Sequence record: OR352955.1
Direction: 5' to 3' (one strand)
Source: Escherichia phage AV125
Length of the DNA: 64,000 nucleotides
Of the stretch, positions 1 to 64,000 are shown one piece after another (the stretch's first letter is position 1; each line of letters begins with the position of its first letter). Made by a program: the position numbers and the translations under genes. The notes beneath the pieces are model-generated. The model searched no databases and had not been told where the DNA came from. It saw nothing but the letters and a program-made list of their open reading frames with translations.

Positions 1-1
1 T

Positions 2-313
2 CATGAAGGTAATTTTATTGAAAACTTAGACGATTATGATTTTTCTCCTAGCGCGGACGAACGGATCGCCCAGGATGTAACAGCCTTTATTAATGCTAAT
101 CTTGCCGCTATCTCTGAGGCAATGAGCGACGGCGCAACAGCCAACCAGATCGGGAATGATTTACATTTTACCCGTAACGGTCACGGCGTAGGCTTTTGGG
201 ATCGCCCTGAAATATACACCACTAACACGGCGAACCGCCTAACCAATGCAGCTAAGTTTATGCCGAACGTGTCGGCTTACATTGGTGAAGATAATTTGAT
301 TTATATTGAATAA
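2..313 (+). CDS. hypothetical protein, 3' portion (gene begins upstream of window)
   Basis: Reading frame is open from position 2 with no stop until 313; track ORF 122..313 is the tail of it. Confidence 0.5.
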   Translation, partial: HEGNFIENLDDYDFSPSADERIAQDVTAFINANLAAISEAMSDGATANQIGNDLHFTRNGHGVGFWDRPEIYTTNTANRLTNAAKFMPNVSAYIGEDNLIYIE

Positions 314-319
314 AAAGTA

Positions 320-347
320 TTGACACAGATCGCCAGTGTGCTAATAT
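320..347 (+). promoter_or_regulatory. sigma70-like early promoter (TTGACA-N16-TAATAT)
   Basis: TTGACA at 320-325, TAATAT at 342-347; followed by CCACGTAGGGC element shared with promoter at 1629. Confidence 0.55.
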
Positions 348-394
348 TTACCACGTAGGGCGGCAATGGTGCCGCCGATAATGAGGAAAGTAAA

Positions 395-694
395 ATGGAA
401 ACTATCGCTATTGTTACCGTAGAAAAACTGGTTGTTGGTGATGTATTCGCGTTAATGGTGCCTAACAGCAGCAAGCTGGGCGCTTATGAAGTAATGGATC
501 ATAAAAATGAATCATTTGGCGACGGTTGCACAATGGCGGTAAAATCTTTAAAGGATGGAATCATCCGCCAGGCTAACTGGCACAAAGGGAATCAAGTCGG
601 TTTAATATCAGCTAATTTCTTGCCAGAAGAGCAAACGTTAGACCAACTATCAGGCGGTAAGACGTTAGCCGAACTACTGGAAACAGCGATCTAA
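395..694 (+). CDS. hypothetical protein
   Basis: 99-aa ORF with GAGGAAAG RBS upstream; no recognisable motif. Confidence 0.55.
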   Translation: METIAIVTVEKLVVGDVFALMVPNSSKLGAYEVMDHKNESFGDGCTMAVKSLKDGIIRQANWHKGNQVGLISANFLPEEQTLDQLSGGKTLAELLETAI

Positions 695-738
695 TCAACA
701 AAGGGGCGGCAACGCCCCACATCAGAAAGGAAAAGATT

Positions 739-975
739 ATGAGTATTGCAACAGTATTAAACGCCGTTAAAACCGCTGAATCATCCGGCTTGCATGTTGA
801 GCTTATAGATCAACCAGGTGGCGATCTCCTTGTCCAGGTTTACCCGCCGAAAGTAGGGGATGATTATTATTGGGCTTATTCTGATACGTTCGAACAAGTA
901 GACACGAAAGCGATCACGGCTTTTATTTTAAAAGCTATTGAAGAAAATAACTTTCATCATAACATCAATCAATAA
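739..975 (+). CDS. hypothetical protein
   Basis: 78-aa ORF, RBS AAGGAAAAG; preceded and followed by GC hairpins (GGGGCGGCAACGCCCC, GCGGGGCGGTAACGCCCC). Confidence 0.55.
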   Translation: MSIATVLNAVKTAESSGLHVELIDQPGGDLLVQVYPPKVGDDYYWAYSDTFEQVDTKAITAFILKAIEENNFHHNINQ

Positions 976-1029
976 ACCATAAGCGGGGCGGTAACGCCCC
1001 ATTAAACGCAATAGGAAGAGGATAGACGC

Positions 1030-1320
1030 ATGAAAAAGATGATCGCAGTAGTTGCCCTGGTTGTTGGTATTAACGCGCCTGTACTGGCTAATGAGTTGCC
1101 AGAATCCATCACGCTAACCGATATCAACGCAATAAACCGGATCGGCGTTAATTATCGCCTATGCCTTGCCGCTAAAACTTTCCAGGACGGCACGACAGAA
1201 TACCACGGATTCGAGGGTATCCGCTGCGGTGAGCTTGCACGCGACCTTAAGGAAGATCCAGACCTTGAGGCCATACCGATGACCGTAAACGGTAAAGCTT
1301 ACGTAAACCGCCAACAATGA
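1030..1320 (+). CDS. secreted or periplasmic protein (N-terminal signal peptide)
   Basis: 96 aa; N-terminus MKKMIAVVALVVGINAPVLA is signal-peptide-like; RBS GGAAGAGG. Confidence 0.55.
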   Translation: MKKMIAVVALVVGINAPVLANELPESITLTDINAINRIGVNYRLCLAAKTFQDGTTEYHGFEGIRCGELARDLKEDPDLEAIPMTVNGKAYVNRQQ

Positions 1321-1451
1321 GAAAGGTAATCATCACAATGGGGATCATAGTAGCGACACTGGCGCTTATCCCCTTCATGGTTGAATATGTGCTGATCAGT
1401 GTTGTCCTGGTAGTCAGTGACCTATTGGAAACGGTTGGCAACTGGTTTTAA
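1317..1451 (+). CDS. small hydrophobic membrane protein (44 aa)
   Basis: ATG overlaps upstream stop (ATGA); translation MRKVIITMGIIVATLALIPFMVEYVLISVVLVVSDLLETVGNWF is one predicted TM segment; below track size cut-off. Confidence 0.4.
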   Translation: MRKVIITMGIIVATLALIPFMVEYVLISVVLVVSDLLETVGNWF

Positions 1452-1628
1452 AAATAAGAAAAACAGGACTTGTTTTTGTTCTGTTTTTTGTTATACTTAT
1501 TGAACGGGCGGCACCTGGAAGCAGGGGAAGATAATCACCGGAAGACCCCGCTATATATTGATAACTAACGCCTATCAAACAACAAAACATCAAAGGAATA
1601 AACTATCAAATCTTTACAATTCTACCTA

Positions 1629-1657
1629 TTGACACCGGATCACGCTTACACTATTAT
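1629..1657 (+). promoter_or_regulatory. sigma70-like early promoter (TTGACA-N17-TATTAT)
   Basis: TTGACA 1629-1634, TATTAT 1652-1657, then ATCACGTAGGGC; near-identical to promoter at 320. Confidence 0.6.
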
Positions 1658-1703
1658 TTATCACGTAGGGCAAACAATTTTAAACGGTAAACGAGGAATC
1701 ACC

Positions 1704-2087
1704 ATGAGCAATATCATCAACCTGGCAGCGACTGTAAACGGTAAAGACTTTAACGGCGCTGTAGACCGTGATCCTATGTGGTGCTTGTCAGTGTTTAAAG
1801 GCGATCTGGTTGAAGTTAGAACAACCGAAGGTTATAGCGATGATTATAAATGCGAGATTCATTTACATAATTGGTACACGGGTAAAACTTATGCGCTGAA
1901 TCACGCGTTTATCGGGAAAATTGAATATCGCGAGATGATCGACGATGAAACGGGGCAAGATTTTAGCGAAAACGTTTATATTCGTTCCGAGACATTAGCC
2001 GAACGTTTGATCGAGAAAATGAAAGCAAAAAATAAAATTAATTTATCTCATTGGATTGATATAACAAATGATCCGGCTTATCAGTAA
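1704..2087 (+). CDS. hypothetical protein
   Basis: Track ORF 1629..2087 would overlap the promoter; internal ATG at 1704 has RBS GAGGAA (MSNIINLAATVNGK...), 127 aa. Confidence 0.55.
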   Translation: MSNIINLAATVNGKDFNGAVDRDPMWCLSVFKGDLVEVRTTEGYSDDYKCEIHLHNWYTGKTYALNHAFIGKIEYREMIDDETGQDFSENVYIRSETLAERLIEKMKAKNKINLSHWIDITNDPAYQ

Positions 2088-2103
2088 ATAACATTTCATA
2101 CCA

Positions 2104-2130
2104 GGGCGCATCAAGCGCCCTTTCTTTTTG
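2104..2130 (+). terminator. rho-independent terminator
   Basis: GGGCGC-atcaa-GCGCCC hairpin followed by TTTCTTTTT. Confidence 0.7.
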
Positions 2131-2134
2131 CCCG

Positions 2135-3648
2135 AATAATGTTGATAGCTTTCGCCTATGAAAAACCGACACAGAACAAAACTGAATAAATCACGGTATC
2201 GAGCTAATCGACCATTAAACGAATAACCATACATCCCAGGGCAACAGGCTGTTAGAGAGCTATTTAGAGCGGTTAAAATCGATCAACAACCAACAACAAA
2301 CCATCAAAAACACCCTTTTACCTCTTTTCTAGTGCAATGATAACCATTATCATCTATCATTGATTATCTATTCAATATAAGTGCATAACTATAATGTTGA
2401 TAATAGTTCGCAACAACTAACCAACAAACAACATAAAACAATAAGCAAACTAATCATAATCAAAGGAATAATAGCAAGATGACTGATAACGACAAACAAT
2501 CAAACCATGATGAATATTAAACAAGATAACGATAACACGACAAAACAACCAACTAACGAACAATAACAAACGAAACCATTAAAAGATCAACTATTAGCAA
2601 AATAGTGTATATTGCCATAATAGTGACTGAATGAAATCATTACAAAACGAATCATTCCAAGGATCATCATTAGCACGCTACGCCGGACACGTAGCGAGCT
2701 AATAATAAGCCAACTACACCCCAACAATCATAACCATCGGTGATGGTTATTTCTTGTTACTGCGTAGCTTGCAATAATTGCAAGCGTAATGACGCTTACA
2801 CTTATTGCGCTGGCTTATTATTAGCATTATATGTAATTACTAAGATCATAACATTAGCGCAATAACAATAATCATTGTAATAGTTACAAGATGAGATCAT
2901 TAGCAAGATGAATAATTGCACGTAGCAACATGAGCGAATAGCGACAGGTTGCATAGTGTGCACATAGTGTATAAACATACAAGAAAATAAAGGCTAATCT
3001 TTTGGGGGCGAATACTATCGCTACGCGATATGTTGAGCACCTTCTCTTAAACGTAAATAAAATCAGAATAATCTTGATTTATTTTAGTTTTTATGTTAAT
3101 AAACGTTTAAATAATAATCATTCTCATATAAATAATAGTCTGCTTGTCATGAGCGGGATCAGTTGACAATGTTCCGTCATATGATGAAGTTGCCAAACCA
3201 TTGATAAATAAGTGTTTGTGTGATTTATAATCAAGTGGCCCACCTTGTCGCTACGTTGGTATGAGCCTTGCATAAGTCATTGAATACGAATGATAATTAT
3301 TCTCATTCGTATGATATTTGGGAATTGTCGCTGCGTGGACCTGACGGCCCGAAAATTCGCGTTAAGCACTTCTTACGTATGCGCCATGATTTTTGCCATA
3401 TGATATTGATTCTATTAGATATTCTTGCCATGATTGCCATGAAACAGGGTGTCCCGAAATAATCTCTCCCCGTAGATATTTTGGGTTACTTTTTATACAA
3501 GAGTGGGGTGTCAAAAATAATCGGTATATATAGGATAATTGATAGGAATCCCCTATGATAATTCGATTGTAATTCCCTAAGATTGATCGTATGATGTTGG
3601 TGATTGATGATTGCCATGAAAGATGGCTAACGATGAGAGGAGATTGTC
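2135..3648. other. 1.5-kb ORF-free region with strand compositional skew and short direct and inverted repeats
   Basis: No plausible ORF; 2280-2620 is A/C-rich and G-poor on the plus strand; recurring ATTAGC, TATGAT(A/G)TTG, GATTGCCATGAAA and GGGTGTC-N3-AAATAATC motifs; palindromes at about 2675-2705 and 3285-3325. Confidence 0.6.
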
Positions 3649-3993
3649 ATGCAAGAGAGTAAAAATGTTCCGTTGAGTAGTTTACGTCTAATGAAGTTTT
3701 ACAAAGCTTGGCTTGCTGGTGAGGTAGAAGGTCACACAACGAGTGGTTTGTGCATATGTTTGATTAAGTATGTAGAGGGAACATACCCTGATGAACTGTT
3801 ACCTCGTCTACAACAAGAGATGAAATCACAGTTTATTGGTGCAGGATTGGATTACAATTTCCCGTTTAATGAAGGTGGTTATGAGGAATACACCTTTGAA
3901 CATAAAAAACATATTTGCCATAAAAACAAACATCGTATACAATGGGTGCTAGATAGAATTCAAGATTATGAAGGAGAGAAAGATGACAAATAG
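3649..3993 (+). CDS. family A small protein (paralog 1 of 7)
   Basis: 114 aa; motifs FYKAWLAG, TSGLCICL, DYNFPFN, RIQWVLDRI shared with six other ORFs. Confidence 0.7.
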   Translation: MQESKNVPLSSLRLMKFYKAWLAGEVEGHTTSGLCICLIKYVEGTYPDELLPRLQQEMKSQFIGAGLDYNFPFNEGGYEEYTFEHKKHICHKNKHRIQWVLDRIQDYEGEKDDK

Positions 3994-4351
3994 TATTCCG
4001 TTGAGCAGTGCAACATTGCTTCGCTTCTATAAAGCATGGATTGCCAACTATCCTGCAATGAATCGCACAACGAGTGGCTTATGTGGTTGTCTGGTAGACT
4101 ATGTAGATGATTTTGTTGGTGATACACCTAGAGAAGAAGATAGAAAATGGCGTGATCATTTGTTGGACCGTTTGAAATATGAAATGAGGAAACAATTTAC
4201 ATGTGCAGGACTGGACTACAATCTTCCGTTCAATGCAGATTGCATGGATTACCTTTCAGAGTGTATAAACTTGGCGTGTCATACCAACACGTTACGTCTT
4301 CAGTGGGTGAAAGATCGGATTGAAGATGCAAATAATGCTTGCATTGAATAA
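3983..4351 (+). CDS. family A small protein (paralog 2 of 7)
   Basis: Start moved to ATG 3983 (RBS GGAGAG); FYKAWIAN, TSGLCGCL, DYNLPFN, RLQWVKDRI. Confidence 0.7.
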   Translation: MTNSIPLSSATLLRFYKAWIANYPAMNRTTSGLCGCLVDYVDDFVGDTPREEDRKWRDHLLDRLKYEMRKQFTCAGLDYNLPFNADCMDYLSECINLACHTNTLRLQWVKDRIEDANNACIE

Positions 4352-4400
4352 AGATGTTTGTATAATGGATGACATAACAGATAGCCAATGAGGAGATGAA

Positions 4401-4610
4401 ATGAAGAATTTGAAAACTGTCACAATGTTCTTGACTGATCCTACACGTGTGCAAGCACTGGCTAAAGCCAGCCGTGTAGCTGTAGAATTCCAAAACTTTA
4501 AGCCGTCCGTTGTGACAGGCAGTGAAACGTGTGTTATCGATTTCATTAACGAATACTTCCGAGGGAATCCGGTTGGTCGTTACTTTATTAAGGGTCTGAA
4601 GGATGCATAA
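4401..4610 (+). CDS. hypothetical protein
   Basis: 69-aa ORF, RBS GAGGAG. Confidence 0.5.
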   Translation: MKNLKTVTMFLTDPTRVQALAKASRVAVEFQNFKPSVVTGSETCVIDFINEYFRGNPVGRYFIKGLKDA

Positions 4611-4833
4611 CATGAAACGCATGAAAATTCGTATTGAGAATGATGGTGGTTATAAAGGATTGGCACATGCAAAATTTCCACTTGTGTTGGAAGCTACTGT
4701 GGAATACAGTGGGCTTGCTCATGTGCGATTCTCGAAGATGATGGAAGTGCAGGAATGGTTTTGGGACGAGATAGATGCACGAGAAGGGGAAGATTATGTT
4801 TTCTTTCCTCACGAATATGAAATTGTCTATTAA
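4603..4833 (+). CDS. hypothetical protein (paralog of 8920..9141)
   Basis: 76 aa; C-terminal EWFWDE...EGEDYVFFPHE matches EWFEED...EGCDYVFFSDE in 8920..9141. Confidence 0.5.
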   Translation: MHNMKRMKIRIENDGGYKGLAHAKFPLVLEATVEYSGLAHVRFSKMMEVQEWFWDEIDAREGEDYVFFPHEYEIVY

Positions 4834-4836
4834 GGG

Positions 4837-5085
4837 TTGTGTGCAATGATCACACCACAACAGAATGAAGCAGCAATGGATCTTCTCGATAGTTTGTATT
4901 TCGATAACTGGTACTCTGAATGTGAATGGATGAATATGCAAACTCTGAAAGAGAAGACAGAAGCGTTGATTACAGTAGATCAATTTCTTGCAGAGACGGA
5001 AAGAATGAATTATGATATGGCATCTCGCGCACGACGCGTTTCCATTTTCAATAAAATGTTAGCATTATGGGGAGGTAGAAAATGA
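4837..5085 (+). CDS. hypothetical protein
   Basis: 82-aa ORF in compact array. Confidence 0.45.
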   Translation: MCAMITPQQNEAAMDLLDSLYFDNWYSECEWMNMQTLKEKTEALITVDQFLAETERMNYDMASRARRVSIFNKMLALWGGRK

Positions 5086-5543
5086 GACAACCATCTATAC
5101 TGGAAGCGCATGTGCAATGTGTTGTAGATTATGTCAAAGAACACTCAAGTTTATTAAATGTAACCTGTGCAGTGCAAAATGATGTAGGCATTGTCTGTGT
5201 GCAACATATCTTATCTGAAACTCGTTATGAAGTATTTCGTGCCACGTTGTTTGGATGTGATCGAGTGCATGTAAACTTCCTGGACTCCAATTATCGTTAT
5301 GCTTTAGAAAATATTGATGATTATCTTCCTTGCTCTCCGACAGGATATGTAATGGTAACAGCAAACGAAGTAACACCAAGCAACAGTGAACGGGAAGCTT
5401 TGTTACGGAAGAAAATACGCCAACTGAAAATGCTGATGGAAATGCAAGAAGAGATTGAAAAAGAACTGAAAGAAGATTTTGGTATGCTTCCAAAAGACGC
5501 TTTGAAATGGTATGATGAACTAGGAGGAGAGAGCAATGTTTAA
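5082..5543 (+). CDS. hypothetical protein
   Basis: 153-aa ORF, start overlaps upstream stop; C-terminal charged coiled-coil-like segment. Confidence 0.55.
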   Translation: MRQPSILEAHVQCVVDYVKEHSSLLNVTCAVQNDVGIVCVQHILSETRYEVFRATLFGCDRVHVNFLDSNYRYALENIDDYLPCSPTGYVMVTANEVTPSNSEREALLRKKIRQLKMLMEMQEEIEKELKEDFGMLPKDALKWYDELGGESNV

Positions 5544-5994
5544 AGAAGGTCATGTCTACCGTTTCCAGGATGAGGATTATATGCGACTATATTCTACCTT
5601 TGATAACAGTATTGCGGCTATCATTGGAGAGAATTTTTTCGAGGTGTTGAGCACTGATGCAAATGGTAATATCTTGTCAATGGTTGTAATAGGTATGAGA
5701 GATGGTATTATCACTGCTGGTGATGGGGATCGTTACATAATCAATTCTGCTCATATAGATTATTTTGTTGACGGTGGTGTTCGTGGTGGTCGTGGAAAAC
5801 CCCAAGAAGAACCTGTTGATACAACAAAAGAAGAGTGGTATGTTGTAATGACTGATGACACCTGTATTTCTGGATTTGAAAGTTATGAAGAAGCTTTGAA
5901 AGAAGCAGCAGAGCATAAAATGGCTAATCCTACAGAAGAGGTTGAAGTTTATAAACGTATGGTTGTTGCTACCATCGGTGTATCTTTTGTTTAA
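5536..5994 (+). CDS. family B protein (tandem paralog 1 of 3)
   Basis: N-terminus MFKEGHVYRFQDED shared with next two genes (MFKVGFVYNFKSED, MFKANAVYCFKSKA); internal I(I/T)(E/A)AG motif. Confidence 0.6.
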   Translation: MFKEGHVYRFQDEDYMRLYSTFDNSIAAIIGENFFEVLSTDANGNILSMVVIGMRDGIITAGDGDRYIINSAHIDYFVDGGVRGGRGKPQEEPVDTTKEEWYVVMTDDTCISGFESYEEALKEAAEHKMANPTEEVEVYKRMVVATIGVSFV

Positions 5995-6006
5995 AAGGGG
6001 AATGTT

Positions 6007-6792
6007 ATGTTTAAAGTAGGTTTTGTTTATAATTTCAAATCGGAAGATACCAAAAAGAATTTTGGTAAAGCTAGTATTGGTAACGCTTTCTTTGTAGGTT
6101 GCATTCAAGATAGCAAGTTTAAAGTTTTGGATGTTGATTTTCTTGGTTCTGTATCTAAGGTGAAGGTATTAGACACAAATAAAATCATCGAAGCTGGTTC
6201 TGGGCTTTTCCCTGAAGGTTATAAGCTTGTAAGTTGTATGGATTATACTCGTTTTGAAGAACATACTCCTGAAGATTATGAAGATTCTCCTACAGGAGGC
6301 TGTGTCTTTGTAGAAGGTGGTGTCTATAAGTTTGCAAGTGAACAAGATCGTAAGCTTTTCGCCAATTATATTGACGGCGGACAAACGACAAACAATGTAA
6401 ACCGAAAAATTTCCGATCTTATTGGCGATGATCCTTTCGTGATCACAAAGATGGTTGGACAAGATGTAACAGCAATCCGTAGGCTTGTATGTAATACAAA
6501 TCATGTAGCAGGTGAAGGCTGGTTCAAGGAAGCTTGTGCGCTGCTAATCAAAAGCGATAACCCTTATTTTAAAAATATTAAAGATGTTGTTGAGCCTAAA
6601 CAAGAGGAATCCGCAGCGAATTTTAAACACTATGCTATTGTTAAAGGTATGAATGTCCAACTGGTGTCACATTCTTACGAAGAGATCGCCACAGAAGCAA
6701 AAAAGATGAAAGAAGAATACCCAATTTCTACTGTTGAGATCTATGAGCGTATTGGTGTTGTTAGTATTGAGCCTACTGCGGTAATAAAATAA
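6007..6792 (+). CDS. family B protein (tandem paralog 2 of 3, longer)
   Basis: 261 aa; N-terminal domain paralogous to 5536 and 6802 genes. Confidence 0.6.
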   Translation: MFKVGFVYNFKSEDTKKNFGKASIGNAFFVGCIQDSKFKVLDVDFLGSVSKVKVLDTNKIIEAGSGLFPEGYKLVSCMDYTRFEEHTPEDYEDSPTGGCVFVEGGVYKFASEQDRKLFANYIDGGQTTNNVNRKISDLIGDDPFVITKMVGQDVTAIRRLVCNTNHVAGEGWFKEACALLIKSDNPYFKNIKDVVEPKQEESAANFKHYAIVKGMNVQLVSHSYEEIATEAKKMKEEYPISTVEIYERIGVVSIEPTAVIK

Positions 6793-6801
6793 GGAGCTAT
6801 T

Positions 6802-7239
6802 ATGTTCAAAGCTAATGCTGTTTACTGTTTCAAAAGCAAAGCTGCATGTGAAGCTTTCTCTACAATCTCTGATGAAAATTTCAAAATGGCAGCTTTGATT
6901 GAAGGGTCTTGTTTCCGCGTCGAAGATGTTAGTGAATCAGGATCTGTTTGCTCGTTGACTTTATTGGACAGCGGAGATATTATTGAAGCTGGACAGTATC
7001 CGTTCAGAAGTTGGGAGATATTGTTAGCTCGTGGAGAGCGTAACTTTTTTATGTGCGTGTCTGCGGGGGAAGTTGTGAAAGAAACTAAGGATGTTTCTGT
7101 TTACAATTCTGAATTTATAAGTTATAGTGAGTATCAACATCTGGAAGGCATTGTTGGTCACTTGTTATCTCTGATTGACATTGAATGTGACTTGCCTGAA
7201 TCATTGAAAGAAGAGTTGAAAGCATTAGATCTGCTGTAA
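6802..7239 (+). CDS. family B protein (tandem paralog 3 of 3)
   Basis: 145 aa; MFKANAVYCFKSKA...DIIEAG. Confidence 0.6.
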   Translation: MFKANAVYCFKSKAACEAFSTISDENFKMAALIEGSCFRVEDVSESGSVCSLTLLDSGDIIEAGQYPFRSWEILLARGERNFFMCVSAGEVVKETKDVSVYNSEFISYSEYQHLEGIVGHLLSLIDIECDLPESLKEELKALDLL

Positions 7240-7266
7240 TGTTCCGCACAACGAAAGGAGAATAAA

Positions 7267-7566
7267 ATGAATCTGACCGAACAGTTACGCCGTATTGCAA
7301 AAGAAGCTTCCTTCAACTTCCCTGTTGAAGAAGTGATCGAGACATGTTTTGCTGAAGCACGAGCGGGAAACTCTTCAAGAAATTTCACGCCATCTGATTT
7401 TGGTCTGGATAATTCCCCTACCCACCCAGGGGAGATCTACAATCAGGTGAAGTGGATGGATGAAGCAGTAGCAATTCTTCGTGAGCGTGGGCTTATTGTT
7501 TATAAAGAAATGGATCTGAACGGGGCATACGAGTGGATCACTATTGATTGGTCGGAGGTGAAATAA
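7267..7566 (+). CDS. hypothetical protein
   Basis: 99-aa ORF, RBS AAGGAG. Confidence 0.55.
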   Translation: MNLTEQLRRIAKEASFNFPVEEVIETCFAEARAGNSSRNFTPSDFGLDNSPTHPGEIYNQVKWMDEAVAILRERGLIVYKEMDLNGAYEWITIDWSEVK

Positions 7567-7775
7567 TGGTTACTATCACATTGACAGTTACACAAGAGCA
7601 AGCAGAAGAATTACGTGATGCAGTGGCATACATGGGACGCTCTTATTATATGCCTTATAAATCACAAGATGTTTTTGCTACAGCCATTGAGAAAGCTTTA
7701 AACAAATATCGAGAAACTCATGCCGTTCCTAAAGTATCGGCGGAAGAGTTTGGCACTTGGCACGAAGTTCACTGA
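7566..7775 (+). CDS. hypothetical protein
   Basis: Start taken at ATG 7566 (RBS GGAGGTG); 69 aa. Confidence 0.5.
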   Translation: MVTITLTVTQEQAEELRDAVAYMGRSYYMPYKSQDVFATAIEKALNKYRETHAVPKVSAEEFGTWHEVH

Positions 7776-7785
7776 GGAGGTTTCG

Positions 7786-8019
7786 ATGAAAGGTAACAAG
7801 ATGAAAGTTAATCAAGTGCCGAGCGCATACACTTTGTGGCTTGCGCGAGCGTTACACCAGACGATCAAAAACCCTAAGAAGCCAATGAAGAGCGGGAAGA
7901 AGTTTATGTCTAAGGGCAAAACAACCTTTGGCTTCACTCGTATGTCTGTTAAGATGAAAAGACTGGGGTACAAGCCAAACTACGCTCGTTACCCTTCTGA
8001 ATACAACTGGTTTGACTAA
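7786..8019 (+). CDS. basic small protein
   Basis: Start at ATG 7786 (RBS GGAGG); Lys/Arg-rich 77 aa. Confidence 0.5.
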   Translation: MKGNKMKVNQVPSAYTLWLARALHQTIKNPKKPMKSGKKFMSKGKTTFGFTRMSVKMKRLGYKPNYARYPSEYNWFD

Positions 8020-8032
8020 AAGGAGGAAGATT

Positions 8033-8209
8033 ATGGCTACTTTTCAACAATTGAAAGATGTTTCACGTTTAGTAAGAAAAATCCGAGAAGCAGACGCTGC
8101 TGTGCGGAATGCATTAACGCCAGCAGAGCGTGAAGATCTTGAAGAGGAGGTTAAAACAGCCGAGAATGCTTTTGCTGTGTATCTTTCAACACTGTACACA
8201 GGGGGTTAA
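8033..8209 (+). CDS. hypothetical protein
   Basis: Start at ATG 8033 (RBS AAGGAGGAAG); 58 aa. Confidence 0.5.
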   Translation: MATFQQLKDVSRLVRKIREADAAVRNALTPAEREDLEEEVKTAENAFAVYLSTLYTGG

Positions 8210-8524
8210 ATGTCAGAAGAACTTAAAGAATTTTATCAAGCCTATCATAATTGGCTGTTAGCTGGTGCTCCAGATAATAATCCTTTCTGGCACGATAAAG
8301 GTTTGTGCAGTTGCCTCTATCTTTGGTCTGGTGGTTATGATGACCTAAATTATGAAATGCAAATGCAATTTCGAGAAGCAGGATTGTCTGAAGAATACCC
8401 GTTTGATGACGGAGACTGGTTTAAATATGATTTTGCACAAAGAAACGGGCTATTGCATTTGAATGCTGCCCGTATAAGATGGGTAAAAGATCATGCTACA
8501 CAGGAGGATGTGCAATGCCAATAG
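8210..8524 (+). CDS. family A small protein (paralog 3 of 7)
   Basis: FYQAYHNWLLAGAP, KGLCSCL, EEYPFD, RIRWVKDH. Confidence 0.7.
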   Translation: MSEELKEFYQAYHNWLLAGAPDNNPFWHDKGLCSCLYLWSGGYDDLNYEMQMQFREAGLSEEYPFDDGDWFKYDFAQRNGLLHLNAARIRWVKDHATQEDVQCQ

Positions 8525-8715
8525 TGTTTAGTTTCTTGGTAATTGTTATGGTTGTTCTTTTCGCGGCATGGCTTTGGGATTTTGACCCAGGAGCAGCGCA
8601 GCAAAGAGCTACAGACTGGAAAGAACAATGTATTGTGCTCAAACATGAACGAAATGCAGAGAAATTTCTTGACCTGGAGTGTGATCGCCTTGTAAGATAC
8701 AAGCAAGACAAATAA
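8515..8715 (+). CDS. small membrane protein
   Basis: Start at ATG 8515; MPIVFSFLVIVMVVLFAAWLW is one predicted TM segment. Confidence 0.45.
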   Translation: MPIVFSFLVIVMVVLFAAWLWDFDPGAAQQRATDWKEQCIVLKHERNAEKFLDLECDRLVRYKQDK

Positions 8716-8729
8716 CCTTGAGGTGCAAA

Positions 8730-8918
8730 ATGGTAATTGAGATTAAACTTGAGTATGCTGGCGCTGTTGCTCTGATCGCACAAATGCTTGGAGCAAAGAT
8801 TGAAGAAGTGTATATCAACGCTTGGAGCGTAGAGATTGATGTTCCTATGGACAACATTGCTAATCGCTTGCTGGTGGCAGAGTGTGAACGCACCAACATA
8901 ATCTACAAAGGAGCATAA
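8730..8918 (+). CDS. hypothetical protein
   Basis: Start at ATG 8730 (RBS GAGGTG); 62 aa. Confidence 0.45.
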   Translation: MVIEIKLEYAGAVALIAQMLGAKIEEVYINAWSVEIDVPMDNIANRLLVAECERTNIIYKGA

Positions 8919-8919
8919 T

Positions 8920-9141
8920 ATGAAAATTAGAGTTTGTGATGTATTGGGTTATGTTGGTTTTGAGAATGTTCAGATTCCTTTTGTTGTTGAAGCACATCTT
9001 GTTAGTGAGGATATGACAACATTCTTTGTTACGATAGAAGAAATGTCCAAAGTTGAGGGATGGGAGTGGTTTGAAGAAGATGTTTGGGAAGGTTGTGATT
9101 ACGTATTCTTCTCTGATGAAGTGAATGTTCTTTCGGAGTAG
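8920..9141 (+). CDS. hypothetical protein (paralog of 4603..4833)
   Basis: Shares EWF...DYVFF C-terminal motif with 4603..4833. Confidence 0.5.
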   Translation: MKIRVCDVLGYVGFENVQIPFVVEAHLVSEDMTTFFVTIEEMSKVEGWEWFEEDVWEGCDYVFFSDEVNVLSE

Positions 9142-9143
9142 GT

Positions 9144-9350
9144 ATGTCTTGTTTTACAAAAGCAGTATCCATATGTAAGAAACAGTATGAAAGTGATTAC
9201 GGAATATTTAATATTCCAGCGGATCATACAGAGTATTGTTCATGTGGTGGCAGAATGAAGAAAACAGTGATTTATGCGGATAATGGAGATGAACTTGTTC
9301 CGGTTATTGTTTGCAAAGCTTGTCATTCTGTTAAAACATTAAAAGCGTAA
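9144..9350 (+). CDS. small Cys-rich protein
   Basis: 68 aa; CSCGG ... CKAC spaced cysteine pairs. Confidence 0.45.
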   Translation: MSCFTKAVSICKKQYESDYGIFNIPADHTEYCSCGGRMKKTVIYADNGDELVPVIVCKACHSVKTLKA

Positions 9351-9445
9351 GGAGTCGGGACACCCGACGATTGGAGCTAAAAATTTTGCGTACAACCCTT
9401 TTCGCCCAACAGGGGCGCGTCGGGTAAATAAAGAGGAGAGTTTAT

Positions 9446-9844
9446 ATGAAAAAGATCATCGTAGGTTTCTTGTTACTCATTGCATCACTTGGAACAGCAA
9501 ATGCGTCTCAAGTTTATGAGTGTGTGTCAGATGTGGTTGTTAAAAATCTGAAAGGTGAAGTGATTTCTGGTCCTAAGAAAATGGCTTCTGTTGTCATTAA
9601 TAAAGATAACTCCTTTATCCTTAAAAATTCAGGCGGTGCTTTGATGAGTGGCATTCTGCAATACACAGGAGAAAAAAGTAAAGATGGTAGTGCTATGTAC
9701 GGTTCACAACAATTTATTGGCACTACTGAAGTTGTGATGATGCGCACAGAGTATCGAGACACTTTGGCTTGGTTTGCATTTCTAAAAAATGATAAAACAA
9801 TAACGAATGTTCTTACTCTAGAAGCTGATTGTACGCAACGATAA
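9446..9844 (+). CDS. secreted protein (signal peptide)
   Basis: 132 aa; MKKIIVGFLLLIASLGTANAS signal-peptide-like; RBS AGAGGAGAG. Confidence 0.6.
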   Translation: MKKIIVGFLLLIASLGTANASQVYECVSDVVVKNLKGEVISGPKKMASVVINKDNSFILKNSGGALMSGILQYTGEKSKDGSAMYGSQQFIGTTEVVMMRTEYRDTLAWFAFLKNDKTITNVLTLEADCTQR

Positions 9845-9854
9845 GGGAGTATTT

Positions 9855-10301
9855 ATGACTAAAGTGCGACATTATGCTGTAAACTGCAATGATGTTTGGC
9901 GTTTGTGTCCTGATGATCCGACAGAAGGCACATTTGTAAGATATGAGGATTATAAAGAGTTATCGGATGCTGTGATCGCATTGTTAACTGATATCCGTTC
10001 ACGTTATCCAGGACAAGATTTCACTTGCCCTCACATCAAACTTCTTGCTTGTCTGGTAGAAGGTGAGAAAGAAGTGGAAGATGGCTTCAAGCGTGTAGAG
10101 TATCAAGGTGAAACTTTAGAGGTTCCTGAATTTGTTAATTATATTGCAACAGATTCGAGTGGCGAGCGTTATGGCTACAGCCATAAGCCAGAGATTCCTG
10201 ATTGGATTCCCGCTTGGAGATATTCCGTTAGTACCGGAGACTATATCTTCCTTGGTGTAGGTAGTAGTAAGGATTGGCGTTTCTCTTTGACAGAGGTTTA
10301 A
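9855..10301 (+). CDS. hypothetical protein
   Basis: 148-aa ORF. Confidence 0.55.
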   Translation: MTKVRHYAVNCNDVWRLCPDDPTEGTFVRYEDYKELSDAVIALLTDIRSRYPGQDFTCPHIKLLACLVEGEKEVEDGFKRVEYQGETLEVPEFVNYIATDSSGERYGYSHKPEIPDWIPAWRYSVSTGDYIFLGVGSSKDWRFSLTEV

Positions 10302-10305
10302 TAAT

Positions 10306-10569
10306 ATGGAAGAAACATTGCCAGCAGCATATCGTTTGAATGATGAGCGTATTTGGGAGTGGACCGACGTTTCTTGTTTTTACCCTGAAATAGTTCAATA
10401 TTGGCGAGCGAAAGGGTGTGTTGTAGTTATCAACCCTTGTGGACCAGTAGATGAAGATTGCTTGTATCTCGATGGGAAGTGGCACAGTTATTGTCGCTGG
10501 GCTTTTGAGTGGATGTGTAAAGAAGATCTCCCAGAGGGTTGGGAGTATCCAAAAGCAAATAGGAGATAA
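10306..10569 (+). CDS. hypothetical protein
   Basis: 87-aa ORF, Trp/Cys-rich. Confidence 0.5.
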   Translation: MEETLPAAYRLNDERIWEWTDVSCFYPEIVQYWRAKGCVVVINPCGPVDEDCLYLDGKWHSYCRWAFEWMCKEDLPEGWEYPKANRR

Positions 10570-10570
10570 T

Positions 10571-10933
10571 ATGTCTAAAGATTTTGTTGAAGTATTTGTC
10601 AAAGATGAAGAAACTGGTTTAGGCACGGGTTTCATTTGTGAAGAAACTTTTAAGCGTGAACAAGAAAAAGCTATTCTTATGCACCGCTATGATCATGCAT
10701 TAGAACAATGGAAAAATGCAGAACAAAAATGCAAAAACCTTTATGCAGAAAATAGAAAACTACAAGATCAAATGGAGTTGTTAGCTATCAGTTTACGATC
10801 TCTCATTTTGGCTGTAGAAGACGGTTTTAAAAATCCAGATGGTTTTCCTGTGAGCGATATTGAACATGATTTGTATCTTGCTCGTGGTGCTTACTTTTAT
10901 GTTAAACAGAAGTCTGTAGAAGGAGAGAAGTGA
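10571..10933 (+). CDS. hypothetical protein
   Basis: Start at ATG 10571 (RBS GGAG); the track ORF 10451..10933 would overlap the upstream gene in another frame. Confidence 0.5.
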   Translation: MSKDFVEVFVKDEETGLGTGFICEETFKREQEKAILMHRYDHALEQWKNAEQKCKNLYAENRKLQDQMELLAISLRSLILAVEDGFKNPDGFPVSDIEHDLYLARGAYFYVKQKSVEGEK

Positions 10934-11130
10934 TGGAAGAAAAACTGGAACGTATTATCGAGTTAGCCATGTCTATTGGCTACGACGATTGTTTTCTCCA
11001 AACTATTGGAGAAACACAGAACGATTACGACTCTTGGGTGAAAGAGTTGGAAGAACTCAAAACTTCCTTGATTGCTGACTTTGCTGAAGCAGAGGATAAA
11101 GCGGATCGTTACAACTATCTGTGTCGATAA
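10930..11130 (+). CDS. hypothetical protein
   Basis: 66-aa acidic ORF. Confidence 0.45.
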   Translation: MMEEKLERIIELAMSIGYDDCFLQTIGETQNDYDSWVKELEELKTSLIADFAEAEDKADRYNYLCR

Positions 11131-11134
11131 ACCT

Positions 11135-11163
11135 TGACATTTCTTTTATGTATGGTATACATA
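11135..11163 (+). promoter_or_regulatory. possible sigma70-like promoter
   Basis: TTGACA at 11135-11140 with TATACA-like -10 about 16-17 bp downstream. Confidence 0.35.
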
Positions 11164-11192
11164 CATTATCAACGTGAGCAAGGTGGTGTAAT

Positions 11193-11465
11193 ATGAATAA
11201 AGATCGGTTTCTTTCTTTAGTCGCGGAAGCGCCTTTTGATGTTCTTGGGGTGAGATTATGGAAAGACAGAAACTATGGGTTAGATGTTCAAACATATTCT
11301 CTTTGGTTGGTTGGGGAGCACAGCTTAGATGAAAGCTTGTGCATGGGTAGGGATTCTCGTTCCCTTTGTTTAAAGTTTAGAAGCTTAGAACGCGCAAACA
11401 AAGAGCAAGAAAAACTAACGAGGTGGCTAAATGAAAACAAGCGCAGGGTTGATGGAGTTTTATAA
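11193..11465 (+). CDS. hypothetical protein
   Basis: 90-aa ORF, RBS AAGGTGG. Confidence 0.5.
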   Translation: MNKDRFLSLVAEAPFDVLGVRLWKDRNYGLDVQTYSLWLVGEHSLDESLCMGRDSRSLCLKFRSLERANKEQEKLTRWLNENKRRVDGVL

Positions 11466-11757
11466 AATTTATCTAGCATGGATTGATGTTGGTGCTCCTG
11501 ATGGTAAACCTTTTCGGCGGGATTGTGGTTTGTGTGCCAACTTGTTCGATTATGTGCACAGAGGTAATTACAATCCCCTTATAACAACCTTGTCAGATGA
11601 AATGCACGCACAGTTTTACCACAAAGGGTTGAGTCAAGAATTACCCTTCAATGAGAACTACGATGCATATGTCTTAGAATCAGATGCAGGGGTATGTCAC
11701 CTGAACGTGGACAGGATTAATTGGGTAAGAGATCGTATTGCAGAGGAGGATGAATAA
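11431..11757 (+). CDS. family A small protein (paralog 4 of 7)
   Basis: FYKIYLAWIDVGAP, CGLCANL, ELPFN, RINWVRDRI. Confidence 0.7.
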   Translation: MKTSAGLMEFYKIYLAWIDVGAPDGKPFRRDCGLCANLFDYVHRGNYNPLITTLSDEMHAQFYHKGLSQELPFNENYDAYVLESDAGVCHLNVDRINWVRDRIAEEDE

Positions 11758-11984
11758 TGTCGGATTATAACTGGTATGAACTTGAAGCTGTTTGTCAGTT
11801 TTATGATTCAATAGTTCTGCGTGATCCAATCTGTCAAGAATTAAGTCGCCGTGCAAGTGCATTGGCAATCCGTGTTAAAATAAACGGTTGGAACGCAGAT
11901 TTGGAAAAAGAGTTGGCATTTCTCTTAGAAAACACGCGGGTCTTCCGCAAAGTGTTCCCTGAATGGTTTGAGATGGAGGAATAA
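11757..11984 (+). CDS. hypothetical protein
   Basis: 75-aa ORF, ATGA start-stop overlap. Confidence 0.5.
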   Translation: MSDYNWYELEAVCQFYDSIVLRDPICQELSRRASALAIRVKINGWNADLEKELAFLLENTRVFRKVFPEWFEMEE

Positions 11985-11986
11985 CC

Positions 11987-12202
11987 ATGTGGATTGTCCG
12001 TCTTAAATATGATGGTCCAGGTTCTTGGGTGCATAATGTTTGTGGTTGCGATTCCGAAGAAGCAGCACACAAAGCAGGAAGAGCAGTAAGTGCCTTCTAT
12101 AATGACAAACCTCTTTGTTTAGAGATGGCAGGTGTGGTGAGCATGAGTATGTTTGAATACTACTCCTATGATATTAAAAAACATGAAGGAGAGTGGAAAT
12201 GA
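11987..12202 (+). CDS. hypothetical protein
   Basis: 71-aa ORF. Confidence 0.5.
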   Translation: MWIVRLKYDGPGSWVHNVCGCDSEEAAHKAGRAVSAFYNDKPLCLEMAGVVSMSMFEYYSYDIKKHEGEWK

Positions 12203-12519
12203 GCGAAGAACTATTAACATTTTACCGCACGTATTTGGCATGGTTGGAAGCTGGTGCTCCTGAAGGTGAACCGTTCACCCGTTGCACAGGTTTGTGCTCT
12301 AACCTCTATGATTTTTACGATATGGGGGAAAGCGAACGATACGAACCTGTACTGGATGAAATGCATGAGCAGTTCTACCGCAAAGATTTGGTTATGGTAT
12401 TGCCTTTCAACAGTAATTTTGGAAAGTACACCTTAGAAGCGGAAAAAAGCCGCTGTCATTTGAATGTGGATCGTGTGAACTGGGTAAAAGAACGTGTAGC
12501 AGAAGAAATAATTGGTTGA
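12199..12519 (+). CDS. family A small protein (paralog 5 of 7)
   Basis: Start at ATG 12199; FYRTYLAWLEAGAP, TGLCSNL, VLPFN, RVNWVKERV. Confidence 0.7.
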   Translation: MSEELLTFYRTYLAWLEAGAPEGEPFTRCTGLCSNLYDFYDMGESERYEPVLDEMHEQFYRKDLVMVLPFNSNFGKYTLEAEKSRCHLNVDRVNWVKERVAEEIIG

Positions 12520-12573
12520 CAGAAGGATCTGTCTTTGTCATAATCATCTCATCGAAACAGAGAGGAGAAAATC

Positions 12574-12987
12574 ATGAAAAAATTTATTTGCACCCGTTCC
12601 ACTAACAGTGATATCCTTGTAGGTAAGGTTATCAAAGGAGAACTCTTCCATGCAAATGGTAAGAAATATATCCTGCTGAAAGATTCTTTCAACGGGGAAT
12701 ATCCGCGCTGCACTTTCTTTAATTACAACACTCCATTTGCTTTAGAAGGAGATGCTTGGGAATGGGCTGAACTCAATCCTTGTTGTGAAGAAGAAGAATC
12801 TATGTTCTTAGGTTTAAACGTTTACCGTGTAGATTACACCATGTGCGGAGCGGAACATTCTGTTCGCGTAGAAGCCGAATCCAAACTACAAGCACCTTTC
12901 AAGGCAGGATTGACTTTGGGTCATTGTTTGGCAAACATTGAAGATGTTGTGATCCAAAGAGTTGTTTTAGAGAAAGAGGCTATTTGA
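12574..12987 (+). CDS. hypothetical protein
   Basis: 137-aa ORF, RBS GAGAGGAGA. Confidence 0.55.
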   Translation: MKKFICTRSTNSDILVGKVIKGELFHANGKKYILLKDSFNGEYPRCTFFNYNTPFALEGDAWEWAELNPCCEEEESMFLGLNVYRVDYTMCGAEHSVRVEAESKLQAPFKAGLTLGHCLANIEDVVIQRVVLEKEAI

Positions 12988-13041
12988 CAGAAGACGGTAC
13001 AATATTTAAAATATAAAGATTAACCACAAAAGGAGAGAAAC

Positions 13042-13341
13042 ATGCAAGTTGAAGACCTGATCAAGATTCTGAATAAAGCCAAAGAGAAGGGTGCTATCAA
13101 AGACTGGAAACGTGAAACAAGTGAAGACCTATCTCACTGTTGCCGAGAATTTTACATCGAAGGTATTGCTGACGATCATTATATTATCGAATGGTATATC
13201 AACTTAATGACTCTTAAGCACGGTTCGTTTGAGGTTTGGTTTGATGATATTGATGTAAATGGTTTTCATCCTGGCTATAAAATCGCTATGCAGTTATCTT
13301 ATCGTAGAGAAGTTGTAGCACATTTGGGTTTACATAACTAA
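13042..13341 (+). CDS. hypothetical protein
   Basis: 99-aa ORF, RBS AAAGGAGAG. Confidence 0.55.
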   Translation: MQVEDLIKILNKAKEKGAIKDWKRETSEDLSHCCREFYIEGIADDHYIIEWYINLMTLKHGSFEVWFDDIDVNGFHPGYKIAMQLSYRREVVAHLGLHN

Positions 13342-13351
13342 GGAGAAAAGA

Positions 13352-13675
13352 ATGCAAGCAGTTGTTAACGAAGCTATTATGAACTTATCCTTTTTGTTAG
13401 CTGGTTTAGGAGGTGTTCTCATAGGTTTGGCTCTTATCTGGTGTATTCGTCGATTAATCGGGTACCGACAAAAAGGTGTTTCATGTTTTGTATCTTACAA
13501 TTTTACAACTGCTTACAGCAATGAGGTTGGATCTGGCAATGCTCAAGCATTTTTACCAACATATCCTCCTACGGTGGAAGATATTCGAAACTTGGAAGTA
13601 GAACTTATGGGACTAAGTGATAACTATACATCTCTAGTTATTCAAAATATTTTTCGACTAAAACAGGAGGCGTGA
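13352..13675 (+). CDS. membrane protein
   Basis: 107 aa; LSFLLAGLGGVLIGLALIWCI is one predicted TM segment. Confidence 0.5.
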   Translation: MQAVVNEAIMNLSFLLAGLGGVLIGLALIWCIRRLIGYRQKGVSCFVSYNFTTAYSNEVGSGNAQAFLPTYPPTVEDIRNLEVELMGLSDNYTSLVIQNIFRLKQEA

Positions 13676-13888
13676 ATGAAGGTACATTACCCTCATCCCT
13701 TTGATCCTAAAAACAAAGCCGTAATTCTTCGTCAGTGGCAACGGGTTTGTCGTACTAAATGTCCAATCAATAGCCCACACAATGTAGACAAGGACTATCT
13801 TGGGACATTTGTTGAATACACTTACATAGACAAAAACAAGCGTAAACAACATGTCGAGGAATACTGCTTAAGAGTAGAATGGCTGTAA
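13676..13888 (+). CDS. hypothetical protein
   Basis: 70-aa basic ORF. Confidence 0.45.
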   Translation: MKVHYPHPFDPKNKAVILRQWQRVCRTKCPINSPHNVDKDYLGTFVEYTYIDKNKRKQHVEEYCLRVEWL

Positions 13889-13890
13889 AT

Positions 13891-13919
13891 AATAAATACC
13901 TTGACAAGTGTTTATTCGT
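13891..13919 (+). promoter_or_regulatory. sigma70-like promoter upstream of recombinase gene
   Basis: TTGACA 13891-13896, 17-bp spacer, TAAAGT 13914-13919. Confidence 0.5.
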
Positions 13920-13958
13920 TTTGTAAAGTGAGGATACAGCAATGGTTTAGGAGTGGTT

Positions 13959-14630
13959 ATGAAAAAGTTTGTTGTTTACAGTCGTCTTTCTAAACAGAAA
14001 AAAGGTGAGGCACAATATGGTATGGAGAGCCAAGAGAACGATATCCGTTACTTCTTAGACTCTGTGCCTGATGCGGAAGTTATTGGTCAATTTTCTGAAT
14101 ACTATTCGGGTAAGGGCGATTGGAAGCAACGTAAGGAACTGGTTAAAGCGGTTGAAATGTGTAAAGCTACCGGAGCAACTTTATTGGTAGCTAAAGTTGA
14201 CCGCTTGGGTCGTAACAACGCCTCCGTAGCAACTCTTCTAGAAATGATCGATGTTAAGATAGCCATCATGCCAGACGCAGATAAAATGGTTATACAGCTT
14301 CTGTCTGTTCTGGCTGAACAAGAAGTTAGAGGTATTGCTGATCGTATTAAAAAGGGTCTTGCTGTAGCAAAAAGCAAAGGTGTTTTATTAGGCAGTGCTA
14401 ATCCTAAAACTGCCGCTGCACGTAGAAAAGGAAAAATGGAATACAACTCTGTTAAAGCAGACGCTTTTGCAGAGACATTCCGTGAACGTTTGGAGATCCT
14501 TAGAGATTTAAATACACCTTACAAAACTATTGCTGAAAAATTCAATAGTAAGAAAATAGCAACAGCACGTGGTGGTAAATGGGATGCTAAAACTGTTTCT
14601 CGTTTGTGTGCCAGACTGAACATTAAATAG
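13959..14630 (+). CDS. serine recombinase (resolvase/invertase family)
   Basis: YSRLSKQ near N-terminus (catalytic Ser region), VAKVDRLGRN (DRLxR motif), C-terminal HTH-like TIAEKFN...TVSRL; 223 aa. Confidence 0.6.
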   Translation: MKKFVVYSRLSKQKKGEAQYGMESQENDIRYFLDSVPDAEVIGQFSEYYSGKGDWKQRKELVKAVEMCKATGATLLVAKVDRLGRNNASVATLLEMIDVKIAIMPDADKMVIQLLSVLAEQEVRGIADRIKKGLAVAKSKGVLLGSANPKTAAARRKGKMEYNSVKADAFAETFRERLEILRDLNTPYKTIAEKFNSKKIATARGGKWDAKTVSRLCARLNIK

Positions 14631-14638
14631 GAGAGGAT

Positions 14639-15061
14639 ATGAAACAAGAAAATGAATCTGTAGATCACTTAATCATGCTGTCAGCCCTTTTTGCCGGATG
14701 GGACGTATTTTTTGAAAATTTGTTCAATTCTGCTACAGATGGTTCCGATTTTATGCGCCAGTTTAAACGACGAACTGTTGAGGACTATGCTTTCTATTCA
14801 GGTCGGATTGAAAAAGGTTACGAAGATACAAATACAACACTCACCATTAAAGTTTTAGATGTGATGTTTAGTGTTATAGATGCTATCGACGAAAGTCTTC
14901 CGATCCTAGACAATTGTAATACGAAAGCCTATGTTTACAAAATAGCTCGTGCTTATGTGTCTGCAAACAGTTGTCTTCTTTCCACCCAGATTGCCGTGAA
15001 CAATCTTGCCAACTTGTTTGACGAAGGAGAAACTTTTTATGACAATCGATTTGAAGTGTAA
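14639..15061 (+). CDS. hypothetical protein
   Basis: 140-aa ORF. Confidence 0.5.
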   Translation: MKQENESVDHLIMLSALFAGWDVFFENLFNSATDGSDFMRQFKRRTVEDYAFYSGRIEKGYEDTNTTLTIKVLDVMFSVIDAIDESLPILDNCNTKAYVYKIARAYVSANSCLLSTQIAVNNLANLFDEGETFYDNRFEV

Positions 15062-15404
15062 GAGGATTCTTTTAGATTTCTATAATAATTGGTTAGAACA
15101 CCTCCGTCTCTTTCCAAGAGAAAGTGGTTACGCTGATGTTGGCTTATGCCGAGGTCTGCGTATGTATATAAGTGATGAATTTCGGTCCGAGCATTCTTTA
15201 GCATATTCTGTTTATGGTATGCAATTAGCCAGTTTTGAAAACGCTGGCTTAGATACAACTTTCCCATTTAACACAGCAAAATCTTTTGAGCAAGAGTGTA
15301 AGGAAAAACGTTGCATGTTTAATGAAAAACGTGTACAGTGGGTTAAGGATCGAGTTAAACAATTGGAACAAGAGTTGGATTTCTTTTATGACGAGGCAGA
15401 ATAA
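15039..15404 (+). CDS. family A small protein (paralog 6 of 7)
   Basis: Start at ATG 15039 (RBS GAAGGAGA); FYNNWLEHL, VGLCRGL, TFPFN, RVQWVKDRV. Confidence 0.65.
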   Translation: MTIDLKCKRILLDFYNNWLEHLRLFPRESGYADVGLCRGLRMYISDEFRSEHSLAYSVYGMQLASFENAGLDTTFPFNTAKSFEQECKEKRCMFNEKRVQWVKDRVKQLEQELDFFYDEAE

Positions 15405-15676
15405 TGGATAGACAAACCTTAAAAACAATGGCAGATGCTACTAATTCCCCGTACTTTGAAAAAGTAAGTAAATTGGTAGTTCAAGCCGCAGAGGAAGGAT
15501 ATTATAACATAAACATCCACAACCCAAATCTTATACTAGAAATGCCAAGCGATAAGAAGATACAAGAGAGTATCTGTGAAGGTATTGTTAGTTACTGGCG
15601 CGAGCGTGGGTGTGGTGCAAACATGGCTTTAGACAGTGCAAACATTGTAAGATATATAAATATTTCTTGGGGGTGA
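15404..15676 (+). CDS. hypothetical protein
   Basis: 90-aa ORF. Confidence 0.5.
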   Translation: MDRQTLKTMADATNSPYFEKVSKLVVQAAEEGYYNINIHNPNLILEMPSDKKIQESICEGIVSYWRERGCGANMALDSANIVRYINISWG

Positions 15677-15680
15677 TTTT

Positions 15681-16292
15681 ATGATTCAATGCACTCATAT
15701 CCAAATTACTTGGAGAGATGAACTTTACCATTTGGGACAATTTACTGTAGGGGAAACATACCCTGTCATTAAACATAATCCTAACATCGCAAACTTTGAC
15801 AGGATGGTTCTTGTTGAGGACGATCTAGGTCAAACTTATTCTTTAGATCTAAAATATCCGTTTTCTTACGGCTACGATTGGATCGTTACTTTTGAAGACG
15901 TGGAGGAAAATAAAGCAATGAACGAAAAAAATTCTTGGTATTATCGTTGTGAACTGCCGCCAGTAGGTGAAAAGGTTATCTTTGTTCCTGATTTGGAAAG
16001 ATATTCTTGGGACAGTTCTTATTCTGTTCCTAAAGAAGGCACCGAAGTTGAAGTTATTGCACATCGCACAACTTCACATGGTAACGATGTAGCAGTTGTT
16101 TTCTGGGATGATGAAGGCGCTGCTTGTGCAGGTGGCTTTGTTGCAGGTAATTTTGAACCCCTGCCAGATCCTTTGAAGGAGGCAATTTTAGGCGTAGCTT
16201 CTTTTGGACTCTCTTACACATCTGCACAAGAGATCGTAGAAGGTATTTTAAACGGTACCGTTCCAAACGAAATTTTTAAACAGATTAAATAG
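15681..16292 (+). CDS. hypothetical protein
   Basis: 203-aa ORF; followed by hairpin at 16299. Confidence 0.55.
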   Translation: MIQCTHIQITWRDELYHLGQFTVGETYPVIKHNPNIANFDRMVLVEDDLGQTYSLDLKYPFSYGYDWIVTFEDVEENKAMNEKNSWYYRCELPPVGEKVIFVPDLERYSWDSSYSVPKEGTEVEVIAHRTTSHGNDVAVVFWDDEGAACAGGFVAGNFEPLPDPLKEAILGVASFGLSYTSAQEIVEGILNGTVPNEIFKQIK

Positions 16293-16298
16293 TAGTTG

Positions 16299-16322
16299 CA
16301 CCCCGTTCTGCGGGGTGTTATT
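16299..16322 (+). terminator. stem-loop, possible terminator
   Basis: CACCCCG-ttctg-CGGGGTG hairpin then T-rich run. Confidence 0.5.
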
Positions 16323-16343
16323 GTATACGTAAAGGAGGCGCTA

Positions 16344-16703
16344 ATGTATTACACTGAAGACTACATATTGTATAACTTTTTTAAAGGCTGGTTGGAATGG
16401 GCGGAAAAAGCTCCTGTTGGAGATTGTGTTTTTCCTTGGGACTCTCGTCAAGGTTTGTGTCGTTGTTTGGAAGACTGGCTTATAACCACAAGCTACAATT
16501 CAGAGACTAAGAAATCTACATCAAAGAGACTAAAAATGTTATTTGAAGAAGATGGTTTAGATCCGATTTATCCTTTCGGTGCTGAAAGCTTCCACAATGG
16601 TCTTTTTCTTGGCACTCAACATTATGACAAAGATCGCGTAGATTGGGTAAAAGAAAAGGTAGCACAGTATGAATGGGGGCTAAGACTTATCATCGTTGGT
16701 TAG
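16344..16703 (+). CDS. family A small protein (paralog 7 of 7, most divergent)
   Basis: Start at ATG 16344 (RBS AAAGGAGG); FFKGWLEWAEKAP, QGLCRCL, IYPFG, RVDWVKEKV. Confidence 0.65.
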   Translation: MYYTEDYILYNFFKGWLEWAEKAPVGDCVFPWDSRQGLCRCLEDWLITTSYNSETKKSTSKRLKMLFEEDGLDPIYPFGAESFHNGLFLGTQHYDKDRVDWVKEKVAQYEWGLRLIIVG

Positions 16704-16873
16704 AAAGTTATATTAAGAAATGTGAACTTGGTGTTCCAGGCTATACTTACGACACGGACGAGATCCTTGATGAAATGGAAGTTTGGTTTAAAGATCCTCG
16801 TGAACTATTGGAAAACATTCTAATGGCTTGGGATGGTACGGCACAAAGCATTGAAGGAGGTAGAAATGAGTAA
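16673..16873 (+). CDS. hypothetical protein
   Basis: 66-aa ORF overlapping 3' end of upstream gene by 31 nt. Confidence 0.35.
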   Translation: MGAKTYHRWLESYIKKCELGVPGYTYDTDEILDEMEVWFKDPRELLENILMAWDGTAQSIEGGRNE

Positions 16874-17000
16874 GAAATTGTTTAATATTCGTGAGAACCG
16901 TGATGGATCGTTCTCTGTAGTCAATGAGTTTAACGTTTCGGTTGGGACTTTTATTACTAAACGTCAAGCAGAACAAGTAAGAGATACTTTAAACAAGTAA
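16866..17000 (+). CDS. small hypothetical protein (44 aa)
   Basis: ATG 16866 with RBS GGAGGTAGAA; MSKKLFNIRENRDG...; below track cut-off. Confidence 0.35.
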   Translation: MSKKLFNIRENRDGSFSVVNEFNVSVGTFITKRQAEQVRDTLNK

Positions 17001-17017
17001 ATTTTTAAGGGGGACTT

Positions 17018-17437
17018 ATGTTAGGTAAGATCAAAGCCTTTTTCAAACGTATTATCGAAGGAAGTCCAACAGAAGGTGCATTAGGAAGATCTCTAACAGG
17101 AGAACCGCTTGCCATAATTTCTATCAGTCGGTATGGTGGATATTCAATTAAACAAACACCTTTAGGTATAGAAGGTAGTATGCTTTCTTGGACAATATCT
17201 CAAGTTGGTGATAATAGGCTTGCAGCTATAGCATTGCTTCGTGGGGAGTATGACTATTGTTTATCAGCACCTTGTAAAAAGCACCTCATAGAGCACATTA
17301 GAGACAGAGTAGAAAGAGAAGGCGGATACTTCTTCGAAACTAAGAGAAACAAACAAGGAACTCTTGACTTCACTAAGGTTTACTGGGACAATCATACTCG
17401 TCAAACTGTTGAACAACTTCTGGAGGAAAGATGTTAA
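17018..17437 (+). CDS. hypothetical protein
   Basis: 139-aa ORF, RBS AAGGGGGA. Confidence 0.55.
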   Translation: MLGKIKAFFKRIIEGSPTEGALGRSLTGEPLAIISISRYGGYSIKQTPLGIEGSMLSWTISQVGDNRLAAIALLRGEYDYCLSAPCKKHLIEHIRDRVEREGGYFFETKRNKQGTLDFTKVYWDNHTRQTVEQLLEERC

Positions 17438-17640
17438 AAGCTTTTGCTATATACTCTACTGTAGGATTCTTTTATTGGATTATAGTTATTGTTGGATGTT
17501 GGTTAGGTTCTTGTGTTGTGATGGGAGAATGGTTAACATACAATGTATTTGAATGGGATGTAGTTTGTAGATCATTACTTGTTATATGGACTGTTATTGT
17601 TTGTTGGATAACTGTTAGTCTAACATTGGATCTATACTGA
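17431..17640 (+). CDS. small membrane protein (two predicted TM helices)
   Basis: 69 aa, strongly hydrophobic (FFYWIIVIVGCWLGSCVV ... VIWTVIVCWITVSL). Confidence 0.5.
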   Translation: MLKAFAIYSTVGFFYWIIVIVGCWLGSCVVMGEWLTYNVFEWDVVCRSLLVIWTVIVCWITVSLTLDLY

Positions 17641-17933
17641 TTAATAGATGGTAGATAGATGATCATAGTTTATCTACCTTCACTTACGTTTCATACCTCA
17701 CTATCGTGAGTAACATGAAACATTATTATATAGAAATCTACTACTCGCTATCGCTCGTAAACATATGTTTAGGGTACCATATTTTTTTGAAAAAGTCAAT
17801 GCTGATTCACCTATCAATTATCTGTTTAAGATAAGTCTTACCTATCAATCTAACTCTTAACTAGTATTGCACCTATAGTAAGACTATTCCTATAGTTATT
17901 AACCCTCTTCTTCTGTAGAATGTAATTAGATCC

Positions 17934-17962
17934 TTGACAAACTCACAAAGCTTATGTTACAT
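17934..17962 (+). promoter_or_regulatory. possible sigma70-like promoter
   Basis: TTGACA 17934-17939, weak -10 TTACAT 17 bp downstream, upstream of 18001 gene. Confidence 0.35.
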
Positions 17963-18000
17963 TGTGTCTCACAAGTGAATAATACCAAACAGGAGGAAGA

Positions 18001-18216
18001 ATGAGTTCCAATTTTCTATACAAAGCAAAAGATTCACGAGATGGAGAGAACCATTGGTGGTTGATCACAGCAGATGGTGTTATCATCCTACCGTGGGACG
18101 GAGAGACGAAAGTTCAAATACTAGAGAAAGTAAAAGGTGTTAGTTTTAATGTTAGTCATGATATAACAACTTTCAAAGCTTTTGCTATGAATCCTAGTCT
18201 TGTTGCTGAATGGTAA
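18001..18216 (+). CDS. hypothetical protein
   Basis: 71 aa, RBS CAGGAGGAAG; ends ...VAEW. Confidence 0.55.
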   Translation: MSSNFLYKAKDSRDGENHWWLITADGVIILPWDGETKVQILEKVKGVSFNVSHDITTFKAFAMNPSLVAEW

Positions 18217-18229
18217 TCCAGGAGAAGAT

Positions 18230-18448
18230 ATGACTAAAATGTATGCAGCCGTTGATAAGCTGGATGGGTCTGATTCTGTTTTTATTTTGAATAAAATGGG
18301 TGTCTTAGTTTATGCCCGAACTTCTCAAAACATAGAGCACCAAGTGGAAGCAGCACAAATTTTAGAGCAAATAACCCCTCCATACCTATACTCAAATGTT
18401 GAGCGTTTTAACGATGCACTTGGTTTGACGTTAATAGCGGAATGGTAA
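18230..18448 (+). CDS. hypothetical protein
   Basis: Start at ATG 18230 (RBS AGGAGAAG); ends ...IAEW like upstream gene. Confidence 0.5.
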   Translation: MTKMYAAVDKLDGSDSVFILNKMGVLVYARTSQNIEHQVEAAQILEQITPPYLYSNVERFNDALGLTLIAEW

Positions 18449-18648
18449 TAATGGCGAAAATGTTGAAAATTGATAATGTCGTAACAATCACTACGTCCAT
18501 ACCTTGTCCTCCTATGCCTTGCCCCTATTGTGGTGGTGCAGGATATGTTATGGCGGATGTAGGTCAAATTTACGAGTGTAACCCGTGCAAAACCACAGGT
18601 TATATCCAAATAGAATCAGAGGAGAAACACTATGAGCCAAAACGCTAA
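18442..18648 (+). CDS. small zinc-ribbon-like protein
   Basis: CPPMPCPYCGG ... CNPCKTTG, four Cys in two pairs. Confidence 0.5.
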   Translation: MVIMAKMLKIDNVVTITTSIPCPPMPCPYCGGAGYVMADVGQIYECNPCKTTGYIQIESEEKHYEPKR

Positions 18649-19081
18649 AGAAAAAGAAGTAATCACAGTAATCCGTCAGATGGAAGGTGCCGAAAACAAT
18701 GCTTTTGTTACTAAGATTCTTCTTAATATCTTTGAAGATGTTATTTTAAACAATCCTGGTCATAAAGATTATCAGTATGATGTTATGATGGGTGCTTTGC
18801 TTGAGATTAACAAAAACACTTTTGCTGAATATGAGCAACACATGCTTTTACCAGAGGAAGATCAGGATTATTTGTTATCTGGTGCTTTAAGTGCACAAGA
18901 AAATTTCTACCACGTTCTTAATATGGCTTATGCAGATGAACTTGCTGTTTCCCTTGAAGAGCGTATTCAAATGGTTCGTGATGTGATGAATGAACAAATC
19001 CAAGAAGTTGAAGACTTGGTAGCAGAACCTTTAGCAGAAATTCGTGCAGCTATTGAAAAACAAAAAGGAACTCAATCATGA
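18632..19081 (+). CDS. hypothetical protein
   Basis: 149-aa ORF. Confidence 0.55.
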   Translation: MSQNAKEKEVITVIRQMEGAENNAFVTKILLNIFEDVILNNPGHKDYQYDVMMGALLEINKNTFAEYEQHMLLPEEDQDYLLSGALSAQENFYHVLNMAYADELAVSLEERIQMVRDVMNEQIQEVEDLVAEPLAEIRAAIEKQKGTQS

Positions 19082-19245
19082 TGCAAGTAGGTGATGTGGT
19101 TTGCCTTAAAGGTGCAAACAAACAAATGACAGTAATAGAAAGTTATGGTGAATCTTGTAAAGTAACTTGGTTCGATGAAAACGGGGAATTGCAACACGCC
19201 ATATTCGATCAAAAAGCTTTGAGGAAGGTTGAAGAAAAAGAATGA
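19078..19245 (+). CDS. small hypothetical protein (55 aa)
   Basis: ATG overlaps upstream stop; ATGA overlap with next gene; below track cut-off. Confidence 0.35.
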   Translation: MMQVGDVVCLKGANKQMTVIESYGESCKVTWFDENGELQHAIFDQKALRKVEEKE

Positions 19246-19505
19246 GCCATCCGTCAATATTTTTCTGTTTTGTAGATCTTGAAAACGAGTCTTTAATCGT
19301 TGATAGTGAGGGTTACTTCACTTATTGGGAATCCGAGCACGAAACTATAAGTGTAGTGAAAGAAATTATGCAAACCAATCCAAGCCTACCAGCGCATAAG
19401 TACGGTATTGCAAAAGTGTTTGTTACTAAAACAGAGTACACAAAAGAGCGAAGCACTTTGTACCATAATATTGAAGTGATTCACTATTTCAAAGATGTTA
19501 TTTAG
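19242..19505 (+). CDS. hypothetical protein
   Basis: 87-aa ORF. Confidence 0.5.
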   Translation: MSHPSIFFCFVDLENESLIVDSEGYFTYWESEHETISVVKEIMQTNPSLPAHKYGIAKVFVTKTEYTKERSTLYHNIEVIHYFKDVI

Positions 19506-19513
19506 GAGGTTAT

Positions 19514-20122
19514 ATGGAAGAGAAGATTTGGGATGGTAAAGATCCTTTAGAAGTTGGACACGTAGCGCGTGTCAAAAAATCTACTACAGGTCCTGGTTTT
19601 TCTGGTTTGTATCATATACCAGAAGAAGGTCAGCACGTTACAATTTTGGCTCGTGACAAACAAAACGGAGCAACGCCTGTGTGGATTGTTCGTTGGTATG
19701 ACAAAGATCTTAACATTTGCTTGTCACCTATTATGGCTCATTTGCTGGAAGCCCCTTGCTCTGAAGAAGCTCTAATTTTTGTTTCGGCTTTTCAGAAAGC
19801 CACAGGTTTAACATTAGATGCAAAAGATGTGCAAAAAGCATTTGACATTATTCAGGAAGACAACGATACTACATCTAACGACGAACTGGTTGAAGTTACA
19901 ATCTTATCTTCAGCAGATATCCGAGAGATTGATAATTGTGATTTTCCAATCACATTTAAAATGTCGCAGAAAGACATGCAGTCATCTGGAAGTTGTTTTG
20001 GTATACCTCGTTGGTTTTTTGATTCTATCAAAAATTCTACTACAGAGGGATCAGACTATGATCAAGATGACGTGCTTTGGTTCTTAAAAAACCGAGAGAT
20101 TGTTCTCTCACCACTTAAATAA
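19514..20122 (+). CDS. hypothetical protein
   Basis: 202-aa ORF, RBS TAGGAGG. Confidence 0.55.
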   Translation: MEEKIWDGKDPLEVGHVARVKKSTTGPGFSGLYHIPEEGQHVTILARDKQNGATPVWIVRWYDKDLNICLSPIMAHLLEAPCSEEALIFVSAFQKATGLTLDAKDVQKAFDIIQEDNDTTSNDELVEVTILSSADIREIDNCDFPITFKMSQKDMQSSGSCFGIPRWFFDSIKNSTTEGSDYDQDDVLWFLKNREIVLSPLK

Positions 20123-20131
20123 GGAGAAATA

Positions 20132-20233
20132 ATGGTTTCATTTATCGTAGGTGTAGTTGTAGGCTATCTTATTAACAAATATCAAGACGTTATCACGGCA
20201 AAAGTAAAAGACATTTTAGACTCATCTAAATAA
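20132..20233 (+). CDS. small hydrophobic protein (33 aa)
   Basis: RBS AAGGAGAAAT, MVSFIVGVVVGYLINKYQ...; followed by terminator. Confidence 0.35.
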   Translation: MVSFIVGVVVGYLINKYQDVITAKVKDILDSSK

Positions 20234-20242
20234 TCTATCAAA

Positions 20243-20270
20243 GCTGCATCTTCAATAGGTGCAGCCTTTT
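20243..20270 (+). terminator. rho-independent terminator
   Basis: GCTGCA-loop-TGCAGC hairpin then CTTTT. Confidence 0.55.
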
Positions 20271-20285
20271 AAAAGGAGATATGGC

Positions 20286-20459
20286 ATGACTAAACGCACT
20301 GATTTTAAATGTATGCATTGTGGGAAATCTTTTGGGGATCATCAAGCTCGCACATTCAACTGTCCACGTAAAGGTCGCGGAAATTTTAAAGGTTTTAATC
20401 CCGCACATGTTTATTCTCCAGATTACGATAAGCCAGAAGAAGAAAAATTTGTTATTTAA
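20286..20459 (+). CDS. small Cys/His-containing protein
   Basis: Start at ATG 20286 (RBS AAGGAG); CMHCGK...H...CPRKG. Confidence 0.5.
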   Translation: MTKRTDFKCMHCGKSFGDHQARTFNCPRKGRGNFKGFNPAHVYSPDYDKPEEEKFVI

Positions 20460-20471
20460 TAAGGAGGTCAT

Positions 20472-20753
20472 ATGGAACTCGTTCAAGAATTGTATAATGC
20501 TTTAGGAGCAAAAGGAAAAGATTGGCCCGAACATGCGCTTATTGCTATAAGAGACTCCGATGGTGAGATTAAGTTTTCAAGCGTAAGTAAAGAGCACATC
20601 GTAGAAACAAAACTGGGTATTTACATGCGTGGAACTTATTGCTTATTCAACACCAGAATGGTAGAAGCCCCTGTTATCGAGGATGGAACAAAAGATTGCC
20701 CCACAATCGTAACAAAATCTGAATATGAGAAGTTTTTCTACGCTAAGGCTTGA
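20472..20753 (+). CDS. hypothetical protein
   Basis: 93-aa ORF, RBS AAGGAGG. Confidence 0.55.
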   Translation: MELVQELYNALGAKGKDWPEHALIAIRDSDGEIKFSSVSKEHIVETKLGIYMRGTYCLFNTRMVEAPVIEDGTKDCPTIVTKSEYEKFFYAKA

Positions 20754-20797
20754 CACAGAAACAATACTATAGGATAGTGATCCTATCGTAGCAATAG

Positions 20798-20820
20798 AAC
20801 CCGCTTCGGCGGGTTTTTTC
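20798..20820 (+). terminator. rho-independent terminator
   Basis: AACCCGC-ttcg-GCGGGTT followed by TTTTT. Confidence 0.75.
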
Positions 20821-20844
20821 ATATCTGTAGCAATAGGAGGTCGT

Positions 20845-21075
20845 GTGTTAAATAAAATCGAAGAAGGTTGTATGGCATTTTTGGTAGATAACCCGTTTCC
20901 CTTTATGGTTAAGGTCCATGTAGGAGAGTATTTAGGTTATGACGAATGGGATTGTAGTATCAATAGTGAAATGCACCACTACCAACCAACAATACTTAAG
21001 ACGGATCAAATGGCGCGTATTACAGTAGAGGATGAATTGATCATTGAGTTATACGAGAGAGCACTACCCAAGTAA
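20845..21075 (+). CDS. hypothetical protein
   Basis: 76 aa, GTG start after RBS AGGAGG. Confidence 0.5.
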   Translation: MLNKIEEGCMAFLVDNPFPFMVKVHVGEYLGYDEWDCSINSEMHHYQPTILKTDQMARITVEDELIIELYERALPK

Positions 21076-21120
21076 GCTAGAACCCACCTAAATCGAACAG
21101 AGACGCTCTAAAATAGAAAA

Positions 21121-21149
21121 GGCACCCACTTGGGTGCCTTTGTTTTATT
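21121..21149. terminator. bidirectional terminator between convergent gene blocks
   Basis: GGCACCC-actt-GGGTGCC hairpin flanked by A-run upstream and T-run downstream; sits where the plus-strand block meets the minus-strand block. Confidence 0.7.
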
Positions 21150-21417
21150 CTTCGTTAGATTGCGTCTCAGACGCGTTAAATTCGGTTTCAGTACAACTTG
21201 CTAGGTAACTTATATTTTGCATCACTACAACTACAGGTGTTTGAAGTTTATCTTCTAGCCCCGCAGCCACTTGAGCCAAGGCATTATCAATATTTGATTT
21301 CCTAACGCCTGTTCCATGTCCTGTTGCCAAGTAAAGATTACCTTCCCCTTTTTGTGTAGCATTGGCAAAGTAGTAAACGTAATGTGCAAGGTAGTAATCA
21401 CGGATTTCTTCAGTCAT
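21145..21417 (-). CDS. hypothetical protein
   Basis: 90-aa ORF, last gene of minus-strand block. Confidence 0.5.
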   Translation of the reverse strand: MTEEIRDYYLAHYVYYFANATQKGEGNLYLATGHGTGVRKSNIDNALAQVAAGLEDKLQTPVVVVMQNISYLASCTETEFNASETQSNEE

Positions 21418-21437
21418 TTTATTCTCCTAATAAGAAA

Positions 21438-21451
21438 GGGGCCGAAGCCCC
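21438..21451 (-). repeat. intergenic UUCG-tetraloop hairpin (GGGGC-UUCG-GCCCC on transcript)
   Basis: GGGGCCGAAGCCCC; same element recurs at 33531 and 39698. Confidence 0.6.
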
Positions 21452-21460
21452 TTGAGTGGT

Positions 21461-22276
21461 TTATTTGTTTAAGTGGTCTTCGACCATTTTAATGAAACCT
21501 TCATTGCTGAAGGCTGTTGCAGCTTTTTCTCGGTAAACAAAAACTCCACGATCTTCATAGAGAAGTGTTTCTTCGTAATTAACTCCAGGGTTAACTACAA
21601 CCATTTTTGTACCCATACTAAGTGCAGGAAATAATTCCCAATTAAAATTGATAACTTGGTTTGAACATCCTACTACTACAACCAAATCTTGCATGGTCAA
21701 AGTATCGAACAAGTGAGCCATATCTGCATACAAAGGTGCAGCCTCACCAAAAAATACAACATTAGGCTTCACCCAGTTATAATCATCTATGTTTATACTA
21801 TTGTAACCAATATCTACCAGTGTTTTGTAATCTCCAGGATGCATACGGTAAACTACTTCAGGAAGATATCCGTGTACGTGAATAACAGAATCTCTGTCTA
21901 CACCTGCTCGCTCTAGCAGATCATCAACGTTTGTTGTCAAGTTTACTATTTGGTTAGGATATTCCTTAAACCACTTTGCTATTTGAATATGTGCAGCATT
22001 AGGTTGTACATCTTTAAGCTCAACACGTCTTTTGTTATAAAATTCGTGTGTTTTGGCATACAAATCCATACCGTTCTCGTCTACACCACCGACCACTGGA
22101 AGATCTGGAGATGTTCTAACACGATAACCTGCTTGGAAAGCTCCAATATCGCAGACCTCTTCTAAATCATATTCTTCCCATAAAGCACGACCACTATCTG
22201 TGTCTGTTCTAAATGTTCGAATCCCACTGTCTGCACTTAAACCTGCACCGCTTACAAAAATCACTCGTCTTGGCAT
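21461..22276 (-). CDS. Sir2-family (sirtuin-like) protein
   Basis: VIFVSGAGLSADSGIRTFR (sirtuin GAGIS-x-GIP-x-FR motif), HVHGYL, VVFFGE, VVVGCSNQV; lacks the Cys4 zinc module. Confidence 0.65.
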   Translation of the reverse strand: MPRRVIFVSGAGLSADSGIRTFRTDTDSGRALWEEYDLEEVCDIGAFQAGYRVRTSPDLPVVGGVDENGMDLYAKTHEFYNKRRVELKDVQPNAAHIQIAKWFKEYPNQIVNLTTNVDDLLERAGVDRDSVIHVHGYLPEVVYRMHPGDYKTLVDIGYNSINIDDYNWVKPNVVFFGEAAPLYADMAHLFDTLTMQDLVVVVGCSNQVINFNWELFPALSMGTKMVVVNPGVNYEETLLYEDRGVFVYREKAATAFSNEGFIKMVEDHLNK

Positions 22277-22746
22277 TCTTCCTCCTCAAATGGATCATAA
22301 GAATTGTACTCGTAAGTATCATCTTCTGAAAATTCTACTTCGAAATAAATATCAAACTCTGCAAACAGACGTAGGATGTTAGACATGCTGTAATAATTAT
22401 CGTAGGCAGATTCAGCTTCATAGTAAACATAAAGCCAATGGTTAGCCTTATCATCTTCCAAATATTTCCCGTCTGCATACGCATAGTCTGCATATGCTTT
22501 ACCTGCATCTTCCACAAGAGAACGATCAAGCAGAGTAGGAAATGGTTTCTCTTTTTCTTTTAGTTTGCTCACTAACCAATGTGCAATATCATTCCATTCT
22601 GCATCCATACCACTAAAGCAACTTGCTTCTTCTCCAAAAGAAGCTTCTCCTAAATCGCCACTAATACGAATAACATTAGATGAATTATAGCCACACGTTT
22701 CACAATCAGAGTAACTATTATGCACATTGACATTTACTTGAAACAT
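22261..22746 (-). CDS. acidic hypothetical protein
   Basis: 161-aa ORF, Asp/Glu/Tyr-rich. Confidence 0.5.
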   Translation of the reverse strand: MFQVNVNVHNSYSDCETCGYNSSNVIRISGDLGEASFGEEASCFSGMDAEWNDIAHWLVSKLKEKEKPFPTLLDRSLVEDAGKAYADYAYADGKYLEDDKANHWLYVYYEAESAYDNYYSMSNILRLFAEFDIYFEVEFSEDDTYEYNSYDPFEEEECQDE

Positions 22747-22766
22747 ATTCCCTCCTATAAAAGAAA

Positions 22767-22787
22767 AGCCCCCTGAAACAGGAGGCT
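22767..22787 (-). repeat. intergenic stem-loop
   Basis: AGCCCCCTG-aaa-CAGGAGGCT, one mismatch. Confidence 0.4.
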
Positions 22788-22804
22788 TTGTTCAGATGTT
22801 GGCA

Positions 22805-23458
22805 CTATACCAGACTTTGTAGGTATTTGTCAAGGGCTTCTTGATCGCCTTGACAAACATAGCAACGGAAGTCTTGAGCCGAAGGTTGTTTATTTTCATC
22901 CCAGTCCCAATAAACATTACCCTTATAACGTGAACCAGGAAACTCAAAAGAGGCTGTATGTGTAATGTATCCTGGGCCACCAGTGAAATCACAGAATGAG
23001 AATTGGGGGTATGCCGCCTTTACTGCCTCAATAAACCAAGCTTTACGATCTAAAGCTTCATTGATGCTATACGCATGTCTCTCCATTTCTTCCCACGTTT
23101 TCCAGACACTTCTCTCATCAGGAGAAAAGACAAGCCATTCTGGAAGGTATAGAGTGTCATAGTAATCATCATATTCGATCTCGGAGGCGCACGAAGCTGA
23201 CTCCTCCAGTTTTGAGTAATCAAAAGCAGAATATACCCACCAACCATCTTCCAGTAACGCTTTGATAGGGACGAAGCCTTTATCAGCATATTGATCGAAT
23301 TGTTTGACACGGTGGCTTGTGCAGTCTTCAAACTCACATTCTAAACGATATGCACCTTTTCGACGAGCCTCAAGACCGTGTGTACTGAAAATAACAACAC
23401 TTCCTTCACCATCATTACGATCTACTTGATAAGCAACCACTGGTTTTGAATTTGACAT
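22805..23458 (-). CDS. hypothetical protein
   Basis: 217-aa ORF. Confidence 0.55.
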   Translation of the reverse strand: MSNSKPVVAYQVDRNDGEGSVVIFSTHGLEARRKGAYRLECEFEDCTSHRVKQFDQYADKGFVPIKALLEDGWWVYSAFDYSKLEESASCASEIEYDDYYDTLYLPEWLVFSPDERSVWKTWEEMERHAYSINEALDRKAWFIEAVKAAYPQFSFCDFTGGPGYITHTASFEFPGSRYKGNVYWDWDENKQPSAQDFRCYVCQGDQEALDKYLQSLV

Positions 23459-24141
23459 TATTTCTCCTTATCTAGAAGATTGTTAGACAAAAACACTGCA
23501 CGAGCAAAACCACGTGCGGTTAGTGATCTAAGTTGTTTTGTTTTTGCACTAGCTCCACCTAAGCTTTTCCAACCCCAGAAGCAGCCTATATGATCTACTG
23601 GTTTCTTCACTGGTTGAACAAAACCATTGCCGTGCCAAATACAAGTTTTCTTTGTATACCCATCACGGGTAGGCATTTTAGGATGAAAGCTTCCTTCCTC
23701 TTCAAACAAATACCCACCATACTCATAAGGATCAAAGTAAAAATCGGGTTTACGCCATAAGGTTGAAAGTTTACCTACTGGGTTCTCAATCATCCAAGGA
23801 ACATTATATTTGTTACCCAAAGCTTCCACTACACGAATATTAGCTAAAGCTTCATCCAATTCCTCTGTGCTGCGTTCGTGTTTGCTACCACTACCTGCTA
23901 ACATAGTGCAAGGTGGAAATCCAAAAATAATATCGGGTTTAGGTATCCCATGATCTTCAGGGTTGAATGTAGAATCTATCCAGGTATTCACATAGGTTAT
24001 GTTTGGGTGCTCCATCCTAACCTCGTATTTACCGTGATCCCCTTCATCAGCGTTTACACAAAAACACTTGTGACCTGCTTCGGCATAACGTAACACCATG
24101 ATCCCAGATCCGTCAAACATAGACAAAACTGTTTTACTCAT
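23458..24141 (-). CDS. compact cytosine-C5 methyltransferase-like protein
   Basis: Start at ATG 24141 (RBS GGAGGGG); LSMFDGSGIM (motif I FxGxG), GFPPCTMLAGSG (motif IV Pro-Cys), MIENPVG (motif VI ENV-like); only about 227 aa so little room for a target-recognition domain. Confidence 0.5.
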   Translation of the reverse strand: MSKTVLSMFDGSGIMVLRYAEAGHKCFCVNADEGDHGKYEVRMEHPNITYVNTWIDSTFNPEDHGIPKPDIIFGFPPCTMLAGSGSKHERSTEELDEALANIRVVEALGNKYNVPWMIENPVGKLSTLWRKPDFYFDPYEYGGYLFEEEGSFHPKMPTRDGYTKKTCIWHGNGFVQPVKKPVDHIGCFWGWKSLGGASAKTKQLRSLTARGFARAVFLSNNLLDKEK

Positions 24142-24547
24142 TACCCCTCCATTCAAGACAAGCCATAACTTTACGCCAATCACTTTCTGTAAGAAAAATC
24201 TCGTTTGCTTTCTTCCACAAATCTAAATCGTGAAGGGTTGGAATACGATATGTTAGTTCACAGAATCTATGCTCTTCTTCTGTAATATAACCAAAATGCA
24301 GAGCCACATCGTGAAACCAACACCAACCATGCATCTCTCGAACAACATGGTCATGCTGAGACATTGTTTTATGCCGTAAACCTAACCAACAAGGAACAGA
24401 TATTTTAGTAGTCTTTAATCTGTGATCAACAGTATTAGAGTATTCAATAATAGCTGTCAGTTTCAATCGTGCTTTTTCTAAATCCTCATGGGTCACTTTG
24501 AAATAACTTTCTGAAAGATATCCACACATATTAATAACCTCCTTCAA
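24134..24547 (-). CDS. hypothetical protein
   Basis: 137-aa ORF, Cys/His/Trp-rich. Confidence 0.5.
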   Translation of the reverse strand: MKEVINMCGYLSESYFKVTHEDLEKARLKLTAIIEYSNTVDHRLKTTKISVPCWLGLRHKTMSQHDHVVREMHGWCWFHDVALHFGYITEEEHRFCELTYRIPTLHDLDLWKKANEIFLTESDWRKVMACLEWRGNE

Positions 24548-25472
24548 AAGGCTTAACTACATGTTGATTAGCTTTAAAACGTTCAACATAGTCATTTTCG
24601 CCCATGTTTTCATATAGCTTAGTAACAACATAAAAGTTTTCCCAAGCATATTCCCTAAACCAACCACTAGTGATGGATGTGCAGACTTTAGATAAAGCCA
24701 TTATAAAACTTTGCTTAGGGGTTGGACCTCCAATCTCTTCACCGAAAGGAATTTGTGAACGTTCCAAAGCCAAAACACACGCTTCTTCATAAACACCTAA
24801 CAGGCGCACATGTTTTGGTTGAGCAAAAAACTTTTCTTTGCTGGTCATAACTTCACTTCCATCTTTCATATAAGATTTATATGCTGGAGCATCCATTAAC
24901 GCGATTGCTTCATGGATAGAATCATGATCATAAACATACGGAACCTCGTCACCTTTAAAGAAGTCTTTACTTTTTACGTTTAAGTTCGGATGAGAGTAAG
25001 TGTATGTTTCTTTCTCACGCAACTCATAAATACTCTTAAGATTTTCTGGGATCTTTGCGCCCAGTGACCGCATGAAATGAATATCTTTCATAGTTTTAAA
25101 GAAATGAGGACTATCCTTTTTAAAACGATGACTCATTTTAAGAAGGTAGAGCACATCTAAAGGAGCAACAACATGTCCAGCGTAAGTTCGACGAACATCA
25201 TCAGAATCTTCACAATAACTAATCAAAGCTTCTGTGCTATCTCCTTGAGAAGCAATATCGTATTCCAAATGTGCACCAGTTATCATTTTGACATGGCCTT
25301 TGTTTCCTTTACGTTCTACAAGTTCAACAAACTCCTCTTGAGAGAACATTTTTGATAATTCTTCCCACTCTTGTTCTGTACACAGGTAATCTAAATCTAC
25401 ACAAGGGCGATACAAGTCTTTTCCCATGTCCATAGCATGAATTTGCAATGCACGGCTACCAATTAACACCAT
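24531..25472 (-). CDS. hypothetical protein, possible Pol-beta-superfamily nucleotidyltransferase
   Basis: 313 aa; N-terminal LIGSRALQIH...CVDLDYL resembles the GS...DxD nucleotidyltransferase signature but spacing is atypical. Confidence 0.5.
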   Translation of the reverse strand: MVLIGSRALQIHAMDMGKDLYRPCVDLDYLCTEQEWEELSKMFSQEEFVELVERKGNKGHVKMITGAHLEYDIASQGDSTEALISYCEDSDDVRRTYAGHVVAPLDVLYLLKMSHRFKKDSPHFFKTMKDIHFMRSLGAKIPENLKSIYELREKETYTYSHPNLNVKSKDFFKGDEVPYVYDHDSIHEAIALMDAPAYKSYMKDGSEVMTSKEKFFAQPKHVRLLGVYEEACVLALERSQIPFGEEIGGPTPKQSFIMALSKVCTSITSGWFREYAWENFYVVTKLYENMGENDYVERFKANQHVVKPFEGGY

Positions 25473-25537
25473 AATATTTCTCCTCTATTGGTTGATAGGT
25501 TAAGTTTATCAAGCTTCCAGATTCCTGTCAATAAAAA

Positions 25538-25553
25538 ACCCGCCGAAGCGGGT
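25538..25553 (-). repeat. intergenic UUCG-tetraloop hairpin
   Basis: ACCCGC-CGAA-GCGGGT. Confidence 0.55.
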
Positions 25554-25562
25554 TATTATTTA

Positions 25563-25835
25563 CTAACACATTGAGGAAGAAGAGATCCAAACACCTCTTG
25601 TGGTTAAACCATTTTCATCCAACTCTACACCATAATCTTCACAAATGAAATCAATATAGTGATCTGCGGCTGGCGTTCCTGTAGGGTAATAAGTTTCTCC
25701 GTTACCGTAGTCACCTATCCAAGCTTGTTCCTGAAACTGTTCACAAAGTTCTTCAATTTCCTTACGAAACTTTCTTTGTGCTTGTTCCATCTCTTTAACT
25801 TTCTTTTTTATCAGCAGTTCGCCTTCAGACTCCAC
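25563..25835 (-). CDS. family C small acidic protein (paralog 1 of 3)
   Basis: 90 aa ending ...RGVWISSSSMC. Confidence 0.55.
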   Translation of the reverse strand: MESEGELLIKKKVKEMEQAQRKFRKEIEELCEQFQEQAWIGDYGNGETYYPTGTPAADHYIDFICEDYGVELDENGLTTRGVWISSSSMC

Positions 25836-25844
25836 AATCTCTCC

Positions 25845-26063
25845 TTAACAGCTACTACTGTGCCAAACGCCTTGAGAATTAACGACGAAACCATCATCAC
25901 CTTCACCATAACAAGAAGAGGATTGCCAATCTTCAAAACAGATTGCGTCATCTTCTAAACTAAGACCAAAACCAGCATCTTCAGCTTCTTTTGTAAGTTC
26001 GTCCACTAAAGCCATAATAGCTTGGGCTTTTTCAGTTAATTCTTCAACATTACGATAACTCAT
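25845..26063 (-). CDS. family C small acidic protein (paralog 2 of 3)
   Basis: Start at ATG 26063 (TAATG overlap with upstream stop); ends ...QGVWHSSSC. Confidence 0.55.
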   Translation of the reverse strand: MSYRNVEELTEKAQAIMALVDELTKEAEDAGFGLSLEDDAICFEDWQSSSCYGEGDDGFVVNSQGVWHSSSC

Positions 26064-26371
26064 TAGTATTTCTCCTCTGGTTGGAAAACGGAACGACAGG
26101 CCCACATAGAAGCTTCTTTCAACTTAGTCTTTGCTATTGAAATTTGGTCAAGGCGGGTGGATATATTGGTAGACTCTTCCAAATCTTCACAATCGTCCAG
26201 TTCAGCCCACAATTCAGACATTAGAGCATCAAAGATTAATCCTAATCGAACTTCAGCATCTTTAATAGCATTCACTTTACCAATTTTGTCATCGGTATGC
26301 GGTTTATAACCTTTGATATCTTCGATTCCCACTTTACCTCCTATTAACAACTTAAAGAAGATGGATGCCAA
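26063..26371 (-). CDS. hypothetical protein
   Basis: 102-aa ORF. Confidence 0.5.
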   Translation of the reverse strand: MASIFFKLLIGGKVGIEDIKGYKPHTDDKIGKVNAIKDAEVRLGLIFDALMSELWAELDDCEDLEESTNISTRLDQISIAKTKLKEASMWACRSVFQPEEKY

Positions 26372-26541
26372 TTTGTTCCAGTGTTCTCATTTTCGTCTTC
26401 TGGATCATAATAACCACCCATCCCATATTCAGGGGAGAAACGGAAACCTTTACCAGTCTCATCTGCTAACTGCTCTGCTTCCGCTAAAGCCTCATAAGCT
26501 GCTTTTACGGCTTCTTCTACTGTTTTAAACTTGGTCGTCAT
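26344..26541 (-). CDS. family C small acidic protein (paralog 3 of 3)
   Basis: 65 aa ending ...TNWHPSSLSC. Confidence 0.5.
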   Translation of the reverse strand: MTTKFKTVEEAVKAAYEALAEAEQLADETGKGFRFSPEYGMGGYYDPEDENENTGTNWHPSSLSC

Positions 26542-26815
26542 AAAATTTCTCCTCTCCTAAAGACATGTTGACATGAAATGCGCGGTATGTAAATTCGTTG
26601 TCCGTTGTGTTAGAATAAAACTCAAATTGAACAACACCGTCTTGAGAAGACAAATACATGCCAATTTGAACTGTTCCTTCTGGTACCAGGTAAGCATACT
26701 CTGGACGTAGTGTTACATTGTAAAAATAAAGTTCCCCAACACCCATTTCATCCCAAGCTTCCCAAGCGGTAACGAAGTTACTTTCAAAACTTGTTACTGA
26801 TCCGAACTCTGCCAT
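26525..26815 (-). CDS. hypothetical protein
   Basis: 96-aa ORF. Confidence 0.5.
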   Translation of the reverse strand: MAEFGSVTSFESNFVTAWEAWDEMGVGELYFYNVTLRPEYAYLVPEGTVQIGMYLSSQDGVVQFEFYSNTTDNEFTYRAFHVNMSLGEEKFYDDQV

Positions 26816-27306
26816 AAAACCTCCTCAATCTTGTAGTTTGACTCCATCTCCAACACATTTCCACGAACGTCTCTCCGAAGAAAGGCATAAGCTTTATTAG
26901 GTATTGTAGACTCATATTTAACCATATCTGGCACAGCAAAAGATACTACTACTCCTGCTGGGCTTCTGTCAAGAGCCTTATTAATATTTCTAAGGATATC
27001 GTTAGCCAAGATTTCTGCCAATTCTCCAAGAACAGTTTCTGTTATATCTTTATATCCCATTAAGTATTTGTTGATATCTTTCATCTCCGTATTGTTCAGA
27101 GTATAGTCCAAAGGATAGAAATTCAAAGCGGAGTCACTTTTATGTGTCCACATGAAATGCACCCGATCCGAGCAGAATCGTAACCCTCTTTGAAGAATAT
27201 CTTCTACAACAGGCAGAATTTCTTTTGTCACATCATTAACCATGTTGTAATCTAAGATTTCTGCCAAGTTTGTTCTTTGTTCACCACGTTTACGTTTAGG
27301 AATCAC
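26794..27306 (-). CDS. hypothetical protein
   Basis: 170-aa ORF. Confidence 0.55.
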   Translation of the reverse strand: MIPKRKRGEQRTNLAEILDYNMVNDVTKEILPVVEDILQRGLRFCSDRVHFMWTHKSDSALNFYPLDYTLNNTEMKDINKYLMGYKDITETVLGELAEILANDILRNINKALDRSPAGVVVSFAVPDMVKYESTIPNKAYAFLRRDVRGNVLEMESNYKIEEVLWQSSDQ

Positions 27307-27901
27307 TTGTTATTGCCCTCATTACCAAAGGTCGTAGAAAATCGTAAATCTCTTGTTTTGTTTTCCCACGAATGTTTAAACAAGGAACATTATTGGCTTT
27401 AGCTATCTTCCAAGCCGTAGCTGTTCCACCTTTTGCATCTCCATGTTTATCAGTATTAGCACAAGCCAACAAGAAACATGATGGAGCAGGATTCTCCAAA
27501 TCTCTACCTAACACTTGATGCACATTACGTTGGTGCAATTTTCTAGCACCCTGCTTAAGCTTTTCATAGGCTGGGTGAACATCTTTGATCCATTGCACAG
27601 AGATAGCATAGTTCATTGTATCTGGTTTTGCAAGAACAATAACATCCCCTGGAATCTGATTACCTTTGAAATTTTCCCAAGGAACATAAATCTCCTTGTT
27701 AGTAGGATTTTCAGACTCTTGGACACCTGTTTCAAAAGCAGAATCACTACCCTCTGCCTTCCCAGACCTTAATTTAAACCCAAGGTTTGAAAGCCATTTC
27801 CCTATGCCTACCATCAAAGCCCACTCTTCTTCGGATATGTCTCTACTTCCAACTCCCGTATAGAACAGTTCTGCCATAATCACCTCAACAAGTAATTTCA
27901 A
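27296..27901 (-). CDS. hypothetical protein, possible Rossmann-like (SLOG/DprA-like) fold
   Basis: 201 aa; YTGVGSR...SGKAEGSDSA pattern is only weakly diagnostic. Confidence 0.5.
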   Translation of the reverse strand: MKLLVEVIMAELFYTGVGSRDISEEEWALMVGIGKWLSNLGFKLRSGKAEGSDSAFETGVQESENPTNKEIYVPWENFKGNQIPGDVIVLAKPDTMNYAISVQWIKDVHPAYEKLKQGARKLHQRNVHQVLGRDLENPAPSCFLLACANTDKHGDAKGGTATAWKIAKANNVPCLNIRGKTKQEIYDFLRPLVMRAITSDS

Positions 27902-28193
27902 AAGGTGTATAGGGTTCCGTATTTCTCATGATCCAAGGACTGCTAGGATTGCTCGGATCATAAGGGCCAAAAGGTTTTATGGTAGGTTGTGTTTCTTTCT
28001 TCTGAATCTCTTCAAAAATACGACGAAGTTCAGAATATTCTTGATCCACCATAAGATTCGGTGCATCTGATTCTACAGCTTGCAGGTTATCTTCCTTAAG
28101 AACAATCTCACGAACAAGATTAACATCTTCTGTTTCTAAGATAACTTCTTTACGGATATTACCTACACTTTGAATAATTGTAATCTTATACAT
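27885..28193 (-). CDS. hypothetical protein
   Basis: 102-aa ORF. Confidence 0.5.
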   Translation of the reverse strand: MYKITIIQSVGNIRKEVILETEDVNLVREIVLKEDNLQAVESDAPNLMVDQEYSELRRIFEEIQKKETQPTIKPFGPYDPSNPSSPWIMRNTEPYTPFEITC

Positions 28194-28936
28194 TAATCCT
28201 CCTCAAGAGTTGAATAAAATTGAAGACCACCGTCCATATCGAAATAAGCAAATGTTAAGTTATTATTGAACACAGATCCAGTATCCATATAAACACGATT
28301 CGCATTGATAATAGGTGTTTTTACATAAGAGTGTCCATGAAACACATAATCCACACCCATCACAACAGGAAGTTTCATTCCCTCTTTAGCACAGTCTACC
28401 ATATCTCTGTCCCACATAAGTGCTTCAGCAAAACGGTTTTCCTGTGTTTTTGTCATCTTCGAAATGTATTCTGGAATATCTGTTACAGGGAGATATTCCA
28501 AAGAAGATGGATACCCACCATGAATAAACGCAAGTTTCATGCCTCTGTAGTTAACAATGAGAACAACAGGTAAATCTTCTGTCATCATTGCTAAGGCTGT
28601 AGCTCCTTCTTCACCACATTCTTCAAAGACCGTATATCCTCCATTTTGATACCAACACTCATAGTAGCTACGATCTCCTTCCAGCATACCTTTAATCATC
28701 ATGTCTTCATGATTGCCACGAATAGCGTAGCGATTGTGTTTACGAGTAAATTCTAAAACACAACGAAAGTTTTGCTTTCCACGGTCAGTAAGATCTCCTA
28801 GAGATACAACCACATCTGTATCTCGGATACCTAACTTTGCCTTTCCTTTTTCATACAAATTATAACAACCGTGTAGATCTCCAATTATAAAAAGATCTTG
28901 ATCGCTTTTAACAGTAATTTCTCTGTGTATGATCAC
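28193..28936 (-). CDS. Ser/Thr protein phosphatase-like metallophosphatase (PPP family)
   Basis: GDLHGC, GDLTDRG, RGNHED motifs in canonical order. Confidence 0.75.
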   Translation of the reverse strand: MIIHREITVKSDQDLFIIGDLHGCYNLYEKGKAKLGIRDTDVVVSLGDLTDRGKQNFRCVLEFTRKHNRYAIRGNHEDMMIKGMLEGDRSYYECWYQNGGYTVFEECGEEGATALAMMTEDLPVVLIVNYRGMKLAFIHGGYPSSLEYLPVTDIPEYISKMTKTQENRFAEALMWDRDMVDCAKEGMKLPVVMGVDYVFHGHSYVKTPIINANRVYMDTGSVFNNNLTFAYFDMDGGLQFYSTLEED

Positions 28937-29262
28937 TTATCCTCCTCAAAATCTAAGAAAATAAAAATATTCACCTTTCCTTCAATCTCTTGTTCTAAAA
29001 CAAGATCGGCAAATTCTGCATAAGCTTTCTCTTCAACTTTTTCAATATGTTCTGCGGCATCTTTAAAAGGCGTATCCCCATCCACCTTTACTAATAAGAA
29101 AAGAGATCGCATTTCGACGTTTTTACTGTTACGAGGAAGGAAATCTACAGCTTCAACAATTCTCCAACCCAAATAGCCAGGGGTTTTATGAATCTCCCCT
29201 AAATACTTTTCTAAGATTTTACGACCCTCGTCGATAAGGGCTTGTTCTGTAGTAATTTCCAT
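28933..29262 (-). CDS. hypothetical protein
   Basis: 109-aa ORF. Confidence 0.5.
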   Translation of the reverse strand: MEITTEQALIDEGRKILEKYLGEIHKTPGYLGWRIVEAVDFLPRNSKNVEMRSLFLLVKVDGDTPFKDAAEHIEKVEEKAYAEFADLVLEQEIEGKVNIFIFLDFEEDK

Positions 29263-29272
29263 TCCTTCCTCC

Positions 29273-29863
29273 TCAAATTATTAACGAAACCGCATGACTA
29301 AATCTTGGTTCAGATATAACCTCTGCTACAGTCACATATGTATCGTGCAGCCAAAAAGATTCTACTCTACAAACACAAATACCGTTGATAATGAAATCTA
29401 CACAGGCTTTATTATTTTCGCACACTTGTTGACTATAAACAACCCCTAAAGAGTCATAAAGTGATCTCACTGTTGCTACCATTTCATCTGTTTCGTCTTC
29501 CTGTGAAACAAAGAAAACGAATACAGACAAGTTATTAGCGAAAGTATTGCTATTCTCTACTTCAACCGACTTACAAGGTAAAAAGGAGTAATATTTACCG
29601 TTAGGTATCAATTTCGCCTCAACCTGGTTAAGTATGCTTTGAGATGGTTTTGTTACATAAAAAAGATTTTCTGTTGGGTTTTCAACATTACTCCTTACTA
29701 TGCAACGAGTGGGGTTCGAAGGATCAAAAACATGATCGAAATCGACACACACAGGTAAGTTAACAACTTTAAACTTTTTGCTAAGAATGCTTACTGCTGT
29801 AAAAATCAAACCAGCATTTATTTTGCCAGTGAAAGTTGAACGCATAACTACTCCTCGGATCAT
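29273..29863 (-). CDS. hypothetical protein
   Basis: 196-aa ORF. Confidence 0.55.
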   Translation of the reverse strand: MIRGVVMRSTFTGKINAGLIFTAVSILSKKFKVVNLPVCVDFDHVFDPSNPTRCIVRSNVENPTENLFYVTKPSQSILNQVEAKLIPNGKYYSFLPCKSVEVENSNTFANNLSVFVFFVSQEDETDEMVATVRSLYDSLGVVYSQQVCENNKACVDFIINGICVCRVESFWLHDTYVTVAEVISEPRFSHAVSLII

Positions 29864-30054
29864 TCTACCAAAGAGAATTCCGCCTCTTCCAGGTAGATTA
29901 CAGACCTTGTTGCATGATATTTAACGCTCCAGAAATTACCTTCGCGCCGTAAAAGTATCTCATTCACATCAAGATTGCTTAGAAAAACCATATAACTTAA
30001 AGCTTGTTGACGCGTTGAGAATTGTTTCTCTAAAAGTTCTTCTCCGCTCTGCAT
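29860..30054 (-). CDS. hypothetical protein
   Basis: 64-aa ORF. Confidence 0.45.
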   Translation of the reverse strand: MQSGEELLEKQFSTRQQALSYMVFLSNLDVNEILLRREGNFWSVKYHATRSVIYLEEAEFSLVE

Positions 30055-30070
30055 AATCCCTCCTTAAAAT

Positions 30071-30090
30071 ACTCCCTCCGAAAAGGGAGT
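30071..30090 (-). repeat. intergenic stem-loop
   Basis: ACTCCCT-ccgaaa-AGGGAGT. Confidence 0.5.
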
Positions 30091-30099
30091 ATAAGTATA

Positions 30100-30303
30100 T
30101 CACGTAGTTGTTATGTTGTCTTCTTGGATACTAGAATCCACTTCTGCAAACATATCTTCTGCACTGTAATTATTTCCAGTCCAGCGTGATAAAAGGATAG
30201 CACCAATCTCTTTTGCATGAGATTCGGACTCCGCATAAACGTTAGTCCCAGTGTCACCTTTTTTCTTTTCATGTGCATAAATGCAGTAATAATTGTAAGC
30301 CAT
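30100..30303 (-). CDS. hypothetical protein
   Basis: 67-aa ORF. Confidence 0.45.
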   Translation of the reverse strand: MAYNYYCIYAHEKKKGDTGTNVYAESESHAKEIGAILLSRWTGNNYSAEDMFAEVDSSIQEDNITTT

Positions 30304-30539
30304 TAATCTTCCCAGTCATTGCCCTCGGTAGAGTGAACTAAAGCTCGCACGATACCACCGTAATCTACTGCCTGATTTGCAGCATGTTCGGCATAAACTT
30401 CAATGGCTTTTTTGAAGAAAAGAGCAGTAGCTGCTTCAATATTATCCATTTCGCCATCTACGTCAGTAGAAAGTGAAAGGTTGAGGCTTTCATCTACTTC
30501 ATCAAAATCAATAGCCACTGTCATAATTAGTTTACCCAT
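30303..30539 (-). CDS. hypothetical protein
   Basis: 78-aa acidic ORF. Confidence 0.5.
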   Translation of the reverse strand: MGKLIMTVAIDFDEVDESLNLSLSTDVDGEMDNIEAATALFFKKAIEVYAEHAANQAVDYGGIVRALVHSTEGNDWED

Positions 30540-30551
30540 AGTTCACACTCC

Positions 30552-31061
30552 TTAAACAAAATAAAATGGTTGAGAGAGGCCCAAACGATTCTTTGGGTCG
30601 TATACATACCAAGCGTATGCTGTCTTATCTGTTCCACCTGCAACAAACGAAGGCCGTTCTGAAAGGACTATAAGGTTTGTTGGTGGATTCTTTTGATGGA
30701 ACTCTCGTCGTTTCTTTGACTCCAAGAAGCCCAACCGAAGAAGATAAATACAAACATCTGCCTCTTTTAAGCTCTTTTCCAAGAACTCCATTGCTAACTT
30801 AAATGGAGGATTTGTGATTATAATGTCGGGACGATTTTCCCATTCATGACTAAAATAATCTTTACCTTCTTCAAGTTCGCAATATTCTGAACCTTCAGGA
30901 AAATGGCGATAAATCGCTTCAGCTTCACCTCTGCAAGGTTCTGCAAAAACCCAACCTTCTTCCTTTAGATTTTTGAAATCTATAACACTAAACAAACTAT
31001 TGATTGCTTTTTGCGGTGTCGGATAATAATCGCTCGTTGGGCGATCATAATCTAATGCCAT
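30552..31061 (-). CDS. small DNA N6-adenine methyltransferase-like protein (phage Dam-like)
   Basis: DYYPTP near N-terminus, IIITNPPF (NPPF catalytic motif), 169 aa. Confidence 0.55.
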   Translation of the reverse strand: MALDYDRPTSDYYPTPQKAINSLFSVIDFKNLKEEGWVFAEPCRGEAEAIYRHFPEGSEYCELEEGKDYFSHEWENRPDIIITNPPFKLAMEFLEKSLKEADVCIYLLRLGFLESKKRREFHQKNPPTNLIVLSERPSFVAGGTDKTAYAWYVYDPKNRLGLSQPFYFV

Positions 31062-31479
31062 CTAAAATCTCCTCTTTTGTAATATTATCCAACTCTTTAA
31101 AGGATGAAATCTCGTTTAATAATCCTATTTGATCAGCTTCTAGCGGATAAGTGTTTTTATCTGTTTTTCTAGACAGAATATCTTCAACAAACTTATCAAT
31201 AGCCAAAGAAGAATCATAAAATTTTAAAAGTTGGTAATCCATAGGAGATATTTTGTCATCTCTTAGAAATATTTCTAACATGTTTTCAGGAGTATCGTGG
31301 TTTAGTTTATGTTCACCAAAAATATTAACTTCGTAAACATCTTTGCCAAACCAACGTTTCTTCTTTTCAACAGTATAGGTTTTTGCCACCAGACCATCTA
31401 AACAGTTTCTTGCCCTCTTACATGTTTGACGGTAAGAGTGGATAGCGCCTTCAACAAACTTAGCAGGAACTTGTAACAT
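31045..31479 (-). CDS. hypothetical protein
   Basis: 144-aa ORF. Confidence 0.5.
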   Translation of the reverse strand: MLQVPAKFVEGAIHSYRQTCKRARNCLDGLVAKTYTVEKKKRWFGKDVYEVNIFGEHKLNHDTPENMLEIFLRDDKISPMDYQLLKFYDSSLAIDKFVEDILSRKTDKNTYPLEADQIGLLNEISSFKELDNITKEEILDGIRL

Positions 31480-31503
31480 TATTAATCTCCTATGTTTAAG
31501 AAA

Positions 31504-31519
31504 TGCCCCCGAAGGGGCA
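31504..31519 (-). repeat. intergenic UUCG-tetraloop hairpin
   Basis: GCCCC-CGAA-GGGGC. Confidence 0.5.
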
Positions 31520-31524
31520 GTTTG

Positions 31525-32217
31525 TTAAATAGCGGTTCCTTCGAAATCCGCCACATTTACGAGATTAATATTTTCAGATTTAGAAGTCAAGTTGTTTTCT
31601 GCAACAGATTTTTCTTCAGTATCCGCCTCGTTACCTGCCACGTTACGAGGTTCTTCTTCACCGTAGGGATTACCGAATTTCAAAAGATTGATCAATTCTT
31701 CTTTGGAGAAGTTTTCTAAATCATCGTCTGTTAATTCAATAATCTCGTCTTGTTCTTCAATAAATGTTTCACCACCAGAAAAAGCATCTCGCTTTTTAGC
31801 TACTTCCATAGCTTGTTCTGGTGTTGCCCCTGCGTCAAGAGCAGCTAAAGCAAAGTCTGACCCACTTCCTACTGCATAATATTCTTCATCAATCGGATAT
31901 GCACGTGTTGGGTTGTTACCTTCGTGCAAGAAAATACGTCCGTCTGGATGAACAACAAGTGCAATAAACTCTTCATCTTCTTTATCTGGATCAGAGTGAA
32001 TCATCAAACCAGGGACAGCATCACGTGCTGCTTCGCACTGTAGATTTTGTTCAAACCATTGAAAGAAAGAAAGCACGGAGGTCAGACGACCAGCACCACC
32101 TACAAGGTAATCTCCAATTTTTCGGACCTTTTTGAAATTAATAGAATCTACACGTCCACCAAAAGTTACCTTACCATCACTCAAAATCTTATTTTTGGTT
32201 GCAATAATTGTCGTCAC
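31525..32217 (-). CDS. HslV-like (ClpQ) N-terminal-Thr peptidase with acidic C-terminal extension
   Basis: MTTII... start (Thr2 nucleophile position), NFKKVRKI and [21 protein letters not shown] align with E. coli HslV NVKKVRRL and [33 protein letters not shown] matches the HslV GSGG segment. Confidence 0.7.
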   Translation of the reverse strand: [230 protein letters not shown]

Positions 32218-32720
32218 TATTCTTCCTCCTCTGTTAATGTTTTAAGAACCGCTTTCCCGCCATTCACATATTTGCAGATGTATTCTATCGCACGTAGTGT
32301 CTCTTTGTCAACAAAAATTTGATCAGACGTTGCGAGCGGGTTATTAAGAAGATCACTACAATCACGAACAAGCAGTGCTTTCTTATTAAACAAATTACTT
32401 AAGAACAGTAACTTCGCCTCTTCTTCTGTTATGTGCAGAAGACTGGGATCGGAGCCAGCTATTCCTATTATACAATCAAACAAGCTTTCTTTACTATCAG
32501 AAAGTTCTTGAAAATGGTTTAAAAGCCAATCTTCTCCTAGACACCAACATTTAAACATTTCCAGTTTATCTCGGAGGGTCATATTCTCTAAAGTAAGAGC
32601 AATCTCTTTTTCAATATGGTTTACACAAATTTGACGAAATTCGTTAGGTTTTACGAGTCCCGTTTGATAGCACTCATCTATACCGCTTCTTCCGATAGCT
32701 ATTGTTGCTACACCCATCAA
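32217..32720 (-). CDS. hypothetical protein
   Basis: 167-aa ORF. Confidence 0.5.
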   Translation of the reverse strand: MMGVATIAIGRSGIDECYQTGLVKPNEFRQICVNHIEKEIALTLENMTLRDKLEMFKCWCLGEDWLLNHFQELSDSKESLFDCIIGIAGSDPSLLHITEEEAKLLFLSNLFNKKALLVRDCSDLLNNPLATSDQIFVDKETLRAIEYICKYVNGGKAVLKTLTEEEE

Positions 32721-32752
32721 TCCTCCTTATAAATGGCTTCCCTGCCACATTA

Positions 32753-33511
32753 TTAAATAAACACTTCAGTAATCAGTTTAGACAAACGTCCACGTTTATT
32801 ATCGTCCGTTGTCAGTTCAACGTATCCAATAAAATCTACAATTGGTTCACGAACACCTTCTTCATTTTCTGGATATAAAAGTTCCAAAATTTGATGCAGA
32901 CCATTGCTACGTTTTTTAATTGCATATGTCTGGCGAACATCGCCTAATACAATAACATGCGTATTAATACCTGCACGTTCAATAAGAAGTTTAAGTGTTT
33001 CTGTTGACATAAGTTGTGCTTCGTCAATAATGACGATTGTATTATCCAGGGTAGCCCCCAACAAATAGTTAGGAATATTCAATTCGATCTTACCTGATCC
33101 AATATCGTTTTCCAATTTGTTGGCTGTCATGAATTGCTGGAAAATACGTTTTGTAGATTCATAGTGTGCTGCTAGTTTATCTGTTTTATCCCCAGACAAG
33201 AAACCAATCTGGTCATCTCCGACTTCAGTAGGGTTCTTGATAAAAAGTAGTTTACGGAAGTCTCCTGAACGAAGCATCTGCAAAGCTTTCCATAAAGCAA
33301 CAGAGGTTTTACCAGTCCCTGCCGGAGCATTTACAACAGTCAGATCATTCCAGATCATGCTTTGAACAATCTTATTTTGGTCCCCTTCAGGCATAAATTC
33401 ATCTAAACGGTAATCGTCATTACCTACCGCTTTTGCTGCATAACGGCTTTCAATCTTTGCTGAATTAGCCAGTTTCTGCCGTTGTGTTTTAGCTGCGGTT
33501 TTATTTCCCAT
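32753..33511 (-). CDS. phoH: PhoH-like ATPase
   Basis: Walker A NAPAGTGKTSVAL; start moved to second ATG (33511) preceded by RBS AAAGGAG and an intergenic hairpin. Confidence 0.8.
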   Translation of the reverse strand: MGNKTAAKTQRQKLANSAKIESRYAAKAVGNDDYRLDEFMPEGDQNKIVQSMIWNDLTVVNAPAGTGKTSVALWKALQMLRSGDFRKLLFIKNPTEVGDDQIGFLSGDKTDKLAAHYESTKRIFQQFMTANKLENDIGSGKIELNIPNYLLGATLDNTIVIIDEAQLMSTETLKLLIERAGINTHVIVLGDVRQTYAIKKRSNGLHQILELLYPENEEGVREPIVDFIGYVELTTDDNKRGRLSKLITEVFI

Positions 33512-33530
33512 AGTAGCACTCCTTTTAGAA

Positions 33531-33544
33531 GGGGCCGAAGCCCC
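33531..33544 (-). repeat. intergenic UUCG-tetraloop hairpin
   Basis: GGGGCCGAAGCCCC between lysozyme stop and PhoH start. Confidence 0.6.
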
Positions 33545-33548
33545 TTTA

Positions 33549-34049
33549 TTAGTTGTAAGCATCTAAAGTTCCAGAAGTCAGAACTTTAATTACTCGTTCA
33601 GCACGGTTTGGCGTCTGGCTATACCATCGGCTTTTACGCATGTTTTTACCTGCTTGAGTATAATATGCATTGCTGATTAAAGTCAAGCTATTTTGAAACC
33701 CTTCAGCACCTTTTAACCCCAACTGGAAAACCATGTTGATTATTCCCAATTTACGAGTATCACTCACCTTATCATAGATTGGTGATAAGATAGCACTGTT
33801 TTTTATGTCTCTCTTCACTTTTGCAACATCGTCAGCAAAGATTTGACGGGCTTCTTTTTCTGTGATAACTCCATTAGTCTTACGACCAAGAAGATTATCT
33901 AAGATTTGAATAGCCTTTGCTTTATCTTTTATTTTAGTCAGAAGGTGTCCTATGCCGACTGTCCAATAACCAAGATGGTCTTGATAAACAGTAAGCTTCA
34001 GTCCTTCATCGACTCGTAGCATATCAAACTCATCTACTACTTTAGCCAT
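33549..34049 (-). CDS. e: T4-type lysozyme (endolysin, gene e family)
   Basis: FDMLRVDEGLKLTVYQDHLGYWTVGIGHLL and KSRWYSQTPNRAERVI align closely with T4 lysozyme (catalytic Glu/Asp/Thr positions present). Confidence 0.9.
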   Translation of the reverse strand: MAKVVDEFDMLRVDEGLKLTVYQDHLGYWTVGIGHLLTKIKDKAKAIQILDNLLGRKTNGVITEKEARQIFADDVAKVKRDIKNSAILSPIYDKVSDTRKLGIINMVFQLGLKGAEGFQNSLTLISNAYYTQAGKNMRKSRWYSQTPNRAERVIKVLTSGTLDAYN

Positions 34050-34057
34050 TTACTTCC

Positions 34058-34207
34058 TATTCGTCGTCTCCTACTCCGTGATCCAACTCGTTAAACAACA
34101 GATGTTCTGGAGAAGTTTCACGTTTTGGTTTCGTTTTCTTTATGTTGGACTTCAGCTCATTTGCCAAAGCACGAGAAAAGATCTTACGTTTCTGTTTACT
34201 TTTCATA
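34058..34207 (-). CDS. small basic protein (49 aa)
   Basis: RBS GGAG; MKSKQKRKIFSRALANELK...; below track cut-off. Confidence 0.35.
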
Positions 34208-34211
34208 ATTG

Positions 34212-34472
34212 TTACTCCGCAATTTGAGCCATGAGATCACGCAGTTCGGTAAAACCGCCTACGTATGTTACCTCCCCGTTCACTTCAGACAAAATTTGTG
34301 GAAATGTGCGTGGAGGAACTCCGGTAAGATCAACAACTGTTTTAGTCATTGATTCTAAATCGTAGTCTTGGTCAAGACTTAAATATTCAAACTGTTTATT
34401 GCGCATGGTTAATAGTTGTTTTGACATTTCGCAAAATTGACAGTTAGGTTTACCAAAAATTACAAATTCCAT
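34212..34472 (-). CDS. glutaredoxin-like protein (NrdC/NrdH-like)
   Basis: 86 aa, CQFC redox motif near N-terminus, TFPQI...GG fold signature. Confidence 0.75.
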   Translation of the reverse strand: MEFVIFGKPNCQFCEMSKQLLTMRNKQFEYLSLDQDYDLESMTKTVVDLTGVPPRTFPQILSEVNGEVTYVGGFTELRDLMAQIAE

Positions 34473-35314
34473 TACCTCTCCTTATTAAGTAATACTGCTA
34501 AAGACCGTTCAATACCTTTATTTAAATCTGATTTTGTAAGATAGTGACTGGTTACTAGTTGTGACTTCACCGGACGTGCTGCTGGAGCATTATAGGTTGA
34601 AGCTGATACCGCCGATATCTTAACAGGTTCTGGCATCTGTGTCAAGATCTTTTCCGCAAACTCCGCCCAAGAAATAAGATGGCTTCCTGCAAAATGGTAA
34701 GTCTTTACAGATCTTGACCAACCTGTTTTTAATACTTCAAAAATAGCTTCTGCTAAATCTGGGGCATATGTTGGACAAGAGAACTGATCTGCAACGATAG
34801 TAAAATCACGTTGTCCATCATTATAGCGAGACAACATAGTTTTTAGAAAGTTATTTCCAAATTCACTATATACAGACGCTGTTCGAATAATATATGCGTT
34901 CGGGTTAACTCCTCGCACCATTTTTTCACCGAGTTCTTTCGTATACCCATAATTGTTTATCGGGTTAGGTGTAGTATCTTCAAAAATAGGATGAGAATAA
35001 TTAAAAATATAGTCTGTAGAAATATGCACAAAATCAATTTTAAGTTTGCTGCACACTGCCGCAATATTTGCAGGGCCATAGGCATTAACAGCCAAAGCAG
35101 TAGCAAAATCATGTTCTGCTTTATCTACAGCCGTATAAGCAGCGCAATTAATAACACCATCTACATAATCTTCAATAATAGCGTTTCGCACAGCTTCAAA
35201 ATTTGTAATATCTACACGTTCTTTAGGATAAATTAAAGACACATTTGAAGGAGCCACTTTACGTAAAGCTTGTCCCAGTTGTCCATTACCACCCAATACC
35301 AGATATGTTAGCAT
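34472..35314 (-). CDS. rmlD: dTDP-4-dehydrorhamnose reductase
   Basis: MLTYLVLGGNGQLGQAL Rossmann start, length 280 aa, position after rmlC. Confidence 0.8.
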   Translation of the reverse strand: MLTYLVLGGNGQLGQALRKVAPSNVSLIYPKERVDITNFEAVRNAIIEDYVDGVINCAAYTAVDKAEHDFATALAVNAYGPANIAAVCSKLKIDFVHISTDYIFNYSHPIFEDTTPNPINNYGYTKELGEKMVRGVNPNAYIIRTASVYSEFGNNFLKTMLSRYNDGQRDFTIVADQFSCPTYAPDLAEAIFEVLKTGWSRSVKTYHFAGSHLISWAEFAEKILTQMPEPVKISAVSASTYNAPAARPVKSQLVTSHYLTKSDLNKGIERSLAVLLNKER

Positions 35315-35874
35315 ACACCCTCGCTACGTAACTGTTGAAAAGACTTAGCCATTGCATCTTTTGTTGATAAGATAGGTTTAAAATCTTCGTCAAAAATCAT
35401 ATCGAAGCCCCAATCAATCCCTATATCAGGATCATCCCAACGTAAACTTTGTTCGCTGGAAGGGTCGTATGGAGTTGTGCATTTGTATTCGAAGATAGCA
35501 TCCATACTCAACACTATAAAACCATGTGCCAAACCAGGTGGAAGCCAGAACTGTGTATGGTGTCGTGCACGAAGAACAACACCGTCCCAAGCACCGTAAG
35601 TAGGACTATCTTTACGTAGGTCTACAGCGAAATCCAATACTTCCCCACTTACACAACGAACAAGCTTACCTTGCGGATTATTTGTTTGAAAGTGCATTCC
35701 TCGCAAAACACCGAAGTTTGATTTAGACATGTTATCTTGAACGAAAGTTTGTCTACCAATGATATCTTCATATTTTTGTTCATTATATGTTTCTAAAAAG
35801 AAACCACGGTCATCTTTATAAACGTCTGGTTTGATAATTACCGCACCTTCAATTTTTGTTTTTTCTACTTTCAT
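35308..35874 (-). CDS. rmlC: dTDP-4-dehydrorhamnose 3,5-epimerase
   Basis: Start at ATG 35874 (RBS GGAGGG); RGFFLETY, RGMHFQ cupin motifs; about 188 aa. Confidence 0.8.
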   Translation of the reverse strand: MKVEKTKIEGAVIIKPDVYKDDRGFFLETYNEQKYEDIIGRQTFVQDNMSKSNFGVLRGMHFQTNNPQGKLVRCVSGEVLDFAVDLRKDSPTYGAWDGVVLRARHHTQFWLPPGLAHGFIVLSMDAIFEYKCTTPYDPSSEQSLRWDDPDIGIDWGFDMIFDEDFKPILSTKDAMAKSFQQLRSEGVC

Positions 35875-35950
35875 TTTCCCTCCGCTAATTTGAGTAGGTA
35901 TTGCCCGTACTCTGTTTTCTTCAGTGAGTTTCCATGGTAGACCAAAGTCT

Positions 35951-36748
35951 CTAAAGAAATCCACCCTTTTTGAAAGCAATTTCTTCCAGGCACGCAATCT
36001 TCAATCCTTGACAGTTCTCAATAGTCTGCACGAATTGACCAGCTTCCATCAGACTGGCGTGTGTTCCTGTGTCAAGCCAAGTAAATCCTCGTCCGAGAAC
36101 TTCTACTTGTAACTTCCTGTCTTCGAGGTAGCTGCGATTGATATCGGTGATCTCCAGTTCTCCACGCGCGGAAGGGGTTACTTCTAATGCACGTTGAATA
36201 ACAGAGTTATCATAGAAATATAAACCTGTGACAGCATAATCTGATTTAGGATTTTCAGGTTTCTCTTCAATAGAAATAACTTGACGATTACTCCCAAATT
36301 CAACCACACCGAATCGTTCAGGATCTTTCACCAAACACCCGAAGATACAAGCTCCGCCCCAAACATCTACCATCTCACTAGCGTTAATCAGTAGTTTACC
36401 AAAGCTTTGTCCGAAGAATAGGTTGTCACCTAAAATAAGAGCAACAGAGTCTTCTCCGATAAAATCTTTACCGATGATGAAAGCGTCCGCAAGACCTCGT
36501 GGCTCGGATTGGATTGCGTAAGTGAGTTTTATCCCAAACATAGACCCATCTCCAAGAAGATGCTCAAAGTCTTCCTGATCGCCTGGTGTGGTGATGATTA
36601 AGATATCCTTAATGTCAGCCAACATCAATACCGATAAGGGGTAGTAGATCATGGGTTTGTCATACACAGGGAGCAATTGCTTGCTCACACTGCGTGTTAC
36701 CGGATGAAGGCGGGTTCCACTTCCTCCCGCCAAAATAATACCTTTCAT
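35951..36748 (-). CDS. rmlA: glucose-1-phosphate thymidylyltransferase
   Basis: [18 protein letters not shown]...[18 protein letters not shown] signature. Confidence 0.9.
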
Positions 36749-36756
36749 AACCCTCC

Positions 36757-37749
36757 TTAAATCTTCTTACTCCACCATTGAGGGTTGTTTAAGTACCATT
36801 CAATCGTTGAGTAGAGATCTTGTTCAAATGTAGAGTTTGCACTCCAACCCAGTTCAGACTCTATTTTAGAAGGATTGATTTCATAACGCAAGTCATGTCC
36901 TTTACGATCTTCAACAAAAGTTATCAAGTTGGAAGAAGGGTAGGTTCCTGCTTCTGGATGTACAGCATCCATGTAGTCACAAACCATATAGATGATCTCC
37001 ATATTGGTTTTGGGATTACGTGTTCCAACATTATACGTTTGACCTGGTTCTCCACCTGTTGCCACTTGAAGAATAGCTCGCGCATGATCCTCAACAAAAA
37101 GCCAGTCTCGCACCTGATCGCCTTTACCATACACCGGAATCTCTTTATTCGTCAAGATACTTGTGATGATTTTTGGGATCAGCTTTTCTGGATGTTGATA
37201 AGGTCCAAAGTTATTGGAGCAGTTGGTTATCACAACAGGTAAACCGTAGGTACGGTACCAAGCTTTCACAAGATGGTCAGATGCTGCCTTAGACGCACTG
37301 TACGGGCTTGAAGGGGCATAAGCTGTCTCTTCGGTAAAGGGAACGCCAGAGTCTGCCATATCGCCGTACACTTCGTCTGTGGAGACATGTACGAACATCT
37401 TAAGTTTATTTTTTGGGAGGAGCCTTGCAGCTTCCAATAAATTGTATGTACCAATAATATTGGAGTCGATGAAAACTCGTGGATTCTTGATAGAATTATC
37501 CACATGACTCTCTGCCGCTAAGTGAATGATGAAATCGGGATTGCACTCTACTACTAAACTTTTGACCTGGGTTTCGTTTGCCAAATCTGTTATGCTTAGT
37601 TTAACGTGAGTGATATCGCCTACATTCTCAATATCTGCTGCATAGCCCATCTTATCAACGACAAAAACTTCGTTATTGGGATCTTGACAAAGAGAGCGCA
37701 CCACGGCACTCCCAATAAAACCAAGACCACCTGTTACCAGATAGCGCAT
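36757..37749 (-). CDS. rmlB: dTDP-glucose 4,6-dehydratase
   Basis: [17 protein letters not shown] Rossmann, SDR catalytic YxxxK region, 330 aa. Confidence 0.9.
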
Positions 37750-37758
37750 CAGTTCTCC

Positions 37759-38085
37759 TTACCAGACATGTTGAGAAATAATAGTTTCCGTTTTAATGTT
37801 ATATTTTTCAAGTAGCTTTGCATAGGCTTCTTTTGCATTCTCATTCAATTGCTCAAGATCTACAGCTATGCTTCCTTCTCCGCCTTCTAAATCAAGGCCA
37901 TATATGCAATAAGACTCATCCGCATCGTAGAAAGGAGAGATGCGGCTTAAGTCAAGACCTTCTTGTAAGAACCAGTTAAAATCTCCGTCAAATTCTTCTT
38001 CAATTCTAGGATCTTCTCCTACAGCCTCTTCCCACTTATTTAAAGGTGCACCCTGTAACATACGCCATTCGATATCAATACCCAT
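37759..38085 (-). CDS. hypothetical protein
   Basis: 108-aa acidic ORF. Confidence 0.5.
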   Translation of the reverse strand: MGIDIEWRMLQGAPLNKWEEAVGEDPRIEEEFDGDFNWFLQEGLDLSRISPFYDADESYCIYGLDLEGGEGSIAVDLEQLNENAKEAYAKLLEKYNIKTETIISQHVW

Positions 38086-38239
38086 TTTTCATCTCCTCCT
38101 CTTCTTGAGCAGCTTTAATAATTGCTTCATAAATATCGTAAGCAATGCCTCCACAACATCTAGCTTCGAAAGCTATTGCTTCTGCAATGTGATCTGTTAA
38201 TTCTCGTGGAATGCGAACATACTCTTTTTCACTCTCCAT
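38081..38239 (-). CDS. small hypothetical protein (52 aa)
   Basis: MESEKEYVRIPRE...; overlaps neighbours by a few nt; below track cut-off. Confidence 0.3.
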
Positions 38240-38381
38240 CTTCTACCTCCAACCCTTCTTTTTCAAAGACTACTACTCGTCCCTCACCATGACAATTCAG
38301 GCAAGGAAATGTTACCATAATTTCCACTTCCATCTGTCCCGTCCCACCGCACACAGGACAAAAAATAAGTTTTTCAGCCAC
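38229..38381 (-). CDS. small zinc-ribbon protein (50 aa, GTG start)
   Basis: RBS AGGAGGAATA then GTG; CPVCGG ... CLNCHG. Confidence 0.35.
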   Translation of the reverse strand: MAEKLIFCPVCGGTGQMEVEIMVTFPCLNCHGEGRVVVFEKEGLEVEDGE

Positions 38382-38590
38382 TATTCCTCCTTAATTATTT
38401 CAAATTTGGCAACACCATTTACAATAATATGACCACAAGACATAACTCCTAGCCAAGGATCGCCGTTTTTCTTCAGGCGTTTACCGAATACATCACAAAA
38501 ACCATTCTTCATTTCAGAGGCTTCATAAGAAACCCCTTTATCAAAAACGTCTTTGAATGTGTCGATTATACCAACACATTTCAAAATCAT
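38381..38590 (-). CDS. hypothetical protein
   Basis: 69-aa ORF. Confidence 0.45.
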   Translation of the reverse strand: MILKCVGIIDTFKDVFDKGVSYEASEMKNGFCDVFGKRLKKNGDPWLGVMSCGHIIVNGVAKFEIIKEE

Positions 38591-39675
38591 TCGAAGTCAA
38601 GCTCCTCATCATCAGAGAGATCTTTGTTAGCTGAATTCAATTTGTAGTTAGTTAACTGAATCTCTTGGGCTGCTGACTGAATCAAATCAGGATTCAACCA
38701 TTTTTCCATCCAAGCTAAAGGGCTATGTTTAGGTGCTTTAAACTTGGCTTTCATTTTCAATCGACGATAAATAGGAGCAGCATTGAAATAAACCCACTGT
38801 TTAGACAATTCGGCGTTAAGACCTACAATAAAACGACCTTCACTAAACAGGTAGTCACACCACTGTTCCTCTTGTTCAACAACAGTGTCAAGAATCAAAG
38901 TCAACTCTTCAATGTTGTCTTCGTAAATTTTACGCCAAATTGGGTCATGCATCAATGCATCAATTACAGCATAATCCATCTTAACATGCAAGATTTCATC
39001 TAGCATAATTTTCTGGATCAGTTTACAAGCTCCAACAAACAGTTGTTGTTCTGCCATAGCAAAAGTAGCAGAGAAGGAGGATATAAACTGAATACCTTCT
39101 AACCCAATCAGGGCTACCATCCCTTTAAGAATCAGCAGTCGAAGTTCATCGTTAGCTTCAATCAATCCTAGAGCATACTTATGACCAGCTTCTTCCAACT
39201 GACCCATGATATCAGCAATGATACCCATACGATTGAAAATTTTATCATTAATCATAATCTGATTGATGACTTCGATGGGATCTGGAGTACATTGACGGAT
39301 TATTTCAGAATACGTTAACGCATGGAGAACTTCCATTTCACTCTGCTTCATCATCATAGCACAGGCTTCATTGTTACTCAAGAATGGAGAGAACAAAGTG
39401 ATGATTGATTTTGCAAGAGAATCATTTTCCCATTGGAACGATAAGTTTTTAATCATAACATCATAGTTGTTTTTAGAACAAGCTACGAAATCTTTACGTG
39501 TCTGATCCAAGTTAACTTCGTTTTCATCCCAATCTTGTGCTTTTTGAAGTTTGTAGAGTTTGTGCATTTCTGGATAAGTCACGTTAACAGAATCAAAGAT
39601 CCCTAATTGCTCCCCCAAAAATACTGGATATTTCCCTGTCTTGTAAACTTCGTTGTGTAAATTAATTGCTGCCAT
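38587..39675 (-). CDS. nrdB: ribonucleotide reductase class Ia small subunit
   Basis: 362 aa, ferritin-like helices with conserved Glu/His iron ligands, adjacent to nrdA. Confidence 0.85.
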   Translation of the reverse strand: MAAINLHNEVYKTGKYPVFLGEQLGIFDSVNVTYPEMHKLYKLQKAQDWDENEVNLDQTRKDFVACSKNNYDVMIKNLSFQWENDSLAKSIITLFSPFLSNNEACAMMMKQSEMEVLHALTYSEIIRQCTPDPIEVINQIMINDKIFNRMGIIADIMGQLEEAGHKYALGLIEANDELRLLILKGMVALIGLEGIQFISSFSATFAMAEQQLFVGACKLIQKIMLDEILHVKMDYAVIDALMHDPIWRKIYEDNIEELTLILDTVVEQEEQWCDYLFSEGRFIVGLNAELSKQWVYFNAAPIYRRLKMKAKFKAPKHSPLAWMEKWLNPDLIQSAAQEIQLTNYKLNSANKDLSDDEELDFE

Positions 39676-39697
39676 TTAAAATTCTCCTCAATAAAAG

Positions 39698-39711
39698 GGG
39701 GCCGAAGCCCC
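39698..39711 (-). repeat. intergenic UUCG-tetraloop hairpin
   Basis: GGGGCCGAAGCCCC upstream of nrdB start. Confidence 0.6.
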
Positions 39712-39718
39712 TTTATAT

Positions 39719-40375
39719 TTAGCCTCGAAATACTGTTTTTGTTTCCGCCAGGTGCCAATAGAAATCCGCCTTGTTTACAAGAGTGTTGTACACCTCTGGA
39801 TAAAAATGTTCTTCCTCTTTGTAACGATCCGCTGTTTCCCTGATTGACTTAGCTTTATCCTTTAGCCAAGCGAAGTGTGCCTCTTCCTCTGTAGCGAAGT
39901 AGCCTAAATGTTTACCTTTACTCCCAGAAGCTTTGGCATAAATCTTACCATCTTTCCTAACATGTGCTCCTAGTAAGTATTTTCTTTCATACCTCTTAGC
40001 ATAACTTAAGAGTGTATTTATGTAAGGAGGAACAAACCTACAATATTCAGGACAATAAACAGTATTTCCTTCAAGAACAAGATCTTTATCTAAAACAAAG
40101 CCTTCAACATTGTGTTCTTGATACCAGTTATCAAAGTTTGAAAAGGTGAACCAAGCATCACACACAGTAACATCTTTATAACCTGGTCTAATGTTTTCCA
40201 TACGATATGCACGATTAAACATGCCTTTCCAAGCTGCATAGGAAGGGTCTATGAATGTATTAACCCTTTTCCCATTGATAACACCACCTTCCCACAATCT
40301 ACGTTCAACATCCACAATCAAGGGGATTTCTCCCCTCTCTGTGAGAACGGTAACTTTACGTTTACCCTTCTTCAT
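39719..40375 (-). CDS. free-standing homing endonuclease-like protein with AP2 domain, inserted between nrdA and nrdB
   Basis: KGKHLGYFATEEEAHFAWL is an AP2-type DNA-binding signature typical of phage homing endonucleases; placement mirrors T4 mobE. Confidence 0.6.
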   Translation of the reverse strand: MKKGKRKVTVLTERGEIPLIVDVERRLWEGGVINGKRVNTFIDPSYAAWKGMFNRAYRMENIRPGYKDVTVCDAWFTFSNFDNWYQEHNVEGFVLDKDLVLEGNTVYCPEYCRFVPPYINTLLSYAKRYERKYLLGAHVRKDGKIYAKASGSKGKHLGYFATEEEAHFAWLKDKAKSIRETADRYKEEEHFYPEVYNTLVNKADFYWHLAETKTVFRG

Positions 40376-40386
40376 CTGTTCTCCTA

Positions 40387-42630
40387 CTACATTTTACAGG
40401 CACTACACCCTTCGTCTTCAGAATCTTCTTGTGCTAAAGAATCTGCTGATTTTGTTCTACTATTAAGGTAATACAATGATTTGCCACCCAGTCTAGCAAA
40501 ATTCAGAATAAACTGCATCTCAGCTTTCACGGATAAACGTCCACCTACCAATTTAGAATAATCTAGCCAAGAATCACAAGAAATTCCTTGGTCAGTAAAC
40601 TTGGTAAAGATACCATACATTTCTGCAAGGTCTTTAGCCGGAGTATCCCAGGCAGATTGGTAGAACATTTTCAGTTTTTCGTAGTCTGGAACAATAAATA
40701 ATACACTACCTTTCTGACTTTGTTTATACATAATGGTATCACGAACAGGATACAGAGAGTTAGTAGTATTGCTTACCAAACTGCTGGACTCATTAGGTGC
40801 AATAGCAGCCAATACACTGTTACGGATACCACCTTGTTCAATGATTTCAGCACGTAAGCCTTCCCAGTCCATTTTAAGATCAAAATTACCGATACTATCT
40901 ACTGTTTTAGCATAGGTGTCAATTGGTAGCCAACCTTGAGGCCATTTGGTCTTATCGATCCATTCTGCATTACCTTTTTCCTTAGCCAGACGCAGAGAGG
41001 CTTTTGCCAACCAAAAGTAATGACGTTCTGCAAGTTCATGCATTAATTTTTTAGCATAAGCATCTGAATAATTTACAAAATTACTTGCCAAATAATGCGC
41101 TAAGTTTGTAATACCTACACCAATAGATCTACGTGCTTTAGCAGTTATTTCGTTATGTTTAAATGGATAATCCATTGTTTCAATAACGTTGTCAATTGTC
41201 AATACAGTGTAGTATGCAACATCCTCATATTCTTCAGGTAAGACACGACCAGCGACAATAGAAGATAAGAAGCATAAAGCCAATTCTTGATCTTCTGTAT
41301 TCTCACCAGTAAAGAGATCCGGCATATTGTGGAAAGCTTTAGTTGGTAAGAAGATCTCTTGACACAGGTTTGATTGATACACCGTATCCAGGAAAGGTGT
41401 ATGGTTGTTAACGTTGTCAGCAAAGAACATGTAAATACGTCCTGTTTCTGCACGTTGAACAATAATCTCTGTCAGAAGATCACGAGCCTTAACAAATTTT
41501 TTCTTAATGCGACGACGACTTACTTTGTCATAAACTGCATCAAACTCTTCTTCACTTTTATATAAAGCTTCATAAAGTTCAGGAGCATCATCACAACTAA
41601 CTAACATCCAGTCTTCGTTTTTTGCTGCTCGACGCAAGAACGAACGGTTAACAACAATAGAATAATCTAGTTTATCCACTCGTTTATCTATAGGTGTTGT
41701 TGGATTCTTCAGTCGAATCAGATCGTCGAAGTCTGGTTCAAGTATGGTAAAGGTAACTGTAGCACTACCTCCACGGCTTGCTTGCTTTGAAGCTCCAACA
41801 CTATCTTCCATCCATTTCAGATACGGAAGAAGACCACCGTGAATAATACGATTATTCTTAACACCTTGACCTGTGGCACGAGTTTGAAGATTAACACCAA
41901 TACCTGCGTTATTCAACGTATACTCATGAGCTAAGTAATTAGCAATGGCTAAAGACTCTGCCGTATCGTCTGCACGGAATAAACAACAAGACGCACTTCC
42001 TTTGATTGGAGTTCGTAGAGTTGTCAGATACGGCGATGGCAGATTAATCTTAAGATCGCTAACATAAGTATAAAGTTTTTTAATATCTTCTATACGGCGT
42101 TCTTTTGGTTGGATCTCCATAACCTTCATTGCGATACCAATGAAAAGAAACTGTGGAGACTCATGCACCACATCGTTTACTGCATCTCGAATAAGATATT
42201 TATCTACCATCTGACGTAAAACAGAATAACCATAAGTTAGATTTTTATTATGCTTTACAATCTTACCGATTTCTTTGATCTCTTCATCGGTATAATCCAT
42301 TTTAGCCCAATGTCCACGTTCTACCATATCATGATAAAAGGTATTCAGTGAAGGGATACTGTGGTATCCCCCATGAGCCTGTTTGTAAATCATACCCAGA
42401 AGAAGTCTTCCTGCCATATCACTGTAAGCTTGTGTTTTCTTGTCAATACACGCTGCAATCATTGCTTTATGCAGATCACGTGTAGACACACCGTCATAAC
42501 ACCGCTTCACAGCTTCTAATTCAATTTCAGACCAGTTTAGTTTACCTGCTGCAAATTCAGACCACTTACGAAGTTTTTCTGGATTAAACTCCTCTGTCTT
42601 ACCATTAGATTTAGTTACAAAACGAATCAA
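40387..42630 (-). CDS. nrdA: ribonucleotide reductase class Ia large subunit
   Basis: 747 aa, N-terminal ATP-cone (VTKSNGKTEEFNPEKL), conserved catalytic Cys-containing core. Confidence 0.9.
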   Translation of the reverse strand: MIRFVTKSNGKTEEFNPEKLRKWSEFAAGKLNWSEIELEAVKRCYDGVSTRDLHKAMIAACIDKKTQAYSDMAGRLLLGMIYKQAHGGYHSIPSLNTFYHDMVERGHWAKMDYTDEEIKEIGKIVKHNKNLTYGYSVLRQMVDKYLIRDAVNDVVHESPQFLFIGIAMKVMEIQPKERRIEDIKKLYTYVSDLKINLPSPYLTTLRTPIKGSASCCLFRADDTAESLAIANYLAHEYTLNNAGIGVNLQTRATGQGVKNNRIIHGGLLPYLKWMEDSVGASKQASRGGSATVTFTILEPDFDDLIRLKNPTTPIDKRVDKLDYSIVVNRSFLRRAAKNEDWMLVSCDDAPELYEALYKSEEEFDAVYDKVSRRRIKKKFVKARDLLTEIIVQRAETGRIYMFFADNVNNHTPFLDTVYQSNLCQEIFLPTKAFHNMPDLFTGENTEDQELALCFLSSIVAGRVLPEEYEDVAYYTVLTIDNVIETMDYPFKHNEITAKARRSIGVGITNLAHYLASNFVNYSDAYAKKLMHELAERHYFWLAKASLRLAKEKGNAEWIDKTKWPQGWLPIDTYAKTVDSIGNFDLKMDWEGLRAEIIEQGGIRNSVLAAIAPNESSSLVSNTTNSLYPVRDTIMYKQSQKGSVLFIVPDYEKLKMFYQSAWDTPAKDLAEMYGIFTKFTDQGISCDSWLDYSKLVGGRLSVKAEMQFILNFARLGGKSLYYLNSRTKSADSLAQEDSEDEGCSACKM

Positions 42631-42646
42631 CTTCTCCTCCCTATTA

Positions 42647-42901
42647 TTAATGCATATTCAAAACATCTACATCATAACCGAACTTCATTTCATTAAAAAG
42701 TCCATTAGCATATAGAAAACCTTCAAAATGAGTTATGTCATCAAACCCTTTTGCTTTTGCTCGACGGTCTGCTTCTTGTCTTTTAGGAGATAAACGTTTT
42801 GAAGTGTCTAGAATTACAGTTACATTACAACCAACAGTTTCATCAAAATAGACTTCGATTTCACAGCCTTCATATTTATTATCAGTCATTGTCCCTCTCA
42901 T
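42647..42901 (-). CDS. hypothetical protein
   Basis: 84-aa ORF. Confidence 0.45.
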   Translation of the reverse strand: MRGTMTDNKYEGCEIEVYFDETVGCNVTVILDTSKRLSPKRQEADRRAKAKGFDDITHFEGFLYANGLFNEMKFGYDVDVLNMH

Positions 42902-43341
42902 TGATTAGTATCATCTGCTTTCGCAGGATCATAAGAGTTACCGAAATCATCCATCTTAATATGTGACGCACCCCAACCTGTAAATTCTTCATCACCAAAA
43001 TGAAAAATATCATTTTCTTGATAGATTCGTTTAAAACCACAATTAGGTGAAACAGGGAAAGTGAAAAGCGTTGTATTTGCAAACACTACTCGCTTATCGT
43101 TATTGCTTCGGATATTCACATTACGCTCAACAGAATAGTGTGAATCTTCAGCCATACCCAGCATTACAAGCGACGCTCTAATAACAGCATTTTGTTTCTC
43201 GTGTGGGATATTGCCATTGTGTTTATTTGATTCTAGTTTCCAGATAGGGGTAGACATTACAGTAGACATGCTTACGGTAGCCCAAGTTGTAGTATTTACT
43301 AATGACATATTTTCTCCTTCATTTTGAATGGGAGGACTCAC
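42898..43341 (-). CDS. hypothetical protein
   Basis: 147-aa ORF. Confidence 0.5.
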   Translation of the reverse strand: MSPPIQNEGENMSLVNTTTWATVSMSTVMSTPIWKLESNKHNGNIPHEKQNAVIRASLVMLGMAEDSHYSVERNVNIRSNNDKRVVFANTTLFTFPVSPNCGFKRIYQENDIFHFGDEEFTGWGASHIKMDDFGNSYDPAKADDTNQ

Positions 43342-43406
43342 CTCCTCCCAGTATTGTGCTATATTATACTAAAACTAATACTAAAGTCAATAACTATTTA
43401 AACAGA

Positions 43407-44405
43407 TCACCATTTAGTATGATTTGTTAAAAGTTGACGATGTTGAATCCAGCCTTTGAAATTGCCAGACCAAAACTTACCATTACGATCTACATGGGTA
43501 ATACCTGGTTCCCAAGAGTTAAAATCCCAAGGAGCATTGATAAACAAATCTTCAAAACAGTTCTCTCCATATTGTTCGCATGTTTCTTGCATTGGAGTGG
43601 CTTGATGTTCAAACGGAGAAGCATGAACCTTGCGCCCAGTCAGCAAACGACCATAGATATCTAAAGCTTTATCTTTAGTTGCATTCAAACGACGATAGCT
43701 AACCTGTGCACAACACGAAGCTGAAATAGCTTTGGCTTCTTCCAAAGTAAGCACAACAACTTCTCCAGATTCATCTTGAACATAGTATCCACCAAAAACA
43801 AAATGATCGTCACCTTCTGTGCCAATATTATCATAGAAATGGTCTACATAAGGTGTGTGCCATTGCCCTGATTTCAGCACTTCTGGTGTAGATTCTTCAT
43901 ACTCTTTGTGCATCTCTTTAGCCAAAGCTTCGATAGTAGGATCGGCTTCTTTGTCATCACGTAGCCACCAGAAATTTTCATATTCTGTTGCTGTCAGAAC
44001 TGTTTTAATTCGTTGGAAAGGTTCCAGAAGACGGTTTGCAACTTGTTTGTGGTACCCTGCCAAAGAGAATTCTTCTGCAAAACGTGCTGCACTAAGCGCG
44101 GCAAGATCCCACCACTCTTGAGCAGTATAACCTGCATCAATAAGAGCGTCATGATCAACACCTTTATCCTGCATACCAGGTTGGTTAGCCCCAAAACGAT
44201 AAGGACGAGCAGGTTGATTTCGCACCATTTCAATCAGTGTTTTAACAGGTATAGCACGGCTAGAAGCAGCATTACGACTGAACAGGCGGTGAGTCATCAA
44301 TTCTGAATGAATAATACGTGGATATTCTAGTTCAAAAGTTACAATCTCTTTTCCGTCTTCAGTGATGGAATGCGCAATAATACTAGCCGAAATCTGTTTT
44401 GTCAT
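43407..44405 (-). CDS. ThyX-like flavin-dependent thymidylate synthase
   Basis: ELMTHRLFSRNAASSRA resembles ThyX RHR-x7-S signature (first Arg replaced by Thr); 332 aa. Confidence 0.55.
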   Translation of the reverse strand: MTKQISASIIAHSITEDGKEIVTFELEYPRIIHSELMTHRLFSRNAASSRAIPVKTLIEMVRNQPARPYRFGANQPGMQDKGVDHDALIDAGYTAQEWWDLAALSAARFAEEFSLAGYHKQVANRLLEPFQRIKTVLTATEYENFWWLRDDKEADPTIEALAKEMHKEYEESTPEVLKSGQWHTPYVDHFYDNIGTEGDDHFVFGGYYVQDESGEVVVLTLEEAKAISASCCAQVSYRRLNATKDKALDIYGRLLTGRKVHASPFEHQATPMQETCEQYGENCFEDLFINAPWDFNSWEPGITHVDRNGKFWSGNFKGWIQHRQLLTNHTKW

Positions 44406-44414
44406 TTTTTCTCC

Positions 44415-45023
44415 TTAGTTTTTAAAATTGTTCAAAGTGTTAAAAACATCCAAACATGTTAGCCACTGATCTTCTAAACCTGTGATCACAACATTTGGTT
44501 TTTTCTTTAGTTCTTCTAGATGGTTATCTTTATAAGGCGTATTAAAATATATTTTAACCACTTCATCTGGAAAATATAGTAGGTTATCAGCCCTGTCATC
44601 TATTGCTATATCACAAGGCAATAAGTATTTTTCTTTCGTAGCAAAAAAGCCGTTACCAGATCCTTTGCTAAAATCAATCGTATCTAACGTTCTTAAAACA
44701 TGCTTATGTTTAGAACTTAAGTGACCACCTTTTGTCACACTTGCGATCAAAAGATTGCTACCTTTCCTTGAAACATACTTTAAGAAATCTGGCATACCTG
44801 GAACAAAACCCATTGTATCATAGAGATGAGGATTATCCAGAAATCCGTAAGGATCTATATTGAACTCCTCCCTGAAACCAGGAAAGTAGTTGGTAAGATC
44901 ATAGTCTGCATTTTTTGTGAATGTGTCTATCTTAACACCAAGTCCACTAATCTTATTCAACCATTCTAACCAAGCAACATCTAATGGAGCCACAACTAAA
45001 TCCCAATCACATACTATCTGCAT
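44415..45023 (-). CDS. HAD-superfamily 5'(3')-deoxyribonucleotidase-like phosphatase
   Basis: IVCDWDLVV (DxDxV motif I), SKHK, IAIDDRADN (DD motif IV). Confidence 0.55.
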   Translation of the reverse strand: MQIVCDWDLVVAPLDVAWLEWLNKISGLGVKIDTFTKNADYDLTNYFPGFREEFNIDPYGFLDNPHLYDTMGFVPGMPDFLKYVSRKGSNLLIASVTKGGHLSSKHKHVLRTLDTIDFSKGSGNGFFATKEKYLLPCDIAIDDRADNLLYFPDEVVKIYFNTPYKDNHLEELKKKPNVVITGLEDQWLTCLDVFNTLNNFKN

Positions 45024-45059
45024 AAAACCTCCTCTCTCTTTTAGTATAGTTATCTTATA

Positions 45060-45635
45060 CTAACTTTCAATTTCCTGCAATAGGATTTTGACTATTTGTT
45101 TGCGGCGTTTCGCTACTGTGCTTTCAGGTTCTATTTTACGCTTCTTCAACCAAGCTTTATCTTTCTTAGCTCTACACAAAGCTATTGCTTCTTTTTCAGC
45201 TTTCGCTTCTTCAAAAGATATGCCTTGCTTGTCTGCATAAGCAAGAATAGAGTTGCACAATTTACAAACCATTCGCAAATCTTCTTCTTTCACATAGATT
45301 AAACGGAAAACAAAAAGAGGAATATCATCAAAACATTGAAGTTGTTTTGCTGCGTGAATATGATCCACTTGGAAGTCTTTCATTCCTCCTCTATGTCCAC
45401 ATATTTCGCACTCACAATTCCAAACTTGTTTTGGTTTTCCAGTTTTCTTGTCTATCATCACATTGCCGTCTTTATCTACGCGATCAACTTTAAAACGCCT
45501 TGCATTGATAACCTTAATTTTATTAGGGTGTCTCATCCATGCTTTTCTAAAACATCCTCTAAGATAAGTATAAAATTCCGCTTGTGTTTTCCAGGGTGTT
45601 CCTTCACCCCACATTATTTTTGGTTCACCTGCCAA
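45060..45635 (-). CDS. HNH endonuclease
   Basis: CECEICGH...DHIHAAK...CKLCN, HNH with zinc-binding Cys pairs. Confidence 0.65.
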   Translation of the reverse strand: MAGEPKIMWGEGTPWKTQAEFYTYLRGCFRKAWMRHPNKIKVINARRFKVDRVDKDGNVMIDKKTGKPKQVWNCECEICGHRGGMKDFQVDHIHAAKQLQCFDDIPLFVFRLIYVKEEDLRMVCKLCNSILAYADKQGISFEEAKAEKEAIALCRAKKDKAWLKKRKIEPESTVAKRRKQIVKILLQEIES

Positions 45636-45802
45636 TATTGCTCACCTTTTTAGCTGTATATTCCCCTGGTGGGATATTGTGTTTAAAAAACAAAAGGCGG
45701 TCTAACCCCGCCTTGCACATTGTTTCTGGAATAGTCAAAGTTAGTAAAAGTTTATCACCTTTTCGGTTGAATATTTTATAAACTTCTCCTGCTCCATATT
45801 GT

Positions 45803-46204
45803 TTAGTATTGCTCGCCACTAATACGTTCCTTAAGTTGTTTAATAGCTTCAACTGCATCTACATAAGAAGAGTTATACATGTGTTTCAGTGCCACTCGGA
45901 TTAAAGGATCTTTTGTGAAGAAATCAATAAGAAGCATAGCTTGATCATGTTTAGCTGCATTTGTCATAGATGGATAATTTTCACGAACCATATACGTGTT
46001 ATTTTGCATAAGGGTTCTTTCTAGTTCGATACAATGAATAGCTTTATCTAGGTTAATCTGACGTTCACCTTTAATACGTGTTGCGTATTTTGCCAATTTG
46101 CAAAAACAAGGTGTGCCACCAACCAAATAAGTTAGTTCGATAGGTTGCATTGCCATTTTTGTGTAGTGATCACCGTCAACCTGATTATCAAAAGCATTAG
46201 ACAT
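45803..46204 (-). CDS. conserved phage protein, DUF3310-like
   Basis: VDGDHYTKMAMQPIELTY resembles the HY...QPIE hallmark I recall for that family. Confidence 0.5.
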   Translation of the reverse strand: MSNAFDNQVDGDHYTKMAMQPIELTYLVGGTPCFCKLAKYATRIKGERQINLDKAIHCIELERTLMQNNTYMVRENYPSMTNAAKHDQAMLLIDFFTKDPLIRVALKHMYNSSYVDAVEAIKQLKERISGEQY

Positions 46205-46466
46205 AATTTTCCTCCTGAATTCCTACTGCGCCTTCTTCTGGGTAATCTGTATAATAAGCTACCCTACCTTGATAGATAACATCACCATCATTGTAGATTG
46301 CTGTATCTTCTTGAATTGTTATTTTAACGTCAAGTAAATCTGGGTCTTTCTCGATGGTGTAGTTTAAACCTAACATTTCAAACAGTTCGAAAATTTCATT
46401 ACCTGTTAATGTAATGCTCATATTTCCTCCTTTTATTGTGGTTAGCAGAGTATACACTAATATCAA
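46197..46466 (-). CDS. hypothetical protein
   Basis: 89-aa ORF. Confidence 0.5.
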   Translation of the reverse strand: MILVYTLLTTIKGGNMSITLTGNEIFELFEMLGLNYTIEKDPDLLDVKITIQEDTAIYNDGDVIYQGRVAYYTDYPEEGAVGIQEENYV

Positions 46467-46507
46467 ATTTTTGTCAATAAAAAAGGGAGCAATAAGCTCC
46501 CTGATTA

Positions 46508-47467
46508 TTAGATTCCAATAATAGTTGCTGCTCGTTTATCTTTGGATCTGGTGTTTGCTCTACTACGTGACAAACCTCCACAAGATTCACAACGAATGAT
46601 ATCGAAAGAACTTACCGCAGTGTGGTATTGTTTACCAGTAACAACGTGAACGTGATCACTGCCACAACGAGAACAACGGACCTTCTCATCTGGGTAATAA
46701 GCGGATAAGTTAGGATGCTGTGGAATCCACGGAAGGATTTTCATATACAAATCACGGAGCGAAACAACATCACCATCATTGTAAATCTGCATACGTTCAA
46801 AAGCATCACGATCACCTTCACAACATGCTTTCCATAAAGGGAACCCCTCGTTATCCAGTTTTTCACTTTCTGTTTCGAAATATGCTCCCATTTCTTTAAG
46901 GGAGTTGGAAGGAAGTGCAAATTGTTTCTTAGCTGCCTTCAATGTATCAACAACTACATAATTAGAAGGAGGAGCCATATCGTGATATGCAAATCGTTGG
47001 TTAATGTATGCACGGTCAAACTTATATCCGTTGTGTGCCACAACTACATCTGCCTCATTCAGAAGGTTCCAAAGATCTTGGCAAAGCTCCCAATCATCTG
47101 TATGATCAATATCAAAAAGAGGATAAGAAGACAAGTTCTTACCTTCCACTTCACCAGTATACAGGTCGGCAGAAGAGTAAGATAACAAATAACCCCTACG
47201 AATTACTTGATCTGGAGAAATGAAGGCTTTGAATCGACGGAAAGTATATGCAATCTCTGGTGCAGTTTCAACATCAATAATTTTAATAACTGGTTGTTTC
47301 TTTTTAACGGGTTCTTGTTTACTTCCACTGAAACGTGCAAGGAAATCATTTACTGTGCTTTTTCTTGTTGGGCTACCTAAAACAATTGCTGCAATATTTC
47401 GAGAAGACATACCCTCTGCACTCATACTAAGGATATCTGCTTTCTGCTCTTCTGTTAATCTGCTCAC
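46508..47467 (-). CDS. DnaQ-like 3'-5' exonuclease (DexA-like) with N-terminal HTH and C-terminal zinc ribbon
   Basis: Exo I IIDVETAPE, Exo II VVVAHNGYKFDRAYI, Exo III YNDGDV; CSRCGS...CESCGG. Confidence 0.7.
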   Translation of the reverse strand: MSRLTEEQKADILSMSAEGMSSRNIAAIVLGSPTRKSTVNDFLARFSGSKQEPVKKKQPVIKIIDVETAPEIAYTFRRFKAFISPDQVIRRGYLLSYSSADLYTGEVEGKNLSSYPLFDIDHTDDWELCQDLWNLLNEADVVVAHNGYKFDRAYINQRFAYHDMAPPSNYVVVDTLKAAKKQFALPSNSLKEMGAYFETESEKLDNEGFPLWKACCEGDRDAFERMQIYNDGDVVSLRDLYMKILPWIPQHPNLSAYYPDEKVRCSRCGSDHVHVVTGKQYHTAVSSFDIIRCESCGGLSRSRANTRSKDKRAATIIGI

Positions 47468-48153
47468 TCTGCCTCCTGTTGCGAGATGTATGACTGAAGC
47501 ATACTCTCAAATGTTGTATCGTCATTATCCCAGCGTTTCATGTATACCAACTGGAAAATTGTTTCTATCCATTCATCTGTTGTCATATGGACTTCTTCTC
47601 CATCCCAAGAAGTAAAATTAACACCATCTGGGAACCATGAGTAGTAAGTATCTTTAACTGTTTGGAAAAGTTCTGCTTGAGTTTTACAAGCTGAAAGAAG
47701 ATTAAAACAAGTAATATCTCCGAACTTAATATCAAAATCTTGATAAGGTCGGATACTATCTGTTTTATCTCCCATTAGCATCTGATATGCTAACCAGTAA
47801 CTGCCCCAACCTTTAACTTCTTTCTTTTTACCTTTATCTACGATCCATATATCGCCAATAGACTCGTCAATAAGAATTATATCTGGATTTTTAAATACTC
47901 CATCCTCTTTGTAGAAATTAAAAAGGATACTAGGAGTATGTAAACTATCTTTATCTATAGACACTACGATATAAGAAAATTTACCCGTCCTTTTATAATC
48001 TTTATAACCTTGGAAACCATACTTCTCTAACTCATCATCAGCCTCTATTACAGTAACAACATCACCATTGTGGAACTCCACAAGATAATCTTTGGTTTCT
48101 GAAAGCTGAAGTGGTTTGATATCTAATCGTTCAGACTTATATTCTACAGGCAT
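47464..48153 (-). CDS. FEN/RNase H-like 5'-3' exonuclease (ATG-initiated portion; frame is open a further 441 nt upstream)
   Basis: WLAYQMLMGDKTDSIRP resembles the FEN/T4 RNase H helix-3-turn-helix GDKxDN motif; acidic clusters ILIDESIGDIWIVD. Confidence 0.6.
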   Translation of the reverse strand: MPVEYKSERLDIKPLQLSETKDYLVEFHNGDVVTVIEADDELEKYGFQGYKDYKRTGKFSYIVVSIDKDSLHTPSILFNFYKEDGVFKNPDIILIDESIGDIWIVDKGKKKEVKGWGSYWLAYQMLMGDKTDSIRPYQDFDIKFGDITCFNLLSACKTQAELFQTVKDTYYSWFPDGVNFTSWDGEEVHMTTDEWIETIFQLVYMKRWDNDDTTFESMLQSYISQQEAE

Positions 48154-48594
48154 TTTGAAGGCGTGTCTGAAAGTTTTTCCTACGCCAATAACTCCGCAAT
48201 ATTTTTCTAAACGTAGATGTTTTAGAATACCTAAGACTTTTGTTTTAGCTGCTTGGAAGGTGTGTCCGATATCTTCTGGCGGGTATTGCTTATCAATGAT
48301 TTCGAACTCTTCCTTTGTGAAGGGACGTTTGTTTTTGGAGGCTCTTTCTGCATTTGTATCTCCTAGCCAACCTCCAATTTTAGTCTTGCTTTTACCCCAA
48401 AACTCTGTCTTATTTTTAAATTCCTTTTGAGCACCTGAAGGGATGTGCTTCGCAATGATTGTTCTTTTCTCTAATGCAGACGCTGCTTGGAAAGCGATCT
48501 GATCATAATCAATTGCAGCTATTGTTTCTTCGTTGACATATAAATGAAGATCTTCAGGTTTAATTAAAATATAACCGCTAATATTTCCCCCTAA

Positions 48595-48804
48595 TTATTC
48601 ATCGTCATCCTCTGTTGAGAATGTTTTAGTATACGGACATTGACGACTTTTCGGGATTGCTATAACTTCATCTTGGTTAGCGTTAGAATAGTAGCAATAT
48701 TTTGTATTGCCATTAACTTCAGAATCAGACAAGATTAAAGTAATTTGACCTGCTGCTACTGTGAAACTAAAAGCTAAAAGAACGACTGTCAGAATCTTTT
48801 TCAT
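48595..48804 (-). CDS. small secreted protein
   Basis: MKKILTVVLLAFSFTVAAGQ signal-like N-terminus, acidic C-terminus; RBS AGGAGG. Confidence 0.55.
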   Translation of the reverse strand: MKKILTVVLLAFSFTVAAGQITLILSDSEVNGNTKYCYYSNANQDEVIAIPKSRQCPYTKTFSTEDDDE

Positions 48805-48813
48805 AACGCCTCC

Positions 48814-48843
48814 TAAAAAGCCTACCTCATTAAGTAGGTAGGC
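48814..48843 (-). terminator. rho-independent terminator (minus strand)
   Basis: GCCTACCT-loop-AGGTAGGC then U-run on the minus-strand transcript, immediately before RBS of 48804 gene. Confidence 0.55.
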
Positions 48844-48876
48844 ATAATATCATAACTAATCCCGCAAGTCAAGAAC

Positions 48877-49755
48877 TTATTTAAGGATTGTTGCTTTGGT
48901 TAAATCTTCCATCAGACCTCGAATCTCATTGAAGCACAGAAGGACTGAAGCTTCAATACTGCCTTCTTCGTCTGCAAAATATTTCGGAAAACGTAGTTTA
49001 GAAAGTTTAAACTCTTTATCCACTACAAAATCTACAACACCATCATATTCAAGACCGATTGCAACCACATCTTTACCATCTTCTTTTAGTTCGACAGCTT
49101 TAGACTCGTATAGAGATTCTTTACTCCAAACAACAACACCCTCGCTATCCTCCATTTTGATATAATTTCCGAGAGTAATACGATCTGCTTCGTGATTCTC
49201 CAGCAATTCACCAAAACCTTTTACAATAGCTTCTTCGTGCACACTAAAACCTACCGAAGGGAAAGTCCCCAGAACGGAACGGAGGAAAGAAGTAATCTCT
49301 TCTGCAACCTTTTTACTTCCATTAAGAACATAAAGAAGATTCGTAGTTTTATCCAAGACAACATAATTAAAGAAATCTTCAGGTTCTGTTTCAGGCAATA
49401 GTGCAAATTCAATATCTTCCTTCATTGCTTTGACTACTTCTTTATCGACATAAAACTCTTTACCTTCGCTCTCCATGTCCTGACGCATTTCTTCTAGACG
49501 TTCATTCAAAATACGTTTAACTTTCTTTTTATCTACCTTTTTCACAGATTGACCTACATTAAGCAGTTCAAGATCTGAAAACTCTTTTACAAATTTAGAG
49601 TCATCTTCGAAACGAACAAGACCGATAGTGTGTGACTGGGAGCCTTCTGCTGTTACAAATTCCAGAGGAATATCTGTAATGCTGTTAATGGATGCTACAG
49701 AAGCATTGTCACCAACAACCATAGGCAGAGCGGATTTAAAAGATTTTACAAACAT
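48877..49755 (-). CDS. hypothetical protein
   Basis: 292-aa acidic ORF. Confidence 0.55.
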   Translation of the reverse strand: MFVKSFKSALPMVVGDNASVASINSITDIPLEFVTAEGSQSHTIGLVRFEDDSKFVKEFSDLELLNVGQSVKKVDKKKVKRILNERLEEMRQDMESEGKEFYVDKEVVKAMKEDIEFALLPETEPEDFFNYVVLDKTTNLLYVLNGSKKVAEEITSFLRSVLGTFPSVGFSVHEEAIVKGFGELLENHEADRITLGNYIKMEDSEGVVVWSKESLYESKAVELKEDGKDVVAIGLEYDGVVDFVVDKEFKLSKLRFPKYFADEEGSIEASVLLCFNEIRGLMEDLTKATILK

Positions 49756-49767
49756 GTTTCCTCCTAT

Positions 49768-50406
49768 TTAAAAACGGGTATTTAAAAAATAGTTAGACAT
49801 ACCTAACTCTAATGCTTCGAGATTGTAAGCTTCAGCCGCTTCCAACTCTGTAGTATATCTTCCTAAATATTTTGTTTTCTTATCGAAACAAATAAAAGCC
49901 AGCCATTTATTTTTAGCTTTGTCATAGGAGACTCCCCTAAAATTTGAATACTTGCTTTTTGTTTTACCTCTGTTTCGAATCTGTTCACTTTGTGTTGTCC
50001 ATCTGCAATTCTCTTTACTGTAACCAAGATCAACATTTACACGATCTAAACTATGGTTTTTAGGTCGCTTACCCATGTCTTTCAAGAAAGTGTTAAATGA
50101 TTTCTTCCAATCATCACAAACAGTAATTCCTCGTCCACCGTATCTATCATAGTGCTCACAATTTTCATTATAACACCTTTGTAGCATATTACGATAACTT
50201 TCGTAAGTATATCGTTCCTTATTAGATAGGCCATCGCCCTTACTACAATACATGCATTTCGGACTCTTTGATCTTTTCAGACTGGACAATGTTCTTAAAC
50301 TTTCTTTTTGGCATACCAAGCATAAACATACAAAAGTAGTTTGATTGTCAATCTTGGTTTCAGAAAGACGGGAGATTCTAAAATCTCCCTTTGTTGAACC
50401 TATCAT
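49768..50406 (-). CDS. HNH homing endonuclease with AP2 domain
   Basis: SLDRVNVDLGYSKENCRWTTQSEQIRNR (HNH), FRGVSYDKAKNKWLAFI...KYLGRYTTELEAAEAYN (AP2). Confidence 0.75.
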   Translation of the reverse strand: MIGSTKGDFRISRLSETKIDNQTTFVCLCLVCQKESLRTLSSLKRSKSPKCMYCSKGDGLSNKERYTYESYRNMLQRCYNENCEHYDRYGGRGITVCDDWKKSFNTFLKDMGKRPKNHSLDRVNVDLGYSKENCRWTTQSEQIRNRGKTKSKYSNFRGVSYDKAKNKWLAFICFDKKTKYLGRYTTELEAAEAYNLEALELGMSNYFLNTRF

Positions 50407-51128
50407 TTTTTGATAATAGCTGCAATGTTGGGTTTAATGAAACCTGACCACTTCATGATCTTGCCTTTATCATCAAAGAACACATACACTTTCTGTTTTT
50501 CATTATAAACAGCATGAACACCAGTGTATGCTCCTTCTGGACGATTGGCATTTCGTTCTTCAATTGCAGTGCATTCTTGTGCAATGGCTGAATCGATATC
50601 TGAAGTTTTCCAAGTTTTCAGCAACTGTTGTTTAGTTGGATACTTGGAATCATTACTTTTCAATACCTCTTTAATAACTTTCTTTTCTGGATATTTTGAA
50701 CGGATTAGAGTGTCACGAGACATACGCATAATACCAGCAGCCATTAGTGCCATTTGAACTGGCTCTGTAAATGTTTGTTCCAAAGCATCAAAATCAGTAT
50801 ACACAGTTGGAGTAAAAACATCGCCTACAGCATAGTCCAAGAAATTCATCGTATGTTCTTCACCAAAGAACATGTAGGTCAGATAACTGGATACTACAAA
50901 AATATCCGCTGCTGCATCCAAGAGTTCTACATGATCGTTTACTTTCGCGGCTGTTTCATACTCTTTAAGCTCTTCACGAACGAATCCGATTTGGGACATA
51001 AATAGCTCTTGAGTGAATTCAGGTTGTTCACCACCTCGTGCTTTAGCATTCCAATCAATCACGTGCTTCGCTGCATTTTTGAAAAATTCAGTATCGAACT
51101 TAATATCTTTAAAAAAATTCTCGATCAT
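50403..51128 (-). CDS. MazG-like all-alpha nucleoside triphosphate pyrophosphohydrolase (dCTPase/dUTPase-like)
   Basis: REELKEYETAAKVNDHVELLDAAADIFVV acidic EExxE...D helix pair. Confidence 0.5.
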   Translation of the reverse strand: MIENFFKDIKFDTEFFKNAAKHVIDWNAKARGGEQPEFTQELFMSQIGFVREELKEYETAAKVNDHVELLDAAADIFVVSSYLTYMFFGEEHTMNFLDYAVGDVFTPTVYTDFDALEQTFTEPVQMALMAAGIMRMSRDTLIRSKYPEKKVIKEVLKSNDSKYPTKQQLLKTWKTSDIDSAIAQECTAIEERNANRPEGAYTGVHAVYNEKQKVYVFFDDKGKIMKWSGFIKPNIAAIIKK

Positions 51129-51137
51129 TATAACTCC

Positions 51138-51320
51138 TTATTTAAAATAGCTTTCTAGAAAGTTGCTAATATTTACTACAGTCTCACCCATGTAAATTCC
51201 TGCGAAACCGAAAACAAGCATACGTGGAATATTGAAATACCATTTATCCGCTGGAAAAGATGCCAGAATTACAATAGCAATTGCTATCAGCATCATAAGA
51301 ATTGTTGCTAAAATTATCAT
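51138..51320 (-). CDS. small membrane protein
   Basis: Start at ATG 51320; MIILATILMMLIAIAIVILASF is one predicted TM segment. Confidence 0.4.
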   Translation of the reverse strand: MIILATILMMLIAIAIVILASFPADKWYFNIPRMLVFGFAGIYMGETVVNISNFLESYFK

Positions 51321-51511
51321 AAAAATGCCTCCAGGTATTTTGAACAATGATAAGCTAAGAAACAAGAAACTACCGCATACCCAACTCCAGACATACATGA
51401 ATCAATCACAACACATACGGTTCTTTTCTTTGAATTCTTAGGAAAGTTTTCCGAAGCAGTCATACAATAAAAAGAAAGCACACTGAAAACGATTAAAATG
51501 GCTAAGAACAT
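51317..51511 (-). CDS. small membrane protein
   Basis: MFLAILIVFSVLSFYCM hydrophobic N-terminus; 64 aa. Confidence 0.4.
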   Translation of the reverse strand: MFLAILIVFSVLSFYCMTASENFPKNSKKRTVCVVIDSCMSGVGYAVVSCFLAYHCSKYLEAFL

Positions 51512-51520
51512 TTTTCCTCC

Positions 51521-52648
51521 TTACTCTGCTGGTTCCCAAGTGCCTGGGATCATTTCTCGAATACGAACACCAACAGGTTTTGTTGGAATACCTTCATCTG
51601 AAAATTCTTCATACTCTATTTCAACGAACTGATTAATCAAGGTAGAAGCATTCTCTGCTTTACGATAATTGATAGTCTCATGAGCATCTTTACGCATTAA
51701 GAATTCGACTACTTTACCATTTTCCATCTCACCTGTCAACACTCCATCGCCATTTTTATCGCTTTTTGAATTTGTTACTTTAACTTCAAGGGTATGGCGA
51801 GGCTTACGTTTAATAACATCGTAAGAACGTTTATCAAATTCGTAAACTCCGTGAGCATTACGATATACTACACCTTCAGCTTTCTCAAGTAAAGCTTTTT
51901 CATAGAAAGCATCAAACTGTTCTTGGTTTTCAATATACTCTGTATGAACTACACAAATAAGCTCGTCAAGACCATAATCTTCAACTACTGCCTTAAGAGC
52001 AGCAAGAGCATCAACACGTTTTTCAAACGGTAGACCTGGAACTGGAATATCGTATACGTAATAATTCAGCAAAGGTGTATTTGCATTATGCTTCTTCCAG
52101 GCACTGTTAATTTGTTGCAGACTAAGGACACCTAACCCAGCAAACACTTCACCATCAAGAGGATGACCAACAACTTCACTAATAAAGTTTGGAATACCTT
52201 TCCAATGAGGTGGCAGGTTATACACTTCCCCAGCTTTTGATAAACACTCCCCTTTCATGTTAATCATAGAACGTAACCCGTTCAGTTTGTATTGTGCATA
52301 ACCAGGGAACACAACCCTTTCAGGATAATCTTTATAATCCTGGCATTTCATTGGTGTGGAAGGAACATGGTTTTCAGCTTCTTCTTTTGTTTTATAATAG
52401 CCATTCTTTAACTGTTTTGTCCATTTGGCAAAAGCTTCAAGTTCAGCTTGTTCTTCCGGTGTTGTTTCATTGGAACGACCAATGTTTTTTGCTTCTGCTG
52501 TATAAGATTTTTCTGTGATCTTTCCACCTACTCTTCCATGAGCTACAGTAACAACTGCACCATCTGTATACACTGTCCACTGTTTAAGTTTTCCTTTTGA
52601 ATCTTTACCATACAGCGTTTGATTTGTTTGTTGCATTAGTCCTCCCAT
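51521..52648 (-). CDS. ATP-dependent DNA ligase-like nucleotidyltransferase
   Basis: Motif I YKLNGLR (KxDGxR with Asn for Asp), motif III LDGEVF, motif IV EGVVYR, motif V VIKRKP. Confidence 0.65.
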   Translation of the reverse strand: MGGLMQQTNQTLYGKDSKGKLKQWTVYTDGAVVTVAHGRVGGKITEKSYTAEAKNIGRSNETTPEEQAELEAFAKWTKQLKNGYYKTKEEAENHVPSTPMKCQDYKDYPERVVFPGYAQYKLNGLRSMINMKGECLSKAGEVYNLPPHWKGIPNFISEVVGHPLDGEVFAGLGVLSLQQINSAWKKHNANTPLLNYYVYDIPVPGLPFEKRVDALAALKAVVEDYGLDELICVVHTEYIENQEQFDAFYEKALLEKAEGVVYRNAHGVYEFDKRSYDVIKRKPRHTLEVKVTNSKSDKNGDGVLTGEMENGKVVEFLMRKDAHETINYRKAENASTLINQFVEIEYEEFSDEGIPTKPVGVRIREMIPGTWEPAE

Positions 52649-52857
52649 TTAAAAACTGAAATTTTCAATCTGTTACACACTTCATCCAAATCTGCGTCGA
52701 GTAACGTTGTAGATGTTGCCAACATGTAATCAATGCTTGTGAAACCTTGCCCTTTGGCATAGTCAAGCATATCTTCATACATATCTTCAAGATCACCGTC
52801 ATCAAAAGTAGCTAGAAAATCCTCGTCTCCGCTACGAACATAAAATGCAGTACTCAT
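52636..52857 (-). CDS. hypothetical protein
   Basis: 73-aa acidic ORF. Confidence 0.45.
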   Translation of the reverse strand: MSTAFYVRSGDEDFLATFDDGDLEDMYEDMLDYAKGQGFTSIDYMLATSTTLLDADLDEVCNRLKISVFKWED

Positions 52858-53045
52858 TCTTCTTCATCCCAAGATTCAAAAGCACAACAATCATCGGTTT
52901 CTATAATACCGACACGTCCGCAGGTATTGCAAGTGATTTTATCCCCGTAGAATAAATAATTTTTATCACCCTCTGTGTTTACAGTTATGTCATTACTACC
53001 ACAAGGGCAAGTCAGCCAACCAACAACAACGATATCTTTTTTCAT
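52854..53045 (-). CDS. small zinc-ribbon protein
   Basis: CPCG ... CNTCG. Confidence 0.45.
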   Translation of the reverse strand: MKKDIVVVGWLTCPCGSNDITVNTEGDKNYLFYGDKITCNTCGRVGIIETDDCCAFESWDEEE

Positions 53046-53054
53046 AATCCCTCC

Positions 53055-53381
53055 TTAAGCGTTAAGTTCGTTGTTGAGTTCGTAAATCTCTTCTTGAAGA
53101 GCATCAATCTCTTCCTCCAAACGGGAGATCTCTTCTTTTAGATATACCATTTCAGATTCTTTCTCTTCTAATTCATTTTCAAATTTTACTTTATTTGCCT
53201 CATTTTCATAATGCAGTTCAGCGTAATCATCACGCATTTGTTCAATAAGATGAATCAGAGACAAGATATAATTGTCTCCCGTTTCATCACGCCACTCTTC
53301 ACCGTGACGGAGAACGGTAATTCGTCCAGTATCTTCATCTAAAATTGTCTCATATTTACGATCATCTGTATAAATCTGCAT
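53055..53381 (-). CDS. coiled-coil protein
   Basis: C-terminal heptad-rich EEISRLEEEIDALQEEIYEL. Confidence 0.5.
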   Translation of the reverse strand: MQIYTDDRKYETILDEDTGRITVLRHGEEWRDETGDNYILSLIHLIEQMRDDYAELHYENEANKVKFENELEEKESEMVYLKEEISRLEEEIDALQEEIYELNNELNA

Positions 53382-53390
53382 TATTTCTCC

Positions 53391-53795
53391 TTATTGAAGT
53401 TTAAGTGAACCACGAAGACGTTTCTCTTGCTGATCACGGATATATTGTGGAACCTCGTGAATTGAATCATTACCGTGCCTATTTTCAACAATTAAAGAGA
53501 TAACTTGATAACCAAACTCTTCAGCAAGAGCTAGATAAGGTTTAAGTTCTTTCTCTGTGGTTGAAGTATTAGAAACAATAATCTTGTTAAGATTAGATGC
53601 CATAGCATCACGAACAATATCCTGACACCATGCGTGTGCTTTACCTACATTTTCTGGCTTCCAATCGTAAACACCACTCTCTGTGTAATGATATTGATCT
53701 GCCTCACAGATAGGCCAATAACCTTCAGAAATAATTTCTGCTACTGTAGATTTACCAGCACCTGAAACGCCACGTAAAATGATAAGTTGTTTCAT
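53391..53795 (-). CDS. polynucleotide kinase-like P-loop kinase (kinase domain only)
   Basis: MKQLIILRGVSGAGKSTVAEII and IIVSNTSTTEKELKPYLALAEEFGY parallel T4 Pnk [22 protein letters not shown] and VIISDTNLNPERR. Confidence 0.65.
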   Translation of the reverse strand: MKQLIILRGVSGAGKSTVAEIISEGYWPICEADQYHYTESGVYDWKPENVGKAHAWCQDIVRDAMASNLNKIIVSNTSTTEKELKPYLALAEEFGYQVISLIVENRHGNDSIHEVPQYIRDQQEKRLRGSLKLQ

Positions 53796-54728
53796 TTATC
53801 CTCCAAAAAAGTTTTCGATTTTTTCACGTCGCTCTTGCTGATTTAAAGCAGCCCATTGAGTCTTCGTAAAATTATTTCGAATCCATTCTAACAAAGCGTA
53901 ATATTCTTCGTCAACCATTTGTTTGGCATTTTTTGGATTATCCCAAATCAGATCCCACTTTTTATCTCCACCGCGCATAAGAAACTTCTTAGTAAGGTAG
54001 TGTGGTGATTTAATTTTTAAAAGTAAGTTGAACGGATAGTTTGTTTCACGAACTACAAACCCTTCGTGTTTACAATGTTTAGACATTTCAACAACATCTG
54101 AAAACTTAACCATTGGATGAACTTCAGGACGCTTAAATTTGGTGACAGAAGCAATTCCATCAAGAGCACCTTCAGGTAACATAAAACTTGTCCCATCAGG
54201 ATTTTGAATTCTGGCACCAATTAAGTATGCACCTGGTTCTTCTTCGACAATATGCGGATCAGAAGGATCACAGATTTCAAAAAGGAAAGTTGCTTTTGCA
54301 CTCTCTGTCCATTTGATGAAATGTTCTATGTCATCACACTCTGAAACAATATGATTCTTTGCAATACTTGCAAAATCTGATTCAAGGCTTCCTGTTGTCG
54401 ATACAATAAGTTGACCTTTATATACACCTACAGAGGCCATAAAACCATTTACTTTACGAACCACATCTACAAGTTCATCCAATGGTAGATCTGTGCCATT
54501 CTCAAAACGATTAAAAATCTTAGTGAAAGGCCAAATAACAACATTGTCATCAGCATCAACAACGATTCCGCGACATTCTAGAAGACGAGAATCAATGCTC
54601 CATAAGTTATCCCAGAAAACTTTGTTCTTATACTTAAGAACAGATAGACCAGAATACTCTCCTTCTTTATATGTTTTCTTATGAACTAAACCTTTTTCAA
54701 CCAAATCGTCGCAATTAAATTTAGTCAC
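53796..54728 (-). CDS. RNA ligase-like nucleotidyltransferase
   Basis: VRKVNGFMASV (KxNG motif I as in tRNA-ligase type adenylyltransferases), HEGFVVRE (motif IV), LLLKIKSP (motif V). Confidence 0.5.
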   Translation of the reverse strand: MTKFNCDDLVEKGLVHKKTYKEGEYSGLSVLKYKNKVFWDNLWSIDSRLLECRGIVVDADDNVVIWPFTKIFNRFENGTDLPLDELVDVVRKVNGFMASVGVYKGQLIVSTTGSLESDFASIAKNHIVSECDDIEHFIKWTESAKATFLFEICDPSDPHIVEEEPGAYLIGARIQNPDGTSFMLPEGALDGIASVTKFKRPEVHPMVKFSDVVEMSKHCKHEGFVVRETNYPFNLLLKIKSPHYLTKKFLMRGGDKKWDLIWDNPKNAKQMVDEEYYALLEWIRNNFTKTQWAALNQQERREKIENFFGG

Positions 54729-54729
54729 A

Positions 54730-55281
54730 TTACTCTCCTTTGATTATTTTGTGATGGTCTACAGTCACGATATCTCGTTTACTCATCATAGAAATTATCT
54801 CATCAAAATGCAAGATTTTTCCGTGTGCATCCCAACCCACATCTAACATTTTACCATAAGCTTCATCAGGGAAAGATCCGTGGGAATGCCCGTGTAGCAT
54901 GATTGATCCACGACCTTGTTTATTCCAGGAGGCCATAGGGTAATGACTTAAGACGAAGAACAGCTTCTGATATTTCACTTCGTCATAATACACCACTTCA
55001 CCATACTCTGCAAGCACTTCTCGGTGTTTGCTGTAGTCATGGTTCCCAACACAGTAGGTGATATCTCCTTGGAGACGAGAAGCAATTTTACGGGTATCTT
55101 CTTCAGTTCCGAAACAGAAGTCGCCCAAATGCCACATCTTAACACCAGGAGTAGTAGCACATTTGTTCCATGCTTCGATCAAGGCTTCTGTCATGTGGTC
55201 CATATCTTCCCACGGACGATATTCAGGAGCAAACTCTCGAATACGTTTATGCATAAAATGCAAATCGCTTGTAATAAACAT
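54730..55281 (-). CDS. calcineurin-like metallophosphoesterase
   Basis: SDLHF, GDFCFG, GNHD, HGHSH metal-binding motifs. Confidence 0.75.
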   Translation of the reverse strand: MFITSDLHFMHKRIREFAPEYRPWEDMDHMTEALIEAWNKCATTPGVKMWHLGDFCFGTEEDTRKIASRLQGDITYCVGNHDYSKHREVLAEYGEVVYYDEVKYQKLFFVLSHYPMASWNKQGRGSIMLHGHSHGSFPDEAYGKMLDVGWDAHGKILHFDEIISMMSKRDIVTVDHHKIIKGE

Positions 55282-55637
55282 TAGTATAATCCCTCGCTAA
55301 ATAATTCATGGTCGTGACCATTACGCTCATGGTCGATCTGGTCAGCATTTTCCGCGATGATGTAAGCATCCGCACGACTCCACCAATTGTAATACTGATC
55401 GATAAAGCCTTGATTATCTGGTGTGCACAAAGTTTTGTTGATTACACCTGCTTCTTTCAACACGTTTAACTGTGCATATAGTACGGGATTTGCATGTCGA
55501 ACACAAGGAATAATTAACTCTTCACCATTATTCAAAATATACTTATTTGCAGCACAGACGATAACACGTTGCGCATAATGACCCTCACCCATCCAGGTAA
55601 GAGGTTGGTAACAAATATTGTTTTCAATACCACTCAT
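55281..55637 (-). CDS. hypothetical protein
   Basis: 118-aa ORF, ATGA overlap. Confidence 0.5.
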   Translation of the reverse strand: MSGIENNICYQPLTWMGEGHYAQRVIVCAANKYILNNGEELIIPCVRHANPVLYAQLNVLKEAGVINKTLCTPDNQGFIDQYYNWWSRADAYIIAENADQIDHERNGHDHELFSEGLY

Positions 55638-55796
55638 TGTTTCCTAATCCTCCTCTCTTAAGTTATCCTCGAAAAAACTAGTGTCTGGAAGTAAAAGATC
55701 ATTACTTGTGTCGGGCCAATCCTCTTCTTCTCGGTAGATAAAGTAACCTTCGTCCTCTTCTTGTTCCGACCAAACCGAATGATGCATGTTCTCTCC

Positions 55797-56141
55797 TTAG
55801 TAGTGCACACGAATCATTTTAATACCATAACGCAGCATAGATTCTTTTGCAAGCATGAATTTATCCCCAGCGGCGGGATTAGAAGTATGCACGAAAATGG
55901 TGGGTGAACCAAAGCAAGGTTTACCAAACGCCAGAAGTTCTTCCAGGTACAGGAAAACATCATACCCATCTTGGTCTGACTCCATACCTAAATCATTGTC
56001 AAAAGACCACTCGGTTACTCTTCGATACAGTTTAGCAGGATCGTTGAGAAAGGCCATAGCTTCTTGTGACGTTTTAAACCAAATTGCATCCTCCTGTCCA
56101 TAGTCGGCTGGGTTCCGCATATCATCTATCCAAACTTTCAT
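55797..56141 (-). CDS. hypothetical protein
   Basis: 114-aa ORF. Confidence 0.5.
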   Translation of the reverse strand: MKVWIDDMRNPADYGQEDAIWFKTSQEAMAFLNDPAKLYRRVTEWSFDNDLGMESDQDGYDVFLYLEELLAFGKPCFGSPTIFVHTSNPAAGDKFMLAKESMLRYGIKMIRVHY

Positions 56142-56151
56142 ATAACCTCCT

Positions 56152-56622
56152 TTAAGCTGGCATGATTAAAAAAGAACTTTCCACTTCAAAATGCCAATCA
56201 TCAACAAGCCCTGATTCCCAATCCTTCTCTTCATGGAAAGAGCAAATCCAACGGTACATACCTGGCGGTGTATTCTCAACATCTTCTGGCAACCCATAAT
56301 CCAAAGCTGTCTTACCGTTCTCTGTAAAACTAGGATGGAGATTAGGAGCCTTCAGTACAGAAACCATACCTCCAACATCCACAGCTACGATCCACTCTGT
56401 CATGTATGGGCTGTCATATTGAGGCTCATCAGAACCTACCTCAACAGCCTCTGTGCGTAAGATGATAATAGCCTGCTCTGTGATTGGGGCTTTGACAATA
56501 TAACCGTGGTCCTCAAAAAGATCGATAACCTCGAACTCATCGCCGTTTTCGACACCATAACTCTTATTCAAAGAGATAAACTTCGGGTTATCATCGTAAG
56601 CTTTAGTTACTTTAATTCTCAT
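56152..56622 (-). CDS. hypothetical protein
   Basis: 156-aa ORF. Confidence 0.5.
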   Translation of the reverse strand: MRIKVTKAYDDNPKFISLNKSYGVENGDEFEVIDLFEDHGYIVKAPITEQAIIILRTEAVEVGSDEPQYDSPYMTEWIVAVDVGGMVSVLKAPNLHPSFTENGKTALDYGLPEDVENTPPGMYRWICSFHEEKDWESGLVDDWHFEVESSFLIMPA

Positions 56623-56843
56623 TTTTCCTCCTTCACTTTAACCTCAAATTCTACAGGATTACCCTCAATGTAAAAACACTGATACTCTGTCTTATCATCA
56701 TCATCACGAGGCCAAGTTACCAAGGAGTTATAGCAATCTTCTGGTGCTTTGAAGATGGTTTTAGTCTCCACAGTAACATTCCCATTAAGTGTTGCCAATA
56801 CCACCCACCCAGCTACAGGGATCATAGTGCCTCCACTTTCCAC
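56619..56843 (-). CDS. hypothetical protein
   Basis: 74-aa ORF. Confidence 0.45.
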   Translation of the reverse strand: MESGGTMIPVAGWVVLATLNGNVTVETKTIFKAPEDCYNSLVTWPRDDDDKTEYQCFYIEGNPVEFEVKVKEEK

Positions 56844-57004
56844 GTTTTACCATTATCAACCAAGGTTTTTGCTACAGCATACTCCTTCCCATTAATAATG
56901 AAATAATAAACTATAAAAGATTTTCCGATTGTTACTGTCTTAGTAACCTCTACACGTTTAACACCTTGCATGTATTTCGCCTTACCGGAATAAAGTAAAA
57001 TCAT
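56822..57004 (-). CDS. hypothetical protein
   Basis: 60-aa ORF. Confidence 0.4.
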   Translation of the reverse strand: MILLYSGKAKYMQGVKRVEVTKTVTIGKSFIVYYFIINGKEYAVAKTLVDNGKTWKVEAL

Positions 57005-57282
57005 TTTGCATTCCTCTTATTGTTGATAACATCCATAGTAGTATATGGTTTATTAGTGCCATGATATTCCAGAATCATTGGAGAGCCTTCTTGCACTACT
57101 TCAAAAATACCATAAACAGAACTTTCAGCAAATACCATTTGCTTCGTGCCTTCATCGTTTACAACGAGAGAAAACTTCTTGCCTGTCCCGTTGAGGATCT
57201 CGTATTTCTTGCCAGCAGTGAATAATCCAGAGTACCACTCGTTATCTGTTGCTTTTACACACTTCAGGAAAGTCTTGATCAT
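57001..57282 (-). CDS. hypothetical protein
   Basis: 93-aa ORF. Confidence 0.5.
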   Translation of the reverse strand: MIKTFLKCVKATDNEWYSGLFTAGKKYEILNGTGKKFSLVVNDEGTKQMVFAESSVYGIFEVVQEGSPMILEYHGTNKPYTTMDVINNKRNAK

Positions 57283-57632
57283 TTCTTTTTGCTCCTCTTT
57301 TTAGATTTCTCATACAAACCTAACACAGCCGCTTCTTTTGCACAAGTAGGAACCGAAGTCATTCCCCTTCTTTTTGCTTCTGGTAGTTGCAAAGTCCATA
57401 TTCCCCACCAATAAATTTGGTCTGCCGTGAGTGGTTCAGCCATTGGATCTGCCTCCTGCTCCTCAAGACGTTGCAACGCTTCTTCAATCTTCTCGATTGG
57501 TGTGTCAAAGACGAATGCCTCCGTATCAAATTTATCTTTCTTAGGAACTGATTTGGCTACTTTGAGAACCTCGTTTTTCGGTTTCTTAGTAACGTTCTTT
57601 GGCTTTGATAACTTCTTCGGTGTTTTCGCCAC
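57279..57632 (-). CDS. Lys-rich basic protein (possible nucleic-acid binding)
   Basis: N-terminal MAKTPKKLSKPKNVTKKPK and C-terminal KSKKRSKKK basic tails. Confidence 0.5.
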   Translation of the reverse strand: MAKTPKKLSKPKNVTKKPKNEVLKVAKSVPKKDKFDTEAFVFDTPIEKIEEALQRLEEQEADPMAEPLTADQIYWWGIWTLQLPEAKRRGMTSVPTCAKEAAVLGLYEKSKKRSKKK

Positions 57633-57825
57633 TTACTACCTCCATACGATCTAAAAAGTCATTCACAAATCTCCAGTAACGTTGACCTGTTCTAAGATCT
57701 TCATAGATAACCACAGGATCAAACACTTTAGATATTCCGGCAGGTTTTGGAAATTCCACTACCGTATATAAACCACCTTTTGCTACACAAGAATAGGTTA
57801 CGCCTGTAATTGGATAGTTGCTCAT
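57586..57825 (-). CDS. hypothetical protein
   Basis: 79-aa ORF. Confidence 0.45.
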   Translation of the reverse strand: MSNYPITGVTYSCVAKGGLYTVVEFPKPAGISKVFDPVVIYEDLRTGQRYWRFVNDFLDRMEVVSGENTEEVIKAKERY

Positions 57826-58016
57826 TTCTTTACGTACTCCATGATTGGGGTATGGTCGCCAGTAAGCGTAACACGGCTGTAGGACACATCTTGTGTCTTC
57901 AGTGTATCAATCCACGCTAAGAAGTGTTCTTTCGCTTCTGTGTAGTTCTGTGTGCCTTTAACAACGTGTATACCATCTAGAGTTACACGGAATACCATTT
58001 GAATAACGTCTTTCAT
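57822..58016 (-). CDS. hypothetical protein
   Basis: 64-aa ORF. Confidence 0.45.
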   Translation of the reverse strand: MKDVIQMVFRVTLDGIHVVKGTQNYTEAKEHFLAWIDTLKTQDVSYSRVTLTGDHTPIMEYVKK

Positions 58017-58112
58017 TTCTTACCTCCTTTGTTGTCAAAATAACTTACCAGAACATCGTGAACCACACACATGGCAAAAATCAGAACAATTGTTGTCAGG
58101 ACTGGATTCTCA

Positions 58113-58436
58113 CTAATTAGTGCTATCATCTTTAACCACCTCCAATTGCCTTTCGAGTTTGACTTTGTTTGAGAACTGATAATGACACAACTTACATTGC
58201 ATGTCAACAATCTGATCGTGATTTAACCCTACAATTTTAACTTCCTTTGCACCATCCCACTCCAAATACTCAAAGCCATCCAAATGATTACTCTTGTCCA
58301 ACAGGAATGCTATCTGCTGCCATTCAATCTGAATGTCATTTAAATGATATGCTGCACAGAAGATATCCTCATAGTAAAAGACGATCATTGTCATTGCTTC
58401 GTCCAGCACAACTACCTCTTGTCTTGTAAATCTCAT
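58113..58436 (-). CDS. hypothetical protein
   Basis: 107-aa ORF, first gene of minus-strand block. Confidence 0.5.
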   Translation of the reverse strand: MRFTRQEVVVLDEAMTMIVFYYEDIFCAAYHLNDIQIEWQQIAFLLDKSNHLDGFEYLEWDGAKEVKIVGLNHDQIVDMQCKLCHYQFSNKVKLERQLEVVKDDSTN

Positions 58437-58479
58437 TCTAGCCTCCTAAACGCGTCTCTGACGCACTTTTATATATAAG

Positions 58480-58910
58480 ATGATAAATCACCTTACCTAG
58501 TAAGTGAACTTGCTCTACGAGCCTCTTATGAAGCTTATGTTATAGGCTATACTATTGCTACCTGTTTAAGCAAGGTTTTTGCACACAGAAAATAATTTTT
58601 AATAAAACTCTTGACTTTTCTGTTCGAAGTATGCTACCCTAGAAATCTATTAACGAGCGCAGCGAGTTAAGGTTTTAGGTTGTTGATGTAGTACTCTGTA
58701 CTCAAGTACTGTACTCCGTACTAGATTAATAATTATTAAATATTAATAATAAATAATTATTAGATCTAACAAACAGGTACAGTGTATCAGAACTGGTACG
58801 TACAGATCAACTTCTATCAATTAAAAATAAAATAATAAATTATTATAAATAATACTTGATCTATAGATCAGTATGAAGTACAGTACGGAACATCTTAACA
58901 AGAATGGAGG
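58480..58910. other. AT-rich intergenic control region with GTACT repeats and palindromes
   Basis: Five GTACT copies in about 40 bp near 58690-58730, AT-only palindromic tract, perfect palindrome TGATCTATAGATCA near 58858-58871, TATAAATA (T4 late-promoter-like) near 58843. Confidence 0.5.
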
Positions 58911-58916
58911 TGTGCA

Positions 58917-59102
58917 ATGATTAGCGAGAATCCGTGCAAATGGCATCATGTACCTATTAAAGATTGTATGTCTTGTAATCCACGTTCTATTTATAACATT
59001 GCATCTTATGACGATGACAATGTGTTAGACGATGATGAAGGCTGGGAGGATTTAGATTGGACTGGTTATGAAACCAAAAAGGATAAAATTATTCCTAGTT
59101 GA
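58917..59102 (+). CDS. hypothetical protein
   Basis: 61 aa, RBS GGAGGTG. Confidence 0.5.
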   Translation: MISENPCKWHHVPIKDCMSCNPRSIYNIASYDDDNVLDDDEGWEDLDWTGYETKKDKIIPS

Positions 59103-59139
59103 CTTAAGATATCCTTCGTGCTAAACTAGAAGTGAGGAG

Positions 59140-59391
59140 ATGCCGATCACTCCCCATTTGGGGTTCGAAGGATATATGCAAAATAGTTTTTATTTTAGGT
59201 GCCGTGCTTGTAATAGGCATTTGACAAACCACTCCAGACGTGATAAAAATGGAGTCATCAAGGAATCAGACCTCTGTTCTATTTGCACAGGTTTGGCTTT
59301 TGATGATAGTCCCGAAAGGGTTTATCAGCATCAATGTATAACAGACGTTCTCGTGTCAAACTTGGTAGAGGACGAACAACTAACAGATTAG
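59140..59391 (+). CDS. Cys-rich hypothetical protein
   Basis: 83 aa, RBS GAGGAG; CRACNRH ... CSICTG. Confidence 0.45.
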   Translation: MPITPHLGFEGYMQNSFYFRCRACNRHLTNHSRRDKNGVIKESDLCSICTGLAFDDSPERVYQHQCITDVLVSNLVEDEQLTD

Positions 59392-59399
59392 GAGGAACA

Positions 59400-59648
59400 A
59401 TGTCTCTATTAGAAAAACACGTGTTTGAAGATGGTAACGGCAATGCAGTTTTTCTTTTCCATCCAGAAAAATACACATCTGAAAACAATGGTACAACTTC
59501 TATTGTAATCACTAAAGATGTTAAAGTTATTGATTTCTTGGCTCTGATGCGAGAGATGGATCTTGAAATTAACACTTTTAACGCAGAAGCTTTGGTTGTT
59601 GCTCTTCTGGAAAAGAAAGATAGTGAAGAAGTAGCAGAATATGCTTAA
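59400..59648 (+). CDS. hypothetical protein
   Basis: Start at ATG 59400 (RBS TAGGAGGAA); 82 aa. Confidence 0.5.
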   Translation: MSLLEKHVFEDGNGNAVFLFHPEKYTSENNGTTSIVITKDVKVIDFLALMREMDLEINTFNAEALVVALLEKKDSEEVAEYA

Positions 59649-59655
59649 ATAACTA

Positions 59656-59684
59656 TTGACAAACGTATCCTTCATATGTTAGGA
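59656..59684 (+). promoter_or_regulatory. sigma70-like promoter overlapping a 9-bp inverted repeat
   Basis: TTGACA 59656-59661; AACGTATCC ... GGATACGTT inverted repeat; TAGGAT -10-like. Confidence 0.45.
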
Positions 59685-59689
59685 TACGT

Positions 59690-59890
59690 TCATCAAGTGT
59701 GGTAACAGGGTCGTTGACTTTTGTTAAGAGGGGCTTGCACTGCGGTAGTGTTAGAGACTACTTCTTCAGAGGTTAGCTACCAAAGAGGAAAAGGAATAGT
59801 CTCGGCTCAAGAACTTTTACGCTGAAAGTTGGGCTTGGTCTTAGAGAATGTAGCGGTTCTCTACAATCGTCAGCGTCTCTGTTACCACAT
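59690..59890 (+). ncRNA. candidate structured small RNA at head of tRNA cluster
   Basis: GTGGTAACAG near 5' end pairs with CTGTTACCAC near 59881-59890, enclosing about 180 nt with internal helices; no ORF. Confidence 0.35.
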
Positions 59891-59894
59891 TTAT

Positions 59895-59966
59895 GGCCCT
59901 GTAGCTCAATGGGAGAGCTGTCGGCTCATAACCGATAGGTAGCTGGATCGAAACCAGCCAGGGCCA
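59895..59966 (+). tRNA. tRNA-Met (anticodon CAT; could also be Ile2 or initiator)
   Basis: Cloverleaf folded by hand: acceptor GGCCCTG/CAGGGCC, anticodon loop CTCATAA, T-loop ATCGAAA; CCA encoded. Confidence 0.8.
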
Positions 59967-59971
59967 CCAAA

Positions 59972-60043
59972 GTCTTTATGGTGTAATGGATAGCACAGGA
60001 GTCTTCTAAACTCTTAGTCAAGGTTCGATTCCTTGTAAAGACA
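59972..60043 (+). tRNA. tRNA-Arg (anticodon TCT)
   Basis: Acceptor GTCTTTA/TAAAGAC, anticodon loop CTTCTAA, T-arm CAAGG-TTCGATT-CCTTG; CCA encoded. Confidence 0.8.
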
Positions 60044-60242
60044 CCAGAACATTTTAACATGAATTAGCTCAAGTGATTTGAACCCACTACTGATCATGGT
60101 GGCAGAGAATGAGGCAAGTATGTCAGACATTATAAACAAAGGCCACGGTTATATTAGAAGACATAAATGCTCGAAGAGCACCGTTCGTGGAGAACGGGGG
60201 TTGGTGGAGTCACCATTCATGGTAAAATGTTTTAAAAAACTA

Positions 60243-60271
60243 TTGACAACAAACATTATTTTATGTTAGAT
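60243..60271 (+). promoter_or_regulatory. sigma70-like promoter within tRNA cluster
   Basis: TTGACA 60243-60248, 17-bp spacer, TTAGAT; 10 nt before tRNA-Ser. Confidence 0.55.
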
Positions 60272-60280
60272 TATAAGTAT

Positions 60281-60368
60281 GGAAGGGCAAATCGATGTGG
60301 CGACGAAAACGGTCTTGAAAACCGCCGAGCTTGAAAGAGCCTTGGGAGTTCGACTCTCCCTCCTTCCG
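60281..60368 (+). tRNA. tRNA-Ser (anticodon TGA), class II
   Basis: Acceptor GGAAGGG/TCCTTCC, anticodon loop CTTGAAA, long variable arm, T-arm GGGAG-TTCGACT-CTCCC; CCA encoded. Confidence 0.8.
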
Positions 60369-60376
60369 CCAGATTA

Positions 60377-60459
60377 GGTAGATTGGTGAAATGGTAGCCA
60401 CGACAGTTTGCTAAACTGTAGTCGGAAACGGCGTGTAGGTTCGAGTCCTACATCTACCG
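60377..60459 (+). tRNA. tRNA-Ser (anticodon GCT), class II
   Basis: Acceptor GGTAGAT/ATCTACC, anticodon stem ACAGT/ACTGT, loop TTGCTAA, variable arm with GAAA loop; CCA encoded. Confidence 0.8.
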
Positions 60460-60461
60460 CC

Positions 60462-60592
60462 AAGTTCTTTTTAATGTAGCTTACTTTAGCAGAGTAAATC
60501 TTCGGCAAGTGGCGGTAACCACTTTACCGATACCTCATAGTTAGTGGTGTGAACACTGGCTATTTTAAAAAGAATTTAAATATTAGTATTTA
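60462..60592 (+). ncRNA. candidate small RNA between tRNAs
   Basis: 131-nt spacer with no tRNA fold and no ORF; internal GTGG...CCAC complementarity; T4 carries small stable RNAs at the equivalent place. Confidence 0.3.
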
Positions 60593-60677
60593 GGTGAGTT
60601 AATTCCGTAGGGGTAGCGGGGCAGACTGTAAATCTGTTATCATTGCGATTCGGGTGGTTCGACTCCATCACTCACCA
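60593..60677 (+). tRNA. tRNA-Tyr (anticodon GTA), class II
   Basis: Closely parallels E. coli tRNA-Tyr: GCAGACTGTAAATCTG anticodon arm, long variable arm, acceptor GGTGAGT/ACTCACC; CCA encoded. Confidence 0.8.
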
Positions 60678-60686
60678 CCAAATTAA

Positions 60687-60769
60687 GATGAGTTGGCTGA
60701 ATGGTTTAAGCGGCGGACTGTTAATCCGTGTTCGAAAGAACAATATAGGTTCGAATCCTATACTCATCG
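60687..60769 (+). tRNA. class II-type tRNA with GTT (Asn) anticodon by loop geometry
   Basis: Perfect 7-bp acceptor GATGAGT/ACTCATC, T-arm ATAGG-TTCGAAT-CCTAT, 3-bp D-stem, 15-nt variable arm (GTTC-GAAA-GAAC), anticodon loop CTGTTAA closed by GCGGA/TCCGT. Confidence 0.5.
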
Positions 60770-60779
60770 CCAGAATTAT

Positions 60780-60856
60780 GGACTTGTAGAGTTAAGGTAA
60801 ACCCCCAGTCGCCAATAGGCTTCTGGAATTGCAGGTATCGAATCCTGCCGAGTCCC
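60780..60856 (+). pseudogene. tRNA-like element with aberrant anticodon arm
   Basis: 7-bp acceptor GGACTTG/CGAGTCC and T-arm GCAGG...TCGAAT...CCTGC present, but no canonical 5-bp/7-nt anticodon stem-loop and no CCA. Confidence 0.3.
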
Positions 60857-60862
60857 AGCATT

Positions 60863-60934
60863 GCTCCTATAGTATAATGGCTATTACAACGGTTTTGTAA
60901 TCCGTGGATCTCTGTTCGATTCAGTGTGGGAGCA
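60863..60934 (+). tRNA. tRNA-Thr (anticodon TGT)
   Basis: Acceptor GCTCCTA/TGGGAGC, anticodon loop TTTGTAA with a 4-bp stem, T-loop TTCGATT; CCA encoded. Confidence 0.65.
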
Positions 60935-60937
60935 CCA

Positions 60938-61200
60938 ACACAACATTAAGAGCACTGTGATTGATCGTCGTATCCTGTGCACAAGGTCTGCTCGAAAGAC
61001 AGTGTTCTTAGTATTGTGTTGATCACAAAAAGAGTCACCCGAAACTTGACCGGAGTAGGGTTGGATGGGGCAAAATGAGAAGCGGCTCTCCCATCGACAG
61101 CAACGAAGAATAATATTTGACTTTGGTTTTGTATTATTTTAAGTTAGCTTACCGAACGTAGGGCTAGTCACCCAACGGGATACTCGTCACTGTCCCAATC
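60938..61200 (+). ncRNA. candidate structured RNA or spacer within tRNA cluster
   Basis: About 260 nt without ORF or tRNA fold; CACTGTG ... ACAGTG and other inverted repeats. Confidence 0.25.
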
Positions 61201-61210
61201 AATAAAAGTC

Positions 61211-61240
61211 TTGACAACAAATAGTAAAATGTAGTATAGT
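61211..61240 (+). promoter_or_regulatory. sigma70-like promoter within tRNA cluster
   Basis: TTGACA 61211-61216, 18-bp spacer, TATAGT; 11 nt before tRNA-Gly. Confidence 0.55.
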
Positions 61241-61251
61241 AAATATATATG

Positions 61252-61322
61252 GCGTTCTTGGTGTAGCGGTAGCATTCCGTCCTTCCAAGTCGGCGGCACG
61301 AGTTCGATCCTCGTAGAACGCT
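61252..61322 (+). tRNA. tRNA-Gly (anticodon TCC)
   Basis: Acceptor GCGTTCT/AGAACGC, anticodon loop CTTCCAA, T-arm ACGAG-TTCGATC-CTCGT; CCA encoded; D-arm not cleanly resolved by hand. Confidence 0.65.
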
Positions 61323-61423
61323 CCAAATTATTTAATAAAGGGTTGCCAGAAAACTTTCTCTTTTACTCATGGTTTTCTCCTTCTCTCACACTTCTTCTGG
61401 TTGCCCTTCATTAAATGATTTAT

Positions 61424-61496
61424 TGGTTTGTAGTGTAGTCCGGTAGCACACGACACTTTGACTGTCGTAGGTTTGGTTCAAATCCAGACAGACCAG
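61424..61496 (+). tRNA. tRNA-Gln (anticodon TTG)
   Basis: U1-A72 acceptor TGGTTTG/CAGACCA, anticodon stem CGACA/TGTCG, loop CTTTGAC, T-loop TTCAAAT; CCA encoded. Confidence 0.8.
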
Positions 61497-61592
61497 CCAT
61501 ATAACAAAGGTGAGTCACTACCTTAAGTGTGAAGTTAAAAACGAGGAGCCGCCGAACACTTTCTTTTGCGGTGTACCTTTAGAATGTTATCA

Positions 61593-61666
61593 CGGGACGT
61601 AGCACAGCTTGGTAGTGCGCTCGCTTTGGGAGCGAGAGGTCGAGTGTTCGAATCACTCCGTCCCGA
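61593..61666 (+). tRNA. tRNA-Pro (anticodon TGG)
   Basis: C1-G72 acceptor CGGGACG/CGTCCCG as in E. coli tRNA-Pro, D-stem GCAC/GTGC, anticodon stem CTCGC/GCGAG, loop TTTGGGA; CCA encoded. Confidence 0.85.
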
Positions 61667-61675
61667 CCAATTAAA

Positions 61676-61746
61676 TGTTTCGTAGTTCAATGGTAGAACC
61701 CACGACTGATAATCGTGAGACACAAGTTCGATTCTTGTCGAAACAA
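61676..61746 (+). tRNA. tRNA-Ile (anticodon GAT)
   Basis: Acceptor TGTTTCG/CGAAACA, D-stem GTTC/GAAC, anticodon stem CACGA/TCGTG, loop CTGATAA; CCA encoded. Confidence 0.8.
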
Positions 61747-61751
61747 CCAGT

Positions 61752-61821
61752 TTCCCGTTAGACTTACAGGATAAGAGTTCCACAGCTTATTGTGATGCTG
61801 GTTCGAATCCAGCACGGGATA
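61752..61821 (+). pseudogene. tRNA-like element with non-canonical anticodon region
   Basis: Acceptor TTCCCGT/ACGGGAT (6 of 7 pairs) and perfect T-arm GCTGG-TTCGAAT-CCAGC, but the central region only forms ATAAG/CTTAT with a 10-nt loop; no CCA. Confidence 0.3.
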
Positions 61822-61827
61822 CATAAT

Positions 61828-61903
61828 AGCGGGATAGAGGAGTCTGGTCGTCCTCGCCAGTTTCATATGCTGGAGATCATCGGTTCAAATCCGATTCCCG
61901 CCT
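61828..61903 (+). tRNA. tRNA with CAT anticodon (Met or Ile2), A1-C72 acceptor mismatch
   Basis: Anticodon stem CCAGT/GCTGG, loop TTCATAT, T-arm ATCGG-TTCAAAT-CCGAT, acceptor AGCGGGA/TCCCGCC; CCA encoded. Confidence 0.65.
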
Positions 61904-62021
61904 CCAAATATCGCTTGCCAGCGGTATCTTTGAAGACCTTGCCTGGTTCCTTCTAAGATGGAGGGGTGCGACTCCTTAACGCACAATTATAATAAAGCAT
62001 TTCAACTTAACAGTATTTACT

Positions 62022-62044
62022 AGCCTCCTTATTGGAGGCTTTTT
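62022..62044 (+). terminator. rho-independent terminator ending tRNA cluster
   Basis: AGCCTCC-ttatt-GGAGGCT followed by TTTT. Confidence 0.75.
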
Positions 62045-62063
62045 GCTATCTATTGAATAAAAC

Positions 62064-62092
62064 TTGACTTATTATTTTTTATATGTTAAGAT
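62064..62092 (+). promoter_or_regulatory. sigma70-like promoter
   Basis: TTGACT 62064-62069, about 17-bp spacer, TAAGAT; upstream of 62114 gene. Confidence 0.5.
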
Positions 62093-62113
62093 AAAGTTTA
62101 GGAGGATTTTATT

Positions 62114-62410
62114 ATGCCTAAACTAAAACGTGGTCGTGGAAGACCAACAGCCGAAATGCAACAGATCTACGCAATGGATGCGGCGCAAGCAAGTGTAAAA
62201 GAATTATTTGCAGAGCATTATTTAGAAGCTATGCGATATATTGTTGAACTTGTTAATGATAAGGATGCAGCAAAACCTCTCCGCTTCCAAGCAGCTAAAG
62301 CTATTAAAGAGCAAGTAGAAGAATGGTTAGAAGAACATTATGAAGCTATGGAAGAAGAAACTCCTGCCGTGCAGAATACAGATGACGTTCCTAAAAAGAT
62401 CGTAATCTAA
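62114..62410 (+). CDS. small DNA-binding-like protein with AT-hook-like N-terminus
   Basis: MPKLKRGRGRPT (RGRP AT-hook-like), acidic helical remainder; RBS TAGGAGG. Confidence 0.55.
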   Translation: MPKLKRGRGRPTAEMQQIYAMDAAQASVKELFAEHYLEAMRYIVELVNDKDAAKPLRFQAAKAIKEQVEEWLEEHYEAMEEETPAVQNTDDVPKKIVI

Positions 62411-62460
62411 TCCCTCTCCTCTCTTGGGGCTTTGCCCCCTCCTCCTTGTTATTTTTAACA

Positions 62461-62492
62461 CCCCTCTCCGAAAGGTTAGGGGCTTTTTTATT
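62461..62492 (+). terminator. rho-independent terminator
   Basis: CCCCT...AGGGG stem followed by CTTTTTTATTTTT. Confidence 0.6.
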
Positions 62493-62500
62493 TTTAATGC

Positions 62501-62530
62501 TTGCAATTGTATATACTTTTGTGATAAGAT
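62501..62530 (+). promoter_or_regulatory. sigma70-like promoter
   Basis: TTGCAA 62501-62506, 18-bp spacer, TAAGAT 62525-62530. Confidence 0.5.
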
Positions 62531-62551
62531 CAGATATGAGGAGGATAAAAT

Positions 62552-62728
62552 ATGCGCAATTTTGTAGTTAAAAATGATTTTAACCGTTCTTCTTATCATA
62601 AAGATAAAAAGAATGATTACACACGGGCTTGGAACTTGGAGGAAGAACTTTATGATGACAGAGAAGACGTGGGAAGAGATCCTAGCGGAGGCTCAACCGA
62701 TGGAAGTGAAGAAGATAGTTAACAACGC
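62552..62728 (+). CDS. small hypothetical protein (58 aa)
   Basis: Strong RBS GAGGAGG 7 nt before ATG 62552; alternative overlapping ORF 62652..62789 considered less likely. Confidence 0.4.
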
Positions 62729-62772
62729 CCCTTCTCTTCCTAAAATAAAATTTTATGAGGAAGTAGAAGATA

Positions 62773-63165
62773 ATGAATCTAAAGACTAAAACTGTATTAG
62801 GTTTTGTTTTAATTGTTGTTCTTATTCTTGCCGGAATGTTTGCTTATAACAAGATACATGAGTCTGGCTACAAAGATGGTGTTGCCTATCAAGCGCAATT
62901 ATATCAAGCAGCCCAAGCAAAAGCAAAACAGGATTTTGATGTTCTTCAAAAAAGAGCAGATGAAGAAAGAGCATTATTAAATACCCAAATAAACAACTTG
63001 TCTAAAAACAATGCACAATTAAAAGCAGATTTAGAGAAGAAGAAACAAACGATCAATGAGGATACAACGAATTATGCAAAAACTAATTCTGGCAGTATGT
63101 CTTGCTTTGCCCCTAATGATGACGGGTTGTTCATCATCAACAAAAGTTTCCCCAGTTCTTATTGA
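62773..63165 (+). CDS. i-spanin (Rz-like inner-membrane spanin)
   Basis: N-terminal TM helix VLGFVLIVVLILAGMFAY then coiled-coil periplasmic domain; contains embedded o-spanin gene in another frame. Confidence 0.65.
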   Translation: MNLKTKTVLGFVLIVVLILAGMFAYNKIHESGYKDGVAYQAQLYQAAQAKAKQDFDVLQKRADEERALLNTQINNLSKNNAQLKADLEKKKQTINEDTTNYAKTNSGSMSCFAPNDDGLFIINKSFPSSY

Positions 63166-63400
63166 TGAGTGTAAGGCTGTAGCCATAGAAAAGGTTAAAG
63201 GTCCAGATTCGGATTTGATGGATAAAGTATCGACACCTGTGCCATACACTAAAAATCAAATTGCAAAAGGGGTTAGTAGATCTGAAGTTGTTAACAACCA
63301 AACTCAAAACAACGCTCTTTGGGAGCAAGATAGACGAAAGGTTTTAGGTTTACAAACATATATTAAAACACTGCAAGAAAAAGGTATTATTGCTGAATAA
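63074..63400 (+). CDS. o-spanin (Rz1-like outer-membrane lipoprotein)
   Basis: MQKLILAVCLALPLMMTGCSSS lipoprotein signal with lipobox Cys; starts inside i-spanin gene in a different frame. Confidence 0.6.
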   Translation: MQKLILAVCLALPLMMTGCSSSTKVSPVLIDECKAVAIEKVKGPDSDLMDKVSTPVPYTKNQIAKGVSRSEVVNNQTQNNALWEQDRRKVLGLQTYIKTLQEKGIIAE

Positions 63401-63409
63401 GGAGGGAAT

Positions 63410-64000
63410 GTGGCAAAGAAAAAGGCAGCAGGTAGTTTAGCTGGAGTAGATATTGAAGTAAAGGCTCAACCAGGTAAACAGACTCTTGCAATGGATTTAA
63501 TGCCAGAAGTTATGATTTATGGTGGTGCCGCTGGATGTGTTTCTGCTGAAACGGAATATCTTACAAAAGATGGTTGGAAACAGATTAGTGAATATTCGGG
63601 AGAGGATATTTACCAATACAACCCTAAGAATAAGCGTTTAGAATTGGTAACACCTTACTTTGTAGAATACGATTTAAATGGAGATAATCTATACAGAATA
63701 ACAAATGGTGTAGGATTGTTCCAAGAACTTAGTATGGAACACCGTTTTGTATTCTATAAGAAAAAGAAATCAAAGAAACATTTCGAGATTCTTGTAGGAG
63801 ATCTTATTGCATTACAGCAAATAGGAAAACCCCTGCAAGGTTATGTAGAAAATCCATTCGGTAAACGTGTTCCTTTTAACATACCTGGTAAAAAGAGCAC
63901 TTACTTAAAAATACACGAGGTTATTTCAACAGATGATAAGAAATATTGTTTTGAGACTCCAAGCAGCTATATTGTCTTTAGACGTGGCGATCACTGCTTC
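63410..64000 (+). CDS. P-loop NTPase (possibly terminase large subunit) interrupted by an intein; 5' portion, continues past window
   Basis: N-extein ...EVMIYGGAAG then CVSAETEYLTKDGWKQI (compare intein block A of DnaE intein CLSYETEILT) and EHRFVF (block B-like TxxH); GTG start after RBS AAGGAGGG; no stop before window end. Confidence 0.55.
   Translation, partial: MAKKKAAGSLAGVDIEVKAQPGKQTLAMDLMPEVMIYGGAAGCVSAETEYLTKDGWKQISEYSGEDIYQYNPKNKRLELVTPYFVEYDLNGDNLYRITNGVGLFQELSMEHRFVFYKKKKSKKHFEILVGDLIALQQIGKPLQGYVENPFGKRVPFNIPGKKSTYLKIHEVISTDDKKYCFETPSSYIVFRRGDHCF

What the first reader, a model, noticed from the sequence alone, without database searches (positions are those of the whole stretch)
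59690..61200. Non-tRNA spacers inside the tRNA cluster that may encode small structured RNAs
Three spacers (59690-59890, 60462-60592, 60938-61200) have no ORF and do not fold as tRNAs, yet contain long-range complementarity, for example GTGGTAACAG pairing with CTGTTACCAC 180 nt away. T4 encodes small stable RNAs of unknown function within its tRNA region (established), so equivalents are plausible here.
Basis: partly seen in the sequence, partly recalled or inferred. Interest (0 to 1): 0.4.

Follow-up and report, generated by a model that had tools for sequence, protein, structure and literature searches.

The report
Structured spacer RNAs in phage tRNA operon
The gaps between the tRNA genes of this phAPEC8-like E. 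coli phage hold conserved, tightly folded non-coding RNA modules of the same kind as the unexplained "small stable RNAs" of phages T4 and T5, and one of them travels between unrelated phages together with a tRNA-Tyr gene.

Summary
The window is a Phapecoctavirus (phAPEC8-like) genome. Its tRNA cluster (59656-62050, + strand) has three sigma-70-like promoters and one terminator. The three spacers carry no tRNA, intron, Rfam family or conserved ORF, and each is closed by a long helix.

- **S1 (59691-59894):** a roughly 200-nt multi-branched RNA right after the first promoter. Across 8 variants, 98% of pair cells hold and 12 pairs show compensatory changes. It occurs only in Phapecoctavirus.
- **S2 (60463-60579):** a four-helix RNA found in Phapecoctavirus, Justusliebigvirus, Vequintavirinae and some T5-like phages. 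Seven pairs covary across 19 sequences. It is usually joined to tRNA-Tyr. The S2+tRNA-Tyr block is 97.7% identical in a Vequintavirus whose flanks are unrelated.
- **S3:** a 22-bp hairpin (60936-21021 in short: 60936-61021) that is 100% conserved in the genus, with relatives in siphophages and prophages, followed by a less well-defined multi-hairpin part (61025-61197).

None is homologous to T4 RNAC/RNAD or the annotated T5 stable RNAs, but position and architecture match them. My best reading is RNA modules co-transcribed with the tRNAs, excised by tRNA-processing enzymes and stabilised by their terminal helices. Expression and function are untested. These are new members of a known but unexplained kind, of moderate interest.

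The parts
59656..59685 (+). Promoter-like site P1 (TTGACA, 18 nt, TAGGAT, with TG extension). The inferred transcription start is near 59691. It sits inside a palindrome, 59656-59696.
   Evidence: 10 of 12 matches, TG present. repeat I5. The same motif is conserved in phiWec179 and PsgM04F.
59691..59894 (+). S1, a roughly 200-nt multi-branched leader RNA. It has a closing helix of 22 pairs (about 59695-59717 with 59870-59892) and four internal hairpins. It ends 2 nt before tRNA-Met.
   Evidence: covariation. (+ strand -76.8 kcal/mol against - strand -53.7, with 15 G-U pairs). (covariance model 241 bits on + against 31 on -). (70 phage records, 61 at >=99% identity).
59895..59969 (+). tRNA-Met(CAU). 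Its 5' end defines the inferred RNase P cut that would release S1.
60047..60236 (+). It has a 17-bp closing helix. It also holds a small ORF with a Shine-Dalgarno sequence (ATG at 60120).
   Evidence: z = -3.1. repeat I3. (C-G to U-A change in the closing helix against phiWec179). ORF listed.
60243..60272 (+). Promoter-like site P2.
60463..60579 (+). S2, a roughly 116-nt RNA with four helices. P1 is the closing helix of up to 17 bp. P2 is UUACU/AGUAA. P3 is a two-part helix. P4 is the fourth. S2 starts directly after the CCA of tRNA-Ser(GCU) and is followed by a 13-nt A/U-rich linker and tRNA-Tyr.
   Evidence: (covariation, three pair types at one P1 position). (covariance model 146 bits on + against 41 on -). 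(cassette with tRNA-Tyr).
60593..60677 (+). tRNA-Tyr, missed by ARAGORN. It is co-inherited with S2.
   Evidence: 39 bits. (annotated in OR062524)..
60936..61021 (+). S3a, a long hairpin with a 22-bp stem containing one C.A mismatch and a conserved apical part (GAUUGAUCGUCGU...GUCUGCUCGAA). It overlaps the CCA end of tRNA-Thr.
   Evidence: repeat I2. (z = -5.7). (100% identical in phiWec179 and PsgM04F).. (family of five).
61025..61197 (+). S3b-d, a multi-hairpin region. Its conserved blocks are GAGUCACCCGAAACUUGACCGGAGUAGGGUUGG, a covarying hairpin GGAUGGGG/CUCCCAUC, a sequence-variable hairpin, and ACCGAACGUAGGGCUAGUCACCCAACGGGAUACUCGUCACUGUCCCA. The overall fold is not settled.
   Evidence: alignment. 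(blocks also present after tRNA-Thr in Citrobacter phage Tr1). (z = -0.8, weak).
61211..61240 (+). Promoter-like site P3, which bounds spacer 3.
   Evidence: 11 of 12 matches.
62022..62040 (+). Intrinsic terminator-like hairpin plus T-run that ends the tRNA/spacer-RNA operon.
   Evidence: A terminator is annotated at the equivalent place in ASO2A.

Best explanation
The three spacers are RNA modules, not junk spacers.

**How they are made (inferred).** They are transcribed on the + strand from the strong sigma-70-type promoters that drive the tRNAs. S1 is the 5' leader of the first transcript. S2 lies between tRNA-Ser and tRNA-Tyr. S3a and S3b-d follow tRNA-Thr. They would be released by the host tRNA-processing machinery:
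- RNase P cuts at the 5' end of the downstream tRNA.
- Endo- and exonucleolytic trimming acts at the CCA of the upstream tRNA.
- RNase III possibly cuts within the 17-23-bp closing helices.

The terminal helix that pairs the 5' and 3' ends of each module would then protect it from exonucleases. The modules would accumulate as small stable RNAs of about 85-205 nt, as T4 RNAC/RNAD and T5 RNA I, III, IV and 2H do.

**What they do (inferred, less certain).** S2 behaves as a leader co-inherited with phage tRNA-Tyr. It most likely acts in cis, keeping the pre-tRNA correctly folded, processed or highly expressed. S1 and S3a are optional cargo whose conserved sequence goes beyond what structure requires. 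They more likely bind a protein or RNA partner in trans.

**Shown:** conserved + strand secondary structure, distribution across phages, and promoter and terminator consensus matches.

**Inferred:** transcription, processing sites, stability and any function.
For: **Structure**
- S1: 68 pairs, 98.2% of cells paired, 12 pairs with changes on both sides against 0-2 when the 3' partner is slid, and 0 of 500 shuffles as good.
- S2: 37 pairs, 97.4% paired, 7 covarying pairs against 0-1 in controls, using 19 sequences from Stephanstirmvirinae, Vequintavirinae and Demerecviridae.
- S3a: all five family members fold into stems of about 21 bp. Five pairs changed on both sides.

**Strand**
- S1 has 15 G-U pairs and folds 23 kcal/mol better on the + strand.
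- Covariance models score 241 against 31 bits for S1 and 146 against 41 bits for S2, + against -.

**Transcription units**
- Three promoter-like sites on the + strand and one terminator.
- S1 starts about 4 nt after the inferred start site and ends 2 nt before tRNA-Met.

**Selection, measured against phiWec179**
- Flanking CDS are 61-80% identical and tRNAs 96.7%.
- S3a is 100%. S1 is 80.8% and S2 is 77.9%, with the substitutions being compensatory.

**Not coding**
- S1 ORFs are frameshifted or stopped in relatives.

**Modularity**
- S2+tRNA-Tyr is a 221-nt block 97.7% identical in Vequintavirus JES2013, with unrelated flanks.
- S1 is absent from Justusliebigvirus PHB05 and Citrobacter phage Tr1, so it is not needed to make tRNA-Met.

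**Precedent**
- The T5 RefSeq record annotates eight such RNAs between its tRNA genes, six as 'stable RNA with unknown functions' and one directly after a promoter. RNA III, 2H and IV have paired ends and RNA I an acceptor-like end (my reading of the sequences printed).
- T4 RNAC and RNAD are confirmed transcripts of unknown role (PMC3014915, PMC9697503).
Against: - There are no expression data for any Phapecoctavirus. No paper in the library reports transcriptomics of the tRNA region.
- The S1 covariation rests on only 3-4 independent lineages. The shuffle control is known to be optimistic for related sequences.
- S3b-d has no thermodynamic signal (z = -0.8) and no settled fold.
- The closing helix is a generic feature. 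It is also seen in unrelated leaders before tRNA-Tyr in T5 and SP15. That fits a sequence-independent cis role as well as, or better than, a trans function.
- No partner, target or phenotype is known for the T4 and T5 analogues after 50 years.
Confidence: 0.6

Rival explanations
1. The spacers are purely cis-acting processing or insulating elements. Their helices only keep neighbouring tRNAs from misfolding, give RNase III, RNase E or RNase P defined cut sites, and keep the long untranslated transcript too structured for Rho to load. The excised pieces are degraded and have no function of their own.
For: - Every spacer of 90 nt or more in the cluster is stem-closed, whatever its sequence family.
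- In T5-like phages the slot before tRNA-Tyr holds unrelated leaders, all stem-closed: S2 in HildyBeyeler and Spc35, and other sequences in T5 and SP15.
- S2 always lies directly upstream of a tRNA.
Against: - Sister phages make the same tRNAs with spacers of under 10 nt and without S1 or S3, so the elements are not needed for processing.
- The S1 closing helix and loops are almost invariant at 20% overall divergence. S3a is 100% conserved. That is more than a generic helix needs.
- S3a relatives sit in non-tRNA contexts.
- The T4 and T5 counterparts do accumulate as stable RNAs.
Confidence: 0.25
2. The inverted repeats act at the DNA level. They would be protein-binding palindromes, recombination or homing hot spots, or the terminal inverted repeats of miniature mobile elements that have colonised the tRNA cluster.
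For: - S2 and S3a occur in unrelated phages.
- S3a-like hairpins occur twice in PJ16 and in PsgM04F, with a conserved base and a variable interior.
- Relatives carry HNH endonuclease or HTH genes inserted at spacer positions.
- The P1 promoter lies in a palindrome (I5).
Against: - The strand asymmetry is strong. There are many G-U pairs and no A-C pairs on the + strand. Covariance-model scores are 3.5- to 8-fold higher on the + strand.
- Covariation also occurs in internal hairpins, not only in the terminal repeats.
- No target-site duplications or transposase genes were seen.
Confidence: 0.06
3. The spacers are decayed tRNA genes, or tRNA genes interrupted by introns (group I or other).
For: - The cluster does contain tRNA-like relics with a T-arm at 60778-60858, 61750-61825 and 61907-61985.
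- T4 RNAC and T5 RNA1, RNA2 and RNA3 are tRNA-like.
- S2 has a four-way-junction topology.
Against: - There is no tRNA, group I or group II intron hit in the three spacers, even at E<=10.
- ARAGORN finds nothing there.
- None of them contains a T-loop (GTTCRA) motif (direct reading).
- No flanking exon halves are present.
Confidence: 0.04
4. The spacers encode micro-proteins.
For: - Mechanical ORFs of 25-37 aa exist.
- Some annotators called CDSs there: PsgM04F, ETEC-TG, WPEC and EP57.
Against: - S1 ORFs lack a Shine-Dalgarno sequence and are frameshifted in nepoznato and ESCO5, and stopped in the phiWec lineage.
- Substitutions are pairwise compensatory rather than at third codon positions.
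Confidence: 0.02

Closest known systems
Phage T5 stable RNAs of the tRNA region (RNA I, III, IV, 2H, X, and tRNA-like RNA1, RNA2 and RNA3, as annotated in NC_005859)
   Same: - They lie between tRNA genes of a lytic coliphage, on the same strand as the tRNAs.
- They are 100-170 nt long. In RNA III, 2H and IV the 5' and 3' ends are paired in a terminal helix, and RNA I has an acceptor-like end.
- RNA2H sits directly after a promoter and before a tRNA, as S1 does.
- Their function is unknown.
- One element of the window, 60778-60858, which lies outside the three spacers, is a homologue of T5 RNA3.
- S2 itself occurs in some Tequintavirus species.
   Different: S1, S2 and S3 show no sequence or covariance-model similarity to any RNA annotated in T5 itself. 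T5 and SP15 carry other leaders before tRNA-Tyr.
Phage T4 RNAC (species 1) and RNAD (species 2)
   Same: - They are small RNAs encoded at the end of the tRNA cluster, co-transcribed and processed with the tRNAs.
- Their role is unknown.
- An RNAD-like sequence, 86% identical over 36 nt, sits in a spacer of the related phage PsgM04F.
   Different: There is no similarity to the window's spacers. RNAC is tRNA-like with a T-arm, and S1-S3 are not.
Processing stems of bacterial rRNA operons and T7 early RNA (RNase III sites)
   Same: Long helices are formed by sequences flanking a functional RNA in an untranslated polycistronic transcript. The 17-23-bp closing helices of S1, S1.5, S2 and S3a are of RNase III substrate size. 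T4 species 1 RNA is cut by RNase III in vitro (my own recollection of Paddock et al. 1976, not checked here).
   Different: In the rRNA and T7 cases the helix encloses the useful RNA or simply separates mRNAs. Here it encloses the spacer itself. RNase III cleavage has not been tested.
Large phage-associated ncRNAs found next to tRNA genes (ROOL, GOLLD; Rfam)
   Same: They are structured ncRNAs of unknown function, frequent in phages and often adjacent to tRNA genes (my own knowledge).
   Different: They are 500-800 nt long. The window gives no Rfam hit to them at E<=10.

Membership tests
tRNA (Rfam RF00005 / ARAGORN) | Cloverleaf with a T-loop and an anticodon loop, scoring above 29 bits. | tested here: not met
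   No hit inside 59690-59894, 60463-60592 or 60938-61251 at the gathering threshold or at E<=10.
Group I / group II intron | Conserved catalytic core (P3-P9, or domains I-VI) and flanking exons. | tested here: not met
   No Rfam intron family matches 58500-62500 at E<=10. No split tRNA is present.
T4 RNAC / RNAD | Sequence homology to T4 rnaC or rnaD. | tested here: not met
   blastn with word size 7 finds only chance matches of 9-17 nt. An rnaD-like piece exists in the relative PsgM04F but not in the window.
T4 RNAC / RNAD | Encoded within the tRNA operon, on the same strand, flanked by tRNA processing sites. | tested here: met
T5 stable RNAs (RNA I, III, IV, 2H, X) | Sequence or structure homology to an RNA annotated in T5. 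| tested here: not met
   blastn finds none. The S1 and S2 covariance models find nothing in the T5 tRNA region, locus L023.
T5 / T4 'small stable RNA' kind | Accumulates as a discrete, metabolically stable RNA in infected cells. | not testable with these tools
   This needs Northern blots or small-RNA-seq. No such data turned up for Phapecoctavirus.
Conserved structured ncRNA (general) | Secondary structure maintained by compensatory substitutions across relatives. | tested here: met
   - S1.
- S2.
- S3a: (moderate).
- S3b-d: only individual hairpins.
tmRNA | tRNA-like domain plus a tag reading frame. | tested here: not met
   ARAGORN finds no tmRNA in the window. A tmRNA-like tag region lies next to S3a homologues only in other phages, and scores below the Rfam threshold.
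Protein-coding gene | An ORF with a ribosome-binding site that is conserved in relatives. | tested here: not met
   S1 ORFs are disrupted in relatives. This was not examined frame by frame for S2 and S3.

The most novel reading that the evidence does not exclude
One or more of these modules is a trans-acting counter-defence RNA that moves horizontally between unrelated coliphages through their tRNA clusters. Candidates are the S2-tRNA-Tyr cassette, the genus-specific S1, or the widely scattered S3a hairpin. Such an RNA could be a decoy or inhibitor for tRNA-targeting immune nucleases. Septu and retron-Eco7 PtuAB cleave tRNA-Tyr, and phage tRNA-Tyr is a known escape factor (PMC11555353, PMC13096335). 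It could also be a sponge for a host RNase or RNA chaperone. If so, the 50-year-old puzzle of the T4 and T5 'stable RNAs of unknown function' would gain a testable answer.
Probability: 0.12. Interest if true: 0.75.

Novelty: new member of a known kind. Interest (0 to 1): 0.42.

Why it matters
Roughly half of this 2.3-kb tRNA operon is conserved non-tRNA RNA that no deposited annotation I looked at labels as RNA. Of the records I opened, a few call short hypothetical CDSs there instead.

Phage tRNA clusters have recently been recognised as counter-defence loci. The structured RNAs that ride in them (T4 RNAC/RNAD, T5 RNA I/III/IV/2H) remain unexplained.

This work defines three new families with clear boundaries, structures and phylogenetic distributions. 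One of them is a cassette with tRNA-Tyr shared by four phage lineages. That gives concrete deletion and complementation targets in easily handled E. coli phages. It would also let these regions be annotated as ncRNA rather than as spurious small CDSs.

Tried and rejected
**Known families.** Rfam at the gathering threshold and at E<=10 finds nothing in the spacers. Homology to T4 rnaC/rnaD and to all eight RNAs annotated in T5 gives only chance matches.

**Covariance-model searches.**
- The S2 model was run over the window, the T4 and T5 tRNA regions, PHB05, Tr1, LTH01, the siphophage and prophage loci, three IMG/VR or metagenome loci, the Avunavirus locus and, separately, SP15. Besides known S2 homologues, it found only one partial S2-like leader, in Tr1.
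- The S1 model was run over a similar set that did not include SP15. It found no further copies.

**Searches for more distant S1 relatives.**
- An IMG/VR pattern scan found 1 contig.
- A metagenome scan with the upstream protein found only 5 loci.
- E. coli genomes hold no match to S1, so host mimicry by sequence is unlikely.

**Other dead ends.**
- An IMG/VR scan with an S2 motif returned mostly chance hits in coding DNA.
- I could not link S2 to the 'strong tRNA-Tyr promoter' fragment of phage SP15 used in PMC11555353. SP15 has no S2.
- I considered a boxA-like reading of the S3a 3' strand (UGUUCUUA against boxA UGCUCUUUA). I dropped it because the match is short and buried in a 22-bp duplex.
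- I looked for a tmRNA-like tag frame in spacer 3 and found none conserved.
- Literature searches for Phapecoctavirus transcriptomics and for T5 stable RNAs found nothing usable.
Full report
**Identity of the window**

The 2.5 kb around the finding is 100% identical to Escherichia phage vB_EcoM_3A1_SA_NWU. It is 95-100% identical to many phAPEC8-like myophages (Phapecoctavirus, Stephanstirmvirinae).

ARAGORN finds ten tRNA genes on the + strand between 59895 and 61906. Rfam adds tRNA-Tyr at 60593-60677, and a weak tRNA-Sec-like hit at 60281-60367. tRNAscan calls that second hit tRNA-Ser(UGA) in a sister genome.

A consensus scan gives three promoter-like sites on the + strand: 59656-59685, 60243-60272 and 61211-61240. 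The first two have a TG extension. A terminator-like hairpin with a T-run lies at 62022-62040. The cluster therefore looks like one untranslated operon with internal promoters. None of the annotated records I looked at labels the spacers as RNA. A few call short hypothetical CDSs there.

**Check of the observation**

The quoted complementarity is real. It belongs to a 35-nt inverted repeat, 59695-59729 with 59858-59892. Similar closing repeats exist for spacer 2 (60462-60480 with 60559-60577), spacer 3 (60936-60958 with 60999-61021), and the unlisted spacer 60048-60231.

| Element | Folding result |
|---|---|
| Spacer 1 | -76.8 kcal/mol, z = -5.3, none of 200 shuffles as stable |
| Spacer 2 | z = -3.2 |
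| Spacer 3 hairpin alone | z = -5.7 |
| Spacer 3, 3' part | z = -0.8 |

No tRNA, intron, riboswitch or sRNA family of Rfam matches the three spacers, even at E<=10.

**Spacer 1 (S1, 59691-59894)**

S1 occurs in 70 phage records, all Phapecoctavirus-like, and 61 of them are at >=99% identity. A second lineage is about 81% identical. It comprises the phiWec phages, PsgM04F, one IMG/VR contig and one metagenome contig.

On eight distinct sequences the consensus fold has 68 pairs:
- a 22-pair closing helix;
- a five-pair helix that encloses three hairpins;
- a fourth hairpin.

Across these, 98.2% of cells are paired. Twelve pairs changed on both sides, against 0-2 when the 3' partners are slid. 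No shuffle of 500 reaches the observed score. The caveat is that only three or four lineages are independent.

The closing helix and two apical loops are almost invariant despite 20% overall divergence. The fold is strand-specific:
- 15 G-U pairs on the + strand;
- -76.8 against -53.7 kcal/mol for + against -;
- 241 against 31 bits for the covariance model.

The short ORFs inside S1 are frameshifted or stopped in relatives.

S1 starts about 4 nt after the inferred transcription start and ends 2 nt before tRNA-Met. It is absent from Justusliebigvirus PHB05, where tRNA-Met begins 8 nt after the upstream gene. It is also absent from Citrobacter phage Tr1. E. coli genomes hold nothing similar.

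**Spacer 2 (S2, 60463-60579)**

blastn finds S2 in 182 phage records (loci):
- Phapecoctavirus;
- Justusliebigvirus (phi92, PHB05);
- Vequintavirinae (JES2013 at 98.5%, LTH01 at 77%, and an expanded 230-nt form in an Avunavirus);
- several T5-like Tequintavirus species at about 80-82% (HildyBeyeler, Spc35, phiLLS and others).

Nineteen distinct sequences support four helices: 37 pairs, 97.4% of cells paired, and seven pairs with changes on both sides against 0-1 in slid controls. One position of the closing helix shows three pair types, C-G, A-U and G-C. The P2 hairpin never varies.

The element begins directly after the CCA of the upstream tRNA or, in T5-like phages, about 80 nt after the upstream gene. 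T5 itself has its P14a promoter at that position. It is followed by a short A/U-rich linker and a tRNA. That tRNA is usually tRNA-Tyr. In the phi92 group it is tRNA-Lys and then tRNA-Tyr.

In JES2013 the only strong similarity to the window within 3.1 kb is a 221-nt block of S2 plus tRNA-Tyr at 97.7% identity. In HildyBeyeler and Spc35 the same block is 74-75% identical. S2 and tRNA-Tyr therefore travel and evolve together.

A partial S2-like core also serves as the leader before the first tRNA-Met of Tr1. T5 and SP15 lack S2 but have other stem-closed leaders before tRNA-Tyr.

**Spacer 3 (60936-61197)**

Spacer 3 is composite.

*S3a (60936-61021)* is a 22-bp hairpin with a conserved apical part. 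It is 100% identical in the diverged phiWec and PsgM04F lineage, where the flanking CDS are only 61-80% identical.

Related hairpins at 82-85% identity occur in several other settings:
- a Klebsiella siphophage, upstream of two tRNAs;
- the Nonanavirus PJ16, in two copies;
- other siphophages;
- 11 of 5426 E. coli genomes; in the one genome I opened it sits in a roughly 950-nt non-coding stretch between portal and terminase genes of what looks like a prophage.

PsgM04F carries an extra paralogue. All five aligned members fold into stems of about 21 bp. Five pairs changed on both sides, though the alignment is small and shifts register.

*S3b-d (61025-61197)* has highly conserved blocks. It also has a hairpin that covaries (GGAUGGGG/CUCCCAUC against GGAUGGAA/UUUCCAUC) and a hairpin whose sequence is replaced wholesale while remaining a hairpin. 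Tr1 has these blocks directly after its tRNA-Thr, without S3a. I could not settle its overall fold.

**Comparison with known systems**

The T5 RefSeq record annotates RNA I, III, IV, 2H and X as 'stable RNA with unknown functions', and RNA1, RNA2 and RNA3 as tRNA-like RNAs, all between its tRNA genes. The sequences of RNA III, 2H and IV have paired 5' and 3' ends, and RNA I ends in an acceptor-like GCCA. RNA2H follows a promoter and precedes a tRNA, as S1 does.

T4 RNAC and RNAD lie at the end of its tRNA cluster. RNAC is tRNA-like. Both are confirmed transcripts with unknown roles (PMC3014915 and PMC9697503).

None of these is homologous to S1, S2 or S3. There are two links to neighbouring elements. 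T5 RNA3 is homologous to the tRNA-like element at 60778-60858. The 5' part of T4 RNAD is 86% identical to a piece in a spacer of PsgM04F.

Relatives also carry an HNH endonuclease gene or an HTH gene at spacer positions. In PHB05 a 107-aa ORF replaces spacer 3. The spacers of these tRNA clusters therefore act as cargo slots that hold small genes, homing endonucleases or structured RNAs.

**Explanation**

The supported part is that S1, S2 and S3a are conserved + strand RNA structures embedded in a tRNA operon.

The inferred part is their processing. RNase P cleavage at the downstream tRNA and trimming at the upstream CCA would release them. The terminal helix would protect their ends, as for the T4 and T5 RNAs. 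The helices are 17-23 bp long, which is RNase III substrate size.

On function, S2 looks like a leader tied to tRNA-Tyr. Phage tRNA-Tyr is now known to let T5-like and T-even phages escape retron-Eco7 and Septu nucleases that cut host tRNA-Tyr (PMC11555353, PMC13096335). That would explain the horizontal spread of the cassette. Whether S2 contributes is unknown.

S1 and S3a are dispensable for tRNA production in sister phages, yet they are conserved in sequence. This points to a partner-binding role.

The main rival is a purely cis, sequence-independent insulating or processing role. It is favoured by the generic nature of the closing helices. DNA-level, pseudo-tRNA or intron, and coding readings are disfavoured by strand asymmetry, the Rfam and ARAGORN results, and the broken ORFs.

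**Verdict**

These are new members (three new families) of a known but functionally unexplained kind. Interest is moderate. It would rise if one of them proved to be a trans-acting or counter-defence RNA.

Noticed in passing
window 60047-60236 (ORF 60120-60263): A fourth stem-closed element lies between tRNA-Arg and promoter P2. It has a 17-bp closing helix with a compensatory change against phiWec179, and z = -3.1. It also holds a 47-aa ORF with a GAGG Shine-Dalgarno sequence. The N-terminal third of that ORF is diverged, while the rest is identical at the nucleotide level. Whether it is an RNA, a micro-protein or both is unclear.
   Followed up: partly
window 60778-60858, 61750-61825, 61907-61985: Three tRNA-like elements, each with an acceptor stem and a T-arm, are missed by ARAGORN and Rfam. 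The first directly follows tRNA-Asn and is homologous to T5 'RNA3, putative tRNA-like RNA'. All three are 93-100% conserved in relatives, including Justusliebigvirus.
   Followed up: partly
window 61326-61423: The Gly-Gln spacer is a long hairpin (z = -5.3) with a pyrimidine-rich loop (CUUUCUCUUUU...UUUUCUCCUUC) that looks anti-Shine-Dalgarno-like. It is 98.9% conserved in the phiWec lineage. It is recognisable, with a covarying stem, in PHB05 and Tr1.
   Followed up: partly
window 59656-59696: Promoter P1 lies inside a 16-bp inverted repeat (TTGACAAACGTATCCT / AGGATACGTTCATCAA). The repeat is kept by matching changes in phiWec179. It could be an operator, or an RNA hairpin of a read-through transcript.
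   Followed up: no
window 60459-60679; L021 1500-1720: S2 plus tRNA-Tyr is a 221-nt block 97.7% identical between this Phapecoctavirus and Vequintavirus JES2013. The flanks are unrelated, which points to a recent horizontal transfer of a leader-tRNA cassette.
   Followed up: yes
L024 1316-1590; L025 1317-1750; L040 1935-2911: Two siphophages (Klebsiella SCNJ1-C and Nonanavirus PJ16) and one E. coli genome carry non-coding regions of roughly 450-950 nt that contain S3a-like hairpins. In the E. coli genome the region lies between portal and terminase genes, apparently in a prophage. In the two phages, about 75 nt upstream of the hairpin, there is a tmRNA-like resume and tag region (AUAAAUGCAAACGAAGAUCGUUUCCUGAUGGCGGCGUAA, encoding ANEDRFLMAA*). 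It scores below the Rfam thresholds, and ARAGORN calls no tmRNA. This may be an undescribed phage tmRNA-like or large ncRNA.
   Followed up: partly
L004 4217-4252 (PsgM04F): A spacer of this relative holds a sequence 86% identical to the first 36 nt of T4 RNAD. It has a compensatory change in the 5' hairpin and a similar 3' end. RNAD-like RNAs are therefore not confined to T4-like phages.
   Followed up: partly
L033 4071-4589; L027 about 5800-6600; L005 5697-6020: Relatives carry different cargo at the same spacer positions. Nepoznato has an HNH endonuclease. A metagenomic Phapecoctavirus and ZCKP1 have an HTH/antitoxin-like gene. PHB05 has a 107-aa ORF. The tRNA cluster is a hot spot for accessory cargo.
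   Followed up: no
window 58680-58880: An A/T-rich non-coding stretch upstream of the cluster holds repeated GTAC-containing motifs (GTACTCTGTACTCAAGTACTGTACTCCGTACTAG ... GTACAGTACGGAAC). The equivalent region is annotated as a repeat_region in phage nepoznato. It could be an origin or a regulatory region.
   Followed up: no

Follow-up and report, generated by a model that had tools for sequence, protein, structure and literature searches.

A class II-like tRNA-Asn(GUU) in an Escherichia phage, a probable member of a widespread phage-borne structural variant

What does a tRNA gene with a long variable arm do with an asparagine anticodon, when published accounts restrict bacterial long-arm (class II) tRNAs to Ser, Leu, Tyr and Sec (PMC7609411, PMC9976931)? 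The question is raised by a gene of Escherichia phage AV125 (OR352955.1), a phAPEC8-like coliphage (Phapecoctavirus), in the 64,000-nt stretch of DNA that we analyzed (hereafter, the window). A sequence-only reading had offered three explanations for the combination, namely a mis-folded call, a Ser/Leu/Tyr tRNA with a switched anticodon, or a tRNA-derived regulatory RNA. Judging from its sequence features, we consider the gene very probably a genuine Asn-decoding tRNA, and we put at roughly 75% the fuller reading that it is a functional phage-encoded elongator tRNA-Asn(GUU) and a member of a widespread phage-borne structural variant.

The whole gene occupies positions 60687–60772 of the plus strand (86 nt with its encoded CCA), where ARAGORN calls tRNA-Asn(gtt), and it is labelled tRNA-Asn in GenBank in OR062524 and many relatives. 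The sequence-only reading had placed it at 60687–60769, which holds for the gene itself and not for its end, since CCA is also encoded at 60770–60772. Rfam matches RF00005 full-length (60687–60769, model positions 1–71) at 62.1 bits and E = 4.8e-11, with the gathering score at 29, and places a 12-nt insertion in the variable region; neither Rfam nor ARAGORN assigned a different anticodon or a standard class. The features that had been described by eye are all present. The acceptor stem pairs at all 7 positions (GATGAGT, 60687–60693, with ACTCATC, 60762–60768; G1-C72 and A2-U71) and is followed by the discriminator G73 (60769). The D-arm GCTGAATGGTTTAAGC (60696–60711) is closed by a 3-bp stem (GCT, 60696–60698; AGC, 60709–60711), with G18G19 present and position 13-22 an unpaired G-A. 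The anticodon stem-loop GCGGA-CTGTTAA-TCCGT (60713–60729, one G-U pair) presents GTT (60720–60722) in a 7-nt loop (60718–60724) with A37, and the T-arm ATAGG-TTCGAAT-CCTAT (60745–60761) has a canonical T-loop, a stem that is 100% paired in the family alignment, and 7/5 acceptor/T geometry. Between them lies the 15-nt variable region (60730–60744), in which GTTC (60730–60733) and GAAC (60738–60741) enclose a GAAA loop (60734–60737) and AAT follows, so that the 4-bp arm is flanked by 0 nt on its 5' side and by 3 nt on its 3' side. Cloverleaf and extra arm together form the single-sequence minimum-free-energy fold. A variable region with its own stem-loop and of at least 10 nt, together with a 3-bp D-stem, is class II architecture, and the body does not fit class I (4–5-nt variable loop, 4-bp D-stem).

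The gene has a tRNA-Tyr(GUA) gene 6 nt upstream (60593–60680, plus strand; Rfam 39 bits; annotated tRNA-Tyr in OR062524), with which it is probably co-transcribed. It would be transcribed with its neighbors in the order Ser-Tyr-Asn-Thr and processed from a multimeric precursor. A promoter-like site (TTGACA-18-TAGATT with TG, 60243–60272, plus strand), a consensus match only, lies upstream of this sub-cluster; our promoter and terminator scan found suitably placed sites in numbers not above chance, promoter-like sites being no more numerous than the shuffled expectation. Both Asn codons are frequent in this AT-rich phage, with 28.7 AAT and 19.1 AAC per 1000 codons in the window ORFs.

Evaluating the arm across 35 aligned homologues, we found that 96.3% of cells pair, versus 65.5% in shuffles (none of 500 reached 96.3%) and 34–44% in slid controls, and that the covariation score was 0.79 versus 0.19 in shuffles. 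All five helices covary, including all 7 pairs of the acceptor, and RNAalifold predicted the extra arm unaided; its core pairs occur as AU12/UA12/GC11, GC14/CG8/UA8/AU4/UG1 and CG24/AU7/GC2/UG1. The long-arm Asn family contains at least 48 distinct arm stems with strong GNRA enrichment (GAAA loop in 40 of 92), and 50 of the 92 genes encode CCA. The arm is thus kept by compensatory change across very diverse phages, and because it covaries over at least 48 distinct stems the suspicion of a mis-folded call is excluded. The fourth D-stem pair (13-22) is Watson-Crick in 24% of long-arm Asn genes versus 81% of class I Asn genes, and the arm most often has 3–4 bp followed by 3–4 unpaired nt. The variant is a 3–4-bp, usually GNRA-capped mini-hairpin that, combined with a 3-bp D-stem, gives a class II-like core.

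The amino acid that this tRNA carries can be approached through published identity elements. The AsnRS identity set consists of the anticodon (G34, U35, U36) and G73, and is transplantable into tRNA-Lys (PMC9976931). G73 is found in 87 of 89 long-arm and 86 of 89 class I Asn genes, and the window's G73 fits neither Tyr (A73 in 64/64) nor Leu (A73 in 160/162), nor is its GUU anticodon the GUA of Tyr. G26 (60712) and the anticodon stem-loop are identical to positions 26–43 of E. coli tRNA-Asn, a reference sequence confirmed by 100% matches in 5425 of 5426 E. coli genomes. That host tRNA (class I, 76 nt, median 4 copies per genome) shares GUU, G73, CCA and the 7/5 geometry with the phage tRNA and differs in having a 5-nt variable loop (AUGUC) where the phage has 15 nt with a 4-bp hairpin, a 4-bp rather than 3-bp D-stem, and U1-A72 rather than G1-C72; an equivalent of its G46 is absent from the phage tRNA. 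U1-A72 is typical of bacterial tRNA-Asn (here 56 of 89 long-arm versus 72 of 88 class I genes) and is required for the GatCAB route, not for AsnRS; since E. coli uses AsnRS, the G1-C72 of the window gene does not disqualify it for Asn. Judged from these positions, the body carries Asn-type features, not those of Ser, Tyr or Leu. Because the published identity set is intact, charging by host AsnRS and decoding of AAC/AAU are most likely. AsnRS belongs to the class II synthetases, which are generally held to reach the tRNA from the side of its variable loop, and we assume that it tolerates the long arm.

The idea of an anticodon-switched Ser/Leu/Tyr tRNA is not supported by these comparisons, as the family carries Asn-type identity features and is set apart from the nearest class I Asn genes only by a clean 9–12-nt hairpin insertion and the remodelled D-arm. 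A general Tyr/Ser/Leu origin was likewise rejected, in that acceptor similarity within the same locus shows no preferred type, and is kept below as a weak local rival. A regulatory RNA is disfavored because the homologous T5 tRNA, with T5 tRNA-Lys and tRNA-Thr, restores growth and infection after the PARIS system has cleaved host tRNA-Lys, -Thr and -Asn (PMC12409363).

Homologues of 81–87 nt with GTT occur in T4-like (CHI14, KPV15) and T5-like (T5_ev212, SB9, Stubb) phages, Vequintavirinae (Seu621, pEp_SNUABM_01), Justusliebigvirus, Marfavirus, and jumbo Klebsiella and Pseudomonas phages. The design is also present in rV5-like phages. Searching IMG/VR with a degenerate spacing pattern revealed at least 120 loci; among the 121 matches listed, ARAGORN called 118 as Asn(gtt) of 79–91 nt, and at least 90 sequences were unique when the 3 uncalled records are included, while an exact match to the window's anticodon-plus-arm sequence was absent from IMG/VR. 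The class I spacing, scanned separately, likewise gave at least 120 loci. In an unbiased sample, roughly a quarter (~24%) of Asn genes in viral tRNA arrays bear the arm, a frequency that is rough because it is drawn from the first 80 matches listed of a combined scan for long- and class I-spacing in IMG/VR. In cellular genomes, the same combination, which the sequence-only reading had called atypical, was matched by pattern only 37 times across 185,579 species genomes; ~20 of these matches are real long-arm Asn tRNAs, ~13 of which lie in arrays of 7–35 tRNAs. Blastn of the window tRNA against 5,426 E. coli genomes returned no match at E <= 0.01, so that in this species it is neither a host gene nor a common prophage gene. 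Outside phages and tRNA arrays the long-arm Asn form is essentially missing, and it is near-absent from cellular core tRNA sets. Within arrays, Asn genes bear the long arm far more often than other class I types do. Extra arms on these other types are found at 6.3% in long-Asn loci versus 2.4% (p = 7.5e-4, phylogeny ignored), and co-occurrence of an armed Thr(UGU) alone with long-arm Asn was not significant (p = 0.52, phylogeny ignored).

Why should phages keep such an arm on this tRNA? A known relative is that of T5, the tRNA-Lys, -Thr and -Asn trio of which neutralizes the PARIS effector AriB (Belukhina et al. 2025, PMC12409363). The window tRNA is a homologue of T5 tRNA-Asn(GUU), a phage tRNA that counters a tRNA-targeting defense, and the two are 87% identical over positions 24–77 with the same architecture (in T5, 83 nt, 3-bp D-stem, GUC-GAAA-GAC arm, G73, CCA); the T5 tRNA has U28-A42 where the window has host-type C28-G42, and anti-PARIS activity has been shown for T5 only. 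Among class I-type tRNAs of T5, such an arm is restricted to Thr(UGU) (87 nt) and Asn(GUU) (83 nt), and these are two of the three tRNAs shown to neutralize PARIS, a coincidence noticed post hoc that by our own estimate has a chance of roughly 2%. AriB, which cleaves at 40|41, makes further contacts with the D-loop and with other distal regions of the tRNA, and resistance was ascribed to substitutions near the cut site, with the arm unmentioned in the main text (PMC12409363). The arm leaves the anticodon stem at position 44, beside this cut site, and together with the remodelled D-arm it could hinder host tRNA-targeting nucleases from cutting the phage tRNA without disturbing recognition by AsnRS and the ribosome. 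Cleavage of tRNAs by immune systems is an active field (PARIS, retron-Eco7, P2-OLD, PrrC, Schlafen).

We tentatively favor such a role, in which the arm is an anti-nuclease shield, even though we hold it to be doubtful in absolute terms. Mini-hairpin and class II-type core might then act sterically, protecting phage copies of class I tRNAs that defenses target. It is possible, at similarly modest odds, that the protected tRNAs are chiefly Asn(GUU), joined in T5 by Thr(UGU), with synthetase identity untouched; and the nucleases blocked may, again tentatively, be those for which the anticodon stem and D-arm form the docking site, for example PARIS AriB or OLD-family Toprim tRNases. Several observations speak against a protective arm. 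Both an AriB site of host type, U36AAUC|C41, and the CNG/CNG motif that P2-OLD cuts are preserved in the window tRNA, and anti-PARIS-type substitutions (AriB cut site 39–41, D-loop U16) are absent from it, U16 being retained. In T5, the U28-A42 substitution of tRNA-Asn could alone explain resistance. The phage's own Thr(UGU) is class I and Lys(UUU) is absent from its cluster as called by ARAGORN; Lys(UUU), the main AriB target, was never armed in the loci examined. Finally, tRNA-Asn of phage SP15 gave no phage rescue from PrrC170 (PMC11555353).

The strongest alternative for the arm, which we regard as a real if less than even prospect, is that it has no adaptive role. A hairpin inserted in an ancestral phage tRNA-Asn would have been tolerated by AsnRS and the ribosome, locked in by co-adaptation of the D-arm and core, and spread by descent and by exchange between tRNA arrays, the tRNA itself serving as Asn supply. 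The trait is phylogenetically clustered, with another long-arm gene as nearest neighbor in 88 of 97 cases, and loss of the 13-22 pair in long-arm Asn indicates core co-adaptation. Phage tRNA-Leu genes are without their long arm in 58 of ~167 cases, suggesting relaxed constraint on arm length, and in the window tRNA the known nuclease sites are free of substitutions. What a neutral arm accounts for less readily is that the hairpin has been kept over very deep divergence through 48 distinct stems, with GAAA in 40 of 92, along with the strong Asn enrichment within arrays, the near-absence from cellular core tRNA sets and the coincidence with PARIS-relevant tRNAs in T5.

A second alternative concerns origin, and we judge it improbable: the window gene could be a duplicate of the adjacent class II tRNA-Tyr that acquired A36U and A73G and now works as tRNA-Asn, for which AsnRS identity would need only the anticodon and G73. 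Beyond the 6-nt spacing, the two acceptors are identical at 12 of 14 positions (all other window tRNAs reach at most 6/14), the Tyr loop CUGUAAA is one base from CUGUUAA, and the extra-arm geometry of the family (3–4 bp, then 3–4 unpaired nt) is Tyr-like; the window's own arm likewise has the 3–4-bp stem and ~3 nt after of Tyr, a resemblance of shape only. Against duplication, the D-arm, T-arm and variable arm are dissimilar between the two window genes, T5 Asn and T5 Tyr acceptors agree at 4/14, the VEcB Tyr acceptor is unrelated to VEcB Asn, and acceptor similarity to Tyr is unremarkable family-wide (4.67/14). Several long-arm genes have class I Asn genes as closest relatives, and the U1-A72 of most family members is an Asn trait absent in Tyr.

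It is quite unlikely that the tRNA acts mainly as a decoy or competitive inhibitor of tRNA-targeting nucleases or host factors rather than in translation. The PARIS authors raised this possibility for over-expressed viral tRNAs, and the anticodon arm reproduces the host target perfectly on an altered body, but the intact 7/5 geometry, G73, CCA, canonical T-loop and G18G19 are needless for a decoy and conserved family-wide.

Deliberate mistranslation, with SerRS charging the tRNA and inserting Ser at Asn codons in the manner of nematode nev-tRNAs or bacterial allo-tRNAs, we consider very improbable. SerRS ignores the anticodon, serine identity resides mainly in the variable arm (review), the long arm, G73 and G1-C72 are all present, and an equally large arm (A-GTCG-GAAA-CGGC-GT) is found on the tRNA-Ser(GCU) of this phage. 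Yet G2-C71, absolutely conserved in E. coli tRNA-Ser (review) and found in 109 of 114 phage Ser tRNAs, is A2-U71 in the window and mixed across the long-arm Asn family, most members of which have U1-A72. Ser-type arms have a 5–7-bp stem with ~1 unpaired nt on each side (mode 1 nt after), which the window arm does not fit, whereas the family has 3–4 bp and 3–4 nt after; Ser mimicry was rejected on arm geometry and the 2-71 pair. Conservation of the complete AsnRS identity set and of the E. coli-identical anticodon arm is strict, and the T5 homologue helps, with tRNA-Lys and tRNA-Thr, to rescue cells and phages in which PARIS has depleted host tRNA-Asn along with tRNA-Lys and tRNA-Thr. A chance tRNA-like fold or pseudogene, to which the single-sequence fold z-score of only -1.97 might point, is already refuted by comparative data: Rfam (62 bits) and ARAGORN call the gene, all five helices covary, and the gene is 100% conserved in several phages and found at 95% identity or more in 66 records.

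Set beside known systems, the window tRNA shares the long-arm stem-loop and 3-bp D-stem with bacterial class II tRNAs (Tyr, Ser, Leu), its arm being of Tyr type in length and flanks, and shorter and differently anchored than in Ser and Leu, with an Asn anticodon. With nev-tRNAs, which are class II with Gly/Ile anticodons and charged with Leu (PMC3333845), and with allo-tRNAs (PMC5389517), it shares a long arm and an anticodon outside Ser/Leu/Tyr. Both of these groups retain the identity of the class II tRNA from which they derive, and so mis-decode, whereas in the window tRNA the anticodon is matched by the body and its identity elements. Its 7/5 acceptor/T geometry also differs from the 8/4 or 9/3 of allo-tRNAs (PMC5389517). 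A third comparison is with phage tRNAs that escape by substitution (T5 tRNA-Lys from AriB, phage tRNA-Thr from P2-OLD, mycobacteriophage anticodon-loop variants), which, like the window tRNA, are phage copies of host tRNA species targeted by defense nucleases. They depend on altered bases in the D-loop or in the loop or stem of the anticodon arm, whereas the window tRNA has no base changes in its anticodon arm and instead has an added helix and a remodelled D-arm.

We found no description of a long-arm phage tRNA-Asn in the full-text literature; subscription-only papers and the 1980s T5 tRNA sequencing papers lie outside that search, and an earlier report is possible. Disagreement between isotype model and anticodon for Asn-GTT was reported as unexplained in phage Sf14 (PMC12482277), and the long-arm form explains such disagreement of isotype-specific models for phage Asn-GTT genes.

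To summarize its biology, a conserved, covarying class II-like tRNA-Asn is present in many phage lineages, the model phage T5 included, and its long arm is a structural feature by which tRNA arrays derived from phages can be recognized simply. Of relevance to tRNA engineering, a long-arm Asn tRNA is presumably acceptable to AsnRS, EF-Tu and the ribosome. The variant also provides a testable hypothesis, that phage tRNAs evade tRNA-cleaving immunity with the anticodon arm unchanged. If the arm does protect against nucleases, it would define a previously unremarked and widespread class of 'armoured' phage tRNAs and a route to resistance distinct from the known point substitutions; if the arm is neutral, the family would still be a tidy natural case of conversion from class I to class II.

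The tRNA-Asn gene at 60687-60772 (+) reads GATGAGT-TG-GCTGAATGGTTTAAGC-G-GCGGA-CTGTTAA-TCCGT-GTTCGAAAGAACAAT-ATAGG-TTCGAAT-CCTAT-ACTCATC-G-CCA, with the CCA encoded, and was called tRNA-Asn(gtt) by ARAGORN. The Rfam tRNA model aligned to 60687-60769 over its full length, scoring 62.1 bits (gathering score 29), and the variable region holds a 12-nt insertion relative to the model. The minimum-free-energy fold was a cloverleaf plus a fifth helix, GUUC/GAAC, with a GAAA cap. Every element that the sequence-only reading had listed for a class II-architecture tRNA (long variable arm, 3-bp D-stem) with an Asn-type GTT anticodon was found at 60687-60769. The gene belongs to an 11-gene tRNA cluster (59895-61906, every gene on the + strand), where tRNA-Tyr(GUA) lies 6 nt upstream (60593-60680, +; 88 nt with CCA, missed by ARAGORN and scoring only 39 bits with Rfam) and tRNA-Thr(UGU) 90 nt downstream. 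Each sub-cluster has promoter-like sites ahead of it, and the last gene is trailed by a terminator-like hairpin, but such sites are no more numerous than expected by chance. A second CAT-anticodon tRNA in the cluster (61828-61906, +; 79 nt) has a T discriminator and scores 50 bits with Rfam, below every other gene that ARAGORN called there; its identity may be Ile2 (lysidine) or initiator-type instead of elongator Met. Escherichia phages vB_EcoM_3A1_SA_NWU and ESCO13 (Stephanstirmvirinae, Phapecoctavirus) match the window at 100% identity, and their records already annotate the gene as tRNA-Asn.

The extra arm is real. In an alignment of 35 homologues with a 15-nt variable region, ungapped from the anticodon arm onward, 96.3% of cells in the cloverleaf plus extra arm were paired versus 65.5% in shuffles (0/500 reached 96.3%), and a slid-partner control gave 34-44%. 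All three core pairs of the arm varied in this alignment (AU12/UA12/GC11; GC14/CG8/UA8/AU4/UG1; CG24/AU7/GC2/UG1), and RNAalifold predicted the arm independently. Across 92 unique sequences, the variable region spanned 11-19 nt (mode 15), with mostly 3-4-bp stems of 48 distinct kinds and a GAAA loop in 40; the modal 15 nt equals a 5-nt class I loop plus a 10-nt hairpin (3 bp and a GNRA loop). Azoarcus sp. L1K30 shows another way of arriving at a long variable region: its otherwise canonical 87-nt Asn(GUU) gene (locus L289, 114-200) carries a 10-nt tandem duplication (CCGTAGGTCA/CCGTAGGTCC).

We then considered amino-acid identity. From G26 through the entire anticodon stem-loop, the window gene equals E. 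coli tRNA-Asn, a sequence confirmed at 100% identity in 5425 of 5426 E. coli genomes. All four elements of the AsnRS identity set, the three anticodon bases and G73, which suffice to convert tRNA-Lys (PMC9976931), are in the window gene. Family-wide, G73 occurred in 87/89 long-arm genes and in 86/89 class I Asn genes from the same set of loci, and U1-A72 in 56/89 and 72/88, respectively. The discriminator speaks against a Tyr or Leu identity, being A73 in 64/64 Tyr and 160/162 Leu genes. A Ser identity is disfavoured by the window gene's A2-U71, where bacterial tRNA-Ser is described as conserving G2-C71 (109/114 Ser genes here), and by arm geometry: the family's arm (3-4 bp, 0-1 nt before, 3-4 nt after) resembles the Tyr type, unlike Ser (5-7 bp, 1 nt after) and Leu (1 nt after). 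A local caveat is that the window's Asn acceptor shares 12/14 positions with that of the adjacent Tyr gene, a likeness absent in T5 (4/14), in VEcB and family-wide.

With the variable and anticodon arms left out, identity between some long-arm genes and class I Asn genes reached 87%; in the closest pairs, the difference came down to a clean hairpin insertion of 9-12 nt plus remodelling of the D-arm. The fourth D-stem pair was Watson-Crick in 24% of long-arm versus 81% of class I Asn genes, and in 0% of long versus 71% of short Thr genes; arm gain was accompanied by loss of the 13-22 pair, so that long-arm tRNAs take a class II-type core. An anticodon-switched tRNA, one of the earlier suggestions, is not what these genes resemble. 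Given the Asn features, the features unlike Ser, Tyr and Leu, and an insertion into an Asn body, the family is, judged from sequence, a tRNA-Asn turned class II-like rather than a class II tRNA whose anticodon was exchanged.

Long-arm Asn(GUU) is a family, not an oddity of one genome. Sensitive blastn with the 86-nt gene matched 757 phage records, and in 11 of twelve records fetched from unrelated taxa the GTT-anticodon tRNA was 81-87 nt long and its variable region 12-15 nt: T4-like phages (Serratia CHI14, Klebsiella KPV15), T5-like phages (T5_ev212, Salmonella SB9, Proteus Stubb), Vequintavirinae (Klebsiella Seu621, Erwinia pEp_SNUABM_01), VEcB, PWKp16, jumbo phage Muenster and Pseudomonas phage 2PS. 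The twelfth, a Kuttervirus, had an ordinary 75-nt gene. An IMG/VR scan for the Asn anticodon arm with a T-arm downstream at the distance expected of a long arm gave at least 120 loci; 118 of the 121 matches listed were ARAGORN tRNA-Asn(gtt) calls of 79-91 nt, and these 121 records (including three without a call) held at least 90 unique, highly diverse sequences. In a combined-spacing scan, among the matches listed, the long-arm form occurred in 10 of the first 80 loci, and tRNA arrays held 9 long-arm versus 29 class I Asn genes (~24% long-arm). No gene similar to the window gene was found in E. coli genomes, and the long-arm pattern matched only 37 stretches in 185,579 bacterial and archaeal species (one genome per species). 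About 20 of these were real long-arm Asn tRNAs: ~13 belonged to arrays with 7-35 tRNA genes in 8 kb, and the others were solitary in their own 8-kb stretch; the cellular arrays are likely mobile or phage-derived.

Four Micromonospora/Verrucosispora chromosomal loci (L257, L258, L262, L286) each carry a very dense array of 23-35 tRNA genes in 8 kb, including an 89-90-nt long-arm Asn(GUU), and look like mobile or phage-type array units lodged in actinomycete chromosomes. In Saprospiraceae MAGs, the Asn anticodon-arm pattern is repeated beside a normal 75-nt Asn gene (L265 5498-5796, three at 128-nt spacing; L255 4397-4857, two 418 nt apart); none was called a tRNA by ARAGORN, and these copies may be degenerate tandem tRNA-like repeats.

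Unusual variable regions also occur on other phage tRNAs. In T5, just two class I-type tRNAs have an over-long one: Thr(UGU), of 87 nt, and Asn(GUU), of 83 nt. The Thr mini-arm (A-GGA-GUAA-UCC-CGUU; T5_ev212 locus L291, 8134-8220, -; also L025, 4406-4492) has the same design as the Asn arm, and this 87-nt Thr is common to 92 T5-like records. Viral arrays also showed extra arms on Cys, Trp, Glu, Met, Gly and His tRNAs, and never on Lys(UUU) or Arg(UCU) in the loci examined. Conversely, phage Leu genes were often without the long arm: 58 of ~167 unique ones had a 5-nt variable loop with A73 (T5_ev212, 9881-9957 and 14050-14126; many IMG/VR loci, e.g., L018, L019, L025), so variable-arm remodelling in phage arrays goes in both directions. 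ARAGORN 'Ile(tat)' calls of 91-96 nt (L028, L031, L032, L034, L035, L059; also Met in L024 and Pro in L053) had 21-26-nt variable regions with a common CAGAT(T/A)A motif; they may represent an extended extra arm, an insertion or a separate tRNA family.

As for function, the most economical reading is that the gene is probably co-transcribed with its neighbours and processed, and that the tRNA would be charged by host AsnRS and read AAU/AAC, which the window (38.6% GC) uses at 28.7 and 19.1 per 1000 codons. The only homologue with direct experimental support is that of T5 (Belukhina et al. 2025, PMC12409363): co-expressed T5 Lys, Thr and Asn 'variants' were necessary and sufficient for growth rescue, and rescue of T5Mos and Bas34 requires T5 tRNA-Asn, in a paper that nowhere mentions the variable arm. 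T5's two armed class I-type tRNAs are two of the three tRNAs acting against PARIS, a tRNA-cutting defence. Position 44, where the arm departs from the anticodon stem, lies within a few nucleotides of the 40|41 site cut by the PARIS nuclease AriB, which is modelled as also touching the D-loop, and cleavage needs contacts outside the anticodon arm (PMC12409363); on these grounds we favour the idea that the arm and remodelled D-arm would hinder docking of AriB-like nucleases. Against such shielding, T5 tRNA-Asn also carries U28-A42, a change of the type that shields phage tRNA-Thr against the nuclease P2-OLD, the window tRNA retains a host-type AriB site and CNG/CNG motif, Lys(UUU) was never armed in the loci examined, and SP15 tRNA-Asn gave phages no rescue from PrrC170 (PMC11555353). 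A neutral, locked-in insertion is a serious rival to hindered docking.

Reviews assign long arms to Ser, Leu, Tyr and Sec tRNAs (PMC7609411, PMC9976931). The nev-tRNAs (PMC3333845) and allo-tRNAs (PMC5389517) likewise join a long arm to other anticodons but keep parental identity or have 8/4 geometry, whereas long-arm Asn does neither; known nuclease-resistant phage tRNAs, in turn, depend on point substitutions. In a computational study of phage Sf14, Asn-GTT scored best with a non-Asn isotype model, the significance of which was called unknown (PMC12482277), and in full-text searches, older subscription work on T5 tRNA genes aside, we found no description of a long-arm phage tRNA-Asn. What appears new is the recognition of the gene as one member of a class II-like tRNA-Asn form that is widespread, covarying and phage-restricted, with a possible link to tRNA-targeting immunity.
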